NCBI GenBank assembly: GCA_965203325.1 | Contig: OZ241875.1 | Coordinates: 1,504,001-1,568,000, forward strand | Source: a bacterium | GTDB lineage: Bacteria > UBA8248 | Length of the DNA: 64,000 bases | Direction of reading: 5' to 3' | Part shown: in pieces, positions 1 to 64,000 of the stretch | How the letters are laid out: each line of letters starts with the position of its first letter | Position numbering within the stretch: the first letter of the stretch is position 1 | The notes under the pieces: model-generated | Told to the model about the DNA's origin: nothing | Seen by the model: only the letters and a program-made list of their open reading frames with translations | The model's database searches: none | Translations under genes and position numbers: made by a program

Positions 1-712
1 TGAGCGCGAACGCGGCCTGCAGGCGCTTTCCGTATTTGAGTTCCACCACGTGCCAGCCGTGCAGGCGGAACTGATCGCGAATCTGCTGCGCCTTGCCGTC
101 GGGCACGACGCGGTCCAGGCTCTGTCGGTTCAGGTCCACCACCCAGATGACGTTGCCGAGATGGGCCACGTATTCCTCCGCCAGCGCCTCCCAGATGTTG
201 CCCTCGTCGAGTTCCGCGTCCCCCACCAGGGAGATGAAGCGCTGCGGCGGGCCCGCGCCGAAGTGATCGTCGATGTAGGACTGCATGAGCGCGGCGAACG
301 AGGCGGCCACCGAGGGCAGCCCGAGCGAGCCGGTGGAGAAATCGACGGGGTATTCATCCTTCGAGCGGCTGGGATAGGCCTGGAGGCCGCCGAAGGCGCG
401 GAGATCGCGTAAGCGCTCCATCGGCAAATCGCCGCGCAAGGCGTGGGCCGCGTGCAGGACGGGCGAGGCGTGGGGCTTAATGGCGAGCCTGTCCCCCGTC
501 TTGAGCCAGCGGAAGAACATGGCCGTCATCAGGCTCACGACGGAGGACGAACTCGCCTGGTGGCCGCCTATCTTGATGTTCTCGGAGCCTGCGCGCAGGT
601 TGTTCGCGTAATGGACGCTGTAGGTGGAGAGCCACAGGAGGCGCTTCTCGATAAGCCGCAGAATATCGGCTTCATCCGGCTCGATGGAGTTCGTCTCTGG
701 CGGAGGGTTCAC
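1..712 (-). CDS. Pyruvate dehydrogenase E1 (AceE)/transketolase-like ThDP enzyme, 5' part (runs off window start)
   Basis: Manual minus-strand translation from GTG at 712 gives ...KIGGHQASSSS...KPHASP...GGLQAYPSR...DFSTGSLG...GDAELDEGNIWEA...DLNRQSLD, the ThDP-binding motifs. Not in the ORF track because it lacks a stop. Confidence 0.85.
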   Translation of the reverse strand, partial: MNPPPETNSIEPDEADILRLIEKRLLWLSTYSVHYANNLRAGSENIKIGGHQASSSSVVSLMTAMFFRWLKTGDRLAIKPHASPVLHAAHALRGDLPMERLRDLRAFGGLQAYPSRSKDEYPVDFSTGSLGLPSVAASFAALMQSYIDDHFGAGPPQRFISLVGDAELDEGNIWEALAEEYVAHLGNVIWVVDLNRQSLDRVVPDGKAQQIRDQFRLHGWHVVELKYGKRLQAAFAL

Positions 713-739
713 GCCCGTCCCTCCCCCGAGGCTGCAGGG

Positions 740-1447
740 TTATCCGCGCACCCCGGTGTGAAGCTCGGCGATGCCGCCCGTCATCGGGCGACGGTTCACC
801 TCGCGAAAGCCCGCATCGCGCATCATCGCCGAGAACTGCTCGGCTTCGGGAAATTCATAAACCGTGTTTGGGAGGTAATTATACGCGCTTCTGTGGGCTG
901 AGACGAGTCTGCCCACCACCGGCAGGAGAACCTTGAAGTAAAAGGCATATAAAAGCCCAAACAGGCCACCAGGGTGTCCGAATTCCAGCACTACGAGCCT
1001 GCCGCCCTCTTTCAAGACGCGGCCCATTTCCTTTAAGCCCGCCTCACGATCCTCGAAATTGCGAAGACCGAACGCGATGATCACCCCGTCGAACGCACCG
1101 TCCCCAAAAGGGAGGCTCAGCCCGTCTCCCTGGATGAGGGATAAGGGAGCGCCCTGCCTCTCCGCCTTCGTCTTCCCGCGCGCGAGCATGGGATACGCGA
1201 AATCAACGCCGAAGATGCGCGCGCCGCGTCCGGCTTGGGCGTACACTTCCAGAGCGACGTCGGCCGTGCCCGTCGCCAGATCGAGAAAGCAGGCCTCTCC
1301 TTTGAAATCGCTAAGAAGGCTCGCCACCGCGCGCTTGCGCCAGAGGCGGTCGACGCCGAAGCTCAAAAGCCGGTTCAGGAGGTCGTAGGTGGGCGCGATG
1401 TCCGAGAACATCGCCTGGACTTCGCGTTTCTCGACCCGGGTCGGCAC
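740..1447 (-). CDS. menG: UbiE/MenG family demethylmenaquinone methyltransferase
   Basis: MFSDIAPTYDLLNRLLSFGVDRLWR, LDLATGTAD SAM motif, AFGLRN; clustered with prenyltransferase and UbiD genes. Confidence 0.9.
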   Translation of the reverse strand: MPTRVEKREVQAMFSDIAPTYDLLNRLLSFGVDRLWRKRAVASLLSDFKGEACFLDLATGTADVALEVYAQAGRGARIFGVDFAYPMLARGKTKAERQGAPLSLIQGDGLSLPFGDGAFDGVIIAFGLRNFEDREAGLKEMGRVLKEGGRLVVLEFGHPGGLFGLLYAFYFKVLLPVVGRLVSAHRSAYNYLPNTVYEFPEAEQFSAMMRDAGFREVNRRPMTGGIAELHTGVRG

Positions 1448-1453
1448 GCGCGC

Positions 1454-2332
1454 TCAGCCCGCGCCGATGAGCACGTCGGCGACCGCACCCGATGCGACCA
1501 CCACGGACACCCAGGCGTTGAGATTAAAGAAGGATATGTCTACGCGGCTCAAATCGTCGGGCCGCACGATCCAGTGCTCCCAGAACAGGAGACACCCCGC
1601 CGCCGCCAGCGCGAGCCAGTAAACGGGGCCGAGACCGAATATCCAGCCCGCGGCGAAGAAACAGGCCAGCGTCCCCAGATGGGCGAGCGCTGAGACGATG
1701 AGCGCGCCCTTCACGCCCAGAAGACGCGGGAGGGAGTGGATATTCTCCTCGCCGTCGAAATCCACGTCCAGACAGGCGTATATGAGGTCGAAGCCGCCGA
1801 CCCAGAGGGTGACGCCGCAGAAGAGCAGAACGGGCACAAAGCCCAGATCGCCGCGCACGGCCACCCACGCGCCCGCAGGCGCACAGCCCAGGACGAAGCC
1901 CAGGAACAGGTGCGTCCAGGAGGTAAATCGTTTCGAGTAGCTGTAGAAGACGATGCAGGCCGCCACGGCGAAGGAAAGCGCGAACGCGAGCGGATTCAGC
2001 ATCCAGGCCGAGAGGAGGAAGAGCGCCAGAAAGCCCGCCAGCATCATGAGGATGGATTTCGAATGGAGCAGCGCCTGGAACTCGGCGCGGTCTTTCGTCC
2101 TCGGGTTCTTGGGGTCGATGTCCCTGTCGGCGAAGCGGTTGAGCGACATGGCGAAATTCCGCGCGCCCACCGCCGCCATGACCATCCAGAACAGGACCCA
2201 GGCGGAGGGAACCCCGCCGGCCGCCATCACGCCGCCCATCAGCACGAAGGGGAGCCCGAAGACGGTGTGCTCGAACTTCACCATGCGCAGGAACTGTTTG
2301 AAACTCGCGCTCATCGACGCCTCAGCCGCCAA
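1454..2332 (-). CDS. UbiA-like polyprenyltransferase (MqnP type)
   Basis: VKFEHTVFGLPF, NRFADRDIDPKNPRT, YSYSKRFT, GFDLIYACLDVDFD; multiple TM helices. Confidence 0.9.
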   Translation of the reverse strand: MAAEASMSASFKQFLRMVKFEHTVFGLPFVLMGGVMAAGGVPSAWVLFWMVMAAVGARNFAMSLNRFADRDIDPKNPRTKDRAEFQALLHSKSILMMLAGFLALFLLSAWMLNPLAFALSFAVAACIVFYSYSKRFTSWTHLFLGFVLGCAPAGAWVAVRGDLGFVPVLLFCGVTLWVGGFDLIYACLDVDFDGEENIHSLPRLLGVKGALIVSALAHLGTLACFFAAGWIFGLGPVYWLALAAAGCLLFWEHWIVRPDDLSRVDISFFNLNAWVSVVVASGAVADVLIGAG

Positions 2333-3785
2333 GGCCGTACTCCTCCCAGCGCCTCGTGACGCGCTCTTTTATCTCGTCCGTCATCACGATCTCGGGCGGC
2401 CATTCGCGCTCGAAACCCTCGGACGCCCATTTCCGGGTGCCGTCCACGCCCACCTTGCTGCCCACGTGGAGGCGGGGCGCGGCGTGTTCGAGCGCGTCCA
2501 CGGGGCCGTCGACGAACACCATGTCGCGCCTCGGGTCGATGCTGCCGAGCACCTTCCAGGAGACCTCGCTGATGTCGTGCACGTTCACGTCCTCATCCAC
2601 GATGACGATGACCTTCGCGAGCGCCATCTGCCCCATCCCCCACAGGGCGTACATGACCTTGCGCGCGTGGTAGGGATAGGACTTGCGTATCGAGACGATC
2701 ACCATGTTGTGGAACACGCCCTCCGCCGGCATGTGCACGTCCACGATCTCGGGGAGCTGCATCTTCATCAGCGGCAGGAAGATGCGCCCCGTCGCGCCGC
2801 CGAGCCAGTAGTCCTCCATCGGCGGGCGGCCCACGATGGTGGTGGGGTAGATGGCCTCGCGCTTTCTCGTGATGGCCGTCACGTGAAAGACGGGGTAGTC
2901 GTCCGCCAGGGAATACCAGCCCGTGTGATCGCCGAAGGGTCCTTCTTCCCTCAACTCGCCGGGGTTCAGGTAGCCCTCCACCACGATGTCCGAATCCGCG
3001 GGCACCTCCACGTCCACCGTCTTGCACTTGACCAGCTCGGCGCTCTTTCGCCTTAAAAAACCGGCCAGGTTCAACTCGTCAATCGCGGGCGGAAGCGGCG
3101 CGCTCGCCGCGTAGACGTAGACGGGGTCGCCGCCCAGGGCGATCGCCATCTCCATGCGCGCGCCCATCTTCGTGCTGTCCTGAAAGTTCTGCGCCCCGTC
3201 GTGGTGTAAGTGCATGTGCATGCCGGCGGTCTTCTCGTCAAAAAACTGCACGCGGTAGAGGCCCACGTTCCTGCGGCCCGTCCGGGGGTTTCGCGAGTAG
3301 ATGTGCCCGAAGGTAATGTAGCGTCCCGCGTCCTCGGGCCAGCACTTGATGGCGGGTATCGAGAAGAGATCCGGGTTTTCGGTCTCGACGATCTCCTGGC
3401 ACGGGGCCGCGCTCACCGTTTTCGGGGAGAAAGAAGCGAGCCGCGCGAGCTTGGGCAGCATCTTCACCTTCTCGATGATGCCCTCGGGCGGCTTGATTTC
3501 GAGAAGCTCGGCCACCTCGTCCGCCACCGCGTCCATGCTGTCGACGCCCAAGGCCATTTTCATCCGAAGGTCCGAGGCGTAGGCGTTGATTAGGACGGGT
3601 ATGTCGTATTCGCGCCCGTCGGGATCGACCGGCTTTTCGAACAACAGGGCGGGGCCGCCGCTCTTCACCGAGCGGTCGGCGATCTCGGTGATCTCGAGTT
3701 CGATATCCACCGGAACCTGGACGCGGCGCAACTCGCCCGCGCGTTCTAAAGCGTCGACGAAATCTTTGAGGGAGGCGTACGCCAT
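2322..3785 (-). CDS. UbiD family menaquinone-biosynthesis decarboxylase (MqnL type)
   Basis: Start MAYASLKDFVDALE; EGPFGDHTGWY, GRPPMED and VIVIVDEDV motifs. Confidence 0.9.
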   Translation of the reverse strand: MAYASLKDFVDALERAGELRRVQVPVDIELEITEIADRSVKSGGPALLFEKPVDPDGREYDIPVLINAYASDLRMKMALGVDSMDAVADEVAELLEIKPPEGIIEKVKMLPKLARLASFSPKTVSAAPCQEIVETENPDLFSIPAIKCWPEDAGRYITFGHIYSRNPRTGRRNVGLYRVQFFDEKTAGMHMHLHHDGAQNFQDSTKMGARMEMAIALGGDPVYVYAASAPLPPAIDELNLAGFLRRKSAELVKCKTVDVEVPADSDIVVEGYLNPGELREEGPFGDHTGWYSLADDYPVFHVTAITRKREAIYPTTIVGRPPMEDYWLGGATGRIFLPLMKMQLPEIVDVHMPAEGVFHNMVIVSIRKSYPYHARKVMYALWGMGQMALAKVIVIVDEDVNVHDISEVSWKVLGSIDPRRDMVFVDGPVDALEHAAPRLHVGSKVGVDGTRKWASEGFEREWPPEIVMTDEIKERVTRRWEEYGLGG

Positions 3786-3798
3786 GTTTTCGAAAAAA

Positions 3799-4083
3799 CT
3801 ATTCGATGACCTTGGGAACGCGGAAATGGCCCTTTGCGAAATCGGGCGCCATCTTCTCCATGTTCTCGATGGGGGAGTCGGTGACCGCATCCTCGCGGAA
3901 CACGTTCGTGATGTCTAGGACGTGCGAGGTGGGCGCCACGCCCTCGGTGTCCACCTCGTTCAGCTTGGCGATGTGCTCCAGAATCGCGCCGAGCTGCCCG
4001 GTGAATTTCTCGATCTCATCCTCGCTGAGATTGAGCCGCGCCAGCCTGGAAACGTGAACCACATCTTCTCTTGAGATGGACAT
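3799..4083 (-). CDS. gatC: Asp/Glu-tRNA amidotransferase subunit C
   Basis: MSISREDVVHVSRLARL...EVDTEGVAPTSH...FRED...FRVPKVIE. Confidence 0.92.
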   Translation of the reverse strand: MSISREDVVHVSRLARLNLSEDEIEKFTGQLGAILEHIAKLNEVDTEGVAPTSHVLDITNVFREDAVTDSPIENMEKMAPDFAKGHFRVPKVIE

Positions 4084-4102
4084 CTCTTCCCCCTTTGCGC
4101 CC

Positions 4103-6412
4103 TTATACCGCCCGGTTCTCGCCCGCGTCAACGCCCTCATCCGCAGGCGAGAGCGGCGCGTACTTCAAGACCAGCTTCCTGAGGCCCGCGTTCTCGAACT
4201 CCACGCTCACCGTCGCCCGGTCTCCGGTTCCCTCGCGTGAGCGGATGACGCCGACCCCGAATTTCTTGTGCCTGACGCGCGCGCCGGGCGCAAAGGGGCC
4301 GAGCGCGGCGGCGGGTACGGCGGGCGCGCTCTTCTCTTTCCGGGGAGGAGCGGCTTTCGCTTCCGCCAGGATATCGGCGTAGCGCGAGTCGGTGGAATCG
4401 CGCGGCGCCTTGAAACCGCGCGGGGCGCGTCTGCGCGTCTGCGCGTGATCGCCTATGCGCTTGATGAGATCGGACCCCAATCCCTCCATAAAGCGGCTCG
4501 GACGCGACGACCAGCTTTCCTTGGCGCCGTCGGGCCGACGCTCCTTGGCCCACGAGAGAGTTAAAAACTCCTTCGCCCGCGTGACGCCCACATAGAGGAG
4601 CCTCCTCTCCTCATCCAAGGCCGCCGGCTCGTCGCGGGAGCGGCTGTGCGGGATCAATCCATCCTGTACGCCGACGACGCCCACGGCGGCGAACTCCAGG
4701 CCCTTCGCCGCGTGAAGCGTCATCAGGGAGAGCGCCCCGCTCTCACCGGACATCTCATCCGCCTCGCCCATGAGCGCCAACTCCTCCAGAAACAAGCTTT
4801 TGGCTTCATCCGATTGGGGCGAGAGGCCCTCTTCTTCGGTGATCCGGTCTTCGAAAGCACGGGCCGCGGCGATGAATTCCTTCGCGCCCTCCAGCGCCCT
4901 GGCAGCGGCGCGGCGGCGTTCCGGCGACGTGCTCCTTTGCGCGGCGCCTTCCAGCCAGGCCTGGTAGCCCGTGCGTTCGAGTATTTCCTCGATCAGGCGC
5001 GCGGGTCCCGCCTTCAGGGCAGCAAGAGACTCCAGCGTCTTCAGCAAGTCCGCAAGCATTTGCGCGGCGTTTCCCCGGATGCGGCCTGTGGCCAGGGCGG
5101 CTTGCGCGTCGGCGGTCGTGACACCCTGCGCGCCTTCGCCCGCTATCGCCTTCAAGCGCTCCGGCCCCAGCCCCCGTGGCGGGCGGTTGACGACCCGCGA
5201 GAAAGCCGCGCCGTCCCCGGGCCGGATGAGCAGCCTGAAATAGGCCGCCAGGTCCTGCACCTCGTTACGGTCGAAAAACCGCTGGCCCTTCACTATCTGA
5301 TAAGGAATCCCCCGCCTGCGGGCCGCTTCTTCGAGCGGACGCGACTGCGTGTTGATACGGTAGAAGACGGCGGTCTCTCCCCACGGAATCTCACCGCCCG
5401 CTCCCGCCTCGATGAGGCGCTTGATGACGGCTTCCGCCTCTTCCTCGGCGTTCGCCGCCGCCAGATAGCATACGGCCTCACCCGCAGCCTTGCGCGTGAA
5501 GAGGCGCTTCTCGTGCCGCGCCCCGGCCCCACCCATGATGCGCGAGGCGAGATTCAATATCGCGCCGCTCGATCGGTAGTTCTCCTCCAGGCGAAACACC
5601 CTGGCGCCCGGGAACCTGCGCTCGAAATCGAGGATGTTCTCCACCCGCGCGCCCCGCCAGCCGTAGATGCCCTGATCGTCATCCCCCACGGCGAACACCC
5701 GCCCGTGAACGCGCGAGAGCACGGCCACGAGTTCGTCCTGCACCGGGTTGGTGTCCTGGTATTCGTCGACGAGTATTTCCTCGAAGCGGTCCTGGTATTT
5801 CCTGAGAACCTCTGGATGCCGTTTGAACATGCTTAGAGGTCGCGCCAGCAGGTCGTCGAAATCCACGGCGCCCGCCTCGCGCAGGGCGCGCTCATAGGCG
5901 GGGGTGATTTTCCGGGCCGCCCCGTCGATGCTGAAAGGAGCAGGATCGGCATCCTCCGCCTCCGCCAGCGAGGTCTTCCGGCGGCCTATCTGCTCCAGAA
6001 CCGACCGGGGCGCGTAGCGCTCCTCGCTGATCTTCGCCTCCGCCAAGCAGCGTTTTACGAGCGTCAGGCACTCCCCGCGCGAGAAGATAGAGAAATTGGA
6101 GGACAAGCCCGCCGCTTCGGCTTCTGCTCTCAGAATCCTTGCGCAGACGGCGTGAAAGGTGCCCACCCAGATGCCGCGGACGCCTGCGCCCAAGGATGCG
6201 AACAGGCGCTCTTTCATCTCGCCCGCCGCCTTGTTCGTGAAGGTGATGGCCAGAATCCGGTTCGGGGCGAGGCCCTCGTCGAGCAGGCGCAGGATGCGGT
6301 GGACGATCACCCGCGTCTTGCCCGAGCCCGCGCCCGCCAGCACCAGATTGGCGCCCGGCGGCGCGAGCACCGCCTCTTTCTGCTGGGGGTTCAGGTTTTC
6401 CAGATAGTCCAC
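4103..6412 (-). CDS. pcrA: UvrD/PcrA ATP-dependent DNA helicase
   Basis: LAGAGSGKT, ITFTNKAA, VDEYQDTN, VGDDDQGIY, LEENYRS, TLHAAKGLEF, EERRLLYVGVTRA; C-terminal Tudor-like VRHKKFGVG. Confidence 0.9.
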   Translation of the reverse strand: MDYLENLNPQQKEAVLAPPGANLVLAGAGSGKTRVIVHRILRLLDEGLAPNRILAITFTNKAAGEMKERLFASLGAGVRGIWVGTFHAVCARILRAEAEAAGLSSNFSIFSRGECLTLVKRCLAEAKISEERYAPRSVLEQIGRRKTSLAEAEDADPAPFSIDGAARKITPAYERALREAGAVDFDDLLARPLSMFKRHPEVLRKYQDRFEEILVDEYQDTNPVQDELVAVLSRVHGRVFAVGDDDQGIYGWRGARVENILDFERRFPGARVFRLEENYRSSGAILNLASRIMGGAGARHEKRLFTRKAAGEAVCYLAAANAEEEAEAVIKRLIEAGAGGEIPWGETAVFYRINTQSRPLEEAARRRGIPYQIVKGQRFFDRNEVQDLAAYFRLLIRPGDGAAFSRVVNRPPRGLGPERLKAIAGEGAQGVTTADAQAALATGRIRGNAAQMLADLLKTLESLAALKAGPARLIEEILERTGYQAWLEGAAQRSTSPERRRAAARALEGAKEFIAAARAFEDRITEEEGLSPQSDEAKSLFLEELALMGEADEMSGESGALSLMTLHAAKGLEFAAVGVVGVQDGLIPHSRSRDEPAALDEERRLLYVGVTRAKEFLTLSWAKERRPDGAKESWSSRPSRFMEGLGSDLIKRIGDHAQTRRRAPRGFKAPRDSTDSRYADILAEAKAAPPRKEKSAPAVPAAALGPFAPGARVRHKKFGVGVIRSREGTGDRATVSVEFENAGLRKLVLKYAPLSPADEGVDAGENRAV

Positions 6413-6428
6413 GGGTATGTTTCTCGGC

Positions 6429-7205
6429 TCAGAACCGGCGGCGGCCCACGCTCGATTTGGGGCCGCGGATGAGCGTGCGCTCGGGATAGACGCCCTTCGA
6501 GACGGTCGCGTTCGGCGCGACCCAGGAGCCGGCCCCCAGCATCACGCCCGGAGACGTCACGACGTTACAGCCGATCTCTGCGTCATCGCCCACCACCGCG
6601 CCGAACTTCGTGAGGCCGGTGTCGACCCGTTCCCCTTCCGCGCGCAGGACGATGTTCTTCACCGCGCCCGCTCTTTTCTCTTCTTCCGTCCTGAGTTCCA
6701 GGTTCGCCAGCTTGGCGCCCGCGCCCAGATTGGCATCCGCGCCCAGAATGCTGTCCCCCACGTAGGCGAAATGCCCCGCCTGCGCGCCGTTCAAAAAGAC
6801 GCTGTTCTTGACTTCGGTCGCATGGCCCACGACGGCGTCCGGCCCGATGAGGCATCCTCCCCGCAGATATGCCCCGTGCCGGACTTCCGCGCCCGAGCAA
6901 AGCACCGTCGGCCCCTTGATGACGCATCCCGGCTCCACCCGCACGCCCGCCTCGATGAGCAGGCCGACGGAGGCGATTTTCAGGCTCTCTCCTGTTACGA
7001 GCAGGCCCTCGCTCACGATGAGGCCCTCCTCCACCCGGAGCGCTGAGGCCTCTGCCAAAGGCGCATCCGCCTCGTCCACCAGATTCCGGATGAAACCATC
7101 CAGCAGGCCGACGGCCTCCCAAGCGTGCGCCGCACCATCGAACAAAGCCGAGTGCGGAAACTCGCCGAGCCTTCGGAAATAGGTTTCAGGCGTCGTCGCG
7201 CTCAT
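6429..7205 (-). CDS. GlmU-related left-handed beta-helix acetyltransferase (no nucleotidyltransferase domain)
   Basis: Hexapeptide repeats, GHATEVKNS, HFAYVGDSILG, NLGAG, TGLTKFGAVVGD; ATGA overlap with the glmM stop. Confidence 0.75.
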   Translation of the reverse strand: MSATTPETYFRRLGEFPHSALFDGAAHAWEAVGLLDGFIRNLVDEADAPLAEASALRVEEGLIVSEGLLVTGESLKIASVGLLIEAGVRVEPGCVIKGPTVLCSGAEVRHGAYLRGGCLIGPDAVVGHATEVKNSVFLNGAQAGHFAYVGDSILGADANLGAGAKLANLELRTEEEKRAGAVKNIVLRAEGERVDTGLTKFGAVVGDDAEIGCNVVTSPGVMLGAGSWVAPNATVSKGVYPERTLIRGPKSSVGRRRF

Positions 7206-9133
7206 CTTTTCTGCTCCAGATACCACTCGCCGAGCGGCGTGATGCGTAAAACTCCTGCTTCTTCCCGCGCCAGACCGCCGCGCAGAACTTCTTTTCTGAC
7301 CTCGGCCGCTTGAGTCGGCGCGCCGAAGCGGGCTTGGGCGTCCAAATCCAGATGCGCATCGACGGCCGCAATATCCATTTCACGCTCCCTCAAGGCTTCG
7401 AGCAAGCTCGCCTCCGCCCGCGCGCCGGGGGCGCCATGGTCCTTCATGCGCCCTAGAATCTCGCGCAGCACCTCATCCCCAACGGCGCAGAGTTTTTCTT
7501 CCCACCCGGCGGGGCTTCTCAGAACCACGCCCGTCCGGCTCTCGGTGCCCGAGTTCCTTACATAAACCGCGCCCAGCGGCCCGCCCGCCCCGTCTTCCAG
7601 GGCGAGATACATGACGCCCGCATCGTCCTCCAAAGGCGCAAAGCGGGGAGTGGCTACGCCCGAGAAGGCGCTCTTCGCAGCCTCCATCAGTTTCGCGCCG
7701 ATGGCCTCCCACGCTTCCGTTCCCGGCGCGAAGCGGCTCCGCGCCACGTGGTAGGCATAATAAGACCTCTTGAACCCCCGGGGAAACGGCGCAGCGACCG
7801 CCACATACGCTTCTTCGGGTTCGGCGTTCTCGAAAAGGCTCCGCAGCGCGGCACAGGTGTTGAGGAAACTCTTGAGACCGTCTCCTGCCGCGAGCCTGCG
7901 CCCCTCGCCCAAAGCGTTGACGAGCAGGCCCGGCACGACCGTGTGGCCCGATTCCTCACCCCCCAGGGCGAAGCGGTCCCCGAACCTGCGCGCCTCGTTC
8001 AATATCCACTTATCCCCCACGGGGGTGAAGACGACGCGCAGGCCCGTCTCATTCAGGGCCGCCGCCGCGCCCGAATCGCTCTCTATCGTGATGGCGGCCA
8101 CGCCGTCTTCGGGCAGTTCATTCTCCCGCTCAAGGAAACGGGCTTGTAAGACGAGCGCGTCGTCGCCGTCCAGGACGTGAAGCGCATCCCGGAACGGATT
8201 GTAGACGAGGGAGTAGCCCCTGTCGCCGTCGGCGTCCAGGACGCAGGCCGCCGCCAGGCCGTCGCCTTTTTTCAGATCTTTCCTCCGCGCGCGGCCCGCC
8301 TCAAACAGCGCGCGCGCGCCCGCGTGACCGTCGATGAAACCGGCGTCCGTGCCCTCGACGATGCGCCTGCCTTCGAGAGCGACCACGCCGCCGCCCTCGT
8401 TCACACGGCCATCGCCCAAGGCGTTCACCTCACGCACGCTCAAAGGATGAAATTCCTCCAGCACCTGTGCGGCCAGTCCGCTCCACGCCCCCGCCGCGGG
8501 GTCCACCACGAGGCTCCACCGCGCAAGGTCGCCCGCGCGCAGCCAGCAGTTGGGAAGCTGGGTAATGTAATCGACGTAAAACGCGCGCGCCTCGGCGGCT
8601 GCTTCCACGCCGTGTCCGCTCTCGGGCGTCTGCTCGATCGCGCTCCACTCGTTCGCCCAGACGCGGGCGCTCAACGCCGCATCCTCATCCGGCAGGGGCT
8701 TGGTCGAGTCGGGGGCCAACAGGATTTTCACGCCGTTTTGCTCCGGGGGGTTGTGAGATGCGGTGAGGACCACCGCGCCCGCTCCGCCCACGCCCGCCAG
8801 ATAGGCCGCCGCCGCAGGCGTCGGCATCACGCCGAGCGAGAGGGCGTGCGCGCCCGCACGAAGGAGACCGTTCACGCACGCGGCAGTGAATTCCCCCGCA
8901 ACGTCCCTCGGGTCCCAAGCCAGCACCACCGCGGTCGGGGAGATGAGCTGCTCCGAGGCTCTTTCCAGAAACCAGGCGCCGGCTTCGAAAACGTAGTGCT
9001 CGACGAAGCGGGGCGTGAGGATTCCATACTCCAGGAAGGCCGTGCGCCCGTCGACCCCCTCCGCCTGTGGGTGATCCTCATCGGCGGCGAGGCCACGAAC
9101 CCCGTCCGTTCCCTGAAACTTCGCGTTCGGCAT
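7202..9133 (-). CDS. glmM: Phosphoglucosamine mutase-like phosphohexomutase, extended (643 aa)
   Basis: FQGTDGVRG, TASHNP catalytic Ser, DADGDR metal loop, VGDKWI, GGEESGH, RNSGTE; adjacent to glmS. Confidence 0.75.
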   Translation of the reverse strand: MPNAKFQGTDGVRGLAADEDHPQAEGVDGRTAFLEYGILTPRFVEHYVFEAGAWFLERASEQLISPTAVVLAWDPRDVAGEFTAACVNGLLRAGAHALSLGVMPTPAAAAYLAGVGGAGAVVLTASHNPPEQNGVKILLAPDSTKPLPDEDAALSARVWANEWSAIEQTPESGHGVEAAAEARAFYVDYITQLPNCWLRAGDLARWSLVVDPAAGAWSGLAAQVLEEFHPLSVREVNALGDGRVNEGGGVVALEGRRIVEGTDAGFIDGHAGARALFEAGRARRKDLKKGDGLAAACVLDADGDRGYSLVYNPFRDALHVLDGDDALVLQARFLERENELPEDGVAAITIESDSGAAAALNETGLRVVFTPVGDKWILNEARRFGDRFALGGEESGHTVVPGLLVNALGEGRRLAAGDGLKSFLNTCAALRSLFENAEPEEAYVAVAAPFPRGFKRSYYAYHVARSRFAPGTEAWEAIGAKLMEAAKSAFSGVATPRFAPLEDDAGVMYLALEDGAGGPLGAVYVRNSGTESRTGVVLRSPAGWEEKLCAVGDEVLREILGRMKDHGAPGARAEASLLEALREREMDIAAVDAHLDLDAQARFGAPTQAAEVRKEVLRGGLAREEAGVLRITPLGEWYLEQKR

Positions 9134-9147
9134 TTCGGGGAGCGCCC

Positions 9148-10971
9148 TCAGGCGACGGTGACGGACTTCGCCAGCGCGCGCGGCCTGTCGACGTCGCGCT
9201 TGAGCGCCACCGCGAGGAAATACGCCAAAAGCTGCCCCGAGACGAGATGCAGGAAGGGCGCAAGCTGCGCGGATACCCTCGGCAGCACGATCTCTTCGCT
9301 GAAGAGCCCTTCCACCATCTCGTCTCCCTCGAAGCGGTAGCCCAGGACGAAGCCGCCGCGCGCGCGGACTTCTTCCGCGCTGCTCCTGGTGAGCGCGTGG
9401 AGTTCGGCTTCCTCGGGCGTGGGCATCAGGACGATGGTGTGCATGTTCTCATCTATCAGGGAGATGGTGCCGTGCTTCAAGAACCCCGCGCTCATCCCCT
9501 CCGCGTGTAGGTAGGTGACTTCCTTCATCTTGAGCGCGCATTCGAGCGCCGCGGGATAGTAGATGCCCCGGCCCAGGTAGAGCCAGTTCTTCATGTGCTG
9601 GTGCGCCTGCGCGGCCGTGTGGAAATAGCCCGAGCGTTCGTTGAGCGTCTCGAGCACGAGGTCGGACAAGGAGGCGACCTCTTCCCGCAGCGCCTCGACC
9701 TCCGCCTCGCTCAGACGCCCCGCGAGCAGACCCAGCTCCATCGAGGCGAGCAGCAATACGACCGCCTGGCTCAGGGCCGTCTTGGTGCTGATGACGCATT
9801 TTTCGGGTCCCGCGCCCTGGAGTATCGGAACGTCCACCGAACGGACCAGGGTGGAGCCCATCATGTTCACGATGCCCGCCGTCCTGGCGCCGCTCGCTTT
9901 CGCATGGCGCAGGGCGCTCAGGGTGTCGTAGGTCTCTCCCGACTGGCTGATGGCGCAAAAGCCGTCCTCGGGCCCGATATCCGCGATGTGGGCGAACTCG
10001 TCCGTACTGACGACGGGGAGATACTTCCCCCCCAGGCGGCTGAAGAAATACTGCCCCATCGACGCGATGTAATAAGTCGTTCCGACGCCGCCCAGAAAGC
10101 ATTGCCGCGATTCGTGAATCATCCCGGCCAGCGCCTGGATATCCTCCCTCGGAATCTGGAGGGCGGCCTGGACGGTGGTGGGCTGATCGTAAATCTCCTT
10201 GAGCATGAAATGGGGGTAGCCGCCCCGGCGCGCCTTCTCCGCGTCCCACTCGATCTCGGTGACTTCCTTGTCGACGCGTTCTCGGGTGAGCAGACTCTTG
10301 ACCGCATAGCTCTCCGGCGTGATGAGCGCGTATTCGCCGTCTTCCATGATGATCGCCCGGCGGGTGAACTCGAAGAACGCGCTGAAGTCCGACCCCACGT
10401 AGTTGGCGTCGTCCCCAAGGCCGATGATGAGGGGCGATTCGCGCTTCACGCAGAAGATACGGCCCGGTGAGTCGACCGAGATGACCGCCAGGGCGAAGGT
10501 GCCCTCGAGCTCGTCGATCGCCTCGACGAAGCCCTCCTCCACGTCCTGGCCGTTTCGCGCGATTTTCTGCGCCACCAGATGCGCGATGACTTCCGAATCC
10601 GTCTCGGAGCGGAACGCCGCGCCGTCGCGCGAGAGCCTCTCCTTGAGCTCCTTGTAGTTCGAGATGATGCCGTTGTGGACCACGGCCAGACGGCTCTCGT
10701 TGTCCGCGTGGGGGTGCGCGTTCGCCTGCGTCACCCCGCCGTGCGTCGCCCAGCGCGTATGCGCGATGCCCACCAGGCCCTTCATGTCCGTGAAGCGCTC
10801 CAGGGAATTCACCGCCTCCACGGTGCCCACGTTCTTTCGGATGTCTATCGCCCCGTTTCTCTGGACGGCCATGCCGCAGGAGTCGTATCCGCGGTATTCG
10901 AGAGCCGCGATGGAGCGCAGGAGCTTTTGCGAGACGTTCGCGCTCGCCGCCATGCCCGCGATGCCGCACAT
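9148..10971 (-). CDS. glmS: Glutamine--fructose-6-phosphate aminotransferase (isomerizing)
   Basis: MCGI, LEYRGYDS, HTRWATHG, HNGII, SQSGET, C-terminal PRALAKSVTV. Confidence 0.95.
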   Translation of the reverse strand: MCGIAGMAASANVSQKLLRSIAALEYRGYDSCGMAVQRNGAIDIRKNVGTVEAVNSLERFTDMKGLVGIAHTRWATHGGVTQANAHPHADNESRLAVVHNGIISNYKELKERLSRDGAAFRSETDSEVIAHLVAQKIARNGQDVEEGFVEAIDELEGTFALAVISVDSPGRIFCVKRESPLIIGLGDDANYVGSDFSAFFEFTRRAIIMEDGEYALITPESYAVKSLLTRERVDKEVTEIEWDAEKARRGGYPHFMLKEIYDQPTTVQAALQIPREDIQALAGMIHESRQCFLGGVGTTYYIASMGQYFFSRLGGKYLPVVSTDEFAHIADIGPEDGFCAISQSGETYDTLSALRHAKASGARTAGIVNMMGSTLVRSVDVPILQGAGPEKCVISTKTALSQAVVLLLASMELGLLAGRLSEAEVEALREEVASLSDLVLETLNERSGYFHTAAQAHQHMKNWLYLGRGIYYPAALECALKMKEVTYLHAEGMSAGFLKHGTISLIDENMHTIVLMPTPEEAELHALTRSSAEEVRARGGFVLGYRFEGDEMVEGLFSEEIVLPRVSAQLAPFLHLVSGQLLAYFLAVALKRDVDRPRALAKSVTVA

Positions 10972-10972
10972 G

Positions 10973-12178
10973 CTAGTTCTCTCCCCGGGGATAGGTATGG
11001 TGGTGCGGAACGACTTCACCGGGCGGCACGACGGTTCCCGAGGCCAGCGTATTCGAGGCGCCGACCAGCGCCCCGTCGCCCAGGAAGGAGCCCACCTTGT
11101 CGAGGCCCGAATCGACCTCGCCCTCCGGCATGGGCACCATGATGGGGGACTGGTCGAGATTCTGAATCAGCGTCAGCGTACCCGAACCCACCACGGCGTC
11201 CTCGCCGACGACGCTGTCGCCCACGAAGGAGAGGCGCCCCACCCGGACGCCGTTGAAGAGGATGCAGTTTTTGAGCTCCACGCCGAAGCCGATGGTCGCG
11301 TTCGCGCCGATGGCCGTATAGGGGCGCACCAAGACCCCGTTTCCCAGAAACGTATTCTCCCCGATGAAGCACGGGCCGAAGATGGAGGCACCCGATTCGA
11401 TCACCACGTTTTTCTCGATCACGACGGGCCCCCGGAACTGCACCGCGCCCCGAAGGCGCACGCTGCCGTCCACGCGGGCCTCGCTCCAGGTGTCCATGAC
11501 CATCTGGTTTCCCTTGAGCAGATCCCAGGGGTGCTGGGCGTCCAGCCAGGGTTCCTCCCAGATCGAGGAGCGAATCCCCTCGCCCGCGCAGAGTTCGTTG
11601 AACGCCTCGTCCATCTCGAGGCTTTCGAGCAAATCGAACAGCCGGTAGGGCATGACGAACACGCCGGCCAGCACGTAATTGCCCACCTCGCGCTCCACGG
11701 GCTTCTCCACCAGCCGCTCTATCTGCATGTCCTTGCCGAGATAGACCGTGCCGTAGTTCTGGGCATGGGGGGTGTGGCAAATCGCCGCCACGGGCTGGTG
11801 AAAAGAGCCGAACGCCTGAACGACCTGGCGGTACATGTTCTCCGACGCCAGCACGTCCGCGTATACCAGCAGAAACGACTCATCCTCCTGAAAATGGCCT
11901 TTCGCGAGGCTGATGGCGTCGCGGATGCCCGTGGGCTCTTCCTGGCGGATGTACTGAATCGTCATCCCGTAGCGCGAACCCTGGCCGAATTCGTTGATGA
12001 TCCTGTCGGCGCGGTGACCGACGACGACGACCAGATCGCTGACGCCGGCGGCGCGTATTTTCTTGAGCGCCGAATGCAGGAGCATCTCGCCCGCCATCGG
12101 CAGCATCGCCTTGGGCCGGGTATTCGTAAACGGATATAAACCGGCTCCTCGGCCGGCCGCCAGAATCAGTGCCCTCAC
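10973..12178 (-). CDS. Bifunctional sugar-1-phosphate nucleotidyltransferase/acetyltransferase (archaeal-type GlmU)
   Basis: LILAAGRGAGLYPFTNTRPKAMLP, LVEKP, PWDLL, C-terminal LbH repeats with VELKNC and SFVGDSVVG. Confidence 0.85.
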   Translation of the reverse strand: MRALILAAGRGAGLYPFTNTRPKAMLPMAGEMLLHSALKKIRAAGVSDLVVVVGHRADRIINEFGQGSRYGMTIQYIRQEEPTGIRDAISLAKGHFQEDESFLLVYADVLASENMYRQVVQAFGSFHQPVAAICHTPHAQNYGTVYLGKDMQIERLVEKPVEREVGNYVLAGVFVMPYRLFDLLESLEMDEAFNELCAGEGIRSSIWEEPWLDAQHPWDLLKGNQMVMDTWSEARVDGSVRLRGAVQFRGPVVIEKNVVIESGASIFGPCFIGENTFLGNGVLVRPYTAIGANATIGFGVELKNCILFNGVRVGRLSFVGDSVVGEDAVVGSGTLTLIQNLDQSPIMVPMPEGEVDSGLDKVGSFLGDGALVGASNTLASGTVVPPGEVVPHHHTYPRGEN

Positions 12179-12268
12179 GAGATACCTTCCTGAAATTCGT
12201 ACAAATCCGCCCCGAAACGGGCGCTTCCACTCGCTTTTTCTATCTTGCGGGGGAAATTATAGCAAATC

Positions 12269-12529
12269 GGGGTTGTGGAAAAACCCCGTGTCGCGAGCAT
12301 CGCCCTTACCCCCTGACAAGGAGGTGTTAAAAAACCCTTGCGGGTCGGGCCAAATCACTCCCCACTTGATGGGGCTGTTGAAAAAGTCGGAGAAGGAAGT
12401 GTGTAGGGGTCGCATACATGCGACCCTGTTTTTTTCTCCCACTACGAGGGCCGCATGTATGCGGCCCCTACACTCCCTGCGACAAGGCCGAATCCTATTG
12501 CCGTCATTGCAGGGCTTTTCAACCAACCC
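12269..12529. repeat. Composite REP/MITE-like element containing an inverted GTAG-REP doublet
   Basis: GTAGGGGTCGCATACATGCGACCCT (12403-12427) and inverted AGGGCCGCATGTATGCGGCCCCTAC (12447-12471), bracketed by GGGGCTGTTGAAAAAG (12371) and GGCTTTTCAACCAACCC (~12513-12529). Confidence 0.75.
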
Positions 12530-12551
12530 AGATCAGGCGGCTTTGCGCGCA

Positions 12552-13313
12552 TCAGCCCTTGAACCGGCGCTTCTCGTAAATCTCCTGCGCCCGGCGCAGG
12601 TCCTCCGGCGTGTTCACGCCCAGCGCCTCTTCGGGCGACGCCAGCTCAAGGCCTTGGATAACGCGACCCTCGGCGCGCGCGATAGGGAAAACGTCGGGCA
12701 GGTAGTACTCCCCCTGGTTGTTCTCGGCCCTGATCCTCGGCAGGGCGGCGCGCAGGAAAGCGGCCTCGAAGGCATAGGCGCCCGTGTTGATCTCGATAAT
12801 TTCCTTCTGCGCATCCGTCGCGTCCGCCTCCTCCACCACGCCGATGAGTTCCCCCCCCTCGCGCAGGGCGCGGCCATACCCGTGCGGCTCCCCGGCAATG
12901 GCCGTGAGCATGGTGGCCGTCGCATCCGCCTCAACATGAAGGCGCGCCAACTGCTTGAGAGTAGCCGTTCGTATCAAGGGCGCATCGCCGCACAGGAGAT
13001 ACAGATGTTCCGCCTCGGAGGACAGGGCGGACAAGCCGACCTCGGCGGCATGGCCCGTGCCGAGCTGTTCTTCCTGAACGGTGAAAACGATATCCCCGTC
13101 ATCGCCGGAAAACGCCTCCTGAACGTCCCGGGCCTGATGGCCCACGACGACGACGATGGCGTGAGCGCCCGCCGCTCTCGCAGTGGCTACGACATGGCGG
13201 ATCATCGGCTCCCCGCCCACCGGATGGAGCACTTTCGCCAGCGGGGACCCCATGCGTTTTCCCCGGCCGGCCGCAAGGATGACGGCGGCGAATCCATCGC
13301 CTCGATGCGCCAA
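12552..13313 (-). CDS. Bacterial GlmU N-terminal (uridyltransferase-only) protein
   Basis: LAAGRGKRMGSPLAKVLHPVGG, QEEQLGTGHA, LCGDAPLI, GYGR, EINTGAY, NNQGEYYLPD, GVNT; ends before the LbH domain. TTG start is uncertain. Confidence 0.85.
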   Translation of the reverse strand: MAHRGDGFAAVILAAGRGKRMGSPLAKVLHPVGGEPMIRHVVATARAAGAHAIVVVVGHQARDVQEAFSGDDGDIVFTVQEEQLGTGHAAEVGLSALSSEAEHLYLLCGDAPLIRTATLKQLARLHVEADATATMLTAIAGEPHGYGRALREGGELIGVVEEADATDAQKEIIEINTGAYAFEAAFLRAALPRIRAENNQGEYYLPDVFPIARAEGRVIQGLELASPEEALGVNTPEDLRRAQEIYEKRRFKG

Positions 13314-13317
13314 AAAT

Positions 13318-14706
13318 TTATCTCCGGCGGGAGGGGGAAGGCTTGGTGAGGCCGAATTCCAGGAGTTTTCTTCTCAGCGTGTTGCGGTTCATGCCCAACA
13401 GGCGCGCCGCCTGCACCTGGTTTCCGCCCGCTTCGCGGAGCACCAGTTCGAGCAGGGGTTTTTCGACGCTGCGGATGGTGTGGTCATAGAAGTCGCTGCT
13501 CTCCCCATCGCCCAGGGCGGTGACCACCGAGGAGAGCCTGTCGCGGAAAAAGCCCTCGATGTCGCCGCCTCCCTTTCCCCGGGGCGTGGAGCTCAAGTCA
13601 TCGAGCGAAATCGAGTTGCCCTCGCTCACGAGGAAGGCGCGGCACACGGCCATCTCGAGTTCGGACTCATTTCCCCACCATTTTTGCCCCGAAAACCAAT
13701 CCATCGCCGCCGGCGTGATCCGCCTTCTCGGCTGACCGATGCGGCTCGAGAATTCATCCAGAATCCCCTGGGCCACGAGCGAAATGTCCTTTTTTCGATC
13801 GCGCAGCGGGGGAATCTTGATGAAGCGAGTTGTTTCCTTGCGATACAGACGCTTGAGAATCGTGTCCTGTATCAGCCTTTCGGGGTCGTGCGTACAGCCG
13901 AATATCACGCGGAACTCTTGGGAGAGGCTTTTTTTCCCAAAAACCTTTGCCAACGCCTTCTGGTGATCCCTGCCGATGAGCTGGGCGTCCTCGATGAAGA
14001 GCGTACCCCCTTTTTCGACGATATCGCCCTCTTCGCCGCGTTTTTCTTCCATGCGCTTGATGGCTTTCTCCAGCACCGAGGCGCGCCTCATTTTCGGCCC
14101 CCAGTGCAGGAACGGATGCCTCGCACCGGGATACTGGGAATGCAGCGCGCGGGCGACGAGCCTGAAATTCAGCCCCTTCTCCCCTTCGAGGAGAATCGTG
14201 CGGTATTTCTGCCCCGCAAGCTGAATCGAGCGCCTCAGCCTCTCCGCCGCCGCGCTCGTTCCCACGAACCGCCAGCCGCCGGACTCTTCCCGCGCCTCGG
14301 TGCGAAGCCACCTGAGCTCCCTGCGAAGATTTCCCTCCTCGCTCAAGGCGCGTGAGAACTGGAACACTTCCTCGGGATGTACCTCGTCGACGAAAACAGC
14401 CCTCGCGCCCGAGTTGATGCTCAAGGGCGTGAACCCCTTGTCCTCGGGGCGCAGCACCGCGGCGAAAGGCTTGCCCGTCTCCGCGATTCTCCGCATCGGG
14501 GCCGCCGCTGCGGGGTCGGTCGCCCCGTAAAGAATGAAGTCGCACCAATTCGTGCGCGCGCGCGCCTTATGAGGCGTTTCGAAATAAAGCGTCTCCATGC
14601 CGATGTTCCGCAAGCCGCCGAGCAAACCCTCTCTTGCCGGCGTGAGGCGGCCTACGAAGAGCGCCTTGGCGCGTATCGCTTCCTTGTTGATTGCGCTCAC
14701 CGGCAC
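13318..14706 (-). CDS. NtrC/Fis-family regulator with a degenerate sigma-54 activator domain
   Basis: IPPLRDRKKDI, WWGNESEL and an intact C-terminal HTH GGNQVQAARLLGMNRNTLRRKL; Walker A degenerate and no GAFTGA. Confidence 0.8.
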   Translation of the reverse strand: MPVSAINKEAIRAKALFVGRLTPAREGLLGGLRNIGMETLYFETPHKARARTNWCDFILYGATDPAAAAPMRRIAETGKPFAAVLRPEDKGFTPLSINSGARAVFVDEVHPEEVFQFSRALSEEGNLRRELRWLRTEAREESGGWRFVGTSAAAERLRRSIQLAGQKYRTILLEGEKGLNFRLVARALHSQYPGARHPFLHWGPKMRRASVLEKAIKRMEEKRGEEGDIVEKGGTLFIEDAQLIGRDHQKALAKVFGKKSLSQEFRVIFGCTHDPERLIQDTILKRLYRKETTRFIKIPPLRDRKKDISLVAQGILDEFSSRIGQPRRRITPAAMDWFSGQKWWGNESELEMAVCRAFLVSEGNSISLDDLSSTPRGKGGGDIEGFFRDRLSSVVTALGDGESSDFYDHTIRSVEKPLLELVLREAGGNQVQAARLLGMNRNTLRRKLLEFGLTKPSPSRRR

Positions 14707-14712
14707 ATATCC

Positions 14713-15018
14713 TCAAAATATCCGAAAGACCGGCCCGGTATCCGAAAGACCGGAAAAGACCACTTTATCGCCGATGGACGGCTCGCTTTCGTCATCATCC
14801 GCCAAGCGGGCGAGTATTCGCCCCCCCTCTTCCAACTCCACCAAAGCGAGAAGGTAGGGCGTCGGCATCCCCTGGGCCCCCATGTGAACCGATGAGAAGC
14901 TGTAGACGACTCCCCGCCCGGAGGCTCGCCTCTCCTCCATCTGTGCGCCGCAATGCCCGCAGCGCTCCGCGCCTTCCAGATAAATCCGCCCGCATCCGGC
15001 GCAAACGAAGGTCTCCAT
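14713..15018 (-). CDS. DUF35 Zn-ribbon/OB-fold protein
   Basis: CAGCG...CGHCG, GRGVVYSFS, PYLLALVELEEG; downstream of a thiolase. Confidence 0.85.
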   Translation of the reverse strand: METFVCAGCGRIYLEGAERCGHCGAQMEERRASGRGVVYSFSSVHMGAQGMPTPYLLALVELEEGGRILARLADDDESEPSIGDKVVFSGLSDTGPVFRIF

Positions 15019-15043
15019 GCGTGAACACCCGCCCTTCTCCGCC

Positions 15044-16204
15044 TCAGGCGGTCGCACCCAGAATATGCACGGCGCACGTGGCGCCCGAGCCTCCCAGATT
15101 GTGGGCCAGACCCACCTCGGCGCCCGGAACCTGGCGCGCGCCCGCCTCTCCGCGCAGCTGAAGCGTGAGTTCATGAATCTGCGCCACGCCCGTCGCCCCT
15201 ACCGGGTGGCCTTTCGATTTCAGGCCGCCGCTGGTGTTCACCGGCATCGCGCCGCCGAGCTTCGTCATCCCCTCGACCGCGCCGCGGCCTCCCTCGCCTT
15301 TGGCGAAAAACCCCAAATCCTCGAGCGCGATGATCTCCGCCATCGTGAAACAATCGTGAATCTCGGCCAGGTCGACGTCCTCGCGGCTCAGCCCCGCCTG
15401 GGAGAAAGCCGCCTCTCCCGCCTTTTGCGTGGCGTAAAACGACGTAATGTCGCGCTTGTCGGAGAGCGCGGGAGAATCCGAAGCCTGCGCCGATGCGAGA
15501 ACCTCGACGGGCTTTTCATGATACGCAGCGGCCGTTTCCGCCGGGCACAGCACGACGGCCGCCGCCCCGTCGCTGATGAGCGAACAATCGAAAAGCCCGA
15601 GCGGTTCGGCAACGGGCTTGGCGTCCAGCACTTGAGGAAGCGTCACGTCCTTTTGCATGTGGGCGTTCGGGTTGAGCTTGCCGTGGGCGTGGTTTTTCAC
15701 CGCCACGTGGGCGATCTCCTCGCGCGTCGTCCCGTGCTCGTGCATGTGGCGCCGGGCGATGAGGCCGAAAAGGGCGGGAAACGTGGAGCCGACGCTCGCC
15801 TCCACCGCCACGTCCCCGGCGGCGGCGAGGATGGAGGCCGTCTCGTCCGTCTCGGCGGAAGTCATCTTCTCCACACCCGCGATGAGGACGAAATCCACCT
15901 GGCCCGAAGCCACGGCCAGCACCCCCTGGCGCATGGCGAGTCCCCCGGAGGCGCAAGCGCCCTCGAGACGGGTGCAGGGCACCGCGCCCAGCCCCGCCGC
16001 GTGCGCCACCATGGGCGCGATGTGGTTCTGCCCGGTGAAGGCCTGGCCGGCGAAATTCCCCAGAAAAAACGCCTCGATCCGCTCAGGACCGAGGCCCGCG
16101 TCTTCAAGCGCGTCCCTGCAGGCGATTGCCCCCAGGGCGACGAGACTCTCCGCCCGCACCCCGAAGGGCGTGATGCCCACTCCGATGATCGATACGCCGC
16201 GCAC
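15044..16204 (-). CDS. Thiolase (SCP2/archaeal type) acetyl-CoA acetyltransferase
   Basis: EGACASGG, KNHAHG, DCSLISDGAAA, AEIHDCF, NTSGGLKSKGHPVGATG. Confidence 0.9.
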   Translation of the reverse strand: MRGVSIIGVGITPFGVRAESLVALGAIACRDALEDAGLGPERIEAFFLGNFAGQAFTGQNHIAPMVAHAAGLGAVPCTRLEGACASGGLAMRQGVLAVASGQVDFVLIAGVEKMTSAETDETASILAAAGDVAVEASVGSTFPALFGLIARRHMHEHGTTREEIAHVAVKNHAHGKLNPNAHMQKDVTLPQVLDAKPVAEPLGLFDCSLISDGAAAVVLCPAETAAAYHEKPVEVLASAQASDSPALSDKRDITSFYATQKAGEAAFSQAGLSREDVDLAEIHDCFTMAEIIALEDLGFFAKGEGGRGAVEGMTKLGGAMPVNTSGGLKSKGHPVGATGVAQIHELTLQLRGEAGARQVPGAEVGLAHNLGGSGATCAVHILGATA

Positions 16205-16224
16205 TTTTCACCCCCTCGCTGTAT

Positions 16225-17553
16225 TCATACGCACGATTCACGCAAATCCACAAACCTTTTCGCCTTGAACGTCGTTCGCTCGAAAGAACCCGCGGGCAAA
16301 ACCTCCACCTCGGGCGTCACCAGGAGTTCCGACCTGAGCCTGTCGCGCAATTTATCGCCCAAGCCCGAGTTCGCCTCCCCCTCGGCGGCTTCGGCCACGA
16401 CGACGCAGCGGTCCCGCCCCGTCGATTCATCCGGGTGCAATTCCACGCGGAACTCGTTGCTGAGGCCTGCGAAACTCCGCACCACCTCTTCCACCTGGAT
16501 GGGATAGAACTTCGCCCCCTTGTAGATGACGAGATCGTCATGCCGCCCGAGAATCCCCCCGGGCGAGCGCAGGTGCGTTCTGCCGCAAGGGCTCGGGGAG
16601 CTGTCCACGCGCGCGAAATCGTTCGTCCAGTAGCGCAGCATGGGCGTGGCCTCGCGCGTGAGATGCGTGACGACGAGAATGCCCACCTCGCCCTCGGGCG
16701 TCGGTTTTTTCGTCTCGGGGTCGATCACCTCGATGATGTGGTGATCCTCCGCCCAGATGAGACCCGATTTCGCCACAGACTCGCTCGCGAAAGTCGGCCC
16801 GATCTCACCCAGCCCGTAATAATCATATGCGTCGACGCCGAGGGCGGCTTCGATACGAGAGCGCGTTGAGGGGTTCTGCGCGCCCGCCTCTCCGCCGAAA
16901 GAGCCGATTTTCAAAGGGATTTCACCGGGGTCCACGCCGCTCTCGGTGAGTTTTTCGCCGATGTACAGACCATAGCTCGGCGTGCTCAGGAGCACCGTGG
17001 AACCGATGGTGGTGAGATAGAGTATCTGCCGCTCCGTCATGGCGGCGCCGATGGGGATCACGAAACAACCGATCTTCTGCGTGGCGTAGTGCACACTCAT
17101 CCCGGCCACCCACAGGCCGTAGCTGAACGCGTTCTGGACGATGTCGCCCGGCCGCACGCCGAAACTCCACATCGTGCGCGCCGTGAAATCTGCGATGTTC
17201 TCGACGTCCGTCTTGCTCCAGATCGTACTCACGGGCACGCCGGTAGTCCCCGTGGAGGGGTGAAGCTCTCCCCACGTCGAAGGCTCGGCGACGGCGTATC
17301 GCCCGAAGGGCGGATGCGCTTGCTGCTCGTCTCTGAGTTCCTGCTTGGTGACGAAAGGAATTTTCTGCAGGTCGTCGAGGCTGCGAATCGAATCGGGTCC
17401 CAAGCCCGCCGCATCGAGGCGTTCGCGGTAGAATTCGGATTCCCGGTGGCAGCGGCGAACCTGCCACTTGAGCCGTTCGAGTTGCAGGGAGGCGAGTTCA
17501 TCGCGCGCCATGCGTTCGATGCGCCGATCCCAAAAATCGCCGTTATCCACCAT
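16225..17553 (-). CDS. Phenylacetate--CoA ligase family protein
   Basis: LQLERLK, PFVTKQELRD, STGTTG, YGLWVAG, YGLGE, ATPMLRYWTND, GRHDDL. Confidence 0.88.
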   Translation of the reverse strand: MVDNGDFWDRRIERMARDELASLQLERLKWQVRRCHRESEFYRERLDAAGLGPDSIRSLDDLQKIPFVTKQELRDEQQAHPPFGRYAVAEPSTWGELHPSTGTTGVPVSTIWSKTDVENIADFTARTMWSFGVRPGDIVQNAFSYGLWVAGMSVHYATQKIGCFVIPIGAAMTERQILYLTTIGSTVLLSTPSYGLYIGEKLTESGVDPGEIPLKIGSFGGEAGAQNPSTRSRIEAALGVDAYDYYGLGEIGPTFASESVAKSGLIWAEDHHIIEVIDPETKKPTPEGEVGILVVTHLTREATPMLRYWTNDFARVDSSPSPCGRTHLRSPGGILGRHDDLVIYKGAKFYPIQVEEVVRSFAGLSNEFRVELHPDESTGRDRCVVVAEAAEGEANSGLGDKLRDRLRSELLVTPEVEVLPAGSFERTTFKAKRFVDLRESCV

Positions 17554-17745
17554 GGTCGCGGAACCTTATGGAGAAAGAATAAAAGCGAGCAAACCCGTCC
17601 CGCACCCCAAAACCCGTATTCAATTTGCTGACGAAAGTCCCGGAAAGAGACGCTAGAAAAAATAGCACACCGGAGAATGGCGCGCAAGAATACGTTTTTC
17701 AAAACAACTTCGTTTTACCGCCCTGCCGAGCGCAGCGGAGAAAAA

Positions 17746-19647
17746 CTAAAGGGTGATCGTGGTCCCCGCCGCCTGCGGGTCGTCGAGCGCGCCTGTGAGC
17801 GCCTCCATCACGCGGGCCGAGGGGGCGCGGCCCTCGAGATTCAGCATGAACCCGTCCATCAACTCCCGCCTCATCCAGCCGGCGAACACCGCCGCCTCGT
17901 CGAAATCCTCCGGACTCGCCTTCGCCTGCTCGAAGTCCTCGCTCAGGAATATCTCGTTTATCTTCTCTTCCAGGGTGCCAACGGGCGGGTCGCCCCGCTC
18001 GAAGGATATCTCATGAACGAGGAGTCCATCCTTGATGAAATAACAGTATCTCTCCTCGCGCGTCTGCCCGGGTTCGACGATGATGAGCCTTCTCCTCTCG
18101 ACGGACGGTCCCGAAAGGGCGTACATCTTCACCAGATGATGAAGACGAGCGATACGGCGCCTCAGTTTGCCGGGCGAAAGGACCTCCTCTCCCCAGGCCC
18201 TATTGAGAAGGGAGAATATGCCCTCATCCTCTTTCGGGAGACGACCCTCCAGGATGTCCATCAAAGTCTCGAACAACTCCGCATATTCCGAATCCGGCAG
18301 TCGGGGCGGTCTTTTGCCGCCCCGGAACCCGCCGCGCTTTTTGGCGTTGCGATTCCCCTCCGGCGCTTCACAGGGGAGCGGGAAGGCCGCGCCAATGGCC
18401 TCCAGCAAATCGGCGAGCTGCGCTTTTTTCCGAAACGGGCCATAGTAGCGCGCGCCGTCGCGAGCGAGACGGGATACGAAGGACACGCCGGGCCGTGCGA
18501 CGCCCGCCGAGAGCCTCAAAAAACCCCCGCCCGCCACGGAGAGGTTCCCGTTGATGAGACTCGCTTTTCGCATCGCCCGAAAGGCCTCGACGTTCATGGC
18601 CAGTTCGCTTCGCAGGCTCTTGGCCTCCACGCGGCGCACGCCCTTGAGCCTGAGGGCGAATCGGCCCGCGGAGCGGTTCTTGGGGTAGAACATATCCCGC
18701 ACCGCCCGCCGTATGTCGTTGGCCTTGCCCGCGAACACCAGCCTTTCGTCCTTGTCGTACAGACGAAAAACGCCGCGTTCCCGAGGGAGAGATTCAATCT
18801 TCGCCGGGTCGAGCCGAATCCCCTCCGCCATCGGTGGAGGAACGCCCTCGTCGGGTTGTTGAAACTCGAGCAGGGATTCGAGGCTCTCCAATCCCAGAAG
18901 CCGGCCCATCTGCATGAAGCGGACCAATATCTGCGCCGTCGCCTCGGCGTCGCTCAAGGCGCGGTGCCTTCCCGCCTCCGTATCGGGAAGTCCCAGCGAC
19001 GCGCTCAATTCTCCCAGATTGAAGCGTTTTTGACGCGGCAGAAGCCGGTTCGCCAATTCAAACGTGCAAAGAACCGGAGGCGAAAAATCGCGCTCCAAGA
19101 ACTCTTGCGCGTAGTACTGAAGAAAATGGAGGTCGAAAGTCGCGCAATGGGCGACGAACACGCAACCGTCGATGAAATCCAGAAATCCGGGCAGCGCTTC
19201 CATCAGTCCCGGTTTGTCCGCCACCATGGCGTCGGTGATGCCCGTCAGGCGAACGACGTTCCAGGGGATCTCACGGGCCGGGTTGACCAGGAAGTCGCAG
19301 GAATCCACCACTTCACCCGCGCGAACCTTGACGGCGGCCAACTCCGTGATGCGGTGCTGGGGGGGGCGTCCGCCCGTGGTCTCGATATCGACGACGGCGA
19401 AGGTGGTATCGGGAAGATGCGGGCGGGAGAGCAATCGGGCGGCCTCTTCCGCGCTCATAGGGTCGCTCTTTCCGTTCCCGGCGCTTTGCTCAAGGAGAGG
19501 TCCCAGGATACCGAAGGCCGCCGAATCATCTATCTCTTTGAGATTCAAGGCGTTGCGTACATATTGATATGCGGCGGATTCTTGAATCGTCACCCGTTTC
19601 TCTTGCGTCGTTTTCTGAGCCATCAACTCGCGCTTTTGTGAAGACAT
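17746..19647 (-). CDS. DEDDh (Pol III epsilon-like) exonuclease fused to a UvrC-like GIY-YIG domain
   Basis: VVDIETTG, LTGITD, VAHCATFD, HRALSDA, then LPRERGVFRLYD...FAGKA...YYGPF. Start uncertain (19623/19647/19665). Confidence 0.82.
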   Translation of the reverse strand: MSSQKRELMAQKTTQEKRVTIQESAAYQYVRNALNLKEIDDSAAFGILGPLLEQSAGNGKSDPMSAEEAARLLSRPHLPDTTFAVVDIETTGGRPPQHRITELAAVKVRAGEVVDSCDFLVNPAREIPWNVVRLTGITDAMVADKPGLMEALPGFLDFIDGCVFVAHCATFDLHFLQYYAQEFLERDFSPPVLCTFELANRLLPRQKRFNLGELSASLGLPDTEAGRHRALSDAEATAQILVRFMQMGRLLGLESLESLLEFQQPDEGVPPPMAEGIRLDPAKIESLPRERGVFRLYDKDERLVFAGKANDIRRAVRDMFYPKNRSAGRFALRLKGVRRVEAKSLRSELAMNVEAFRAMRKASLINGNLSVAGGGFLRLSAGVARPGVSFVSRLARDGARYYGPFRKKAQLADLLEAIGAAFPLPCEAPEGNRNAKKRGGFRGGKRPPRLPDSEYAELFETLMDILEGRLPKEDEGIFSLLNRAWGEEVLSPGKLRRRIARLHHLVKMYALSGPSVERRRLIIVEPGQTREERYCYFIKDGLLVHEISFERGDPPVGTLEEKINEIFLSEDFEQAKASPEDFDEAAVFAGWMRRELMDGFMLNLEGRAPSARVMEALTGALDDPQAAGTTITL

Positions 19648-19786
19648 GGGTCGTGAGTCGAACAATATGACCCAAATGTAGCAGAAAGCGAATGAGGATC
19701 ATAGTCCGTTACCCGCCAGCTCGTTCACCATCCGCGTCTGTTTTGGTATAACCCAAAGGCATGGTCTTTTCCTGAGGAGAGCAGCC

Positions 19787-20221
19787 TTGTTCGGAAGCAT
19801 CGGAATGACGGAGTTGATCGTGATCATGGTGGTCGCCCTGATCGTCATCGGACCCAAGCGTCTGCCGGAACTGGCCCGCACGCTCGGCAAGGCCCTGGGG
19901 GATTTCAAGCGCGCGACGTCGGATTTTCAGAACAGCTTCAGCATGGAAGACGACTACGATCTCGACGTCCTCGATGAGGAAGCAAAGGAAAAGGATAAAA
20001 AAGCGAGCGGCGAGGAATCAGACGAAGACGCCGACGGCGAAGACCACGACGAGGAAAAGAGCGGCGCGGCGGAGCAGACCGCCGAAACGGACCAGATCGA
20101 GACGGACGAACCCACGCCGGAGGAGGGCGAGGCCGCGCCTGAGGTGGAGGCCGCCGCCACGGAGAGCGAAGCGGCCGAGGACAAGACCGGGGCCGAGCGA
20201 GAGGACGACAAGCAGACGTGA
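19787..20221 (+). CDS. tatB: Twin-arginine translocase subunit TatB (TatA/B family)
   Basis: MFGSIGMTELIVIMVVALIVIGPKRLPELARTLGK, acidic tail, AGGAG RBS, upstream of tatC. Confidence 0.85.
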   Translation: MFGSIGMTELIVIMVVALIVIGPKRLPELARTLGKALGDFKRATSDFQNSFSMEDDYDLDVLDEEAKEKDKKASGEESDEDADGEDHDEEKSGAAEQTAETDQIETDEPTPEEGEAAPEVEAAATESEAAEDKTGAEREDDKQT

Positions 20222-20985
20222 GCGGCGAATCATCCATGCCCCTCACCGGGCACCTGACAGAGTTGCGCAACAGAATACTCTACATCCTGGGCACGATTCT
20301 CGTCGTGTTCGTGGGCGCCTATTATTTTTCGGGTGAACTGCTGACCTTCATGCAGCGCCCCATCGCCGATCAGAAACTCGTTTTCCTCTCACCGACGGAA
20401 GCGTTCTTCGCGCACATCAAGGTCTCGTTTTTCTGTTCGGTCTTCATCAGCCTGCCCATCATCCTGTTTCAGATTTGGCGCTTCTGCGCCCCCGGGCTCC
20501 TGGACCGGGAGAAACGCTACATCGTACCCTTCGTGTTCTTCTCGACGCTGAGCTTCATCGTGGGCGCCCTTTTCTGCTACTTCCTGATTCTGCCTTACGG
20601 CCTTGCCTTTCTGCTGAGCTTCGCCACCGAATCCCTGACGCCACAGATTTCGATTGGCTTTTACATCTCCTTCGCCTTCAAGCTTATCTTTACGTTCGGC
20701 CTGGTGTTCGAGGTGCCGATCGTCACCATTCTGCTCGTGCAAATCGGCGTCATCACGCCCGATTTCCTCTCGAAAAACCGCGGGTACGTCATCGTCGGCG
20801 CATTCGTCATGTCCGCTTTGCTCACGCCGCCCGACGTGGTGACGCAGGTGTTCCTCGCAGGCCCCGTCATCGTGCTGTTCGAGATCAGCATCATCGTCTC
20901 GAAAATCATCATGAGGCGAAAGAAAAAACGCCAGGAGGATTGGGAGAAGGAATGGGAAGACGACGAGGACGATGATTCGGATTAG
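20218..20985 (+). CDS. tatC: Twin-arginine translocase subunit TatC
   Basis: HLTELRNR, SPTEAF, QIWRFCAPGL, FEVP, LTPPDVVTQ. Confidence 0.95.
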   Translation: MSGESSMPLTGHLTELRNRILYILGTILVVFVGAYYFSGELLTFMQRPIADQKLVFLSPTEAFFAHIKVSFFCSVFISLPIILFQIWRFCAPGLLDREKRYIVPFVFFSTLSFIVGALFCYFLILPYGLAFLLSFATESLTPQISIGFYISFAFKLIFTFGLVFEVPIVTILLVQIGVITPDFLSKNRGYVIVGAFVMSALLTPPDVVTQVFLAGPVIVLFEISIIVSKIIMRRKKKRQEDWEKEWEDDEDDDSD

Positions 20986-21010
20986 GGGTTTGGCGAACAC
21001 CCCGCCCCTG

Positions 21011-21464
21011 GAGGCCGTTGAAAAAGCCTCTCGATGCGGGAAAACCACCGTCATTCCGACGAAAGCCGGAATCCATTTTATGATTTTTGCTTTCGTTTTC
21101 GCATTTGACTCCGACTCGCGGGAGGGAGCGTCGCGCCCGAATCCGGAACGAATGAGGCGGATATATATGGCGGCGTCCGTATCTTCCCCGGTCGGGAGAG
21201 AGGACATCCGGGCGAAAGACCAAAAGCAAAGGCAAAATCAAAATGGATTCCGGCTTTCGCCGGAATGACGATCAAAACAAAAAGGCGGGCGGACGCCGCG
21301 GTTGCGAAATGACGGCGTCGTGCGGCTTACGTATTGCCCGTAGGGACAGGCCTCCGTGCCTGTCCGATATCCGACAAAGGACAACCACGGAGGGCAGGAC
21401 AACCCCGATAAGGGGTTGTCCCTACGGATCGAACCCGCTACTGAGGGACTTTTTAACACCCCTC
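21011..21464. repeat. Nested palindromic composite repeat (MITE/REP-like)
   Basis: Outer ends GAGGCCGTTGAAAAAGCC and GGACTTTTTAACACCCCTC; inner 30-bp inverted pair 21049-21078/21241-21270 (29/30 identical); GTAG-REP pair 21340-21365/21397-21425. Confidence 0.75.
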
Positions 21465-21607
21465 CTGGTGACGAATCCCTCCCGCAGACGCGAATAAGGA
21501 GGCACTCTTGAATTCCCCGGACCCCCGCGCCGAGTTGTTCCCCGCCAACAGAATCATCCGCGCGCAGCCCGTTGCCCGCGCACAAGCCGGGTGATCACCG
21601 ATTCGCC

Positions 21608-21889
21608 ATGAAAGAAGAGACGCGGCGGATTCGCCTCATCATCCGGGGCCGGGTGCAGGGCGTATGGTACCGGGGCAGCGCGCAGGAGGTCGCCCGCGAA
21701 CTCGGCCTCACCGGATGGGTGAGAAACTTGGGCGACGGGAGCGTGGAACTGGTCGCAGAAGGCGAGAGTTCCGCGCTCGAAACCCTCAAGGCCTGGTGTA
21801 AGGAGGGACCGCCGGCGGCGAGAGTCCATGAAATTTCCGAAGAAGAGATGACGCCTTGCGGGGAGCCGGCCACGTTCGAGGTGCGCTGA
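21608..21889 (+). CDS. acyP: Acylphosphatase
   Basis: GRVQGVWYR, LTGWVRNLGDGSVELVAEG, GPPAARV. Confidence 0.92.
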   Translation: MKEETRRIRLIIRGRVQGVWYRGSAQEVARELGLTGWVRNLGDGSVELVAEGESSALETLKAWCKEGPPAARVHEISEEEMTPCGEPATFEVR

Positions 21890-21891
21890 AA

Positions 21892-22791
21892 CTAGATGCC
21901 CGCAAACCCCGTCCAGAAGATGAGGTAGGAGGAAATGGCGTTCAGGTAGTTCGAGATCAGCAAAACGCCCACCAGCAACAACATGGCGCTGCTCGCGATT
22001 TCGACGCCACGGAAATAGAGCCGAAACGACTGATAGAACCGGAAGAAAAAACCCACGCACAGTCCGCTCAAGAGAAACGGAATGCCCAGACCTGCGGAAT
22101 AGCTCGCCAGCAGAACGACCCCCTGGCCTGCGGTTTGCTGCGTGCCTGCGAACAGGAGGATGCTCCCCAGAATCGGGCCGACGCAGGGCGTCCAGCCGGC
22201 GGCGAAGGTGACGCCGACCAGCATGCTGCCGAGCCAGCCGGCGGGTTTGCTCTTCAGCATGATGCGGTTCTCGGAGGAGAGGACGGGCGCGAAAACCGCC
22301 ACGAACACATACAGGGCGACCGCCGCGAGCACTCCTCCCAATGTGGGATAGCCCATTTGCAGACCCGCCAGGCCCGCCAGGAAAACCAGGGCGGCGAAAG
22401 CGCCGCTCACGCCGATCGGTTTATCGATAAAGAATCTTTGGCCCCTGAAATCAAAGGCCCTGTCGCCGACGTAGAGGCCGAACATGGTGATCAGGACGCC
22501 GCCCAGCAGCCTGATGTGATCCTGGTATTGAAACAGGATATTCCCCACAAAGGACACGCTGGCGCCCAGGATGACGAAGACGAGAGAAAACCCCGCCACG
22601 AAGAACAGGGAATTCACCAGGATGACGCCTCGAACGCGGGCGGCTTCTCCGCTCTCTCTTATTTCCTCGTAGGACAAGCCCGTCAGATAGGAAAGATAAC
22701 TGGGAACCAGCGGGAGGATGCACGGGGAGGCGAAACTCAGCACCCCCGCCGCGAAAGCCAGACTCAAGGACACTTCTTCCGGGGCCATCAT
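21892..22791 (-). CDS. ccdA: Cytochrome c biogenesis protein CcdA
   Basis: AGVLSFASPCILPLVPSYL, FAAGWTPCVGPILGSIL, YSAGLGIPF. Confidence 0.9.
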   Translation of the reverse strand: MMAPEEVSLSLAFAAGVLSFASPCILPLVPSYLSYLTGLSYEEIRESGEAARVRGVILVNSLFFVAGFSLVFVILGASVSFVGNILFQYQDHIRLLGGVLITMFGLYVGDRAFDFRGQRFFIDKPIGVSGAFAALVFLAGLAGLQMGYPTLGGVLAAVALYVFVAVFAPVLSSENRIMLKSKPAGWLGSMLVGVTFAAGWTPCVGPILGSILLFAGTQQTAGQGVVLLASYSAGLGIPFLLSGLCVGFFFRFYQSFRLYFRGVEIASSAMLLLVGVLLISNYLNAISSYLIFWTGFAGI

Positions 22792-22918
22792 TTTCCTCTA
22801 TCAAGATCGACGGCGGCCATGCGGGTGATTCGGTCGGATATATCGAATCCAGACAAACTATCCTATCACAGTGACAATCAGAGGCGGGCTAAAATTCCCG
22901 GGATGGAGAAATTCCGAA

Positions 22919-25523
<2,605 letters not shown>

Positions 25524-25527
<4 letters not shown>

Positions 25528-27128
25528 GAAAAGCCCAACCTGACGAGGCAGGCGTCATAGACGTGGGGAATGGCGCGAACGTCTTCCATGACGGGCTCGG
25601 GCACCGGATCGTCGAGTATCAGGACGGCGACGGCCATATCGTGCTGCCATACTCGCCCCAACTGCATGCCGGCGATGTTGATGTTGTGATTCCCCAGCAG
25701 GGTGCCGATCTTGCCGATCATGCCGGGCCGGTCTTCGTTGCGGAATATGAGGAGATAGCCCCTGAGCGCCACGTCGACCGAATAGTCGTCTATGCGAACG
25801 ATTCTGGGGTCGTTCTTCCGCAGAAAAGTTCCCGCCACGGAGCGCTCGCCCGAGTCGGTCTTCACGCGAAGCTCGATCAGGTCCGTATATAGCAGATTCT
25901 CCGTTTGAGTCGTCGTCCTCACCTCGATGCCGCGCTCTTTCGCGAGCAGGAGCCCGTTCACCATGTTCACGCGGACGCTCGAGAGGAAACGCCCCAGCAT
26001 CCCCTTGATGGCCGAGGCGGCCAGCGCTCTCATGGGCATGTCGATCGATCCGCCGTAGACGACCTCGAGGGTCTGCAATCCCCCGCCCGCGAGTTGGGCC
26101 AGAAAATCGCCCAGGCGATCGGCCAGATCCAGATGGGGGCCGATTTGCTCCAGCATCTCGGGGCTCAGGGAAGGCAGGTTCACGGCGTGTCCCACCACCC
26201 CTTCGGTCAGATACGCCACGACCTGTTTCGCCACGCTCATGGCTACGTTTTCCTGGGCTTCCGCGGTAGATGCCCCCAGATGCGGCGTGCAGACGACGTC
26301 GTCGCGCCCGATGAGCGGATCGTCCGGGTCGGGGGGTTCCTGTTGGTATACGTCCACCGCCGCGCCTCCGACCTTCCCGCTGTCGAGCGCCTCGGCCAGC
26401 GCCACCTCGTTTATCAGCCCCCCGCGCGCGCAGTTGATGATGCGAACGCCGTCGCGCATCTGGGCGATTTCCGCAGCGCCGATCAGGTTCCCCGTCTCCG
26501 TGTTCTTCGGCACGTGCAGGGTGATGTAGTCGGATTTGGCCAGAAGCTCCTCGAAATCCACCGGGTTCACCCCGCGCTGGGAGAGCACTTCGGCGGAGAT
26601 GTATGGATCGAAGGCGAGGACGTTCATGCCCAGGTTGCGGGCGAACGTCGCCGTCTGCGAACCCACGCGCCCCATGCCCACGACGCCCAGTGTTTTAGAA
26701 GATAGCTCGCTGCCCACGAAGCGGTTTCGCTCCCATTTCCCTCCCTTGAGGGAGGAGACGGCCGAGGGAATCTTGCGCGCCAGCGAGAACATCATGGCGA
26801 TGGTGTGCTCCGCCGTGGTGATGACGTTGCCGTCGGGCGCGTTCACCACCAGAATGCCGCGCATGCTGGCGGCTTCGAGGTCCACGTTGTCCACGCCAAT
26901 CCCTGCGCGCGCGACCATCTTGAGCGTATCCCCGGCACCCATCAGTTCATCATCCACCTGCGTGCCGCTCCGGACGATGAGCGCGTCGGTTGTCTTCACG
27001 GCCTCGAGAATTTCTTCCCGCGAGGAGGCGGTGCGGTCGAGGACTTCAAAGCCCTGCTGGTCCTCGAGTATCTCGTGCGCCCTCGGCGAGATCGGCTCGG
27101 CAATCAGAACTCGAAACGTCTGGTTCAT
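25524..27128 (-). CDS. serA: D-3-phosphoglycerate dehydrogenase (with ASB/ACT domains)
   Basis: RAGIGVDNVD, GMGRVG, INCARGG, TPHLGASTAEAQ, DRPGMIGKIG. Confidence 0.95.
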
Positions 27129-28264
27129 TCGTTGAACACCTCTTGCGCTGCGGCGAGGCCGCGCCCTCTATCCAGTGAAAAGCCCAGATCGGCCAGGGTC
27201 GATTCCAGCGCGCCGACCGCCGCCAGCACGTCGGAGGAATCGACATACCCCAGATGCCCGATCCGGAAAATCTTGCCGCTCAGGCCGCCCTGCCCCCCGG
27301 CGATGGTCACCCCGTGCGCATCCTGCATCCTGCCGGGGACGGCTTTTCCGTCGACTCCCTCGGGTACGCAGACGGCGGTGACGGCCTCACTCCTCAAGTC
27401 GCGGGGGAATATGGCGAGGCCCATCGCTTCAACAGCCGCTCCCGTCGCCCGCGCCAGAAGCGCATGGCGCGCGAAGACGTTCTCCAGCCCCTCCTCGCGC
27501 ATCATGTCGAGCGCGACCGACAGGCCCGCCAGAAGGGAGATCGCAGGCGTCCAAGCGGTGGTGTTCTTCATCTGGCTCTTGCGCTCGATCTCGAGGTCGA
27601 AATAATACCGGGGCGAAGTCGATTCCGCGGCGGCGCGCCGGGCCCGCTCGCTCAGCCAGACGAAGGCCAGCCCCGGCGGGAGCATGAGCGCCTTCTGGCT
27701 CCCCGTGATCACGGCGTCCAGGTCCCATTCATCGGTCTTGAGGTCGTACACGCCCAAGGCGGTGATGGCGTCCACCACCACGAGCGTATCGGGCGACCGC
27801 TCTCGCACAAGCTTCGCAACGGCCTGCACGTCGTGCTTGGACCCAGTGGAGGTTTCGCTCGCCTGCATCAGCAGCGCCTTGTGCCCTCCGCGCTCCAGGC
27901 GCGCCTCCAGGGCACCTAGGTCGACCGAACGGCCCCATTCCACCTCCAGGACGTCCGCCTTTACGCGAAAGGCCTCGCAAAGCTCCGTCCATCGCTCCCC
28001 GAATTTGCCGCCCTCGATGACGAGCGCCGAATCGCCCGGAGAGAGCAGGTTCGCCACCGCCGCCTCCATGCCGCCCGTACCCGAAGCGGCGAGGGTGATG
28101 ACGTCGCCGCTCGTCTGGAAGAGCCATTCGAGGCCGCGCCGCGCTCCTTCGAAGTGCGCCTCGAACTCTCTGGTGCGATGGTGGATCAGGGGCCGCGCCA
28201 TGGCTTCGAGCACCCGGTGGGGGACCGGCGTGGGGCCGGGGGCCATGAGGTGGTGCTTGTTCAT
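27125..28264 (-). CDS. Class V PLP aminotransferase (alanine/serine-glyoxylate family; probable phosphoserine aminotransferase role)
   Basis: MAPGPTPVP, SGTGGMEA, ETSTG, VVDAI, GSQKALMLPPG, FRIGHLG; stop overlaps the serA start. Confidence 0.85.
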   Translation of the reverse strand: MNKHHLMAPGPTPVPHRVLEAMARPLIHHRTREFEAHFEGARRGLEWLFQTSGDVITLAASGTGGMEAAVANLLSPGDSALVIEGGKFGERWTELCEAFRVKADVLEVEWGRSVDLGALEARLERGGHKALLMQASETSTGSKHDVQAVAKLVRERSPDTLVVVDAITALGVYDLKTDEWDLDAVITGSQKALMLPPGLAFVWLSERARRAAAESTSPRYYFDLEIERKSQMKNTTAWTPAISLLAGLSVALDMMREEGLENVFARHALLARATGAAVEAMGLAIFPRDLRSEAVTAVCVPEGVDGKAVPGRMQDAHGVTIAGGQGGLSGKIFRIGHLGYVDSSDVLAAVGALESTLADLGFSLDRGRGLAAAQEVFNE

Positions 28265-28386
28265 TTCTGCTCTTTCCCTGATGTCTGTCGTAGCGGGCGA
28301 ACACGTGACCATACGCCTCAAAGGATATACCACTCCCCGCCAAACCCCTCAAGCGATGTTCATGCCGCCCGTTTTCGTGGGGGTTT

Positions 28387-28414
28387 GTAGGGGCCGCATA
28401 TATGCGGCCCTTGC
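28387..28414. repeat. GTAG-type REP palindrome (partner of the IS-interrupted REP)
   Basis: GTAG-GGGCCGCATATATGCGGCCC. Confidence 0.8.
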
Positions 28415-28584
28415 GGGTCGGATCGTCAAGCCGTCGTAAAACCCATCCAGGAATTGCGCCGTTAGACGGGACGGAACTATCAATGGCGAAAACCACTCTG
28501 CGCGGGACGATGGGATGGACGCCTCCTTCCGGCAGTTTAGAATGTGGCGAGGTAACGTCACACACCGCCCGGAAGGAGACGACC

Positions 28585-29610
28585 ATGGAAGGAGTCTACA
28601 TCATCGGCATCGATCTGGCGAAGAACAGTTTTCAACTCCACGGGGCGCGGGCGGACGGTTCGGTCGCGTACCGCAGGAAGCTGACGCGCGCGAAGGTGCT
28701 GGGCTTTCTGGCCTCGCAGCCGCGTTGCGTGGTGGCGATGGAGGCGTGCGCGGGGGCGCACCATTGGGGCCGGGCGCTCGGTCGTCTCGGCCACGAGGTG
28801 AAGCTGCTGCCGCCGGCCTACGTGAAGCCCTACGTGAAGCGCCACAAGAACGACGCGGCGGACGCGGAGGCGATTAGCGAGGCGGCCACTCGCCCGACGA
28901 TACGTCCGGTGGCGGTAAAGAGCGAGGAACAGCAGACGCACGGGATGCTGTACCGGGCGCGCGATTTGCTGGTGGGTCACCGGACCCGGACGATCAACGC
29001 CTTGCGGAGTCATCTGGCGGAGTTCGGGGTCGTCGCGCGTCAGGGGCCCGTTGGCCTCACGAGATTGGTGGTTGCGGTTCGGGGAGCGGAATCGGGTCTG
29101 CCCGAGGCGGTCCGGGAGCTGGGCGAGGTTCTGCTGGAGGAGATCGCCGGCCTGAAGGCGAAGATAGAGGAGTTGGAGAGGCGGCTGTGCGCGAGCGTCC
29201 GCGATGACGAGGAGGCGCAGCGGCTGATGAGCATTCCGGGGGTCGGGCCGATAACGGCGTCGGCGATCCGGGCGTTCGCGCCGCCGATGGAGAACTTCCG
29301 TCGGGGCCGGGACTTCTCGGCCTGGCTGGGTCTGGTCCCCCGGCAGCACACCACGGGGGGCAAGCCCCGCCTGGGGCGGATATCGAAGATGGGCCAGCGC
29401 GACGTGAGGCGGCTGTTGATCATGTGCGCGATGTCGGTGATTCGCCAGGCCGTTCGGCGCGGCGCGCCGCGGGGTTCGTGGCTGGCCCGGATGCTGGCGC
29501 GCAAGCCTCGTATGCTCGTCGCGGTGGCGCTGGCCAACAAGATGGCGCGCATCGCGTGGGCGCTGCTGCGGAACAAGGAGTTCTACAGGGAACCGGCGCC
29601 CCTCGCCTGA
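28585..29610 (+). CDS. IS110 family transposase/recombinase (DEDD RuvC + Tnp20 domain)
   Basis: GIDLAK, AMEAC, KNDAADAEAI, SIPGVGPITA, WLGLVPRQHTTGGK, VALANKMARIAW; AGGAG RBS. Confidence 0.95.
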   Translation: MEGVYIIGIDLAKNSFQLHGARADGSVAYRRKLTRAKVLGFLASQPRCVVAMEACAGAHHWGRALGRLGHEVKLLPPAYVKPYVKRHKNDAADAEAISEAATRPTIRPVAVKSEEQQTHGMLYRARDLLVGHRTRTINALRSHLAEFGVVARQGPVGLTRLVVAVRGAESGLPEAVRELGEVLLEEIAGLKAKIEELERRLCASVRDDEEAQRLMSIPGVGPITASAIRAFAPPMENFRRGRDFSAWLGLVPRQHTTGGKPRLGRISKMGQRDVRRLLIMCAMSVIRQAVRRGAPRGSWLARMLARKPRMLVAVALANKMARIAWALLRNKEFYREPAPLA

Positions 29611-29865
29611 GCGGCGCGCGGATAGAGTCGGGAGGAATGTGAGCCGGTCGGAGGAAGGGTAAGGGCAAACGGTCATCGAGACGGGATCGGGGCAACCAGG
29701 TACATGCGACGAGCGAACCACCGAGCTCGCCGGGACGATTCGGACCCGATCCGCGCATCTCCATACGGGCCCGCGGCCAGCATGAAGCGCCGCAACGAAG
29801 AGGCCGAATGTACGACTGAGCCGAACCGCTTTGCGCCGAACCCTCCAAAAAACCGCTTGCATTCC
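29611..29865 (+). ncRNA. Putative bridge/seekRNA of the IS1111-type element
   Basis: Stem GGATCGGG/CCCGATCC encloses target-matching TACATGCG (29701) and CGGGACG (29731); donor-matching ATGTACGA at 29808. Exact RNA ends are unknown. Confidence 0.75.
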
Positions 29866-29976
29866 AAGGGGGCGTCCATGTACGCATATATGCGTCCCCT
29901 ACACAATTCGTATATACCGAACCAAATAAGCCATAAATGTTAGTTAAAAAGGCACGGCAAAGTGTTCTCCACACAC

Positions 29977-30007
29977 AAAAAAACCGGGGGGCCGAAGCCC
30001 CCCGGTT
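29977..30007 (-). terminator. Rho-independent terminator of the porin gene
   Basis: AACCGGGGGGC-TTCG-GCCCCCCGGTT followed by a T-run on the minus strand. Confidence 0.88.
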
Positions 30008-30047
30008 GTCGTCGCGTCAGGTGAGGACGCGAGCGTCCTTCATGCTG

Positions 30048-31295
30048 CTAGAAGATGTGGCGCAGCGTCCAGCCGACCGCCCAGCCGTCGTCGATCTCCG
30101 GGCCATCAACCGCTCTGCCGTAATCGCCGCGCAGGATAACGGCGCCCACACCGCGAAGCTCGAGGTTCGAGTGGATCTTCCACTTGAAGGCGGCGTTGAG
30201 CTCTGTGCCGAATTCCTTCGCGTCCATCGTGTTCGGTGCGAGGGAAGGCTCTGCGGAATTGTAGAGGGATACACCGCCGCCCAGCGTCAGGGTCTTGCTG
30301 ACCTTGAAGTCGGCCAGCCCCTCGATCACGGTCGCGCCGTTCAAGGCGCCCAGGTGCACGCTTCTGATGCCGTTGCCCAGAGTCGTCCAGCGGCGCGAAG
30401 TCATAATGTGGCCGCCGAAGAACCAGCCGGAACCGCCTTCCTGAGGCGTCCTGAACCGGCCGTCCTCACCGGCCCTGGCACCGTCATTGCCGGAGAGCAT
30501 CGTGAGGTTGCCGCTCAGCTTCAGTTTGCCCAGACTCGTGGAAGTCCTCACCAGAACGGCCCAACCCGAGAGCTCATCGCCGGGTTCGCGGGGATCATCG
30601 CTCGAGAGGTCACCTTCCTGGATGACCATAGAACCGTTCACGTTGAGGATGCCTACCTTGGTCTTGACGTGGATGCCGAGGAAGCTGTAGTCGTAGCCGC
30701 CGAGCACCGCGTCCCTGGAGTTGGCCGCCCACGGTGTAACCGTTAGCGTCGGGTTCACCTTGATGCCCACGCCGACGTAGTAATCCGTCTTGTCGTCGTT
30801 TTCGGCGCTGGTATCTTCCTTCGACTTGGTCATGAACGCGCTGAGCGACATGTTCTTGCTGAGCTTACCGTAGATCGCAATGCCCGGTTCACGGGAACGA
30901 CCGCTGCTGTCGTAGATTTCCTTGTCCGGCGAGAAATAGTCCGTCCGGCCCATACGCATGCGGAGCGCGCTGCCCGGAACGGCGAAGTCGATCACCCAGC
31001 GGTTGACGCCGACAGTCTGCCGGCCGGGACCGATTGAGAAGCCGCCGTTCGCGCTTACGAATTCGGGCTCCCACACGGCCGTGACGGCGCCGCTTTTCGC
31101 CGTGAAGCGCGGGCGGATGAGCGCGTCCAGGTAATTACTCTTGTCATTTACGTCATCGTTTCCGTCTTTGTTGACGTTTTCGCTGGATCCGCGCACTCGG
31201 AAGAAGCCGCTGAACTTGAGGTCGGCCGCGTACGAGGGCGCTACAAACGTCGCCAAGAGCGCCAGCGCAAATAGAGTTAACAGAATTTTCCTCAT
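30048..31295 (-). CDS. Outer-membrane beta-barrel protein (porin/alginate-export-like)
   Basis: Signal peptide, alternating amphipathic strands, C-terminal ...WTLRHIF. Confidence 0.75.
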   Translation of the reverse strand: MRKILLTLFALALLATFVAPSYAADLKFSGFFRVRGSSENVNKDGNDDVNDKSNYLDALIRPRFTAKSGAVTAVWEPEFVSANGGFSIGPGRQTVGVNRWVIDFAVPGSALRMRMGRTDYFSPDKEIYDSSGRSREPGIAIYGKLSKNMSLSAFMTKSKEDTSAENDDKTDYYVGVGIKVNPTLTVTPWAANSRDAVLGGYDYSFLGIHVKTKVGILNVNGSMVIQEGDLSSDDPREPGDELSGWAVLVRTSTSLGKLKLSGNLTMLSGNDGARAGEDGRFRTPQEGGSGWFFGGHIMTSRRWTTLGNGIRSVHLGALNGATVIEGLADFKVSKTLTLGGGVSLYNSAEPSLAPNTMDAKEFGTELNAAFKWKIHSNLELRGVGAVILRGDYGRAVDGPEIDDGWAVGWTLRHIF

Positions 31296-31551
31296 GTGTA
31301 TTTCTCCTCATCGAGGTTTCATAAAAAAATGTTGCCGTCTTCCTTCGTGTTCAACATCTTGATTTTGTCAATGTGTCTGCATTCGTGCTTCGTCGTCTGC
31401 AACAGGGCTTCCCGTTCCCGCATCACCCCCTCTCTTCTCTTCCATGTCGCCCCGTACGTCGACAAGGTTCTAACGAGCGAACCGGTTTTTTGCCGCTTAT
31501 GTAGACGATTCCCTGTCTGAGAAAACAATCATTCCATTCCCCGTTTCTCAA

Positions 31552-31581
31552 AGAATAGAGGAAGAAGATTCTTCTTGTCAA
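31552..31581 (-). promoter_or_regulatory. Putative sigma70 promoter of the porin gene with a palindromic spacer
   Basis: TTGACA-N18-TATTCT on the minus strand; AAGAAGA-T-TCTTCTT palindrome at 31562-31576. Confidence 0.5.
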
Positions 31582-31850
31582 CAAACAATCCGAATGGAAA
31601 CCCGAAAATTAGCCCCTACTCGATCCGAATCCCGCGCTTGGCCGTGAGACGGAAGAAAGTATTTAATGATTGTAAAATCAGTCCTTTACGAAAATTCTCG
31701 TGTCATGAATAAGCGGCGCGAGATTCCCCGGCCCGTCCGGCTTCCCCAGGTTCAAGAATTTTTTTTCTTTCGCAGGCCATAAATGTCGCGGAAATACGCC
31801 TTTCGCCTCTGGTAATCCGACCAAGCCCCACACCATTGAAGTAGAGGATT

Positions 31851-33779
31851 CTATTCCCTGATCCTGTAGAAAAAGAGTCGGCTCTTCGCTCCGGCGAACA
31901 GACCCGAACTCGCCGCCGCGACAACGAGATCGTCGTAGCCGTCGTTGTCCGCGTCGCCGAAAGCGAAATCCACGACTCCGCTGCTCAGCTTCCTCGTGCG
32001 CCAGGTTTCGCTCAAGCCGCTTCCGTCCCATATAAGACTTGCAAGCTGGCCACCCGAAATCCCCAGGCCGGGAGCAATGGCGGCGCCGTATTCGTTTTTG
32101 ATCACCAGAACCTCGTCCACACCGTCCCCGTCGACGTCATTAAACAGCACGCGCGAGCGGATGGGGAGATCCGGCACATGATCCCCGTCCCCGGTGCTTT
32201 CAGTATTGGCCTGGGAGAAGAATTTATGGACGGGCACGCCATAGGTTTCAGAACTGGAGAATATCTCCGAGCCGCTTCTGGAAAAAACCCTCAGCCTGTC
32301 GTCTTTCCCGACCTCGATGACTTCCTGCGCGCCGTCCTTGTTGAGGTCCCACAAGCCGAAGCCCAGTATCGTTATATCGGGCGGAAGCGCATAAGGGGCA
32401 GCGGGCGTGAGCTTTCCACCCGACCAGCGGTAGCTGCGGATGGGGCCGTCGAAAGCGCTCTCGATCCCTTCGCTCTGTCCCAGAAGCAGATAGGCTTCCG
32501 AATCGGGAATCTTCTCACCCCTCTTGGGCCGCCGCATCCGTATCAGGCGATAAAAAGTTCTGTCGTTCCGTACTAGGGGCGTGAACTTCCCGCCCTTGAA
32601 CTGCAAGATTATAGAGAACAACTCGTTCGAGCGGTAAGAGGCGAGGTAGAACTCCGGCGCGCCGTCTCCGTTCATGTCGGCGACGTCGAGCCAGCGGAAG
32701 TCGTTCGCCGCCCCCTCGTCGAAGCGTGCGACCTCGCGCATCCGGTTTCCCTCGAAGCGGTTGACGATGACCTGCGTCTGCGTGATGAGCACGACTTCGC
32801 TTTTTCCGTCCCCGTCCACGTCCGCCAGGGACAGCCCCCGGATGGCGACCTTGTCGAACGAGTAGCTTTTTTGGCCGCCTCCTCTATTTGGTACGCCCTC
32901 ACGTGCGAGCACGAAGCTCTCGTTCGCGGGTCCCGCGCGCACACCGTCCCCGCCGCGCCTTAATTCCTGCACCTTGGGCGGGCCCTGCTCGAAGGGCAAC
33001 TCATCCGCAATGGCCACGGCCTTGAAGAGTTCTTCCTTCGTGGTGAGAGATAAAAGACGGGTGGAGAGGATTTTCTTCCCCCGGATTTCGCGGAGTTCGT
33101 TCTCGATCGCCATGTCGCTCCGCACCTGGTTCCGCAGGCGGATGGGGTTCTGATTTTTAAGAATTTCATCGGTGGCGACACCCGTCTCCAGGAGCCATAC
33201 CTGGAGCCTGTCCACGTCGTAGACATCGAAGCGTCCGCTCCTCAGGAGTTGGCGGCTCAGCTCCCTCGTGAGGGTCTCCATGCTGATGGGTTCTTTCGTC
33301 TGGTTCACGAAAGGCAGTATCGCCAGGCGAACCTTCGCGGCGGACATGCGCACCGTGTCCTTGACGCGCGGGGAGAGCCGCCCGCCAGGCGCCAGGCGGA
33401 CCAGACGCGCGATGGAGAATTTCTCCCGCACCTCGACGACCTCGACTTCGCCGATTTCCTCTTCCAGCTTGCCGAGAACGACGCCCGTCGTCGGGTGGCG
33501 AAACGGCGCGCCCTCGCGGTAGACGTTCAGCTTGACGCCCTTCACCACCTCATCCTTCTCTCCGAGGCTCAAGTAAAGATCCGCCCCCCTGACGGCGACC
33601 ACCGCGCCGCGCAGGTTCGGGAATCGCTGGTGCAGCTTTTCGCTGATGAGGCCCAGGGCCTTGCGGTAATCATTCTCCTGGGCATGAACCGAACTGCCGG
33701 ATGCGCAGAGGAGAATCATGAGCGCCGGCAGGACGAGCGACGCCTTCTTGAGGAGGTGAGAGAACATGAAAAACCCCAT
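31851..33779 (-). CDS. Secreted FG-GAP/VCBS repeat protein with N-terminal FlgT-C/CsgG-like domains
   Basis: Signal peptide; HPTTGVVLG, RLAILPF; repeats ADVDGDGKSE, ADMNGDGAPE, DLNKDGAQE, DVDGDGVDE, GDADNDGYDD. Confidence 0.75.
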   Translation of the reverse strand: MGFFMFSHLLKKASLVLPALMILLCASGSSVHAQENDYRKALGLISEKLHQRFPNLRGAVVAVRGADLYLSLGEKDEVVKGVKLNVYREGAPFRHPTTGVVLGKLEEEIGEVEVVEVREKFSIARLVRLAPGGRLSPRVKDTVRMSAAKVRLAILPFVNQTKEPISMETLTRELSRQLLRSGRFDVYDVDRLQVWLLETGVATDEILKNQNPIRLRNQVRSDMAIENELREIRGKKILSTRLLSLTTKEELFKAVAIADELPFEQGPPKVQELRRGGDGVRAGPANESFVLAREGVPNRGGGQKSYSFDKVAIRGLSLADVDGDGKSEVVLITQTQVIVNRFEGNRMREVARFDEGAANDFRWLDVADMNGDGAPEFYLASYRSNELFSIILQFKGGKFTPLVRNDRTFYRLIRMRRPKRGEKIPDSEAYLLLGQSEGIESAFDGPIRSYRWSGGKLTPAAPYALPPDITILGFGLWDLNKDGAQEVIEVGKDDRLRVFSRSGSEIFSSSETYGVPVHKFFSQANTESTGDGDHVPDLPIRSRVLFNDVDGDGVDEVLVIKNEYGAAIAPGLGISGGQLASLIWDGSGLSETWRTRKLSSGVVDFAFGDADNDGYDDLVVAAASSGLFAGAKSRLFFYRIRE

Positions 33780-33989
33780 ATTGGAAATGCGTTCTTAAGA
33801 GACTCCGGCGGCGCCGTTTCCGCTCCGTGACGGAGGATGGCTCTGGATAATCAATCAGCCGTTATATTATCATGATTTCGAAGACAGAATGCCCCCAACA
33901 CCCACAAATATACCGCGTAAGAAGCAGAAAGCAAGTTGAATCCGTCCATGCGGAAAGCCGCTCCGACCCAACGCAGGCCGTGTTTCGCC

Positions 33990-35903
33990 TCAAGGCGCGG
34001 CGAGGCCCAACTCTCTCATCATTTTCGGGTGAAGCGGCGAGCCGAACCTGCCGGCCTCTCTCGCGTGTTTTCGCGCGCCCGTGCGATCGCCTTCCACATA
34101 GAGGGCCAGCGCCAGATTGTGATGGACGCCTCCGTGGCCCGGCTCCAGCCTGAGGGCCGCCCTGAACTGCGCTATCGCCAGCCGCCTCGAACCCGCCTTG
34201 AGGTACAGGGTGCCCAGGTTGAATCGCGCCTCCACCAGCGAGGGTTTGAGGCTTATCGCGCGCTCGAAACGGGGTCTGGCCAGATCGCCGCGACCGGCGC
34301 CCATATACAGCACTCCCAGGGCCAGGTGCGCCTCGGCGTTCTCATCGTTCAGACGCAGGGCGCGCTGCAAGGAAGTTTCGGCGGCGGCCGGGTCGCCGCT
34401 TTGCATCTGCGCTATCCCCAAATCCACCCAGGCGTAATCGTAGACGGGATAGATCTCGACGGATTTCTCGAGCGGCGCAATGGCTTCGCGGAACCTGTTC
34501 CGGTCGATCAGGGCCTGCCCGTACACCCGGAGCGCGCGCGCGCTTTTGGGCGATACCTCCGCCATTCGCCGCCAGAAACGAAGCGCATCGCCCCACTCGT
34601 GGTTTCGCTTTATCGTCAGCGCCCCGAAGGTCAGGCATGCGACTACGAGCAGCGCCGCGCCGACCCGCCAGTCCCTTTGGTTGAGCCAGACGCCCGCTGT
34701 GGGAACGAGGGCGATCAGGAAGCCGGCCGAGGGGATATACAGCACCCGCTCCGCCATGATGGTGCCCATGGGGATTAGCAGGTTGCTCACGGGCAGATAC
34801 GCGCCGATGAAAACGACGAGCCCGAAGGCGATCCACGGCATGTCTTTCCTCAGGCGCCAGGAGGCGTACCCCCACGCCAGAGAGCCCAGTGTCCCAGCCA
34901 GCATCCAAAGCGCGGCCTCAGTCCCCTCCACAGGAATCTGCGCGAAGGAATAATCCATGCTCAAAGGCCACGGCCAGACCAGTAACTTGAAATAGCGGCC
35001 CAGTACGCCGACCGCGCCCAGGATACGTTCGCCGGCCGGCATCAGCGCCAGGACGTTGTCGAGTTTCGACGGGGGATAGGGGCGCGCCAGCATGCCCAGT
35101 GCGGCGTATCGCATCCACACGTAGACGATGAGCACGAGGACGAGCGCGCAGACGGCGGTGAGCGTGTGCTTGAGAGGCGGGCGCTCGGTCTTTCCCAATA
35201 CACAGCGGCTCCAGAGCCACCATAAAAGGGCGCTGAACAGCAGGGCGACGCCGATTTCCTTGGACAAAAGCGCAAAAAGGCAAAGCGCGCATGTGAGGCC
35301 GACGGGCGTGAGCACTCCTCGATAAGAGAGGCCTCCTTCGCCTCCCCTCTCGTGGATCCCCTCCGCAACGCCTGGTTTCGTCCCCGGAAGCGCGACGCCC
35401 ACCAGGAGGCCCAATCCCCCGAACACGCCGGCGGCGGCCATCAGGTCGGCGCGCGCGACGACGGCGTTCACCGCCTCGGTATGCACCGGATGAAGGGCGA
35501 ACAGCAGGGCGCCAGCTCCCGCCGCGCCGCGCGAAAGCCCGAAACGCATGCACAGCCAGAACAGCGCGAGCGAGGCGAGGGCATGAAACAAGGCGTTGGC
35601 GATTCTGTAACCCAAAGGGTTCAGGCCGCCCGCGGCGTGGTTCAGCGCAAAAGAGACGATGGTGAGGGGCCGGTAGAGGCGGTCTCTTCTCTCGTTCGTC
35701 TCTATCACGGCCCAGTAGTCGCGCTGAAAGGCTTCCAGAATGCGGCCGCTCTCGCGAACCAGGGGATTCTCGCCGATGATGGCGATGTCGTCGTGCAGAA
35801 ACGGGTTCGTAAACGCGCCCGCGAAGATGAAAAACGCGGCGCCGGCGATGGCGCAGGCCCAACCCCATTTCACGAGCGACCCCATTCGTCCTGTCTCATC
35901 CAT
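33990..35903 (-). CDS. TMTC-like membrane glycosyltransferase (GT-C) with TPR repeats
   Basis: FLHDD, YRPLT, FALHPVHTEAV, LLSKE, WPLSMDY, MAERVLYIPS, C-terminal TPRs. Start uncertain. Confidence 0.82.
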   Translation of the reverse strand: MDETGRMGSLVKWGWACAIAGAAFFIFAGAFTNPFLHDDIAIIGENPLVRESGRILEAFQRDYWAVIETNERRDRLYRPLTIVSFALNHAAGGLNPLGYRIANALFHALASLALFWLCMRFGLSRGAAGAGALLFALHPVHTEAVNAVVARADLMAAAGVFGGLGLLVGVALPGTKPGVAEGIHERGGEGGLSYRGVLTPVGLTCALCLFALLSKEIGVALLFSALLWWLWSRCVLGKTERPPLKHTLTAVCALVLVLIVYVWMRYAALGMLARPYPPSKLDNVLALMPAGERILGAVGVLGRYFKLLVWPWPLSMDYSFAQIPVEGTEAALWMLAGTLGSLAWGYASWRLRKDMPWIAFGLVVFIGAYLPVSNLLIPMGTIMAERVLYIPSAGFLIALVPTAGVWLNQRDWRVGAALLVVACLTFGALTIKRNHEWGDALRFWRRMAEVSPKSARALRVYGQALIDRNRFREAIAPLEKSVEIYPVYDYAWVDLGIAQMQSGDPAAAETSLQRALRLNDENAEAHLALGVLYMGAGRGDLARPRFERAISLKPSLVEARFNLGTLYLKAGSRRLAIAQFRAALRLEPGHGGVHHNLALALYVEGDRTGARKHAREAGRFGSPLHPKMMRELGLAAP

Positions 35904-36147
35904 CGCCCGAACTGCCGAGCGTTTCTCCAATGCGCCGTCAACCGCCTGAAAAAGAACGGTATCCGCATGAAAAGACTCCCGATGTCACGGCCCGGCCCCA
36001 GTAATTTCAAAAACATCCGAATCATTGAGCCGCCATCATGACAACAAAACTTCCGCCCCGCCACCGGAAACCTCGATAAAATCGCCCTCCTCGTCCGCTT
36101 TTCCTTTTGACTCCCGGCGTAACGACTGATAGTCTTTGAACTTGCAA

Positions 36148-38126
<1,979 letters not shown>

Positions 38127-38152
38127 GCCGTCCGCAGCCGACTCGCCTCATC

Positions 38153-38191
38153 AAACCCCGCTCGGGCCGACGCCCGGGCGGGGTTTTTCTT
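38153..38191 (+). terminator. Rho-independent terminator of thiC
   Basis: AAACCCCGCTCGGGC-CGAC-GCCCGGGCGGGGTTTTTCTT. Confidence 0.85.
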
Positions 38192-38272
38192 ATGGCTCGA
38201 TAACCACCACAAGACTTTGACACGGGATTGATGATAGATTCCTCTTATCGTACCAAGTCGATGGGAGCCGCC

Positions 38273-39331
38273 ATGACGCTGAGAATGGGTGTGTGGGCGC
38301 CCGTGTGGGGCACGTTTCTGGGGCGGGTCGAAAAACCCGAGACAGTGAAAGAGGCCTCATTCGCGCACAATGCGCGCTATATCCAGCGCGCCGAGGAGTT
38401 GGGATTCGAGAGCACCCTGTTGCTCGACAGGAGCCTCAACAGCATCAAGGGCGTGGGCGCGCCGGTTCTCGAAGCCTGGATAACGGCGGCGGCGCTGGCA
38501 CCCATTACGAAGAAAATCGAACTCATCATCGCCGCCAAGAGCGCCTACCGCCACCCTTCGCTCGTCGCCCAGATGGGGGCGAACATCGACTGCATCAGCG
38601 GGGGGCGCTTCGCCATCAACATCGTCTCGGGCTGGTGGGCGCTGGAAAACGAGATGGCGGGCATCCCCTTCCCGCCGCACGATGAGCGCTACGATCTATC
38701 CGAAGAGGTCATGCACATCCTCAAATCCTACTGGACGAAGGAGCGCTTCAGCTTCAAGGGCAGGTATTTCCAGATAACAGACGGCGTCACCGCGCCCAAA
38801 CCCGTCCGAAAGCCCTGGCCCACGTTTTATTTCGGGGGCGAATCCACCGCCGCCGTGAAGCTGGCGGGCAAGGCGGCGGACGTTTTCCTGTTCAACGGCC
38901 GTTCGCTCGCGGACGCGAAGGAGTTGATGGCCGCCGTGAACCAGGAAGCGGAAGCAAACGACAGATCCATCCGCCACGGGATGAGCTCGTTCATCGTCTG
39001 CCGCGACACAGACGAGGAGGCCCGGGCGGAACTCGATCGCCTTTTCTCGCTCATCACCGAACCGCCCAAGCTGAAGAGAGTCGACAGGGCCGCCCAGCAC
39101 AGGAAAACGAGCGGGAAGGCCGGCGGCGTCGGCTCGAACGGCGGCACGGCGACGGGCCTCGTCGGCTCGCCTGAGACCATCGCCGAGCGCATCATGGCGT
39201 TTCACGAGGCGGGCGTGGAGTTGTTCCTGCTCCAGTTCCATCCCATGTTCGAGGAGATGGAGCGCTTCGCCTCGGAGGTCATGCCGCTTCTGCCCCTGGG
39301 CGAGAAAGCGCCCGAGGCGGCGAGAGCCTAG
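38273..39331 (+). CDS. LLM-class flavin-dependent monooxygenase (SsuD/SfnG-like)
   Basis: AEELGF, LEAWITAAALA, ISGGRFAINIVSGW, FGGES, LVGSPETIAERI, FASEVMP. Confidence 0.85.
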   Translation: MTLRMGVWAPVWGTFLGRVEKPETVKEASFAHNARYIQRAEELGFESTLLLDRSLNSIKGVGAPVLEAWITAAALAPITKKIELIIAAKSAYRHPSLVAQMGANIDCISGGRFAINIVSGWWALENEMAGIPFPPHDERYDLSEEVMHILKSYWTKERFSFKGRYFQITDGVTAPKPVRKPWPTFYFGGESTAAVKLAGKAADVFLFNGRSLADAKELMAAVNQEAEANDRSIRHGMSSFIVCRDTDEEARAELDRLFSLITEPPKLKRVDRAAQHRKTSGKAGGVGSNGGTATGLVGSPETIAERIMAFHEAGVELFLLQFHPMFEEMERFASEVMPLLPLGEKAPEAARA

Positions 39332-39338
39332 GCCGCGC

Positions 39339-39806
39339 TCACTCCAGCGATACGCGCGCGCCCAGCCCGAAGCCGTTTCTCAGGAACCAGCCCTGGTTCA
39401 CCTCCAGCACCCGGCGGACCTTGTGGCGGGAGGTGTAGGAGGGAATCCGCGTCCCCGGCTTGTGGGGCTGTAAGTGTATGATTTCCAACACTTCTCCGCT
39501 CTTGTCGATGAAGGCGAGCGAGAGCGGAATCCGCGTGTTCTTCATCCAGAAAAACCGCCGCGCATCATCATCGTAGACGAAGAGCATCCCGGCGTTCTCC
39601 GCCAGCCGCTCCCGGCCCATGAGGCCCTGCGCGCGGGCTTTGGGGGTATTTGCGATCTCGACCGAAAGCGTCGCCTCGCGCCCGTTCTGGGTGATGCGCA
39701 CCACGCCGCGCTCGAAGGTCTGGGCGGCGGCGGATGAGGGCGCGAGCAGGCCCCAGGCGAGGAGCAAGGCGCAGGCGGCGAGACCCCCGAAAACCCTCCG
39801 TTTCAC
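39339..39806 (-). CDS. DUF192 domain exported protein
   Basis: VEIANTPKARAQGLMGR, GMLFVY, FWMKNTRIPLSLAFID, VLEVNQG; GTG start with GAGG RBS. Confidence 0.88.
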   Translation of the reverse strand: MKRRVFGGLAACALLLAWGLLAPSSAAAQTFERGVVRITQNGREATLSVEIANTPKARAQGLMGRERLAENAGMLFVYDDDARRFFWMKNTRIPLSLAFIDKSGEVLEIIHLQPHKPGTRIPSYTSRHKVRRVLEVNQGWFLRNGFGLGARVSLE

Positions 39807-40054
39807 GTATAACCTCAAATAAATCAAATGGATAAATTTTCACTTATTTTCACGAAAACATCGTGAATTTATCGAATTTTTCACTATTTTTCAGCAATTC
39901 GTTTTTCGGGGAAACGTTTTTCGCGCACCGCCACCATACCCGACCCGAACCCCCGCCGCCACGGGCAAATGCGGGAAATTGCGTGATCAACCCCGACCGA
40001 TGAGGGGTCGAACCCGATTGATGAATGAGGGTTCGCCGCGACCGATGAAGGATC

Positions 40055-40207
40055 GATTGCTCCCGGATGACCACCGCGCCCGTTCGCATCAAAACCCGTT
40101 CGGTGAGAAAATACGGTTCAAGTCTCATGGCGCTTGCACCGAGTCCGGTAGAAGCGCCTGAATTTCCGGGCGGGTATCCTGACTCGATCGCACATCGAGG
40201 GAGCATC
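40055..40207 (-). ncRNA. Candidate 6S (SsrS)-like RNA
   Basis: Ends pair (GATGCTCCCTCGATG with CATCCGGGAGCAATC). Contains CTTGAACC...GGGTT and a 3' GCGGTGGTCATC, which resemble 6S RNA segments. Short (~153 nt) and not in the usual gene context. Confidence 0.45.
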
Positions 40208-40274
40208 TAACGGCAAACGGCGGGCGCGCCCGGACGCCGCGCCTTTCATCCGAGTTGAGCCTGGAGGGATTACA

Positions 40275-40742
40275 ATGGCCGAAGATCATCATCACTTCAT
40301 GGGATTGACGCTCGAGGAGTCGCGTCTTGCGCTTGAGGCGGGGAACTCCCCCGTCGGCTCCATCATCGTCAGGGACGGCGAAATCATCGGCAGGGGGCAG
40401 AACCGCGTCATCTCCCACAACGACCCCACCTGCCACGGCGAGACCGACGCCATCCGGAACGCGTGCAGCGCGCTGGGCACGCCCGACCTCTCCGGCGCCA
40501 CGCTCTACACGGCGATGGAGCCCTGCCCGATGTGCTGCTGGTCCATCGTCCTGGCGAAGGTCGAAACGCTCGTCCTGGGCGCGCGCCACGCCGAGATGGG
40601 ACGAACCGACTACGGGGACTATTCCGTCGAGAAACTCCTGGAGATGGGGAACCAGACGATTCGTATCGTCACCGGGGTCCGGGTCGCCGAATGCGAGGCC
40701 TTGAGGCGCAGCTGGTCGGGCTGGGTGGAGCCCGGAGCGTAG
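40275..40742 (+). CDS. Zn-dependent nucleoside/nucleobase deaminase (TadA/guanine deaminase-like)
   Basis: PVGSIIV, HGETDAIR, LYTAMEPCPMC. Confidence 0.88.
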   Translation: MAEDHHHFMGLTLEESRLALEAGNSPVGSIIVRDGEIIGRGQNRVISHNDPTCHGETDAIRNACSALGTPDLSGATLYTAMEPCPMCCWSIVLAKVETLVLGARHAEMGRTDYGDYSVEKLLEMGNQTIRIVTGVRVAECEALRRSWSGWVEPGA

Positions 40743-40779
40743 CCCTCGGTCGTCGAGCCAAATAGAGGAGAAAGAATTC

Positions 40780-41604
40780 ATGAGCCGCTGGATACAGGAA
40801 CTCACCTGGCCGGACGTGGAGGAATACCTGAAGCGCGGGGATACGGCGCTCGTCCCCGTCGGCGCCACGGAGCAGCACGGGCCGCACTGCCCCATCGGAA
40901 CGGACGCGGCCGAGGCCATCGCGACCGCAGAGGAAGTGGCGGAGCGTGCGGACGCGCTGGTCGCCGCTCCCCTGTGGTTCGGCTGGTCGCCCCATCACCT
41001 CGCGTTCCCGGGGACGATATCGCTCGCCGCGGAGACGCTGACGCGCGTCGTCGAGGACGTATGCAACAGCCTCGTGGTCCACGGCTTCCGGCACATCGTG
41101 ATCCTGAACGGGCACCGGGTCGCGAACCTCCCGCCGCTCGAGATTGCGATCGTAAGGGTCAGGAACGTAACGGGCGCGGCCATAGCCATCGTGGACCTGG
41201 CCCTCATCGCCGGCAAGGAGATTCGCGACGTATGCGAGAGCCCCCCGGGCGGCGTCGGCCACGGGTGCGAATCCGAGACCTCCTTCATGCTGTATAAATA
41301 CGGCGAGCAGGTGAAGATGGAGCGCGCGGTGGACGCCGTCCCCGAGGTGGGCGAATTCGAGCACCGCTTCGTGTCCGTGGACCACGCCGTCAACCGGGTC
41401 GAGAACCCGAAGCTCTCCTTTCCGCCGACGACCGAGGAATACGGGCGGAACCGCGAAGCGATGGGAGTGGGCGGCGCGGCGACCTTCGCATCGGCGGAGA
41501 AGGGGGAGAAAATCTTCGAGGCCATCGCCGCGAACACGACGAGATTCGTAAAGACCTTCCAGAACGTACCCGTCACCATCAAGGCGACCGCCCCGCCCTT
41601 ATAA
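40780..41604 (+). CDS. Creatininase family amidohydrolase
   Basis: PVGATEQHGPHCPIGTD, SPHHLAFPGTISL, LNGH, GHGCESETS, ASAEKG. Confidence 0.88.
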   Translation: MSRWIQELTWPDVEEYLKRGDTALVPVGATEQHGPHCPIGTDAAEAIATAEEVAERADALVAAPLWFGWSPHHLAFPGTISLAAETLTRVVEDVCNSLVVHGFRHIVILNGHRVANLPPLEIAIVRVRNVTGAAIAIVDLALIAGKEIRDVCESPPGGVGHGCESETSFMLYKYGEQVKMERAVDAVPEVGEFEHRFVSVDHAVNRVENPKLSFPPTTEEYGRNREAMGVGGAATFASAEKGEKIFEAIAANTTRFVKTFQNVPVTIKATAPPL

Positions 41605-41732
41605 GAGAAGAGGCGGGTGGCAGGGCCGGGTCGCGGCCTCGGACAGGCGCGGGGGGCCTGTCCGCTACGAAACCACTGCGTTTGGGTGCGCTCTCCCCTT
41701 GAGGGTATTTGCCTACCTAGAGCGAGGAAATC

Positions 41733-42532
41733 AACTCCCCCCTTGAGGGGGAGTCGAGGAAGCCGAGCGTTTTTTGCGAAGGCTGACTCGGTGGGGGGAC
41801 ATGCCACAGATAAAACTCCCCCCACCGAATCGCTTGCGGGCATTCGCCCTTAGCTCTTCGACTCCCCCTCAAGGGGGGAGTTGATCTTGCTCGTTCATCG
41901 GGGTTTTTTACCCCCCTGACAAGGGGGGGTAGGGGGGGTTGGTTTTCCGGCCAATCGGACAACCACGGGGGAGGGTTGTCCCTACGCCCCGCGGCGTATC
42001 GAGACGACCCGTAGGGGCGCTTCGTGAAGCGCCCGTTTCTCCGGCAAGGACCGTTCACGAATGTGGGCGGTTCGCGAACCGCCCCTACGGTGGGTGCGGC
42101 GTTTGTCCGTCATTCCGACCAGGGATGATTTTTTCAACAATCCCCTACTCCCCCGCCCGGTCTCCCCTCGCCTTCTTCGCCCTCATCAGAAACGCGCCCA
42201 GGGCGGGCAGGAGCGCGATGGCGCCCACCATGTTGACGAGGAACATGAACGAGAGCACCGTGCCCATGTCGGCCTGGAGCTTGAGCGGCGCGAATATCCA
42301 AGTCGCCACCCCCACCGCCAGAGTGAGGCCGGTGAGCACCACGCCCGCCCCCATGGTGGCGAGGGTGCGTTCGTAGGCGGCGGCGAAATCGAGTCCCTCC
42401 CTCATATAGGCGAGAAGCCGCCCGCAGATGTATATCCCGTAATCCACGCCGATGCCGACCCCCAGGGCCACCACGGGAAGCGTCGAGACCTTGAGGCCGA
42501 TCTCCAGAAACGCCATCAGGGCGCAGGCCAGG
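41733..42532. repeat. Direct repeat copy A (REP cluster + 3' end of RND gene); copy B at ~43488-44283
   Basis: Colinear near-identical sequence from CTCCCCCCTTGAGGGGGAG through the GTAG-REP pair and into the last ~129 codons of the RND gene. Confidence 0.9.
42145..42532 (-). pseudogene. Orphan 3' fragment of the RND/MMPL transporter gene
   Basis: Translation nearly identical to the C-terminus of 43896-46244; no 5' part present. Confidence 0.85.
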
Positions 42533-42638
42533 GTGGTGAATTTCTTTCCGGCTTGCATTTGTTCTCTTTGAATTGTTCTTGATTTTTGGACCCCAATCAG
42601 ACATATTGTTATTATTTATTTTAATATAAGGACATCAA

Positions 42639-43244
42639 ATGAACCCGCAACTGATTGCACAACCCGAAGATATCTTCCGCAAAAACGGCGGCCAGCTTCG
42701 AATGAGCGAGGCTCTCGCCGGCGGGATGACGCGCTACACCCTGTATGCGCTCAGGGACAGGGGCGTCGTCGAGCAGATCACCAGGGGCGTTTATCGGCTT
42801 CGGGAACTGCCCCCGCTCGGCAATCCGGACCTGGTGACGGTGAGCCTTCGCTTTCCCAGGGCCGTCGTTTGCCTTGTCTCTGCACTTGCCTGGCACGAGA
42901 TCACGACCCAGATACCACGTGAAGTCTCCGTGGCGGTGCCGAAAGACTCTCGGACGCCGGTGCTCGACTATCCCCCCCTCAAGGCGCACAAATTCTCCCA
43001 CGAAGCATACGAACCCGGCATCGAAGTACACCTGCTCGATGGAGCACCCGTCAAGATATACAACCCGGAAAAAACCCTGGCCGACAGCTTCAAGTTCCGC
43101 AACAAGATCGGCATGGACGTGGTGCTTGAGGCGCTGAAACTCCACAAGGAGCGAAACGGGATCAACCTCGGCGAACTTATCAAGTACGCAAAGATTTGCC
43201 GGGTCGAAAACGTGATGCGGCCTTACCTGGAGATGCTCGTATGA
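42639..43244 (+). CDS. Type IV toxin-antitoxin AbiEi family antitoxin/transcriptional regulator
   Basis: N-terminal wHTH (RGVYRL), CLVSALAWHEITTQIP, YNPEKTLADSFKFRNKIG, RVENVMRPYLE. Confidence 0.85.
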   Translation: MNPQLIAQPEDIFRKNGGQLRMSEALAGGMTRYTLYALRDRGVVEQITRGVYRLRELPPLGNPDLVTVSLRFPRAVVCLVSALAWHEITTQIPREVSVAVPKDSRTPVLDYPPLKAHKFSHEAYEPGIEVHLLDGAPVKIYNPEKTLADSFKFRNKIGMDVVLEALKLHKERNGINLGELIKYAKICRVENVMRPYLEMLV

Positions 43245-43324
43245 CGCCTCCGAGAAACGTATCCGCCTCCGTGCAGCAACGCCTCCTGAACCAGGCCAGG
43301 AGCGAAGGACGCCTCTTCGGATGA
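43241..43324 (+). pseudogene. Truncated AbiEii nucleotidyltransferase toxin (first 27 codons)
   Basis: ATGA overlap with the antitoxin stop; MTPPRNVSASVQQRLLNQARSEGRLFG* resembles an AbiEii N-terminus. Confidence 0.7.
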
Positions 43325-43487
43325 GCCGATCCCTGCAAACTGGGCCGCGTCCGGCCCATGGAACTGATCTGGATTTTCTTCACATTTTTCTCATATTGAG
43401 GCTGTCCTTGAGATCGCAGCCGTAGGGACAACCCCTTGTCAGGGGGGTAGGTGGGGTACTCCCTCCACCGAGGAGAATCCTAAATTC

Positions 43488-44283
43488 ACTCCCCCCTTTT
43501 TTGAGGGGGAGTCGATGAGGCCGAGCCTTGGCGAAGGCCGATTCGGTGGGGGGACATGCCACAGAAAAACTCCCCCCACCGGTTCGGTTTCGGGCAAAAA
43601 CCCCCTCACCTCACCGACTCCCCCTCAAGGGGGGAGTTGATCTTGCTCGTCCATCGGAGTTTTCATACCCCCCTGACAAGGGGGGGTAGGGGGGGTTGGT
43701 TTTCCGGCCAATCGGACAACCACGGGCGCCTGTCCCTACGCCCCGCGTATCGAGACGACCCGTAGGGGCGCTTCGTGAAGCGCCCGTTTCTCCGGCAAGG
43801 GCCGTTCACGAATGGGGGCGGTTCGCGAACCGCCCCTACGGTGGGTGCGGCGTTTGTCCGTCATTCCGAGCAGGGATGATTTTTTCAACAATCCCCTACT
43901 CCCCCGCCCGCTCTCCCCTCGCCTTCTTCGCCCTCATCAGAAACGCGCCCAGGGCGGGCAGGAGCGCGATGGCGCCGACCATGTTGACGAGGAACATGAA
44001 CGAGAGCACCGTGCCCATGTCGGCCTGGAGTTTGAGGGGCGCGAATATCCAGGTCGCCACCCCCACCGCCAGAGTGAGGCCGGTGAGCACCACGCCCGCC
44101 CCCGTGGTGGCGAGCGTCCGCTCATAAGCCGCCGCGAAATCGAGACCCTCTCTCATATAGGCGAGTAGCCGCCCGCAGATGTATATCCCGTAATCCACGC
44201 CGATGCCGACGCCTAAGGCCACGACGGGAAGCGTCGAGACCTTGAGGCCGATCTCCAGAAACGCCATGAGGGCGTAGGCGAGG
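43488..44283. repeat. Direct repeat copy B (includes the 3' end of the intact RND gene)
   Basis: Colinear with copy A at 41733-42532. Confidence 0.9.
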
Positions 44284-46244
44284 AGCGAGACGAGCGCGAG
44301 GGGCGCGATGATGCAGACGGTCGCCGCCAACGAGCGGAAAGACAGCAGGCAGAGCAGGATGACCGCGGCGTAGACGTAGCCCAAGATCGGGAACTGCGAC
44401 GCCTCTATCTCCTCGTTCGTCGCCGCCATCACCCCGACGTTCCCCGAGGCGAGGCGAAAGGTGGTGCGTTCATCGCGCTCCGCCAGGCTGAAGGCCTTGA
44501 CGGCCGAGACGACCCGGCGGATGGTCTCCGCCTTGTGGTCGGCGGTGTAGATGCGCACCGGCATCGCCGAGCAGTCGCCGTTCAGGAGCCCCGTGCTCGT
44601 CGGCACGAGGGAGACCGACTCGGCGAGCGCGTGGCGGTTGCGCGGCAGCGCGCGCCACTTGAGGCTGCCCTCGTTCCAGCCCGCGTTCAGCTTGCGGACG
44701 ATGCCGGGGAGCGCGACCACCGAGCGCACGCCCTCCACGTTCCGCATGCGCCACTCGAACTCGTCGATGAGGCGCATCACGCGGTAATCGACGCACCCCT
44801 GGGGTATGGTCTCGACGATCACGGTCAACACGTCCACGCCGATGTTGAAGCGCTCGACGATGGCGGCGGTATCGCGGTTGTAGGTGGAAGTCGCGCGCAA
44901 CTCCGGCACGCCCTGGTGCTGGTCGCCCACGCGGACCTCGGGCGCATAGCGCGCGCCGAGAGCGAGCAGGACGGCGGCGACGGCTATCGTCGCGATGGCG
45001 GGGCGCGGCCTGGCCGCCCGCGCGGCGCGCTTCCAGAGACCCGCCAAGAGTCCCGGTGAGGCCGCGCGCCCCCCGCCCTCCCCCGGCTTGAGGAAGGAAA
45101 GCGCCACCGGCAGTAATCCTAAGTTCGTCAGGATGATCGCGGCCACGCCCAGGCTGGCGGTGACGGCGATCTCTTGGATGACGCGCACGGGGATGAGCGC
45201 GATGGCCACGAAGCCGATGGCGTCCGAGGCCAGCGCCACCGAACCCGGCAGCAGCAGGCGGCGGAAACTCGCCCGCGCGGCGCGGACGCCGCCGCCCCCT
45301 TCGGCCCCCACCGCGTTCACCATCTGCACCCCGTGGCTCACCCCGATGGCGAAGACCAGAAACGGCACCAGGATCGACATCGGGTCGACGCCGAAACCCA
45401 GGCCCGTGAGCGCGCCGAGCTGCCAGACGACCGCGACGAGCGAGCACGCCAGGGGCATCGCCGTGAGGCGGACCGAGCGGGTGTAGGCGTACACGAAAAG
45501 GGCGGTGATCACGACGGCGAGGCCGAAGAACAGGAGCACCTGCGCCGCGCCGTCCGCTATCTCTCCCACGACCTTGGCGAACCCGATGATGTGGACGTTC
45601 GCGACGCCGCCGGCTTCTGCGTCGCGGCGGATGACCTCGAGCGCGCGCGCGACTTCGAGATAATCGAGCCGCTCCCCGGTGTCCGGGTGGAACTCCTGGA
45701 GCCTCGCGCTCACGAGCGCGCCCGAGAAGTCGTTCGCCACCAGCCGTCCCACGATGCCCGCCTTGATGATGTTCTCGCGCACTCGCGCGAGGCCGGCCCT
45801 GGTGGGCTTGAAGTCCGCGGGCAGCACGTTGCCCGCGACGATGCCGTCCTCGACCACCTCGTTGTAGCGCACGTTCGGCGTGACCACCGAATAGACCTGG
45901 GTGCGGTCGACGCCCGGCAGGAAGAATACGGCGTCGTTCACCTTCTGGAGCAGGGCGAAGAACTCCGGGCTGAAGATGTCGCCCTTCCGCGCGACGAGCG
46001 CCACCGCCACGCGGTCCGCGCCCCCGAAAGCGGCGCGGTGCTTGAGGAAGGTGCGCATGTACTCGTGTTCGAGCGGAATCAGCTTGGTGAAGCCCGCGTC
46101 GACGCGCAGCCCCGACGCCAGCCAGGCCATCGCCAGCGTGACCAGGAGGAACGCCGCGAGCACCCGCTTGCGGCGCGAGAACAGCGCGCGCTCGAGCCAA
46201 GCCGTCACCGAGGATGTCTTGGGAGAAGCGGAGGCGTCCGGCAT
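43896..46244 (-). CDS. RND/MMPL family transporter
   Basis: DAGFTKLIPLEHEY, HIIGFAKVVG, PFLVFAIGVSHGVQ, GIGVDYGIY, LQADMG; two TM blocks. Confidence 0.88.
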   Translation of the reverse strand: MPDASASPKTSSVTAWLERALFSRRKRVLAAFLLVTLAMAWLASGLRVDAGFTKLIPLEHEYMRTFLKHRAAFGGADRVAVALVARKGDIFSPEFFALLQKVNDAVFFLPGVDRTQVYSVVTPNVRYNEVVEDGIVAGNVLPADFKPTRAGLARVRENIIKAGIVGRLVANDFSGALVSARLQEFHPDTGERLDYLEVARALEVIRRDAEAGGVANVHIIGFAKVVGEIADGAAQVLLFFGLAVVITALFVYAYTRSVRLTAMPLACSLVAVVWQLGALTGLGFGVDPMSILVPFLVFAIGVSHGVQMVNAVGAEGGGGVRAARASFRRLLLPGSVALASDAIGFVAIALIPVRVIQEIAVTASLGVAAIILTNLGLLPVALSFLKPGEGGGRAASPGLLAGLWKRAARAARPRPAIATIAVAAVLLALGARYAPEVRVGDQHQGVPELRATSTYNRDTAAIVERFNIGVDVLTVIVETIPQGCVDYRVMRLIDEFEWRMRNVEGVRSVVALPGIVRKLNAGWNEGSLKWRALPRNRHALAESVSLVPTSTGLLNGDCSAMPVRIYTADHKAETIRRVVSAVKAFSLAERDERTTFRLASGNVGVMAATNEEIEASQFPILGYVYAAVILLCLLSFRSLAATVCIIAPLALVSLLAYALMAFLEIGLKVSTLPVVALGVGIGVDYGIYICGRLLAYMREGLDFAAAYERTLATTGAGVVLTGLTLAVGVATWIFAPLKLQADMGTVLSFMFLVNMVGAIALLPALGAFLMRAKKARGERAGE

Positions 46245-46254
46245 GGGAATGCGC

Positions 46255-47229
46255 CTATCGGGCCCCGGGCAGGCGTTTGACCCCGAACTCGCCGAGCAGC
46301 AGCACCCGCCCACCGGAAAGCGCGAGCGCTTTCGAGATTCCCAGGCGGGAGGTCAGGGGTTTGAACTTCGGATCGGTCGATACGCTGCGCCCGCCGTCGC
46401 GGCTGACGAGCAGTGCGCCCTCGAGGCCGGTGACGAGCAACAGACCCGGCTTCACGAGGAGCGCTCCGGTGAGGGTCGCTTTCGTCCGCGTGCGAACGCG
46501 CGTCCAGCTCTCGCCCCCGTCGTCCGAGCGATACATGCTGCCCCGCAAGCCGAACAGCAGCAGCCTGTCCGCATCGAGCGCGAGCGCACCGAACCACGAA
46601 CCCGCATAGGGCGAGGGGAGCTTGCGCCAGGTGGAGCCGCCGTCGTCGCTTCGGTAGATAGCCCCCGCTTCCCCAGCGATGAACAGCCGACCGGCGCCTG
46701 CGGGAACGATGGCGTTCAGGTGGAAATCGTCCCTGTCGATGGTGCGCGGCTTCCAGGTGCGGCCGCCGTCCGAGGTGGCGAGGAAATAGCCGTACGCCCC
46801 CACGGCGAAGCCGTTTCGCTCATCGCGGAACCAGACGTCGAGCAGGGGGCGTTCTTCTTTAGGGGCGTAATGGGCCACGCTCCATGTCGCGCCGCCGTCT
46901 TCGGTGCGCAGGATGAGCGCGTCGTGCCCGACCGCCCAGCCGAGGCGCGCATCGCGCATGTGCACGGCGGTCAGCAAGGCGCGGACGGGAACCCGAGCCT
47001 GCTTCCACTTCAAGCCGCCGTCGTCTGAGACCAGCACGTGGCCGCGCTCGCCCACCACCACCAGGCGCGGGCCTGCGGACGCTCCGCCAATCAGCAGGGA
47101 TTCGGGCGCGAGACGGGCCTGAACGGCCGGTTCGGCGTTCGCCGCGCCAATGGGCAGCAGACAGACGATGAGGGCGGGCAGGAGGCGTCGCCGCCGTTTT
47201 CTCAAAACCCCGAAGGTCGCCGCTATCAT
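46255..47229 (-). CDS. YCF48-related/BNR-repeat beta-propeller protein
   Basis: VGERGHVLVSDDGG, TEDGGATW, SDGGRTW, SDDGGESW repeats; ATG overlaps the DUF1329 stop. Confidence 0.85.
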   Translation of the reverse strand: MIAATFGVLRKRRRRLLPALIVCLLPIGAANAEPAVQARLAPESLLIGGASAGPRLVVVGERGHVLVSDDGGLKWKQARVPVRALLTAVHMRDARLGWAVGHDALILRTEDGGATWSVAHYAPKEERPLLDVWFRDERNGFAVGAYGYFLATSDGGRTWKPRTIDRDDFHLNAIVPAGAGRLFIAGEAGAIYRSDDGGSTWRKLPSPYAGSWFGALALDADRLLLFGLRGSMYRSDDGGESWTRVRTRTKATLTGALLVKPGLLLVTGLEGALLVSRDGGRSVSTDPKFKPLTSRLGISKALALSGGRVLLLGEFGVKRLPGAR

Positions 47230-48584
47230 CTCCTGCCCATGCGGCGCAGCGCCGAAGGCGTGAAACCTCTGGACGAGTAGTTCGAGCCGAAGACGTTCAT
47301 GGGATACTCGTTGTTGAGCCCCAGCGCGAGGTAGCGCCCCGCCTGAATATCGGTGTGCACCTCGAGGGTAAAGCCCAGCAAGGGTTTTTCGTAATAGTTG
47401 ACGGAGTGCCCCTCGGATACGCGCCAGAGCTGATCCCGGTTGTCGTAAATGTCGGAGAGCAGGATCATCCACGAGTCCTCGTCCACGTAGAACACCCGTT
47501 TCTTGTAGATGTGGCGCGCCCCTTCCTTGAGCGTCGCCTCGACCACCCAGACCCGGTGCAGCTCGTAGCGCAGATATTTCGGATTGACGTGCAGCGGCTT
47601 CAGAACGTCGGCGAAGGTGATCTTGTCGCTGTGCAGCTTGTAGCTGTTGTAGGGCACGTACATCTCGCGCTTGCCGAGTAGCTTCCAGTCGTAGCGGTCG
47701 AGCGCCCCGTTGAACATGTCGAACTGATCGCTCGTCCTGAGCCCGTCCGCGGCGGTGCCCGGATTGTCGTAGGCGATGTTCGGCGCGCGGCGCACCCGCC
47801 GCTGGCCGGGGTTGTACACCCAGGCGTGGCGCGGCTCGGCGACCTGGTTGAGCGTCTCGTAGGCCAGCAGGATCCTTCCCGCCAGACGCGCCGGCGCCGC
47901 CACCTTCTGCCGGAAGAGGATCATCCGGTTGTCGAGTTTCGCCTCCGTCATGCCCGGCAGGGAATAGCGCGCGAGGTATGCGTCCTCGAGCCGGACGAGG
48001 GTGTAATCGCCCCCCCTGGTGACGGCGGCCTGGCCGATGACGCGCGAGGCGGCCTCGCCCCGGTAGCGCAGCAGGTGATTCCAGATCACCTCTGCTCCGT
48101 TTTTGGGAACCGGAAACGGAATCCCGATCACAGCACCCGTCACGCCGCTGCCGCCCTCGGCGAGTTTCGCGGTGGCGGCGACGCGCCTGGTGGCGTCGTA
48201 GATGCGCTTCGGAAACGCGGCGCTGCGCCGGGTCGGGTAGACCGGCAGCCGGAGCGTCGGGTAAAGCTCCACCATCTTCTGGAGCCCGGCCGAGAGCTTC
48301 CCCCGATATTTGTCGAGGTTCGCGCGGGTGATGGTGAAGAGCGGCTTGTCGCCCGGATAAGGGTCGGGATGGTGGTCGCCCACCTTGTAGCCGGCCGGCG
48401 GGGTCGTGATGCCGCCCTTCCACTCCGGGATGGAGCCTTCGGCGTTGCCCCCCCGCTCCGCGCCGAGGGGGGTCAGGTCCTTCCCGAGCCGGGCGATCTC
48501 GTCGGCGGAAACCGCGGCGGAGGCATTGGTCGCGATGAAGGTGAAAAGCATCGCGACGCTGATTCTCAAGATGATGGTTTTCAT
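47226..48584 (-). CDS. DUF1329 family periplasmic protein
   Basis: LGKDLTPLGAERGGN..GSIPEW, VYPTRR, GQRRVRRAP, YELHRVWVVEATLK, DEDSW. Confidence 0.88.
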   Translation of the reverse strand: MKTIILRISVAMLFTFIATNASAAVSADEIARLGKDLTPLGAERGGNAEGSIPEWKGGITTPPAGYKVGDHHPDPYPGDKPLFTITRANLDKYRGKLSAGLQKMVELYPTLRLPVYPTRRSAAFPKRIYDATRRVAATAKLAEGGSGVTGAVIGIPFPVPKNGAEVIWNHLLRYRGEAASRVIGQAAVTRGGDYTLVRLEDAYLARYSLPGMTEAKLDNRMILFRQKVAAPARLAGRILLAYETLNQVAEPRHAWVYNPGQRRVRRAPNIAYDNPGTAADGLRTSDQFDMFNGALDRYDWKLLGKREMYVPYNSYKLHSDKITFADVLKPLHVNPKYLRYELHRVWVVEATLKEGARHIYKKRVFYVDEDSWMILLSDIYDNRDQLWRVSEGHSVNYYEKPLLGFTLEVHTDIQAGRYLALGLNNEYPMNVFGSNYSSRGFTPSALRRMGRR

Positions 48585-48613
48585 GGCGGTTACCCCATTT
48601 TCATCGCTGTTGG

Positions 48614-50863
48614 TCAGAACAGGTATTTGACGGTGGCGGAGACGAAGTCGCGGTCGTTCGCCTGGTTGTGCCTGCCGGCGCCGCCGAACATGGTGAAGCT
48701 CACGTCGAAATGCCAGCGGTTGAGATAGCTCGCGCCCAGCCCGAGGGTCACGGCGGTCCGGTCTTCTATGAACGGCCCGCCCGGACCGGGGCTGGTGCCC
48801 TTCACGTCGTGCTGGAACGACACGCGCGGCGCGACGTTCACCGCGCCGATGGCGTTGAGATACGACAGCCGCGCCGCCAGCCGATAGCCGTAGGAGGTGG
48901 CGCTCGCGAACCGATCCAGCGGATCCGCCGGGAGGCCGGCGTGCGCGCCCGTCGGCGTGGAATGAAAGGGCTCCCCGCTGGTCTGCGTGCCCGGCCCCTC
49001 GAGGCGAAGCTCGCTCTTGTCCGGCATGTCGTGCACGTACATGAGCGCCGCCTCCGCGACGAACGCCAGGCTGTCCGCCCCCAGGGTGGGGCCGAACACC
49101 TTGGTGGCCGTGGCCTGGATCTGGCTCACGTCGCGCTCGATGTAGCCCTGGACATAGCTTTCGGGGGCAAAGACGCCGACCTGGTTCCGGCAGTAGGGGA
49201 AATCATTCGAGCAAGGCCTGTTGGTTGTGGGGTCGATGGTGAGCGGCGTCAGGGCCGCGAAGAACACTTCGGCGTCGTCTATCTGCAGGGGCGCGTCCAT
49301 GCGGTAGGAGAGTTCTCCCTGCAGCGCCCATCCCGAGGTTCCGAGCACGGTGTTGAAGCTCAGGCCGAAGAGCTGGATGTCTTCGGGATATTCGGCGAAG
49401 TAGCTTGCCGTCTTCGTGTAGCGGTCAATGGCGAGGAGGCCGGCCATCCTGCTCACGTTGCTGGTGACCTGCTTGGCGACCTCGCCGGGGACTATGGCGG
49501 CGACTTGCCTTCGAACCTCCGCCTGAATGATCGCCGGCGGCGTGCCGGGCGGAACTTGCGCCGTAACCGCAGCGGTGACCTGCCGGGTGACCGCCTGTGT
49601 TACCAGCGGGGTGACCGCCTGCGTCACCGCCCGTGCGGTCGTGGAAGTGGGCGAACCGACCGCCGCCGCCGCGAAGAGGCCGTCCTGTATCCCCTGCACG
49701 GTGCCGGTGCGCCCGCTCAGGACGGGCAGGCGGCTGTGGTAGTTGACGAAGTAGACGCCGAACTCGGTGTTGTTGAGACCCTCGGCGAGGTAGCGCAGCG
49801 CGACCCCCCACTGGCCGGAGTCTTCGGGTTCGTTGTCCGCATTGCGGAACACGTTCAGGAAATGGGGGTCGAAGGCCGCCTGCGCTCTCTGGGGCAGGGG
49901 CGTCAGGACGCCCGGCGCCGCGGGGCTGGGGATGCGGAAACCACGGAGGTCGGCGTTGATCGCCTGGGTCAGGCCGGGCCCCAACGCCTCGTAACTGAAT
50001 CCCGTGTCGGGGATGGCCCCCCAGCCGAGCACGACCCTCCTCCCGCCCGCGCCGACGAAGTCGCTCGTCGAGAAGAAGCTGCCGGGCGGGTCGATCTCGG
50101 TCTTCTCCCACTTCACCTGGTAGAAACCCTCCACGGAGAGGCTCTCGTGCAGTGAAGCCGAGACGGAGACCATCGGGACCGGCACGAGCCCGTCGCGCAA
50201 CTCCGCGCCCGGCGTTCTCAGTTTGGTCACGTCGAAGGGGTTGATGACGTTGATGCTGTTCTGGATGAAGGTGCTCTCGCCCCAGCTGAGCACGTGATTG
50301 CCGAGCCGAAGGTCGATCGGCGCGCCGCCCAGATCGAACGAGCCGGTGAGGTAGAGATCGAGCACTTCGAAATCGTTTCCGACCAGATCCTTCGCTTCCG
50401 GCGATAGTTCGTCCCGCGCCCTGTCGCCGTTTTCGTTCTCGAAGTCGAAAAAGCCGTGCACGCGGGCGAAGGCGCCGAAGTTCCGGTAGTTGAGGTCGAG
50501 CTCGCCGATGAACTTCGAAGCGTTGCTCACGACGCCTCTGTCGAAGTTGAGGTTGCCGTCGTCGCTGTTGACGGAGGTCGCCGTGCCTCCGTTGGCGATG
50601 CCGAGCAGGTTCTCGTCGCGCTCCCCGACGCGAAGGGTGACGCCGTGCGAGAGCGTGATGTCGAGGCTGCCTTCGAGTTCGCCGTGGGTGAAATCCTCCG
50701 CGCCCGCGGGCGCAGATGAGAAGGCGAAGACAAGGGCCAACGCGCAGGCCGCAAAACGAAGCGAGCGGGAGATGGATTCGAAATCGCCCCCTCGGGAGAG
50801 GCTGTTCATTGGTCGCCCGGCGCGGGTGCGGCGGGTGAAGTGGCTGGAGCGGGCTGGTTGCAT
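48614..50863 (-). CDS. DUF1302 family outer-membrane protein
   Basis: NSDDGNLNF, SWGESTF, NYHSRLP, YPEDIQLFGLSF, C-terminal DRDFVSATVKYLF. Start could instead be 50809. Confidence 0.88.
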   Translation of the reverse strand: MQPARSSHFTRRTRAGRPMNSLSRGGDFESISRSLRFAACALALVFAFSSAPAGAEDFTHGELEGSLDITLSHGVTLRVGERDENLLGIANGGTATSVNSDDGNLNFDRGVVSNASKFIGELDLNYRNFGAFARVHGFFDFENENGDRARDELSPEAKDLVGNDFEVLDLYLTGSFDLGGAPIDLRLGNHVLSWGESTFIQNSINVINPFDVTKLRTPGAELRDGLVPVPMVSVSASLHESLSVEGFYQVKWEKTEIDPPGSFFSTSDFVGAGGRRVVLGWGAIPDTGFSYEALGPGLTQAINADLRGFRIPSPAAPGVLTPLPQRAQAAFDPHFLNVFRNADNEPEDSGQWGVALRYLAEGLNNTEFGVYFVNYHSRLPVLSGRTGTVQGIQDGLFAAAAVGSPTSTTARAVTQAVTPLVTQAVTRQVTAAVTAQVPPGTPPAIIQAEVRRQVAAIVPGEVAKQVTSNVSRMAGLLAIDRYTKTASYFAEYPEDIQLFGLSFNTVLGTSGWALQGELSYRMDAPLQIDDAEVFFAALTPLTIDPTTNRPCSNDFPYCRNQVGVFAPESYVQGYIERDVSQIQATATKVFGPTLGADSLAFVAEAALMYVHDMPDKSELRLEGPGTQTSGEPFHSTPTGAHAGLPADPLDRFASATSYGYRLAARLSYLNAIGAVNVAPRVSFQHDVKGTSPGPGGPFIEDRTAVTLGLGASYLNRWHFDVSFTMFGGAGRHNQANDRDFVSATVKYLF

Positions 50864-51126
50864 GCCAGTGGGTCCCCCCTCGTTGCAGACAAGGTAATTT
50901 ATTTCCTGGAAGTTCTCTTATCTTGTTTTGATGTGCGCTTCTGCAAGATATAGTTATCGCCTTGAGCTAGTCAAGAGAAATTCGAGCGCAACAAACCAGA
51001 AAATGGCGTTTTACGGATTGATTCCAGGATAGCGGTACGAACGAAGTGCTTCGGCGCTCCTGCACCATGGATCACGCCGATCGCGAGTGACCCGATACTT
51101 TTCGTGCCGGCTCTTTTGAGGAAGTG

Positions 51127-52200
51127 CTAACGTACGCGCGTTCCGTCGGGTTCGAAGAGGTAGACGCGCTCGGAGTCGAAGGTGACGTTCAACCGCTCGC
51201 CTTCCTTGAAGCGATCGCTCGCCTCGATGATCGCGATGGTCGGACGCTCGGCGCCGTGCTCGAAGTAGAGCAGCGTGTCCTTGCCGAGGGGCTCGACGAG
51301 CTGAATGTCGCACGAGAAGGCGGCATCCTGGCTTCCCACCACGATGTGCTCGGGCCGCACGCCCAGGGTGTAGTCCCCCGGAGATACGCCCGCGTAGGCG
51401 TCGGGGAGTCTGAATTCAATTCCGGCGCCCGTGAAGGCGGTGGCGCCGTTCGATCCCTCCACCTTCCCCGCGATGAGGTTCATGGAGGGGCTGCCGAAGA
51501 AATCGGCCACGAAGTAGCTGACCGGGTCGTTGTAGATTTCCAGCGGAGTGCCCACCTGCTCGATGACGCCGTCGCGCATCACCACGATGCGGTCGGCCAG
51601 CGTCATGGCCTCCTCCTGATCGTGCGTGACGTAGACGAAGGTTTTCTTGAGTTCCTCGTGCAGCCTGTCGATCTCGGCGCGCATCTCACGCCTGAGCTTG
51701 GCGTCGAGGCTCGAGAGCGGCTCGTCCAGCAGAAAAGCGGCCGGGTCGGTGATGAGGGTGCGGGCCAGTGCGGCGCGCTGCGCCTCGCCGCCCGAGCATT
51801 CGACGGGCAGCTTGTGGAGAAGGTGTGTGATGCGCACCATGTCGGCCACCTCCCGCACCTGCTGTTTGCGCGTTTCCTCCGGCACCTTCTTCATCCGTGG
51901 GCCGAACTCGATGTTCTCGGCCACCGTCTTGTGCGGGAACAGGGCGTGCGTCTGGAAGACCATGCCGACGCCGCGGTCTCCGGGGTCGACGTCGTTCACG
52001 AGCCGCCCGTCGATCTCGATCTCACCCGCAGTGGGCTCCTCGAAACCCGCGATCATGCGCAGCGTGGTCGTCTTCCCGCATCCCGAAGGGCCGACGATGA
52101 CGACGAACTCGCCTTCCTCGATGGTGAAGTCGAGGTTCTTCACGGCCTCGATGTTCCTGCCGAATACCTTGCGTAAGCCCTTGAGTTCGATTCTCGCCAT
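51127..52200 (-). CDS. Carbohydrate ABC transporter ATP-binding protein (MalK/UgpC type)
   Basis: GPSGCGKTT, CSGGEAQR, LLDEPLS, VTHDQEEAM, TOBE domain LGVRPEH. Confidence 0.92.
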   Translation of the reverse strand: MARIELKGLRKVFGRNIEAVKNLDFTIEEGEFVVIVGPSGCGKTTTLRMIAGFEEPTAGEIEIDGRLVNDVDPGDRGVGMVFQTHALFPHKTVAENIEFGPRMKKVPEETRKQQVREVADMVRITHLLHKLPVECSGGEAQRAALARTLITDPAAFLLDEPLSSLDAKLRREMRAEIDRLHEELKKTFVYVTHDQEEAMTLADRIVVMRDGVIEQVGTPLEIYNDPVSYFVADFFGSPSMNLIAGKVEGSNGATAFTGAGIEFRLPDAYAGVSPGDYTLGVRPEHIVVGSQDAAFSCDIQLVEPLGKDTLLYFEHGAERPTIAIIEASDRFKEGERLNVTFDSERVYLFEPDGTRVR

Positions 52201-52207
52201 TGTCCTT

Positions 52208-53110
52208 TTACCTCTTCACCATTCCGAAAGTGAAACCTCGCACCAGGTGTTTTCGAATAAAAATGCCGATGACCATGAGCGGCAGCGTGATTCCCACCGC
52301 CAGAGCGGCCTGGTGGCCGTAGACGCGGCCCTCGTCGGAGCCTTCGTATTTCGCCAACTGGACGGGCAGCGTCACCACGTCCACCTTCGACAGCATGAGA
52401 GAGAGCAGATATTCGCTCCACGTCAGGATGAGGATAAACAGGAACGTCGCCACGATGCCGGAGCGTATGAGCGGGAATATCACCTCGCGGATCGCCTGCC
52501 ACTTGGTCGCGCCCAGAATCTCGGCGGCCTGTTCGATCTCGACGGGAACCTCGTCCACGAAGCTCTTCGTCATCCAGACGGAATACGGCAGTGTGGTGAT
52601 GAAATAGACGATAATCAGCCCCAGCGCCGTGTCCATCAGATGGATCGCCGAATAGTAGAGCGTCAGCGGCGCCGCCACCACGATGGGCGGAATCATCCTG
52701 AGCACAAGGAGCTGGAACATCCGTATCTCCGATAATATCCGGTACCGCGAGACCCCATAGGCCAGAATGGCTCCGAATGCGACCGAAAGCGCCGTGGCGG
52801 TGATGGCGATGTAGAGGCTGTTCCAGAGCGCCTGCCAGGGCTTGTTCGCCGAAGCCGACTCGTAGCGGGCCGTCTGTGTTTTCTCTTCGGTGGCGGTGCG
52901 GGGACTTTCGGGCCTGCCCCACACGGCCTGGTAATTGACCCAGGAGGCCTCCTTCGACCAGTAGACCGGCGGCCAGGCGTGCCATTCCCAGTCGGGCTTG
53001 AACGAGGTGGAAACTATCCAGAAAATCGGGAACGCCACGATCACCGACCATATGAAAAGCATGGCGTAGCGGAAGATGGTGAACAGGCGCGCCTTCTGTA
53101 CTCGGTTCAT
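52208..53110 (-). CDS. Carbohydrate ABC transporter permease
   Basis: WIVSTSFK, EAA-like IEQAAEILGA, WSEYL. Confidence 0.9.
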   Translation of the reverse strand: MNRVQKARLFTIFRYAMLFIWSVIVAFPIFWIVSTSFKPDWEWHAWPPVYWSKEASWVNYQAVWGRPESPRTATEEKTQTARYESASANKPWQALWNSLYIAITATALSVAFGAILAYGVSRYRILSEIRMFQLLVLRMIPPIVVAAPLTLYYSAIHLMDTALGLIIVYFITTLPYSVWMTKSFVDEVPVEIEQAAEILGATKWQAIREVIFPLIRSGIVATFLFILILTWSEYLLSLMLSKVDVVTLPVQLAKYEGSDEGRVYGHQAALAVGITLPLMVIGIFIRKHLVRGFTFGMVKR

Positions 53111-53112
53111 GT

Positions 53113-54075
53113 CTAGGCCTCCGTGCGCGACGTTTCATGCAGGGCGTCGAGCGCCCGCTTCTCGCGGCGCAGCACGTAGATCGCCGTGAGAACGATGAAT
53201 ATCATGAGCACCATGACTACGTAGGACATCGCCGCGCCCTTCGATATGTCGAACGACACCCAGGTCGTGAAATAGAGATAGATGGGTATCGTCTCTGTAG
53301 CGGTGCCGGGCCCTCCCTGGATTAGGCCCCACGTTTTGGGAAATTCCGCCATGGCCTCCAGGAAGCGCAGGATGAGCGCCAGGAATATGACGGGCCTTAA
53401 AAGCGGAAGCTGGATCTCGCGGAATATCTGCAGGCGGTTCGCCCCCAGAATACGCGCAGCCTCCACCGGTTCGGTCGGCAGCGAGGAGAGGCCGGCCAGC
53501 ATGATGATGAAGACGAAAGGCGTCCAGTTCCATATTTCGAGCAATATAATCGTGAAGATGGCGAAATTGGGATTCGACAGCCAGGTGAACTTCGAGAGGT
53601 CCCCCGGCAGGAAATAACTCAAAAACCCGTTGATGGGCCCTTTCTCGTACAAGAGCATGTCGGCGGTGTAGGCTATCACCACGGGCACCGTCAGCATCGG
53701 GAGGATGAAGAGAATGTAGAAAAACGCCTGTCCCCGGAAGGGCTTGTACATCAACAGCGCCAGAATGAAGCCGCATATGAAACAACCCAGCGTCGAGAGA
53801 CCCGCGAACATGAGCGAGCGCCCCATGGCTCTCCAGAAACGACCTTCGGTCAACACCTCCTGGAACAACTCCAGCCCCACGAACTCCGCGTCGAACCACG
53901 TGGAGAGATAAACCGTCCAGGAATGGAACGAAAAATATATCTGCAAGAGAAAGACGGGTATCAGGAACGCGAACAGGAGAATCAGCGGAGAGAGCACGCT
54001 CCATTTGAATATGCGCACGCCCCGGGCGCGCGTAGAGCGTCTACCCTTGGGTTGCGCAATTGTGGCCGTCGCCAT
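53113..54075 (-). CDS. Carbohydrate ABC transporter permease
   Basis: WNWTPF, EPVEAARILGA, GGPGTATET. Confidence 0.9.
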   Translation of the reverse strand: MATATIAQPKGRRSTRARGVRIFKWSVLSPLILLFAFLIPVFLLQIYFSFHSWTVYLSTWFDAEFVGLELFQEVLTEGRFWRAMGRSLMFAGLSTLGCFICGFILALLMYKPFRGQAFFYILFILPMLTVPVVIAYTADMLLYEKGPINGFLSYFLPGDLSKFTWLSNPNFAIFTIILLEIWNWTPFVFIIMLAGLSSLPTEPVEAARILGANRLQIFREIQLPLLRPVIFLALILRFLEAMAEFPKTWGLIQGGPGTATETIPIYLYFTTWVSFDISKGAAMSYVVMVLMIFIVLTAIYVLRREKRALDALHETSRTEA

Positions 54076-54239
54076 TCAACAAGACTCCTGCGGTATCGAA
54101 TGAATCGGAGCGTACGCCGGAAACCATTCGGAAGCGATAATCGCGTCGGCAGCCGGGGCGGGCGATTCCCCGCCCGCCCCAACCGGCGAAACATGAAACC
54201 TCCGCCCCGGAGCCGCGCCCCGGGGAGAGAAGGTTCGTC

Positions 54240-55691
54240 TTACATGGGTTTGTCAACCTTCGGCATCATGGCCTTGTAGAAGGGAATCTCCTTCTTGAGC
54301 TTGCGCTTGCCGACCTTGCGGATGATCTTGGCCCATTCGCTCTGGATGTCGCCCATCACCTTCTTGGCGCCCTTCTTGCGGCCCGCGTAGGCCTCGGAGA
54401 GGTTCCGGTCGACGACTTCCTTGAACTCCTGGTAGCCGGTCACATACGGCGGCGGGCAGGTGACGAGGAGGTTGTCCTCCACGGACTTGATGCCCGGCTT
54501 GGTGTAGACCTTCGTCACCTGCGGGTCGGTCATGTGCTTGGGATGCCAGGGATCGTGGAACGTGAACTTCGGATGGCCCACGACCTCGGCGCTGTTCTTG
54601 TAGGTGCTCATGTACATGGCCCATGCGACGGCCTGTTTCTTGCGCGGGCTGTGACGGTTCACCACCATGGCCATCACCGGAGCGGAGAAGGCGCGGTGGA
54701 TGAGCTTGCCGGAGAATTTCGAACCCGGAACCAGGCCGTAATGCCACATGCCCCTGGTTTTGGTGCCCGCCGTCGGGCTTTCGATAGCGGCGATAATTCC
54801 GTCCCAGTACTGGCAGGAGAAAATCTTGCCGTTGCGGATCCGGGGGATCATCTGCGGCGAACCCCAGGCGCCCGCCTCGGGGTGGGAAACCTGCTTGCGA
54901 GCAAGCCAGGTGTCGAAGGCGTATTCGGCCGCCGGCGTGTTCAGCGTGGGGTTGGCGTCGTCGTCGAACGGGAAGCCGCCCGCGCTGTAGAGATACATCC
55001 AGTACCAGAAGCTGCTGTTCGCCTTGTCGCGCAGGCCGCCGAAGCCGTAGAGTTCCTTGTCGGGCCTGTGGAAGTGTTTCATCATTTCGAGTTCGTCTTC
55101 CCAGGTAACAGGCCACTTGAGAGGCTTGCCGTGCTTGTCGGCGAAGGCCTTGCGCTCATCGGGATTGTCGAACAGGTCCTTGCGGATGAACTGCGGGCAG
55201 ACGTTGCCGTCCGTGGGCATGGCGTAGGTCTTGCCCTGATACGTCATGAAGGTCTCAAAGTTGCCCACCATCTTGAGGTCGAAGCCGGCGGCCTTCATGT
55301 AGTCGTCGAGGGGCTCGAGCATTCCCGCCGCCACGAGGGAGGGAATCATCATGGACTCGACGTGGAAGATGTCGAACTTGCCCGAGCGCGTGATGGCCTC
55401 GGCCATGGCCCGCTGGGGAATCTGCAGGTTGGGAACGTCACTGACCTTGTCCATGGAGATGCCGGTGGCTTTATTGAACTCGCGGTTGAGGTCAGGGTAG
55501 TTCCGCCAGTAGAGGCCCCACATCATACCGTTCAGCTTGGCGCCGCCCAGCTTCTTGCCCGCTTTGATGACGACGTCCTCCTCGGGCCCGGCATGGGATT
55601 TGCCCGCGCCGCCGAGAACGGCGGGACCCGCCACCGCAGTGGCCAGACCGGCCTTGAGGAGGCTTCTTCTTTTAATCTGCTTCTCGCTCAT
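54240..55691 (-). CDS. Extracellular solute-binding protein with Tat signal
   Basis: IKRRSLLK twin-arginine signal; LEPLDDY, YAMPTDG, IRKDLF, PVTWED. Confidence 0.88.
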   Translation of the reverse strand: MSEKQIKRRSLLKAGLATAVAGPAVLGGAGKSHAGPEEDVVIKAGKKLGGAKLNGMMWGLYWRNYPDLNREFNKATGISMDKVSDVPNLQIPQRAMAEAITRSGKFDIFHVESMMIPSLVAAGMLEPLDDYMKAAGFDLKMVGNFETFMTYQGKTYAMPTDGNVCPQFIRKDLFDNPDERKAFADKHGKPLKWPVTWEDELEMMKHFHRPDKELYGFGGLRDKANSSFWYWMYLYSAGGFPFDDDANPTLNTPAAEYAFDTWLARKQVSHPEAGAWGSPQMIPRIRNGKIFSCQYWDGIIAAIESPTAGTKTRGMWHYGLVPGSKFSGKLIHRAFSAPVMAMVVNRHSPRKKQAVAWAMYMSTYKNSAEVVGHPKFTFHDPWHPKHMTDPQVTKVYTKPGIKSVEDNLLVTCPPPYVTGYQEFKEVVDRNLSEAYAGRKKGAKKVMGDIQSEWAKIIRKVGKRKLKKEIPFYKAMMPKVDKPM

Positions 55692-56010
55692 CGGGGTGTT
55701 CCTCCTTCATTCTTGGGGTGACCGAGTGGGCGAATGGAATCCGCGTTAAGCGTCCATCGCACGATGAAACGCCGGCCGGCGGATAAACCCGCCTCTCGGC
55801 CCGTATATGCAACTCATAATGCCTTGGTAACAGCGCATTGTATGAAAGCGTCGTTTTTTGTCAACAAGCGCAGCAAGTCCGTCTCAAGTAATTCGCGAGC
55901 CGCAAACCGAACGACACGCAAAAGGAGACGGCGGCGGGAAACAGGCGCAAAAAACCGCCCTCCCCGGCGAGGTTCCAGAGCCGGAGAGGGCGATGCGGTG
56001 CGGCTTGAAT

Positions 56011-56523
56011 CTAGCCTTCGACCGATTCCGCTTCCATTTCCTCCAGCTTTTTCAGGGCCACCTTGTCCCTCAGCAGGAACACCGGACAGGGCGCGCGCCG
56101 GAGAACCTGCTCGGAGACGCTGCCAATCAGGAAGCGGCTCACCATGTTGTGGCCGTGCGTTCCCATGACGAGGAGGTCGAAATCCCCCGTGTCGGCGAAT
56201 TGCACGATCTCCTTCACCGGTTCGCCGAAAACGACGAGAGTTTCGATGGGCACGGCCGACTCGATCTGTTTCGTCATCACGTCGAGATTGCTCTGCAACT
56301 CGATGCGCGTATCCTCGAGCAGCCGGCTCGGAGAGATGGTGCCCACGAGTTCCGCACCGTAGCCGCCGTATTTGGCCGCGTAGTCGGGGTTTCTGGCCAC
56401 GTGGATGGCCATGACTTCCGCGTTGCGGTTCTCCCCGATCTCCGCCGCGACCTTCAGGACGCCCCGGCTGAGTTCCGAGAAATCGACGGCTGCCAGTACT
56501 TTCTTGGGGTCATATATTCGCAT
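56011..56523 (-). CDS. Universal stress protein
   Basis: VLAAVDFS, DLLVMGTHG, IGSVSEQVLRRAPCPV; GGAGG RBS. Confidence 0.92.
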   Translation of the reverse strand: MRIYDPKKVLAAVDFSELSRGVLKVAAEIGENRNAEVMAIHVARNPDYAAKYGGYGAELVGTISPSRLLEDTRIELQSNLDVMTKQIESAVPIETLVVFGEPVKEIVQFADTGDFDLLVMGTHGHNMVSRFLIGSVSEQVLRRAPCPVFLLRDKVALKKLEEMEAESVEG

Positions 56524-56576
56524 GGCGTTTCCCTCCGATATGAATGAAATAAGATGTTTCCGTCCTTGCACCAAGC

Positions 56577-56606
56577 AAAAAGCGGAGCCTTTGGAGGCCC
56601 CGCTTT
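56577..56606 (-). terminator. Intrinsic terminator-like hairpin upstream of usp
   Basis: AAAGCGGGGCCT-CCAA-AGGCTCCGCTTTTT. Confidence 0.7.
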
Positions 56607-56802
56607 CCTTCTTGTTTTTTCGCCTGCGGAGGCCTGCCGAATTCCTTGCGCCGGCTGTCTTTTGACATCCCCCGAGAGGCCGGCGCGCTGCTTCAGGGGA
56701 CTAGACTCCATCACTCCATCAACCCCCTATGGTCTGTTTCAAATATAGGCCCTCATGCGCCATCTTTCAAGAAGATTCCGCGCGCAAGCCGCCCCGCCCG
56801 CC

Positions 56803-57786
56803 TTAATCGATCTCCACCACCACGTTACCGACGTTCGCGAAATTCTCCATGATCTCGTGCGCGGCGGCGGTATCCTCCAGGGAAAAGCGCGCAGCGATGT
56901 GGTGGGTGAGCGCCCCCGCCTTGCACGCTGTGTTGATGTCGCTGCACGCCTGATCAATCGCCGCGTCCGGCATGGTGTAGACGAACACCATGCGGATGGC
57001 CGTGTTCCCGGGCATCATCTGGTACCAGGGCAGCACGGGTTCGGGAACGCGCGTGGAGCCGTAAGCGGCGACGGTCCCGTTTCCCTTGAGCACCTTGCGG
57101 GTGACGTCCAGGTTCTCGCCGAAATCCACCTCGCAAATCCTGTCCACGCCCGCGCCGCCGGTGATCTCCAGGATGCGCTCCGCTGCGTCCTCATCGCGGT
57201 AGTTCACCACGTGGTCCGCACCCGCCTCGCGCGCGATCCGCGCCTTCTCCTCGTTGCTGACGGTGGCGATGACATCGGCGCCCCCCCACTTGGCGAGCTG
57301 CACGCCGTAGCGCCCCACGGCGCCCGCCCCGCCGGTGACGAGCGCAGTCTGCCCCATGATTGGCCCGTCGATAAAAAGCGCCCTGTGGGCGGTCATCGCC
57401 GGAATCGCCAGACACGCGCCCTGGGCGAAATCCACCGAATCCGCCAGCGGCACCGCCTGCCGCTCGGGCAGAACGATGAACTCGGCGGCCGTGCCGTAAG
57501 GCCTTTGCCACTGGCCGTTGAATATCCAGACGCGCTCGCCCACGCGGGCCGCGTCCACACCCTCGCCCACGCTCTCGATGACGCCCGCGCCGTCCGAGTG
57601 GGGGATGATTCTCGGCCAGCGCATCTCGCCGCGCGAACCCAGGCGGCCTTTGTAGTCCGAAGGGTTCGCGCCCGAGGCGTGGAGGCGCACGCGCACTTCG
57701 CCCGCGCCGGGCTCGGGGGTATCGAGTTCACCGAATTTCAGCACTTCATTCGCCGGGCCATACGCTTCATACCAGACGGCTCGCAT
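56803..57786 (-). CDS. NADPH:quinone reductase (zeta-crystallin/MDR family)
   Basis: ASGANPSD, PHSDGAG, GERVW, GTAAE, GGAGAVG. Confidence 0.9.
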   Translation of the reverse strand: MRAVWYEAYGPANEVLKFGELDTPEPGAGEVRVRLHASGANPSDYKGRLGSRGEMRWPRIIPHSDGAGVIESVGEGVDAARVGERVWIFNGQWQRPYGTAAEFIVLPERQAVPLADSVDFAQGACLAIPAMTAHRALFIDGPIMGQTALVTGGAGAVGRYGVQLAKWGGADVIATVSNEEKARIAREAGADHVVNYRDEDAAERILEITGGAGVDRICEVDFGENLDVTRKVLKGNGTVAAYGSTRVPEPVLPWYQMMPGNTAIRMVFVYTMPDAAIDQACSDINTACKAGALTHHIAARFSLEDTAAAHEIMENFANVGNVVVEID

Positions 57787-57880
57787 GATCTCTCCTTCAT
57801 ATAATCATTATGAATTGCCTGACAGGATAAAGAACGGAAAACGCCTCCCGCCCGTTAAAGCGCAAAACCTTGCGCCGGTC

Positions 57881-58999
57881 TTACGCCGCGGTACGCTCTC
57901 GCTCGATCATCTCCTTGATTCGGGGAATCAGGTCGCGCGCGGCGCGGTGGCATTCCTCCACGTGGGGGTAGCCCGAGAGGATGAACTCATCGATGCCCAA
58001 TCGCCAGTAGCCGAGAAGCTCCTCCGCAATTTGCTGGGGCGTTCCCACGAGCGCGGAGCCGCAGTTCACCCGCACCTGGGAGATGCCGTTCCAAAGATGC
58101 GGCCCGACCCGGAAATCCTCGAACGCGCGCGCCTGTGCGGCGGCGCCGACCATGCTCGTGCCGGCCACCAGCGCGCCGCGCTGCGCCTTCACGGTATCCT
58201 CCGCGCGGCTGAGCAACTCGCGCGTCTCATCCCAGGCATCTTCTTCAGTGTCGCGCATTACCAAGTGGGAGCGCACGCCGAAGACGGGCGTCCGCCCCGC
58301 CTCGGCGAAAGAGGCCCGTGCGCGCTCAAGGTGCTTTCGGGTCTCCTCCACCGGCCCTATCCAACCGAGGTAAACGTCCGACTGCGTTCCCGCGAGCTTG
58401 AGTGCGGCGGGCGATGCGCCGCCGAGATAGAACTGGGGCGTCTCTCCCGCCGGGCCGGGCGAGCAGTGCACATCGCTCAGCTTCACGAACTTCCCGTCGA
58501 AGCTGACGGGCTCGGGTTTTTCCCATAGCTTGCGGATGGCGGCTATGAACTCCTCCGCGCGTTCGTAGCGCGTATCGTGGTCGATCCGCTCGCCCATCTT
58601 CTCGAACTCGCCCTTGATGCCGCCGGGCACGACGTTCAGGTCCACGCGCCCGCCCGTAATCTGGCTGAGCGTGGCCGCCATCTGCGCGAACAGGCCGGGG
58701 TTCACGAAGCCGGGGCGCACGGCGATGAGAAAACGTATCTTCTCGCTCCGCGCGGCCAGCGCCGTCACCATCGTCCAGGTCTCCGCCAGGGGGGCGCCCT
58801 GGTCGAAAAGCCCGTTGGCAAAGCGCGTGGGGATGAGCATGGAGTAGAAGCCGTTCTCCTCCGCCGCCTTCACCACCTCGCTCAGGTATTCAAACGTGGG
58901 CGGACGCTCGGCCCGCAGCGTGCCGATGTGCGCGCCGTCACCGTCGATCGGAATGAACCAGTCGAAGCGCGGCGCCGGACGTTCGTGATTGTTGGCCAT
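57881..58999 (-). CDS. LLM-class monooxygenase (alkanesulfonate monooxygenase SsuD-like)
   Basis: FDWFIPIDGDG, LIAVRPG, YLGGASPA, LWNGI, ALVGTPQQ, FILSGYPHVEE. Confidence 0.85.
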   Translation of the reverse strand: MANNHERPAPRFDWFIPIDGDGAHIGTLRAERPPTFEYLSEVVKAAEENGFYSMLIPTRFANGLFDQGAPLAETWTMVTALAARSEKIRFLIAVRPGFVNPGLFAQMAATLSQITGGRVDLNVVPGGIKGEFEKMGERIDHDTRYERAEEFIAAIRKLWEKPEPVSFDGKFVKLSDVHCSPGPAGETPQFYLGGASPAALKLAGTQSDVYLGWIGPVEETRKHLERARASFAEAGRTPVFGVRSHLVMRDTEEDAWDETRELLSRAEDTVKAQRGALVAGTSMVGAAAQARAFEDFRVGPHLWNGISQVRVNCGSALVGTPQQIAEELLGYWRLGIDEFILSGYPHVEECHRAARDLIPRIKEMIERERTAA

Positions 59000-59124
59000 G
59001 CGGAATACTCCCCTGCGTTTTCAGTATGAAATTCCGGCGATTCTATTACAGAAGCAGGGGGCTTGAAAGGCGGTGGCGCTCCGCAATTCCAGTCACTTCC
59101 GAACCTGCCATTTCTTCATACAGC

Positions 59125-59150
59125 AGGGCGGTTCGCGAACCACCCCTGCC
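59125..59150. repeat. Solitary REP palindrome
   Basis: GGGCGGTTCGCGAACCACCCCTGC, similar to the REPs at ~42065 and ~43816. Confidence 0.65.
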
Positions 59151-59286
59151 AAAGGGGGATATCCGTAAAGAATGGAGAACGAGAAACAGGCTGCTTATGA
59201 TGCCCTTTTGACTTTTCGGTCCAAAATCGCTAGTCTCCGTGTAGAGGACCCGTACTCTTTCTTACTCACCGGAGGCGGGGGGAACC

Positions 59287-59736
59287 ATGCAAAAACTCTT
59301 CGATCATTTCAAAACCAACGCCGGCGTATGGACGTTCGGGCTATTCATGGCCGCGATAGCGGGCGGCATCTATCAATTCACGGTATTCATGGTCAGCGCC
59401 CAGGTCACGCCCGTCAGCGAGCGCGTCGATGCGGAAGTCAAGAGGCTCGACGCGGCGGATGGGAACACGAACATCAGAATCGCCGATTTCAAGGAGCACA
59501 TGGACGAGCGTTTCGACGAATTGAAGAGAGGCGTGGGTGACCTCAAAGAAGATGTAAAGCGCAACAGGGAGCGAATCGATCTTCTCGACAAAAAAATCGA
59601 GAGGAAAATAGAATTCCTGGATCGGAAAATAAGCCGTTTGGATGCGAAAATCGACAAGAAATTCGACCTGCTGGATGCGAAAATGGACGAGAAGTTCAAC
59701 CTCATCCTGCTGAGGCTCCCGCCGCTCAAGAAATAG
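59287..59736 (+). CDS. Hypothetical membrane-anchored coiled-coil protein with LDxKID-type repeats
   Basis: N-terminal TM segment; IDLLDKKIERK/IEFLDRKISR/LDAKIDKK/FDLLDAKMDEK; GGAGG upstream. Confidence 0.7.
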   Translation: MQKLFDHFKTNAGVWTFGLFMAAIAGGIYQFTVFMVSAQVTPVSERVDAEVKRLDAADGNTNIRIADFKEHMDERFDELKRGVGDLKEDVKRNRERIDLLDKKIERKIEFLDRKISRLDAKIDKKFDLLDAKMDEKFNLILLRLPPLKK

Positions 59737-59789
59737 TTTTCAGATATCGGTCTATGAGCGCTCACGCTCGAATACCCGCCGCATAACCC

Positions 59790-60422
59790 TCAAGCCAGCG
59801 TTTCGCCGAGCGCCGCCAGTTCATCGAGCGCATCCCTGGCGAAGGAACTCTGGAAGACGGCCTCCGCTGCAGCCCCCGGATAGACGGCCCACAGCGCGTC
59901 CTTATCGCAGAACAAGATGGTGGTGAGAGGCCGCAAAACGATCGCGCCTACAGTTTCGTGCACGTCGGGCCGGTTGATCCACCTGCGGAACGAGGCTTCG
60001 CAGTCCGCCGCAAGTGTGAGTTCTGAATCCCAGAGCGGATCGCCCGAATAGAAGTTCTGAAGATTCGGGCCGGCGAATTCATTCTCAAGATATGCGCGCT
60101 CAAGCGGCTGGAGGCTTTCCGCTTTCTTGTGGATTCTGAACGAATGAGACGCCGCGCAGGCGACGCCTATCCGCATCGTGGCGGGGCTTTGGCGAGATTG
60201 CGCGCGATACTCGAACCACACGCTCTTGCCCGAATAGCGGCCCCGCAAATGGCCGCCTTCGAGATGCGACGTTCCCGCATCCAGAATTTCTGCCAGCGGC
60301 TTCATCCGGCGGGCGAGCCACACGTCGCGGAAGAAGACGTAATAGACGACTGCGCCGAGAACCACCGCCAGGGCGAGGAGGCTCGGTCCGTCCAAATGCA
60401 CTCCAAAAAGCGACAAACCCAT
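59790..60422 (-). CDS. Hypothetical single-TM membrane protein
   Basis: 210-aa ORF with an N-terminal hydrophobic helix, filling the gap between neighbours. Confidence 0.6.
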   Translation of the reverse strand: MGLSLFGVHLDGPSLLALAVVLGAVVYYVFFRDVWLARRMKPLAEILDAGTSHLEGGHLRGRYSGKSVWFEYRAQSRQSPATMRIGVACAASHSFRIHKKAESLQPLERAYLENEFAGPNLQNFYSGDPLWDSELTLAADCEASFRRWINRPDVHETVGAIVLRPLTTILFCDKDALWAVYPGAAAEAVFQSSFARDALDELAALGETLA

Positions 60423-60495
60423 AGGCTCAAAACCTTTTGGTGAACCATCTCACAAGTCTACAAACCATCTTTGAGAATCCTACGCTCCGCGAGTC

Positions 60496-60523
60496 TGGAT
60501 TCCGGCTTTCGCCGGAATGACGA
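60496..60523. repeat. Copy of the GGATTCCGGCTTTCGCCGGAATGAC palindromic repeat
   Basis: Identical to 21244-21271. Confidence 0.8.
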
Positions 60524-60547
60524 TGAGAAAAACATTCCCGCAAGAGT

Positions 60548-62896
60548 CTATTCAGCATCACTAAACCTTACTTTTCCTCCGCTAGATTCAACAGCTTCGA
60601 TTATGATCTTCCGTATCTCGGACAGAAACTTTCTTGACAGCGGGGGCATCACAGCTTCGGGAAGCGGTGCCGTCTCGTCATAGATATTGCGGATATCACG
60701 GGTTCGCAGGCGTGTGGAACCCCTGCCGCGACGATCATAGGCAGTCCGCCAATCTTCAAGATGTTCTTTGATCAAACGTCGATGAGCCAAACCATCTATA
60801 GCCCCGGATACTCTTTCCCGCACACTTTCGATCGCCGCTTGCCTCTCTCTTTCATCCCCCTCATTCTTGAGTTCACGAGTCCAACTGGTCGGCTGGTCCA
60901 GAAACCGCGAAATGGATTCAGTCAATCGATCACTCAGATCCGCAACGGGACGAAGTTCAACATATTCGACGTTGAGTTCGTCCGCGATGCGTCGATTGAG
61001 AGCTTTGATACTAGCCCAGTGTGCCTTATTTGTTCCTTCGTAACTGCCGAACCCAAGTATAGCCAGCCAACGATTCTGAAATTTCTCAACCGCTTCTCTC
61101 ACAGCAAGAGCAATGCCGTCTGTGTCGTAGACAGGACAGGCTTCGGACAATGGCGTTGGTGAGATAGCTTGCTCACAGAATTGGGTCAGTCTCTTCATTT
61201 CTTCTTGCACGAAATTGTTTGCCGCTGGAGGTAACTTGGAAAGTTTCTTATCGACGCCGCCGAGTATGAAACATCGGCCGTCAATTTCCTGTTCCATGCT
61301 TCTGGCGACTGGTTCACTTAGAATGTCCATGTCCCTCAAGCTGGATAGAGCATTCCGGACTGAATCCATAACATGGTTCCGCTTGTCGCTGAATGTTCGA
61401 AGATTTTGCCCCTTTATCTGATCAAAGTGAGTAAAAGCGATTGCGGTTTTGCTGTTGTGGCCACGAGTGGCAACAGCGCGGAGCACTGAAAGAGGAGCAG
61501 CCTGCATCGGCTGCTGAGCATTGTCTACGAGGAGAATGACGTCTGCTTGGTTAAACCGCTCGGTGATATGAGTGGGGACACTAGAGGAAGAATCCGCCGT
61601 ATGCCCCAAGCCTTGTCCGTCTATGAGTACTAGTTTTGGTGTATCGTTGGAAAAGTCTGGAAACAAAGGCCCTTTAACGCGAATCCCCTCTACGAGGGGT
61701 GTCAACAATCGACCAAAATCCCGCCAAAAATTGCTGGAGAACCAGCGGATATTGCGAATGAATTCATCCCGGTCTTCTGTGTTGAACAACCAAAATATGG
61801 GCCACCCCTCCGAGGAATGCCGACATATCTCTCCCGCTTTCAAAAGGTCGAACCGCGCCCGGAGCGCATCCAACACATTATGGACAAGCGCATAATAATG
61901 ATCGTCATTGCTGATGTAGGTGTCGAGTTCTTCTTCGATTAACTGCTTCGCTGCATCACGGTCGGGGTTAGCAGGATTATCGAAATCAACGCCGAGGTCG
62001 GCTGATAATCGTTCGCGGGCTCTCTTTGTCAACTGCAAGATCTGATCGATGAACCCTTCAAGAACGTCCCGGTTTTCGGCTCTTTCACCATCCGTGAGAC
62101 CCGTTTCTTCATTAGTGTTTGGGCTCACGCTCACATCTTCCTCATAATCGAAAGAAAACTCATCTTCTTCACTGTGCTGTTCAGTGGCCTCTCGCCATCC
62201 CCCGAGAACATAGCTGAGACGGAATTTTTGGTCGCGATGATTCAGGAAGCGTTCGGCTATTTTGTCTCTGAGAGCACCTTCGTACGCAGCAAGACAGGCA
62301 TCAATGATGCATTCTTCTACGTTCGCTTGAACCTGAAACTCGGTAAAGAATGTAACGACAGCCTCAAAACTGCCCTCTGCCTGCACGACTTCGATGTCGG
62401 CAATCGTAGTCTTGTTAGGGGCTGTTGACGGGAACCGGTCATTATCGGGGTCCGATCCGATAAGTTGCCTTAGCAGCGAAGTCTTTCCGGCCCCGGTCGT
62501 CCCAACGAATAAAACGCGTGAATAGCCATCTTCCTTTCTAGGAAGTGGGATGTGGACTTCTCGCAGGTCTCCCGGCTTGGATCGCCCGGCTTGGATCGCA
62601 TCATAGAATGCGTTGACAATGACCTTTGAGAAGCGTTGCTCCGCTTCGGGACGTTTGGTGCTGTTCCACCAGGATCGGTCAGAAAGAATCGTATTCATTT
62701 CAGCAACTAGACTATCCGCCTCGATTTCGTTTTCCGTCCCCAGACCACGACGCATTTTGAGACCCGTCTTCCCTTTGGCGTCCTTTCGGAGGGGATGACG
62801 AAAGCTGATTGACCATCCTGGACGATTCGTGCGTGATTTCGAGGCGGTATAGGTTCGGTCAGGCGCGTCATTGTTTTTTGCCACTTTTCTCACCAT
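60548..62896 (-). CDS. Large P-loop GTPase-domain protein with N-terminal putative DNA-binding domain (candidate defence protein)
   Basis: G1 GTTGAGKT, G2 KTT, G3 DGQG, G4-like THFD; helical C-terminus; visibly lower GC than flanks; AGGAGG RBS. Confidence 0.8.
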   Translation of the reverse strand: MVRKVAKNNDAPDRTYTASKSRTNRPGWSISFRHPLRKDAKGKTGLKMRRGLGTENEIEADSLVAEMNTILSDRSWWNSTKRPEAEQRFSKVIVNAFYDAIQAGRSKPGDLREVHIPLPRKEDGYSRVLFVGTTGAGKTSLLRQLIGSDPDNDRFPSTAPNKTTIADIEVVQAEGSFEAVVTFFTEFQVQANVEECIIDACLAAYEGALRDKIAERFLNHRDQKFRLSYVLGGWREATEQHSEEDEFSFDYEEDVSVSPNTNEETGLTDGERAENRDVLEGFIDQILQLTKRARERLSADLGVDFDNPANPDRDAAKQLIEEELDTYISNDDHYYALVHNVLDALRARFDLLKAGEICRHSSEGWPIFWLFNTEDRDEFIRNIRWFSSNFWRDFGRLLTPLVEGIRVKGPLFPDFSNDTPKLVLIDGQGLGHTADSSSSVPTHITERFNQADVILLVDNAQQPMQAAPLSVLRAVATRGHNSKTAIAFTHFDQIKGQNLRTFSDKRNHVMDSVRNALSSLRDMDILSEPVARSMEQEIDGRCFILGGVDKKLSKLPPAANNFVQEEMKRLTQFCEQAISPTPLSEACPVYDTDGIALAVREAVEKFQNRWLAILGFGSYEGTNKAHWASIKALNRRIADELNVEYVELRPVADLSDRLTESISRFLDQPTSWTRELKNEGDERERQAAIESVRERVSGAIDGLAHRRLIKEHLEDWRTAYDRRGRGSTRLRTRDIRNIYDETAPLPEAVMPPLSRKFLSEIRKIIIEAVESSGGKVRFSDAE

Positions 62897-62934
62897 TCAA
62901 TCCTCCTAATGAATGTATCCCGAAACAACAATGC

Positions 62935-63006
62935 GTTGTTCCTTGTTGTGGCAATATATGACGAACGCAGGATTTTGTCAAGAATTTTAGTACAACTCGG
63001 AACAAC
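62935..63006 (-). promoter_or_regulatory. Sigma70 promoter flanked by inverted 15-bp operator-like repeats
   Basis: TTGACA (62981-62976)-N17-TATATT (62958-62953); GTTGTTCCTTGTTGT (62935-62949) and ACAACTCGGAACAAC (62992-63006). Confidence 0.7.
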
Positions 63007-63077
63007 ATTTTTAGAATAAATTAAAGAGTAAGTTCATCTCACCAAAAAACAACCCCACCAACCATCCGTGTATGACT

Positions 63078-63581
63078 CTATGAAAGACCCTCCTGCGCAT
63101 CCCGCCAGGCGGGGCGGCTGCCGGGGAACATGTCCGAATCGTGGAACACCTCGATGCGGTTGCCGTCGGGGTCCAGGAAATATATGCCTTCGTGTCCGCC
63201 CCAGAGGCCGTTGCTCGCATCGAGGCGCAAGGGGCCCCAGACGACCTCGATGTCGGGGCGCGAGCGGATGTAGGCCACCGCGTCGTCGAACGCTTGCTGG
63301 TCGGCCACCTCGAACGCGAGGTGGTGCAGGCCTACGTCGCGGCGCGGCACGGTGTCCTCGCCTTCTTCTTCCACCCAGTCTTCGGGCACGCTGAATATCG
63401 CCAGTTGGTGGTGGTAGTCATCCAGATACATGAACGCCGAGCCGAACGGCGCCGCCGGGTGGCTGCCCGCCTCGTGGCGCGAGCGCAGCTTGAAGCCCAG
63501 GACTTCGGAATAGAACTTGATGGCGCGATCCAGATCGCGCACCTTGATGCCCATGTGCTGCAGGCGGATGGAGCGAATCAT
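63078..63581 (-). CDS. VOC/glyoxalase family protein
   Basis: LQHMGIKVRDL, FYSEVLGF, HHQLA, GLHHLAFEV, YFLDPDGNRIEV. Confidence 0.88.
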   Translation of the reverse strand: MIRSIRLQHMGIKVRDLDRAIKFYSEVLGFKLRSRHEAGSHPAAPFGSAFMYLDDYHHQLAIFSVPEDWVEEEGEDTVPRRDVGLHHLAFEVADQQAFDDAVAYIRSRPDIEVVWGPLRLDASNGLWGGHEGIYFLDPDGNRIEVFHDSDMFPGSRPAWRDAQEGLS

Positions 63582-63806
63582 CGAAGGCCTCCCGAGAGTA
63601 TGACCCGATAAGCGAAAGCAGCTCAGCGTTTGGTTCGAGGATACGCGATCCGCCCGCCGGCGTCATCGCCCGGACAGTCCCCTCATGGCCGATCCCCCGC
63701 CGCCCTTGCCGAGATGGCCCAAGTGGAGTATTCCATGAGGGCACGGGAACCCATATCGGTCGATTCCGCAATTTCAGATGTTTTTCCTCGCATGGAGGTC
63801 TTCGCC

Positions 63807-64000
63807 TTGCCCATCATCACGAACGAGACGAAAAGAAAATCCTACGCCGGAGAGGTCACCCTGGGCGCGGGCGTGCGCATGGCGCGAACGGTGGAGGTCG
63901 GCCTCGCCATGAAGGCCGCCGGCTTCGACTGGCTCTTCATCGATCTCGAACACGGACCCTTCGATCTGGAAACCGCACAGCAGATATCCATCGCCGCCCT
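63807..64000 (+). CDS. HpcH/HpaI aldolase family protein, 5' part (runs off window end)
   Basis: Manual translation from TTG after GGAGG: ...AGFDWLFIDLEHG... Confidence 0.8.
   Translation, partial: MPIITNETKRKSYAGEVTLGAGVRMARTVEVGLAMKAAGFDWLFIDLEHGPFDLETAQQISIAA

What the first reader, a model, noticed from the sequence alone, without database searches (positions are those of the whole stretch)
29611..29865. Readable bridge/seekRNA programmed against the host REP palindrome
Seen: the 3' non-coding region has an 8-bp stem (29684-29691/29745-29752) and an inner 5-bp hairpin that frame two loop segments. TACATGCG (29701-29708) is a 7/8 match to the reverse complement of the right target flank CGCATATA, and is perfect for the CGCATGTA REP variant at ~12452. 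CGGGACG (29731-29737) is a perfect match to the left target flank plus core. Downstream, ATCTCCATACG (29757-29767) loosely matches the left-end donor bottom strand, and ATGTACGA (29808-29815) perfectly matches the circle junction. Established: IS110/IS1111 recombinases use such RNAs to specify target and donor, and IS1111 members encode them downstream of tnp. Inference: this is a probably uncatalogued RNA-guided recombinase with an (A)CG core whose guides can be read off and reprogrammed.
Basis: partly seen in the sequence, partly recalled or inferred. Interest (0 to 1): 0.85.

Follow-up and report, generated by a model that had tools for sequence, protein, structure and literature searches.

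The report
Guide-RNA insertion sequence targeting REPs
This is an intact jumping gene of a kind first described in 2024 whose own folded RNA spells out the short palindromic repeat it inserts into; it is a clear and well-supported new example, not a new mechanism.

Summary

- **What it is.** The region is the 3' non-coding part of a 1375-bp IS1111-type (IS110-family) insertion sequence, window 28508-29882. It sits in a REP palindrome of the rare form GGGACG...CGTCCC.
- **Copies and empty site.** A second, identical copy lies in another REP of the same form. A metagenome contig shows this very locus without the element.
- **Structure.** In 20 related elements the 8-bp stem and inner hairpin keep pairing through compensatory changes.
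- **Guides.** The loop segments are the most variable columns, and they change together with the flanking DNA. Across 23 guide types, 0 of 20000 permutations reached the observed match for either target guide. The downstream ATGTACGA tracks the right-end tip.
- **Weaker points.** ATCTCCATACG as a left-end guide is not established. The core is CG, not ACG. "Uncatalogued" could not be checked against ISfinder.
- **RNA.** Its existence is inferred, not shown.

This is a new member of a known kind (seekRNA/bridge RNA, 2024). The scan has reported the same kind in other genomes. The added value is a natural series of single-base guide variants that match REP variants.

The parts
28504..28507 (+). 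Left half of the interrupted REP target (GGGA; with the following CG it reads GGGACG)
   Evidence: Identical in both copies. The empty-site contig joins 28506 to 29882, with 3 letters that fit either side.
28508..29882 (+). The insertion sequence, 1375 bp, by the IS1111 convention (7-bp left extension, 3-bp right extension). Equivalent to 28510-29884 if the CG is counted on the right.
   Evidence: Two 100% identical copies, window 28504-29903 = G000:C1:20510-21909. A contig skips exactly 1375 bases. The extension rule comes from a PMC11187229 passage.
28508..28514 (+). Left terminal extension CGATGGG (begins with the core CG)
   Evidence: conserved as YGATGGN in relatives.
28515..28526 (+). 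Left subterminal inverted repeat ATGGACGCCTCC
   Evidence: 11 of 12 match to the reverse complement of 29868-29879.
28516..28543 (+). Promoter-like site TGGACG-16-TAGAAT upstream of tnp
   Evidence: Consensus scan only: 1 site found against 0.2 expected.
28585..29610 (+). Transposase/recombinase gene, 341 aa
   Evidence: Pfam DEDD_Tnp_IS110 (3.8e-15) and Transposase_20 (1.3e-24). GLxPxxxxTG motif at residue 249. 41.6-41.9% identity over 98% of its length to IS4321/IS5075 transposases.
29660..29683 (+). Near-invariant 5' segment of the RNA region (TAAGGGCAAACGGTCATCGAGACG)
   Evidence: Mean column identity 0.93 over alignment columns 1-40.
29684..29691 (+). 5' arm of the outer stem of the target-binding stem-loop
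   Evidence: Pairs with 29745-29752. 8 pairs, 99.4% of cells paired, 2 pairs with compensatory changes.
29701..29708 (+). Target guide T (TACATGCG), complementary to the top strand right of the insertion point (core CG plus CATGTA)
   Evidence: 7/8 to its own flank CGCATATA and 8/8 to CGCATGTA REPs. The sister element in G001 has 5 of 5 right flanks CGCATGTATG. Covaries with right flanks: 0 of 20000 permutations.
29710..29729 (+). Inner hairpin (CGAGC / GCTCG)
   Evidence: 4 aligned pairs, 2 with compensatory changes; one pair reads AU 9, UA 6, CG 1, GC 1.
29731..29737 (+). Target guide B (CGGGACG), same sense as the left flank plus core, so complementary to the bottom strand
   Evidence: Exact match to the left flank. 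Position 29735 is A here, C in L031 and T in L034, and A>C / A>T in metagenome contigs. Covaries with left flanks: 0 of 20000 permutations.
29745..29752 (+). 3' arm of the outer stem
29757..29767 (+). Conserved segment ATCTCCATACG; a possible left-end (donor) guide or a structural element
   Evidence: Only CCAT pairs with the left-end start ATGG here (4 Watson-Crick pairs). Test inconclusive. RNAalifold pairs TCTC with GAGA at 29678-81 instead, but those pairs never vary.
29768..29805 (+). Second stem-loop: GGCC 29768-71 with GGCC 29802-05, enclosing hairpin GCGGC 29773-77 / GCCGC 29789-93
   Evidence: RNAalifold consensus of 30 sequences. GCGGC/GCCGC is 98% paired with 1 compensatory pair. 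The GGCC pairs are invariant, so untested.
29808..29815 (+). Donor guide ATGTACGA: right-end tip ATGTA, core CG, then the first left-end base A
   Evidence: In 46 of 61 related RNA regions the equivalent 7-mer recurs exactly downstream, and 11 distinct 7-mers are involved. In the close relatives it follows the right inverted repeat (GGCGTCCAY); the Rhodobacteraceae group has a different repeat, and L089 and L082 had a misplaced left end.
29857..29862 (+). Conserved TTGCAT, a possible -35 of a circle-junction promoter
   Evidence: Conserved in 21 of the 27 sequences aligned; the other six have a different sequence at this place. Its function is inference only.
29868..29879 (+). Right subterminal inverted repeat GGGGGCGTCCAT
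29880..29882 (+). Right terminal extension GTA
   Evidence: the 3-bp rule is from the passage.
29883..29903 (+). Right part of the REP target (CGCATATATGCGTCCCCTAC)
   Evidence: Identical beside both copies. It belongs to the genome's REP family.

Best explanation
Window 28508-29882 is an intact, recently active IS1111-type insertion sequence. Its 3' non-coding region (about 29660-29830) is transcribed on the + strand into a seekRNA/bridge RNA.

The first stem-loop has an 8-bp outer stem and a 5-bp inner hairpin, and it presents two single-stranded guides. TACATGCG pairs with the top strand to the right of the insertion point. CGGGACG pairs with the bottom strand to the left. Both cover the CG core, so together they spell GGGA-CG-CATGTA, one arm and the loop of the host REP.

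A second stem-loop carries ATGTACGA, which spells the right-end tip plus core plus the first base of the left end, that is, the circle junction. The 341-aa DEDD recombinase bound to this RNA would excise the element as a circle. It would then exchange strands at CG, inserting the element in one orientation into REPs of the matching form.

Shown: the anatomy, the empty site, identical copies, structure covariation and guide-flank covariation. Inferred: that the RNA is made, binds the recombinase and is required.
For: **Family anatomy**
- Pfam domains of the recombinase.
- 341 aa, aligned over 98% of its length to IS4321/IS5075 transposases.
- GLxPxxxxTG motif.
- 12-bp subterminal inverted repeats, 11 of 12 matching, with 7-bp and 3-bp extensions.
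- 75 nt of non-coding DNA before the gene against 272 nt after it.

**Mobility**
- Two 100% identical copies in two REPs of the same form.
- A contig of run X20 carries the same locus with exactly 1375 bases missing and 3 ambiguous letters. That is the uninterrupted site GGGACGCATATATGCGTCCCC.

**Structure**
- On 20 related elements, 19 pairs are 98.2% paired and 5 pairs show changes on both sides.
- 0 of 500 shuffles reach the observed value in 4 of the 5 measures; slid controls give 21-42% paired.
- 20 aligned cells are G-U or U-G pairs. These would be C-A mismatches on the other strand, so the structure is read on the + strand.

**Guides**
- Loop columns are the least conserved (identity 0.52 and 0.57 against 0.89-0.93 for the scaffold).
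- Among 23 guide types, guide B matches its own left flank at 4.65 of 7 positions on average, against 2.14 for the flanks of others.
- Guide T shares a 6.43-nt run with its own right flank, against 3.42 for others. 0 of 20000 permutations reach either value.
- The nearest sister (L031 type, guide CGGGCCG) has GGGCCG on the left in 3 of 3 full copies and CGCATGTATG on the right in 5 of 5 copies.
- In G003, two sub-lineages differ only in guide T (ATATATGTCC or ATGCGTGTCC). They sit at GACATATAT in 3 of 4 copies and at GACACGCA in 2 of 4 copies respectively.

**Donor guide**
- The equivalent 7-mer recurs exactly downstream of the guide in 46 of 61 RNA regions; in the close relatives it abuts the right inverted repeat. 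11 different 7-mers are involved.

**Agreement with the literature**
- Guide order and overlap agree with PMC11187229.
- Bridge RNAs were predicted in the right end of 93% of IS1111 elements (PMC11208160, passage).
Against: - No direct evidence of the RNA. The three RNA-library runs are only assembled contigs. They cover 29571-29894 in variants about 95% alike, may contain DNA, and cannot show ends or strand.
- No promoter-like site was found upstream of the RNA region, and there is no Rfam match.
- The whole-NCR folding energy is no better than shuffles.
- Guide T has one mismatch (C opposite A) to both of this element's own insertion sites.
- No free REP in this genome matches guide B: 0 of 94.
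- L034's guide (T at the variable position) sits in a C-form REP. In G003, 2 of 8 copies have flanks of the other sub-lineage.
- Related lineages share targets, so the 23 guide types are not independent. About 7 are Rhodobacteraceae types with one target.
- Ends were found with regular expressions of my own. 24 of 61 rows were left out: most had no defined end, or an end that failed the filters, and three (L082, L032, L060) were excluded by hand.
Confidence: 0.88

Rival explanations
1. Only the first stem-loop (the short seekRNA) is a guide. On this reading ATGTACGA at 29808-15 is not an RNA donor guide. It is a DNA copy of the right-end tip, an internal pseudo-end that the recombinase uses to make alternative circles or modules. 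Its co-variation with the right end would then reflect DNA-level recombination or gene conversion.
For: - In L032 the right end is joined exactly at the CG core to the DNA that follows the internal ATATACG. This gives a 70-bp tandem duplication.
- L060 carries 10.2 perfect copies of a 131-bp unit made of the second stem-loop plus the right end.
- Four transposase-less RNA-region/right-end remnants exist in this genome.
- ISPpu9 forms circles of separate modules (abstract of PMC12288879).
- The 82-nt short seekRNA was sufficient for ISEc11 movement (passage of PMC11187229).
Against: - The segment lies in a position that mirrors guide B: just 3' of a hairpin and followed by conserved letters.
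- Bridge RNAs with donor loops were predicted for IS1111 elements.
- The two readings do not exclude each other. DNA that encodes a donor guide necessarily looks like the donor.
Confidence: 0.25
2. Target choice is made mainly by the protein recognising the REP hairpin. The RNA-like matches would be by-products: captured target fragments, or pairing that only fine-tunes a protein-determined site.
For: - All four closest lineages (this window, L031, L034, L032/33) insert into REP-like palindromes ending in CCCCTAC.
- For ISPpu10, a stem-loop in the target was reported as a second specificity determinant (abstract of 10.64898/2026.03.19.712850).
- This element tolerates a mismatch in guide T at both of its sites.
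Against: - Relatives with the same scaffold insert into many non-REP sequences that match their loops.
- Single-letter loop changes match REP variants.
- Structure covariation and G-U pairs point to an RNA.
- A structural contribution by the REP hairpin is not excluded and could add to RNA guidance.
Confidence: 0.07
3. The matches are chance in a GC-rich region, and the element is an ordinary IS without a guide.
For: - CGGGACG alone turns up in 2230 of 20000 resampled NCRs.
- The folding energy of the NCR is not exceptional.
Against: - All three matches together: 0 of 20000.
- Guide-flank permutation tests: 0 of 20000.
- Compensatory changes in the stems.
Confidence: 0.01

Closest known systems
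IS1111-family elements with an experimentally shown seekRNA (ISEc11, ISPa11, ISKpn4, ISPst6; Siddiquee et al. 2024, PMC11187229; sections and passages read)
   Same: - Recombinase of about 340 aa.
- Subterminal inverted repeats with 7-bp and 3-bp extensions.
- Long non-coding region after the gene.
[quoted passage not shown]
- Natural reprogramming among relatives.
   Different: - A different clade. No sequence comparison with those four elements was made here, and the supplementary figures that show their folds could not be opened.
- No experimental evidence for RNA or activity here.
- That ISPa11 targets REPs is recalled from memory, not seen in a call.
IS621 bridge RNA (IS110 group; Durrant et al. 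2024, PMC11208160, passages read)
   Same: - Two-loop logic: one loop for the target and one for the donor.
- Each loop reads both strands around a dinucleotide core.
- A REP is the natural target (the reference title seen says IS621 inserts in E. coli REPs).
   Different: - In IS621 the RNA lies in the left end, before the gene, and the guide order is reversed.
- IS621 has only 2-3-bp subterminal repeats.
- Here the core is CG. The left-end donor guide is not established.
IS4321 / IS5075 (canonical IS1111-family members on enterobacterial plasmids)
   Same: The transposase aligns over 98% of its length.
   Different: - Only 41.6-41.9% identity.
- A different target: they insert in the terminal repeats of Tn21-family transposons, according to a reference title seen.
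ISPpu9 / ISPpu10 of Pseudomonas putida (abstracts read)
   Same: - REP-occupying IS110-family elements.
- ISPpu9 has extra stand-alone copies of its downstream small-RNA gene and modular circles. This resembles the four transposase-less RNA-region remnants and the tandem modules seen here.
   Different: - Ssr9 was reported as not required for ISPpu9 transposition.
- No sequence comparison was made here.

Membership tests
IS1111 group of the IS110 family | DEDD (RuvC-like) N-terminal domain plus the PF02371 C-terminal domain | tested here: met
   PF01548 at 3.8e-15 (residues 7-146) and PF02371 at 1.3e-24 (residues 211-288), both above the curated cut-offs.
IS1111 group of the IS110 family | Transposase of 330-350 aa, related over its full length to IS1111-type transposases | tested here: met
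   341 aa. 41.6-41.9% identity over 98% of its length to transposases annotated IS4321 and IS5075. No tree separating the IS1111 and IS110 groups was built.
IS1111 group of the IS110 family | GL-P----S(t)G motif in the C-terminal domain (PMC11187229) | tested here: met
   GLVPRQHTTG at residue 249.
IS1111 group of the IS110 family | Subterminal inverted repeats of about 11-13 bp, with asymmetric terminal extensions of 7 bp (left) and 3 bp (right) | tested here: met
   ATGGACGCCTCC at 28515-26 against GGGGGCGTCCAT at 29868-79, 11 of 12 matching. Extensions are CGATGGG and GTA, given the ends fixed by the empty site. The rule is from the passage.
IS1111 group of the IS110 family | The longer non-coding region lies downstream of tnp | tested here: met
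   77 nt from the left end to the start codon, against 272 nt from the stop codon to the right end.
IS1111 group of the IS110 family | Site- and orientation-specific insertion without added bases | tested here: met
   Both copies have the same position and orientation in the same REP form. The empty site differs by exactly 1375 bases.
seekRNA / bridge RNA | [quoted passage not shown] | tested here: met
   TACATGCG at 29701-08 lies 5' of CGGGACG at 29731-37, and they overlap on CG.
seekRNA / bridge RNA | The guides differ between elements with different targets and match each element's own flanks | tested here: met
   23 guide types; 0 of 20000 permutations for each guide. Sister lineages are shown. 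Exceptions: L034, L120, L132.
seekRNA / bridge RNA | A conserved secondary structure presents the guides in internal loops | tested here: met
   98.2% of cells paired and 5 pairs with changes on both sides; 0 of 500 shuffles.
seekRNA / bridge RNA | A donor-binding loop that reads both ends of the element | tested here: inconclusive
   The right-end guide is supported: 46 of 61 exact matches and 11 distinct 7-mers. The left-end guide is not established: 4.89 self against 4.57 cross, 1446 of 20000 permutations.
seekRNA / bridge RNA | The RNA is produced and binds the recombinase | not testable with these tools
   Contigs from three RNA libraries cover the NCR, but they may derive from DNA and show no ends or strand.
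seekRNA / bridge RNA | The RNA is required for transposition, and changing it retargets the element | not testable with these tools
   Natural variants only.
Rfam RNA families | A match above the gathering score | tested here: not met
   No family matched inside 29611-29884, even at E-values up to 10. Whether Rfam 15 holds a model for IS1111 guide RNAs was not checked.

The most novel reading that the evidence does not exclude
The guide letters of this IS lineage track the polymorphic letters of the host REP family, so that sister lineages divide the REP variants among themselves.

Guide position 29735 is A here, C in L031 and T in L034. It reads A>C and A>T in metagenome contigs. It faces exactly the one variable stem position of the REP, which among free copies is C 51, T 39, G 4 and A 0.

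Guide position 29703 is C here and T in the contigs that cover it in all four runs laid. It faces the A/G position of the REP loop.

The variant in this genome is a specialist whose perfect site no longer exists free (0 of 94). That would explain why it stopped at two copies, while the C-guide sister has five in its genome. U at either position could act as a generalist through G-U wobble.

If true, copy number and spread of RNA-guided insertion sequences are set by single-base guide-target matching within a repeat family. The element would also provide a ready-made natural specificity series.
Probability: 0.35. Interest if true: 0.55.

Novelty: new member of a known kind. Interest (0 to 1): 0.36.

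Why it matters
It adds a well-documented natural example to the RNA-guided recombinases described in 2024. The example is a compact 341-aa enzyme with a readable guide RNA and a clade of at least 23 guide types, so the guide code can be read directly from genomes.

The single-base guide variants that correspond to REP variants offer a simple test set: the mismatch next to the core, the mismatch four bases from it, and U as a possible wobble reader. These could show how strictly such systems discriminate targets, which matters for their use as genome-insertion tools.

For the genome itself it is an ordinary annotation: an IS1111-type insertion sequence in a REP, with no effect on neighbouring genes evident.

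Tried and rejected
- **Whole-NCR folding energy against shuffles.** Not significant (z = +0.53), so it is no argument either way in this GC-rich DNA.
- **Rfam scan at permissive threshold.** It found only terminator-like hits outside the element.
- **Promoter scan.** It found one site before tnp and none before the RNA region. The idea that TTGCAT at 29857-62 and the junction form a hybrid promoter was not tested and stays inference.
- **A wider element (28504-29904) that carries the REP.** This followed from the extent of identity between the copies. I rejected it because the inverted repeats, the empty site and the relatives all place the ends inside.
- **ACG as the core.** Rejected, because relatives share only CG or TG at the two junctions.
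- **ATCTCCATACG as a left-end guide.** The permutation test was inconclusive.
- **First regular expression for left ends.** It found nothing and was corrected.
- **** failed on a frame slip and was repeated.
- **** timed out and was repeated with a faster script.
- **Two ORFs next to the orphan RNA regions.** Pfam gave nothing.
- **RNA-library contigs.** They cover the transposase gene only in short conserved patches. I draw no conclusion from that, nor from the small word shares of X18-X20.
- **ISfinder** could not be searched, and the supplementary files of the papers were not available. Supplementary figures of PMC11187229 and Supplementary Table 5 of PMC11208160 may already list close relatives or their targets.

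Full report
**1. Observation**

- GGATCGGG (29684-91) and CCCGATCC (29745-52) are exact reverse complements.
- They enclose TACATGCG (29701-08), a 5-bp hairpin (CGAGC 29710-14 with GCTCG 29725-29) and CGGGACG (29731-37).
- ATCTCCATACG (29757-67) and ATGTACGA (29808-15) follow.
- A REP with CGCATGTA stands at window 12452.

Taken alone, the matches are of mixed weight. In 20000 Markov resamplings of the 269-nt non-coding region, CGGGACG appeared 2230 times. A 7/8 match to the complement of CGCATATA appeared 760 times, and ATGTACGA 19 times. All three together appeared 0 times. The folding energy of the whole region is no better than shuffles (z = +0.53).

**2. The element**

ORF 28585-29610 encodes a 341-aa protein with the Pfam domains DEDD_Tnp_IS110 and Transposase_20 and the motif GLVPRQHTTG. 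It aligns over 98% of its length, at 41.6-41.9% identity, with transposases annotated IS4321 and IS5075. The best plasmid-borne relative is 65% identical.

The genome holds two copies that are 100% identical over window 28504-29903. The identity extends beyond the element because both copies sit in the same form of REP: GGGACG on the left and CATATATGCGTCCCCTAC on the right.

The ends are fixed by three lines of evidence:
- The 12-bp subterminal inverted repeats, 28515-26 and 29868-79, match at 11 of 12 positions.
- Left ends of relatives align from YGATGG.
- A contig of run X20 carries this locus, with 4 differences in 69 bases on the left side. It joins 28506 directly to 29882, skipping 1375 bases, with 3 letters that fit either side.

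By the convention of PMC11187229 (7 bp left and 3 bp right of the repeats, passage), the element is 28508-29882. It is inserted between GGGA and CGCATATA. Relatives share only CG (or TG) at both junctions. The core is therefore CG, and the extra A is a coincidence of this REP form with the right-end tip GTA.

**3. The target family**

I searched the genome for the reconstructed 24-base site, allowing up to 4 mismatches. This gave 96 places, of which 94 are free. The single variable stem position is C in 51, T in 39, G in 4 and A in 0. The loop position is A in 66, G in 27 and T in 1.

The only two A-form REPs in the genome are the two occupied ones. Against this element's guides, 27 free REPs have one mismatch to guide B only, and 67 have one mismatch to each guide. 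Free A-form REPs do exist in other contigs of runs X18 and X3.

**4. Relatives and structure**

The search for related loci returned the best 80 of 515 confirmed relatives, at 49-85% protein identity.

Twenty-seven non-coding regions were aligned. I kept 20, one per lineage. I dropped L032, L039, L044, L046, L048, L050 and L051 as copies of L033, L040, L045, L047 and L052 (A1).

On the four helices that I named:
- 98.2% of 379 cells pair.
- 5 of 19 pairs show changes on both sides.
- 0 of 500 shuffles reach the observed value in four measures, and 5 of 500 in the fifth.
- Sliding the partners gives 21-42% pairing.
- Twenty cells are G-U or U-G, which is compatible only with the + strand.

Further helices proposed by RNAalifold never vary and so stay untested. 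These are GAGA with TCTC, GGTC with GGCC, and GGCC with GGCC.

Column identity is 0.93 and 0.89 in the scaffold, but 0.52 and 0.57 in the two loop segments.

**5. Guides against flanks**

With anchors read from the alignment, I found 61 target stem-loops in the 82 sources. Left ends were placed by the conserved left-end pattern. Right ends were placed by an exact downstream recurrence of the donor 7-mer. Neither criterion uses the target guides.

Thirty-seven rows passed all filters and form 23 guide types. The filters were: both ends defined, an exact donor match, an element length of 1340-1400 bp, and removal by hand of L082 (an N in its left end), L032 and L060 (tandem duplications).

- Guide B matches its own left flank at 4.65 of 7 positions on average, against 2.14 for the flanks of others.
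- Guide T shares a 6.43-nt run with its own right flank, against 3.42 for others.
- 0 of 20000 permutations reach either sum.
- The types are related, and about seven share one target, so these are not independent trials.

**6. Closest lineages**

L031 (85% protein identity, non-coding region 94.7% identical) has guide B CGGGCCG. L034 has CGGGTCG.

In the genome of L031, five copies of that element all have CGCATGTATG on the right. The three with a recognisable left end all have GGGCCG on the left. L034 is an exception: its T-form guide sits in a C-form site.

In G003, two sub-lineages differ in guide T. One has ATATATGTCC, with GACATATAT on the right in 3 of 4 copies. The other has ATGCGTGTCC, with GACACGCA in 2 of 4 copies and a third copy hidden by a duplication. 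Two copies (L120, L132) carry the flank of the other sub-lineage.

Contigs of the four runs laid show other letters at 29703 (C>T in all four). That change makes guide T perfect for CGCATATA. They also differ at 29700, and at 29735 (A>C in X20, A>T in X19). The present element thus has one mismatch to both of its own sites, which at least one transposition must have tolerated.

**7. Donor side**

The 8 bases after AGGCCGR (here ATGTACGA) equal the right-end tip plus core plus the first left-end base.
- In 46 of 61 rows the 7-mer recurs exactly downstream; in the close relatives it follows the right inverted repeat.
- 6 rows match with one mismatch, and 9 have none or no guide found.
- The exact matches comprise 11 different 7-mers.

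ATCTCCATACG is almost invariant among close relatives, and only CCAT pairs with the left-end start here. Over 19 distinct combinations, self complementarity is 4.89 of 8 against 4.57 for others, reached by 1446 of 20000 permutations.

An alternative for ATGTACGA is that it acts as a DNA pseudo-end. In L032 the right end is fused at the core to the DNA behind the internal copy, giving a 70-bp duplication. L060 has 10.2 perfect 131-bp units.

**8. Expression**

Three metatranscriptome runs from two studies hold contigs covering 29571-29894. These are assembled contigs of variants and may derive from DNA. They show no ends or strand, so they are at most a weak hint. No promoter-like site precedes the region. 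PMC11187229 proposes co-transcription with the transposase mRNA followed by processing (passage).

**9. Comparison and novelty**

All tested features of the IS1111 group are met. The guide order and overlap are those described for IS1111 seekRNAs. Bridge RNAs were predicted in the right end of 93% of IS1111 elements. REP-occupying IS110-family elements are known from reference titles and from the abstracts.

The scan has already reported this kind in several other genomes. The finding is therefore a new member of a known kind. What is specific to it is the natural one-letter guide series facing the polymorphic letters of a REP family, and the absence of any free perfect target in this genome.

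**10. Sources seen**
- PMC11187229: outline, sections 6, 9 and 13, and passages.
- PMC11208160: passages.
- PMC12288879 and 10.64898/2026.03.19.712850: abstract and outline only.
- Older papers (Partridge and Hall 2003; Tobes and Pareja 2006; Choi 2003; Ramos-Gonzalez 2006): seen only as reference titles.
- That ISPa11 targets REPs is recalled from memory.

Noticed in passing
G000:C1:3861179-3861323 (-), 3862554-3862694 (+), 1999092-1999206 (+), 4227835-4227943 (-) (loci L113-L116): Four transposase-less copies of the guide-RNA region lie in the same genome. The scaffold is conserved, but the loops differ: position B reads GTAAGCG or GTAATCG. Two of them keep a right end. Three are preceded by a right-end-like GTCCATGTACG. 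They recall the stand-alone ssr9 copies of ISPpu9.
   Followed up: partly
L114 1775-2827 (+) and 145-1302 (-): A 350-aa ORF sits exactly where a transposase gene would be, directly upstream of the orphan RNA region at 3862554. A 385-aa ORF lies next to the other orphan. Neither has any Pfam match.
   Followed up: partly
L060 2669-4002: A tandem array of 10.2 perfect copies of a 131-bp unit, made of the second stem-loop of the guide region plus the right end of the IS. It runs off the end of the locus.
   Followed up: partly
L032 2725-2870: A 70-bp tandem duplication in which the right end of the IS is fused, at the CG core, to the DNA following the internal donor-guide copy. The DNA that encodes the guide seems able to act as a recombination site. 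L072 has a similar 10-11-bp duplication of the right-end tip.
   Followed up: partly
window 28391-28412 and L002 1437-1465: Both IS-bearing REPs are the second member of an inverted REP pair. Upstream of the occupied REP (its left half lies at the element's left junction), the DNA contains GGCGAAAA(A)CCA. The same arrangement, with a free A-form REP, appears in contigs of X18 and X3. The A form may be typical of such pairs.
   Followed up: no
L046 1249 and L047 1250: A second, different target stem-loop (other guides, no transposase gene) lies about 170 bp upstream of the left end of the IS in both loci. It is another orphan guide region next to an IS.
   Followed up: no
window 29977-30046 (-): A strong terminator hairpin (11 pairs followed by a T run) behind the porin-like gene 30048-31295 (-). 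It gives weak sub-threshold Rfam hits to Xanthomonas sRNA families, probably because of the terminator alone.
   Followed up: no
(runs X1-X17): Near-identical copies of the element occur in contigs of several sponge, coral-reef and biofilm metagenome studies. The host lineage seems to be associated with marine invertebrates.
   Followed up: no

Follow-up and report, generated by a model that had tools for sequence, protein, structure and literature searches.

What kind of protein is encoded by a solitary, AT-rich GTPase gene set among neighbours of higher GC content, how did it come to be there, and what might it do? The question is raised by positions 60548..62896 of the window, the 64,000-nucleotide stretch of bacterial contig OZ241875.1 that was analysed, where the original prediction had proposed a horizontally acquired, stand-alone GTPase with a putative DNA-binding N-terminus as a candidate single-gene defence system. 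Dynamin-superfamily GTPases (Mx, GBP) are central to eukaryotic antiviral immunity; to our knowledge, few bacterial relatives of dynamin have a known role. The explanation that best accounts for the locus, and that we consider somewhat likelier to hold than to fail, is a mobile one-gene cassette encoding an autorepressed dynamin-like GTPase with a defence-type role.

The predicted 782-residue open reading frame was present, and its composition differs from that of its surroundings: the GC content is 0.504 (GC3 0.507), compared with 0.61–0.67 (GC3 0.72–0.87) in the neighbouring genes and 0.624 in the window as a whole (flanks 0.62). The nucleotide-binding motifs lie where they had been placed, with G1 (GTTGAGKT) at residues 132–139, G2 (KTT) at 162–164, G3 (DGQG) at 426–429 and THFD, in the G4 position, at 489–492. 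The gap between G2 and G3, put at roughly 250 residues beforehand, is 262 residues long. In an alignment of 87 relatives with identities down to 29%, residues G132, G137, K138, T164, D426 and G429 are invariant and T489, H490 and D492 are nearly so. THFD is a variant of the [N/T]KxD motif in which Thr and Asp are retained and Lys is replaced by His; as far as we know, the G4 lysine is also lacking in the mitofusin/BDLP class of dynamins. The protein was modelled with AlphaFold2 (pLDDT 91, pTM 0.91), and the predicted layout is as follows.

60548..62896, minus strand: GTPase open reading frame, 782 residues; dynamin-like, with a predicted DNA-binding-like N-terminal head
62681..62851, minus strand: N-terminal head, residues 16–72; basic, three strands and a helix
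62552..62662, minus strand: helical linker, residues 79–115
62342..62530, minus strand: G domain part 1, residues 123–185; P-loop (G1), switch I Thr (G2) and a β-hairpin
61841..62341, minus strand: acidic, mostly helical insert, residues 186–352; net charge −23, disordered loop at residues 241–262
61397..61840, minus strand: G domain part 2, residues 353–500; aromatic hairpin (W365, P366, W369), DGQG (G3) and THFD (G4 position)
60551..61396, minus strand: C-terminal helical region, residues 501–782; aligns with the neck and trunk helices of BDLP and IniA

Both the helical C-terminus (helices within residues 502–771) and the basic, β-rich N-terminus of the original prediction are recovered in this model. 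The best Foldseek matches to the confident model were all dynamin-like proteins (E values of 6e-6 to 1e-3). A structure comparison with VIA-align, run independently of Foldseek against 48,161 chains, gave MFN2 (Z 15.5, 237 residues, r.m.s.d. 3.5), Fzo1 (Z 15.2), SynDLP (Z 15.0), Cj-DLP (Z 14.7) and IniA (Z 14.2) as the top five, the last by a loose superposition of 341 residues with an r.m.s.d. of 8.5. BDLP (Z 12.4) could be superimposed, again loosely (r.m.s.d. 6.3), on 382–388 residues spanning about residues 123–776, and ordinary or translation-type GTPases scored at most Z 11.2. A hydropathy scan found no hydrophobic segment, the best 19-residue Kyte–Doolittle mean being 0.92, in strands of the G domain. 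As modelled, the protein is soluble and belongs to the dynamin-superfamily GTPases of mitofusin/BDLP type, with G1–G3 intact and the THFD variant at G4, and the general assignment as a GTPase is narrowed accordingly by the two structure searches.

By sequence comparison, the GTPase is a member of a large unnamed family that is absent from Pfam, NCBIfam and PADLOC. The family comprises 2,059 matches among clusters at 90% identity (1,235 clusters at 50% identity), distributed over many phyla. No Pfam or NCBIfam model scored above threshold and only P-loop-level matches were obtained; Pfam Dynamin_N (PF00350) scored 22.0 bits, below its cut-off of 27, over residues 128–150 only (the P-loop). With PADLOC-DB 2.0.0 no system model matched, and the hits (mad8 with an E value of 1.9e-4, LeoA, HerA and mad3) were again at the level of the P-loop. 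A sequence search of solved structures returned no matches at E ≤ 10. In the ESM Atlas, unnamed clusters of the protein's own family scored 0.99; a feature match to SrfC/Virul_Fac (PF10139) at 0.92 was set aside, as the Pfam scan gave it no support. Literature searches, with supplementary files outside their scope, found no paper describing the family.

The history of the gene could be read from the alleles of its insertion site, the parts of which are listed here.

60393..63089, no strand assigned: segment of 2,697 bp missing in 11 genus relatives; the empty form has 13–21 bp instead
60531..63052, minus strand: GTPase cassette itself, about 2.5 kb (46 bp, caged promoter, open reading frame, 17 bp); bounds taken from the comparison with genome G005
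60393..60530, no strand assigned: left arm common to the G005 allele; includes the hairpin repeat as well as the new 5′ end of the 210-residue open reading frame
63053..63089, no strand assigned: right arm common to the G005 allele; gives the glyoxalase gene a new stop codon
63078..63581, minus strand: flanking glyoxalase/VOC-family gene, 3′ end changed by the insertion
59790..60422, minus strand: flanking open reading frame of 210 residues without a family match, 5′ end changed by the insertion
60497..60521, plus strand: solo hairpin repeat, 8-bp stem and GAAA loop, 27 nt past the GTPase stop codon

The gene is present in one of 23 genus genomes and one of 51 phylum genomes searched, and 11 of the genus relatives carry a clean empty site. 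Contigs of the empty form in runs X1, X2 and X3 join position 60392 to 63089, 63090 or 63097 through 13–21 other letters, and in runs X1 and X2 they co-occur with filled contigs. Genome G005 has the same junctions and both outer arms around a different cargo of 820 bp, with a gene that matched nothing in Pfam or PADLOC. On the left side of this allele, window positions 59775–60530 correspond unbroken to positions 178–935 of L054 (80% identity); on the right side, 63053–63603 correspond to 1756–2303 (90% identity). In a further genome (G008), what is left at this site is a decayed fragment. The horizontal acquisition of the gene, which is foreign to the genus, is supported, and the site is a cargo-swapping hot spot between the glyoxalase gene and a small membrane-protein gene. 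Since the site is known in empty, filled, decayed and alternative-cargo forms, the unit of transfer can be placed at about 2.5 kb, the promoter cage and the open reading frame. No integrase or transposase was found inside the insert, no meaningful direct or inverted repeats at its ends, and no tRNA gene between 40000 and 64000. The downstream palindrome that had been proposed to bound the gene is real, but it is not special to it, being one of 94 dispersed copies of a hairpin repeat in the genome (0 matches for the reversed control pattern).

Among 26 homologue loci there is neither a common partner gene nor a dynamin neighbour, and the description of the gene as stand-alone is upheld. Restriction-modification, toxin–antitoxin or defence-type Pfam neighbours occur within 4.5 kb in 11 of the 26 and mobile-element genes in ten, together accounting for 16 loci (all raw counts, without a background rate); the neighbours of the other ten are metabolic or unnamed only. 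With that limit on the counts, the neighbourhoods make a defence role plausible. They also bear on an alternative that the structural matches bring up, namely that the protein is an accessory membrane-repair or membrane-remodelling dynamin, like Bacillus subtilis DynA or mycobacterial IniA, which raises envelope stress tolerance, its head being only regulatory and any link to phage indirect. Its nearest folds are indeed membrane-fusion dynamins (mitofusin, Fzo1, BDLP, Cj-DLP and IniA), the aromatic hairpin of W365, P366 and W369 is conserved, and DynA acts at the membrane (PMC8844932, PMC12998192). Against this, there is no hydrophobic segment (peripheral binding remains compatible with that), the gene often lies beside toxin–antitoxin, restriction-modification or transposase genes, and it is absent from 22 genus relatives and exchanged with unrelated cargo. 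Because of this absence and this swapping, a housekeeping role is ill-suited to the gene, and we regard the membrane alternative as unlikely.

The explanation favoured for the cassette draws further on the region upstream of the gene, in which the following elements were located.

62953..62981, minus strand: σ70-type promoter, TTGACA, 17 nt, TATATT; 11 of 12 consensus matches
62989..63006, minus strand: upstream pair of putative operator words, in gene sense GTTGTTCC, 2 nt, GTTGTACT
62935..62952, minus strand: downstream pair of putative operator words, in gene sense GCCACAAC, 2 nt, GGAACAAC; begins right after the −10 box
62922..62929, minus strand: extra inverted word GTTGTTTC in the leader, able to pair with the preceding word
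62902..62907, minus strand: ribosome-binding site AGGAGG

The 8-bp words of the GGAACAAC type are thus arranged as one tandem pair on each side of the −35 and −10 boxes; the spacing within a pair is 10 bp, and the two pairs face in opposite directions. Across the homologue loci, their density (at most one mismatch) is 17.7 per kb over the 150 bp in front of the gene, compared with 1.0–1.5 per kb farther upstream, in the coding sequence and downstream; 58 matches were counted in 21 loci, where about 3.6 were expected. Of 26 long-form loci, 20 have at least two words, and these come from many phyla; none of eight short forms that lack the N-terminal head does, the short forms being few and internally related members of two separate clades. 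Two long-form loci (L005 and L053) have no words. Pfam identified no family for the genes preceding the Rhodococcus short forms or for a Dehalococcoidia upstream open reading frame. The leader hairpin is not significant (−9 kcal/mol, z −1.73), with 8 of 200 shuffled sequences doing as well. That the words serve for recombination at the two ends of the cassette was rejected, as their density is 17.7 per kb over the 150 bp before the gene and only 1.0 per kb behind it.

Because conserved words cage the promoter and co-occur with the head, the head appears to be both DNA-binding and autoregulatory. We think it probable, from these sequence patterns, that it binds the 8-bp words at its own promoter, and autorepression by the head is the best reading of the arrangement. 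The putative DNA-binding N-terminus of the original prediction gains support in this way. Of its further suggestion, an autoregulated or nucleic-acid-sensing GTPase, the first half is favoured by words that cage the promoter and track the head; sensing found no support beyond the proposed binding to the protein's own promoter. That the protein might instead be a general transcription regulator of other host genes is hardly credible: the head does look sequence-specific, but the tandem pair (at most two mismatches) was found only twice in the 4.39-Mb genome, both times at the GTPase promoter, and the gene is foreign to the genus.

The words and the mobility of the cassette also invite comparison with selfish DNA. 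Sites of this kind, repeats flanking a promoter, resemble plasmid partition sites, and the protein could be part of a maintenance or exclusion module of mobile DNA, either an addiction-like single protein or a segregation-type NTPase for which the words are centromere-like, in place of a gene for host defence. The cassette is mobile and self-contained, and some homologue copies are on plasmids or beside integrases, transposases or conjugation genes. Relatives were found in only 12 of 72,556 plasmid records, however (seven of them near full length), and for this rarity the idea of a partition system was dropped. There are just four words, which overlap the promoter, and none at the 3′ end of the cassette; the window copy, like several others, is a one-gene insertion into a chromosome, with metabolic genes around it. 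A selfish module in the wider sense is judged quite improbable. Searches of viral sequences gave no relative in 50,697 phage records, and two true relatives and one weak match in a pattern-limited search of 2.9 million viral contigs.

The structure of the head was considered separately. Strands at residues 18–22, 28–38 and 44–51 and a helix at 57–72 were predicted both in the full model and in a separate model of the domain, and the resulting three-stranded antiparallel sheet against a helix is the topology of integrase arm-type and AP2-like domains. The specific likeness to integrase arm-type domains that had been proposed is weakly supported: the topology agrees, but the match to λ Int residues 14–64 (Z 4.2, r.m.s.d. 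2.3, 51 residues) does not rise above background and no arm-type sequence family was recognized. Scores were Z 3.7 for 2wcc and Z 3.8–3.9 for AP2 domains, and enolase-type capping domains, which are not DNA-binding, scored higher (Z 5–6.3). Foldseek returned nothing for the head at E ≤ 1e-3, and in Pfam the head of the window copy matched no family at E ≤ 10, arm-type and other DNA-binding families included. DUF6538, which we take to be located on tyrosine recombinases, matched 7 of 21 heads weakly (best E value 0.018); it matched 3 of 21 relatives, the sole one above the cut-off being a 126-residue open reading frame. With hhalign, the head alignment gave a probability of 0.5% against a P4-type integrase and nothing against that 126-residue frame. 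A literature search found no paper mentioning DUF6538.

It could accordingly be asked whether the head binds DNA at all, or mediates protein contacts while the words are sites for host factors or part of the promoter. The capping-domain matches and the lack of a DNA-binding Pfam family speak for this. The words, on the other hand, accompany the gene in at least eight phyla, whose host factors differ greatly, they are absent in all eight short forms without the head, and the head is strongly basic (net charge +11 over residues 1–56). A head that does not bind DNA is in our estimate very improbable.

In the proposed mechanism, a compact cassette that moves horizontally carries the gene as its only cargo and consists of a promoter with four flanking words and one open reading frame. 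An oligomer of the protein on the words would shut off transcription of its own gene, possibly through a loop formed by the roughly 60 bp that separate the word pairs, and this autorepression would hold the GTPase at a low, buffered level. A trigger would then release or overcome the repression and lead to GTP-driven self-assembly. A role for the GTPase body in conflicts with phages, or with invading DNA of other kinds, is suggested by analogy with Mx proteins, B. subtilis DynA and Eleos (LeoA/LeoBC), and we rate this part a little short of an even chance. The cassette is a good candidate for a new one-gene antiviral module. More speculatively, it may be the founding member of a new one-gene class of bacterial immunity, in which an Mx-like, membrane-independent dynamin is held on its own promoter by the DNA-binding head and let go on infection, for example because invading DNA titrates it away or because the GTP pool changes. 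Once off the promoter, the GTPase could assemble on a viral target, and its gene would at the same time be de-repressed. We consider this rather doubtful. In a bolder form, the GTPase would work on DNA itself and be the first dynamin-type DNA-remodelling motor.

The family unites a dynamin body, a predicted DNA-binding head and a conserved, self-contained regulatory circuit in a compact, portable unit, and the site, with its empty, filled, decayed and alternative-cargo alleles, is an unusually clean natural experiment. Should the defence reading prove true, the cassette would add a new single-gene system and connect dynamin-based immunity in bacteria with that in animals; otherwise it would still be a new kind of autoregulated dynamin.

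Compared with the arm-type domain of λ Int and with AP2 domains, the head shares a three-stranded sheet packed on a helix and, as far as its targets can be deduced from the word patterns, recognition of short words in tandem and inverted copies; it differs in having no detectable sequence relation to them and in being joined to a GTPase rather than to a recombinase. Among defence proteins, Eleos ('Dynamins', LeoA/LeoBC) also consists of dynamin-like GTPases, which are found in defence islands and lose their defence activity on mutation of the phosphate-binding motif, as described in the preprint of Millman et al. 2022 (10.1101/2022.05.11.491447). The Eleos operon encodes two (or three) dynamins in a row, whereas the window holds a single gene. 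Eleos is also without a DNA-binding head, the LeoA structure scores Z 11.1 and the PADLOC LeoA model matches the P-loop only (E value 0.014, residues 126–150). Animal Mx proteins are described in the same preprint as antiviral dynamin-superfamily GTPases without a membrane anchor and under tight control of expression (10.1101/2022.05.11.491447); unlike the window protein they are eukaryotic, interferon-induced and without a DNA-binding head or autoregulation, and MxB (4whj) scores Z 10.2. B. subtilis DynA is a bacterial dynamin that lessens the damage of phage infection, and it differs in being a housekeeping, two-headed, membrane-binding protein and not a mobile cassette (PMC8844932, PMC12998192). 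The closest relatives in structure are the fusion-type dynamins (mitofusin 1/2, Fzo1, Nostoc BDLP, Campylobacter Cj-DLP1/2, SynDLP and IniA), with which the window GTPase shares the G-domain fold (Z 14.2–15.5 over 231–341 residues), the preserved G1–G3 motifs, additional sequence between G2 and G3, and helical bundles behind the G domain. In contrast to these proteins, its G2–G3 insert is acidic and far longer (262 residues from one motif to the other), the hydropathy scan found no hydrophobic paddle or transmembrane segment in it, its N-terminus carries a DNA-binding-like head, and it moves in a cassette made up of one gene and its caged promoter.

The GTPase gene occupies 60548..62896 on the minus strand and encodes a protein of 782 residues (P0001). 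The predicted AT-richness relative to its neighbours was confirmed: GC3 is 0.507 (GC 0.504) versus 0.72–0.87 in the neighbouring genes, with a GC of 0.624 across the window. The G1/G2 and G3/G4 motifs, described as split by a long insert, were all found, with a spacing of 262 residues between G2 and G3.

Motifs of the GTPase
aa 132-139, G1, GTTGAGKT
aa 162-164, G2, KTT
aa 426-429, G3, DGQG
aa 489-492, THFD

In an alignment of 87 relatives, down to 29% identity, residues G132, G137, K138, T164, D426 and G429 never vary, and T489, H490 and D492 hardly do.

Scans of the GTPase with Pfam, NCBIfam and PADLOC gave sub-threshold P-loop matches only, and a sequence search of solved structures gave zero matches. 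The family is large: clustering at 90% identity leaves 2,059 matches at E<=1e-3, and clustering at 50% identity leaves 1,235, of which 404 reach E<=1e-30. Among the 120 matches listed, few are named, as 'hypothetical protein', and one is a 'predicted GTPase'. Relatives sharing 37–62% identity occur in Alpha- and Betaproteobacteria, Binatia, Terriglobia, Gemmatimonadales, Cyanobacteria, Planctomycetes, Desulfobacterota, Dehalococcoidia and Bacillota, a spread across phyla that is a sign of horizontal movement. A feature search of the ESM Atlas with the whole protein gave a 0.92 match to SrfC clusters (Virul_Fac, PF10139), without support in the Pfam scan; this could be a faint sign that two large unnamed P-loop families are distantly connected.

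The structure was modelled in AlphaFold2 from an 87-sequence alignment (pLDDT 91.0, pTM 0.91). Every significant Foldseek match of the model was a dynamin-like protein. VIA-align was run on the Foldseek list and, as a separate search, on 48,161 representative chains; a fold assignment independent of Foldseek is new here.

VIA-align matches of the GTPase model
MFN2, Z 15.5 (237 aa, rmsd 3.5)
Fzo1, Z 15.2
SynDLP, Z 15.0
Campylobacter DLP, Z 14.7
IniA, Z 14.2 (341 aa)
BDLP, Z 12.4 (382 aa, model 123-774)
EHD4, Z 12.4
OPA1, Z 11.9
LeoA, Z 11.1
MxB, Z 10.2
translation-type GTPases, Z 11.2 or less

The stand-alone GTPase of the original prediction is therefore dynamin-like in fold, with MFN2 as the top match. 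The G2–G3 insert lies at the same point where dynamins bear their own extra segment; it is acidic (net −23), mostly helical and about 165 residues long, with a disordered loop. No hydrophobic stretch was found in the GTPase. On the model, the protein is a soluble-looking, fusion-type dynamin-like protein with two additions, the insert and an N-terminal head (aa 16-72). The very acidic disordered loop (aa 241-262, window 62111-62176) has an F-S-F core in which, across 35 close relatives, F249 is invariant and S248 nearly so; this core may be a short docking motif.

The window covers positions 1,504,001-1,568,000 of a single-contig genome of 4.39 Mb. To find the empty site, 7.2 kb around the GTPase gene was compared with 30 relatives. 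In 11 same-genus genomes (G002, G003, G004, G007, G009, G010, G011, G012, G013, G014 and G016) the flanks lie 12–21 bp apart and window 60393-63089 has no counterpart. At base level, the glyoxalase stop codon of the empty site abuts the next ORF's start codon; in the source genome the insert stands in place of 13 bp, and the frames of both flanking genes are open with new ends. The source genome alone carries the gene among 23 genus genomes (protein search) and among 51 phylum genomes (profile search). These results, together with the low GC3, bear out the predicted horizontal acquisition. Both forms were also met in public sequencing runs, whose contigs attest to the existence of filled and empty forms and not to their proportions. 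In X1 and X2, from one study, a filled-form contig covers 60498-63146 with zero differences and a separate contig links 60392 to 63090 via 14 other letters; X3, from another study, has two empty-site contigs and small pieces of the GTPase gene at ~99% identity.

Two further alleles were found in relatives. The G005 allele has identical junctions, and window 59775-60530 and 63053-63603 are common to both genomes, but its cargo differs: 820 bp with an unrelated ORF of 240 aa, for which Pfam and PADLOC gave no match. Since they are common to G005, the outermost 138 bp on one side, which include the hairpin repeat, and 36 bp on the other belong to an older event as its arms. By the same comparison, the GTPase cassette proper spans ~60531-63052 and consists of 46 bp, the promoter region, the ORF and 17 bp. 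In G008, a more distant genus member with flanks 83–86% identical, a decayed GTPase fragment matching aa 624-774 lies ~90 bp from the glyoxalase gene. The fragment retains the conserved C-terminal signature of the family and is fused to a pyrimidine-dimer-glycosylase-like frame (sub-threshold, 22 bits against a cut-off of 23).

Cargo of the site in relatives
L054 (G005:C2:679300-681800), 980-1702, minus, unrelated 240-aa ORF
L045 (G008:C10:1480500-1483700), 1404-2375, minus, decayed GTPase fragment

The G005 and G008 alleles imply that the site has held such a cassette more than once and swaps its cargo, and the four alleles, taken together as a natural experiment, define the unit of transfer. 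At the insert, neither a tRNA nor a recombinase nor a target duplication was found; homologous exchange via the flanks would be the simplest route of the swap.

The older insertion (60393-60422 and 63078-63089) split the abutting stop–start gene pair, so that the glyoxalase now has a different C-terminus and the 210-aa ORF a different N-terminus; between source genome and G005, the spot between them exchanges single genes. Nearby, a 149-aa ORF (59287-59736, plus strand) that is kept in the closest relatives carries a hydrophobic segment at its N-terminus and a tail of repetitive coiled coil, with 31-nt repeat units at 59585-59702 and a GC of 0.516, below its neighbours.

The palindrome noted 3' of the gene exists, but is not special to it. 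Its 25-base hairpin has 94 copies in the genome (49 forward, 45 reverse; zero for a reversed control pattern), mostly as inverted pairs spaced 111–190 bp apart that resemble REP doublets. Because the copies are dispersed, the hairpin belongs to the host genome and not to the GTPase gene.

Hairpin repeat copies in the window
60497-60521, beside the GTPase gene, solo and unpaired
21050-21074
21245-21269

Many copies also occur in genus relatives and metagenome runs, and summed contig depth in the latter is very high at 60382-60528.

Upstream regions (250 bp) of 21 long-form genes, those encoding the head, have a common layout across phyla: two tandem GTTGTTCC words (8-bp putative operators) ~15 bp before a TTGACA box, then a −10 box, two tandem GGAACAAC words and a ribosome-binding site. 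With up to one mismatch allowed, these loci hold 58 words (~3.6 expected from shuffles), at least one in 20/21 and at least two in 17/21. With five long forms added (three plasmids, one viral contig and one more plasmid), the values are 24/26 and 20/26. Word density is 17.7 per kb within the last 150 bp upstream, 1.46 further upstream, 1.19 in coding sequence and 1.0 downstream; given this last value, the words are not a feature of the cassette's far end. Among eight short forms without the head (five from Dehalococcoidia and three from Rhodococcus plasmids, the latter behind other genes in operons), none has a word pair and two have a single word.

A tandem pair (<=2 mismatches) occurs only twice in the 4.39-Mb genome, at 62935-62952 and 62989-63006. 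Three of the five words are degenerate in the window copy; its control region is intact, as both pairs flank a promoter (62953-62981) matching 11 of 12 consensus positions. The genome-wide uniqueness of the pairs and the test of head–word co-occurrence in two short-form clades are new here. From this co-occurrence, the position of the words and the charge of the head (+11 over 56 residues), we infer that the head binds the words and represses its own gene. In the window copy the last operator word is followed by an extra inverted word, missing from other loci; this gives an 8-bp palindrome, or a leader hairpin, at 62922-62942, whose energy of −9 kcal/mol is not significant. The Rhodococcus short forms (L049, L050 and L051; 671–683 aa) are directly preceded by two or three co-directional unnamed genes without a Pfam match, possibly as a version of the system that comprises several genes.

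The suggested likeness of the head to integrase arm-type domains was weakly supported. The isolated head model (pLDDT 74.9) has the three-strand-plus-helix layout, but its matches to the lambda Int arm domain (Z 4.2, rmsd 2.3, 51 aa) and AP2 domains (Z 3.8–3.9) are weak and outscored by unrelated enolase-type capping domains (Z 5–6.3); no arm-type sequence family matched, nor did Foldseek return a match.

Neighbourhoods of 26 homologue loci were analysed by simple ORF picking (202 ORFs within 4.5 kb). No partner gene is common to them within this distance, in agreement with the proposed single-gene unit. Restriction-modification, toxin–antitoxin or other defence-type neighbours were found at 11 loci and transposase, integrase, resolvase or conjugation genes at 10, the union being 16/26 (raw counts without a background rate). 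Type I restriction-modification genes lie immediately downstream in Telluria and Massilia; others are MqsRA, HipA, HEPN/nucleotidyltransferase, GmrSD with an OLD-type ATPase, Cas1 and an E1/E2/JAB set. A Caballeronia plasmid copy adjoins an antitoxin, a patatin-like phospholipase and a nucleotidyltransferase. The remaining 10 loci have metabolic or unnamed neighbours, and the GC3 of the homologue is often under that of its flanks. These neighbourhoods are at most suggestive of defence. The family occurs in 12 of 72,556 plasmid records, in none of 50,697 phage records and as two true relatives in 2.9 million viral contigs (pattern-limited search); given this rarity, a host-side accessory gene fits better than plasmid maintenance or a phage gene.

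Literature searches turned up no paper on the family and none on a dynamin that bears a head of this kind. The GTPase is within the dynamin superfamily but outside every named system. It appears to be a portable dynamin-like protein that is probably autorepressed; its most likely role, proposed tentatively and by analogy, would be defence against phages or other invaders. Dynamin-based protection has parallels in Eleos, a two-gene system whose P-loop mutants lose defence, and in Mx proteins, both as described in the Millman preprint, and in DynA.
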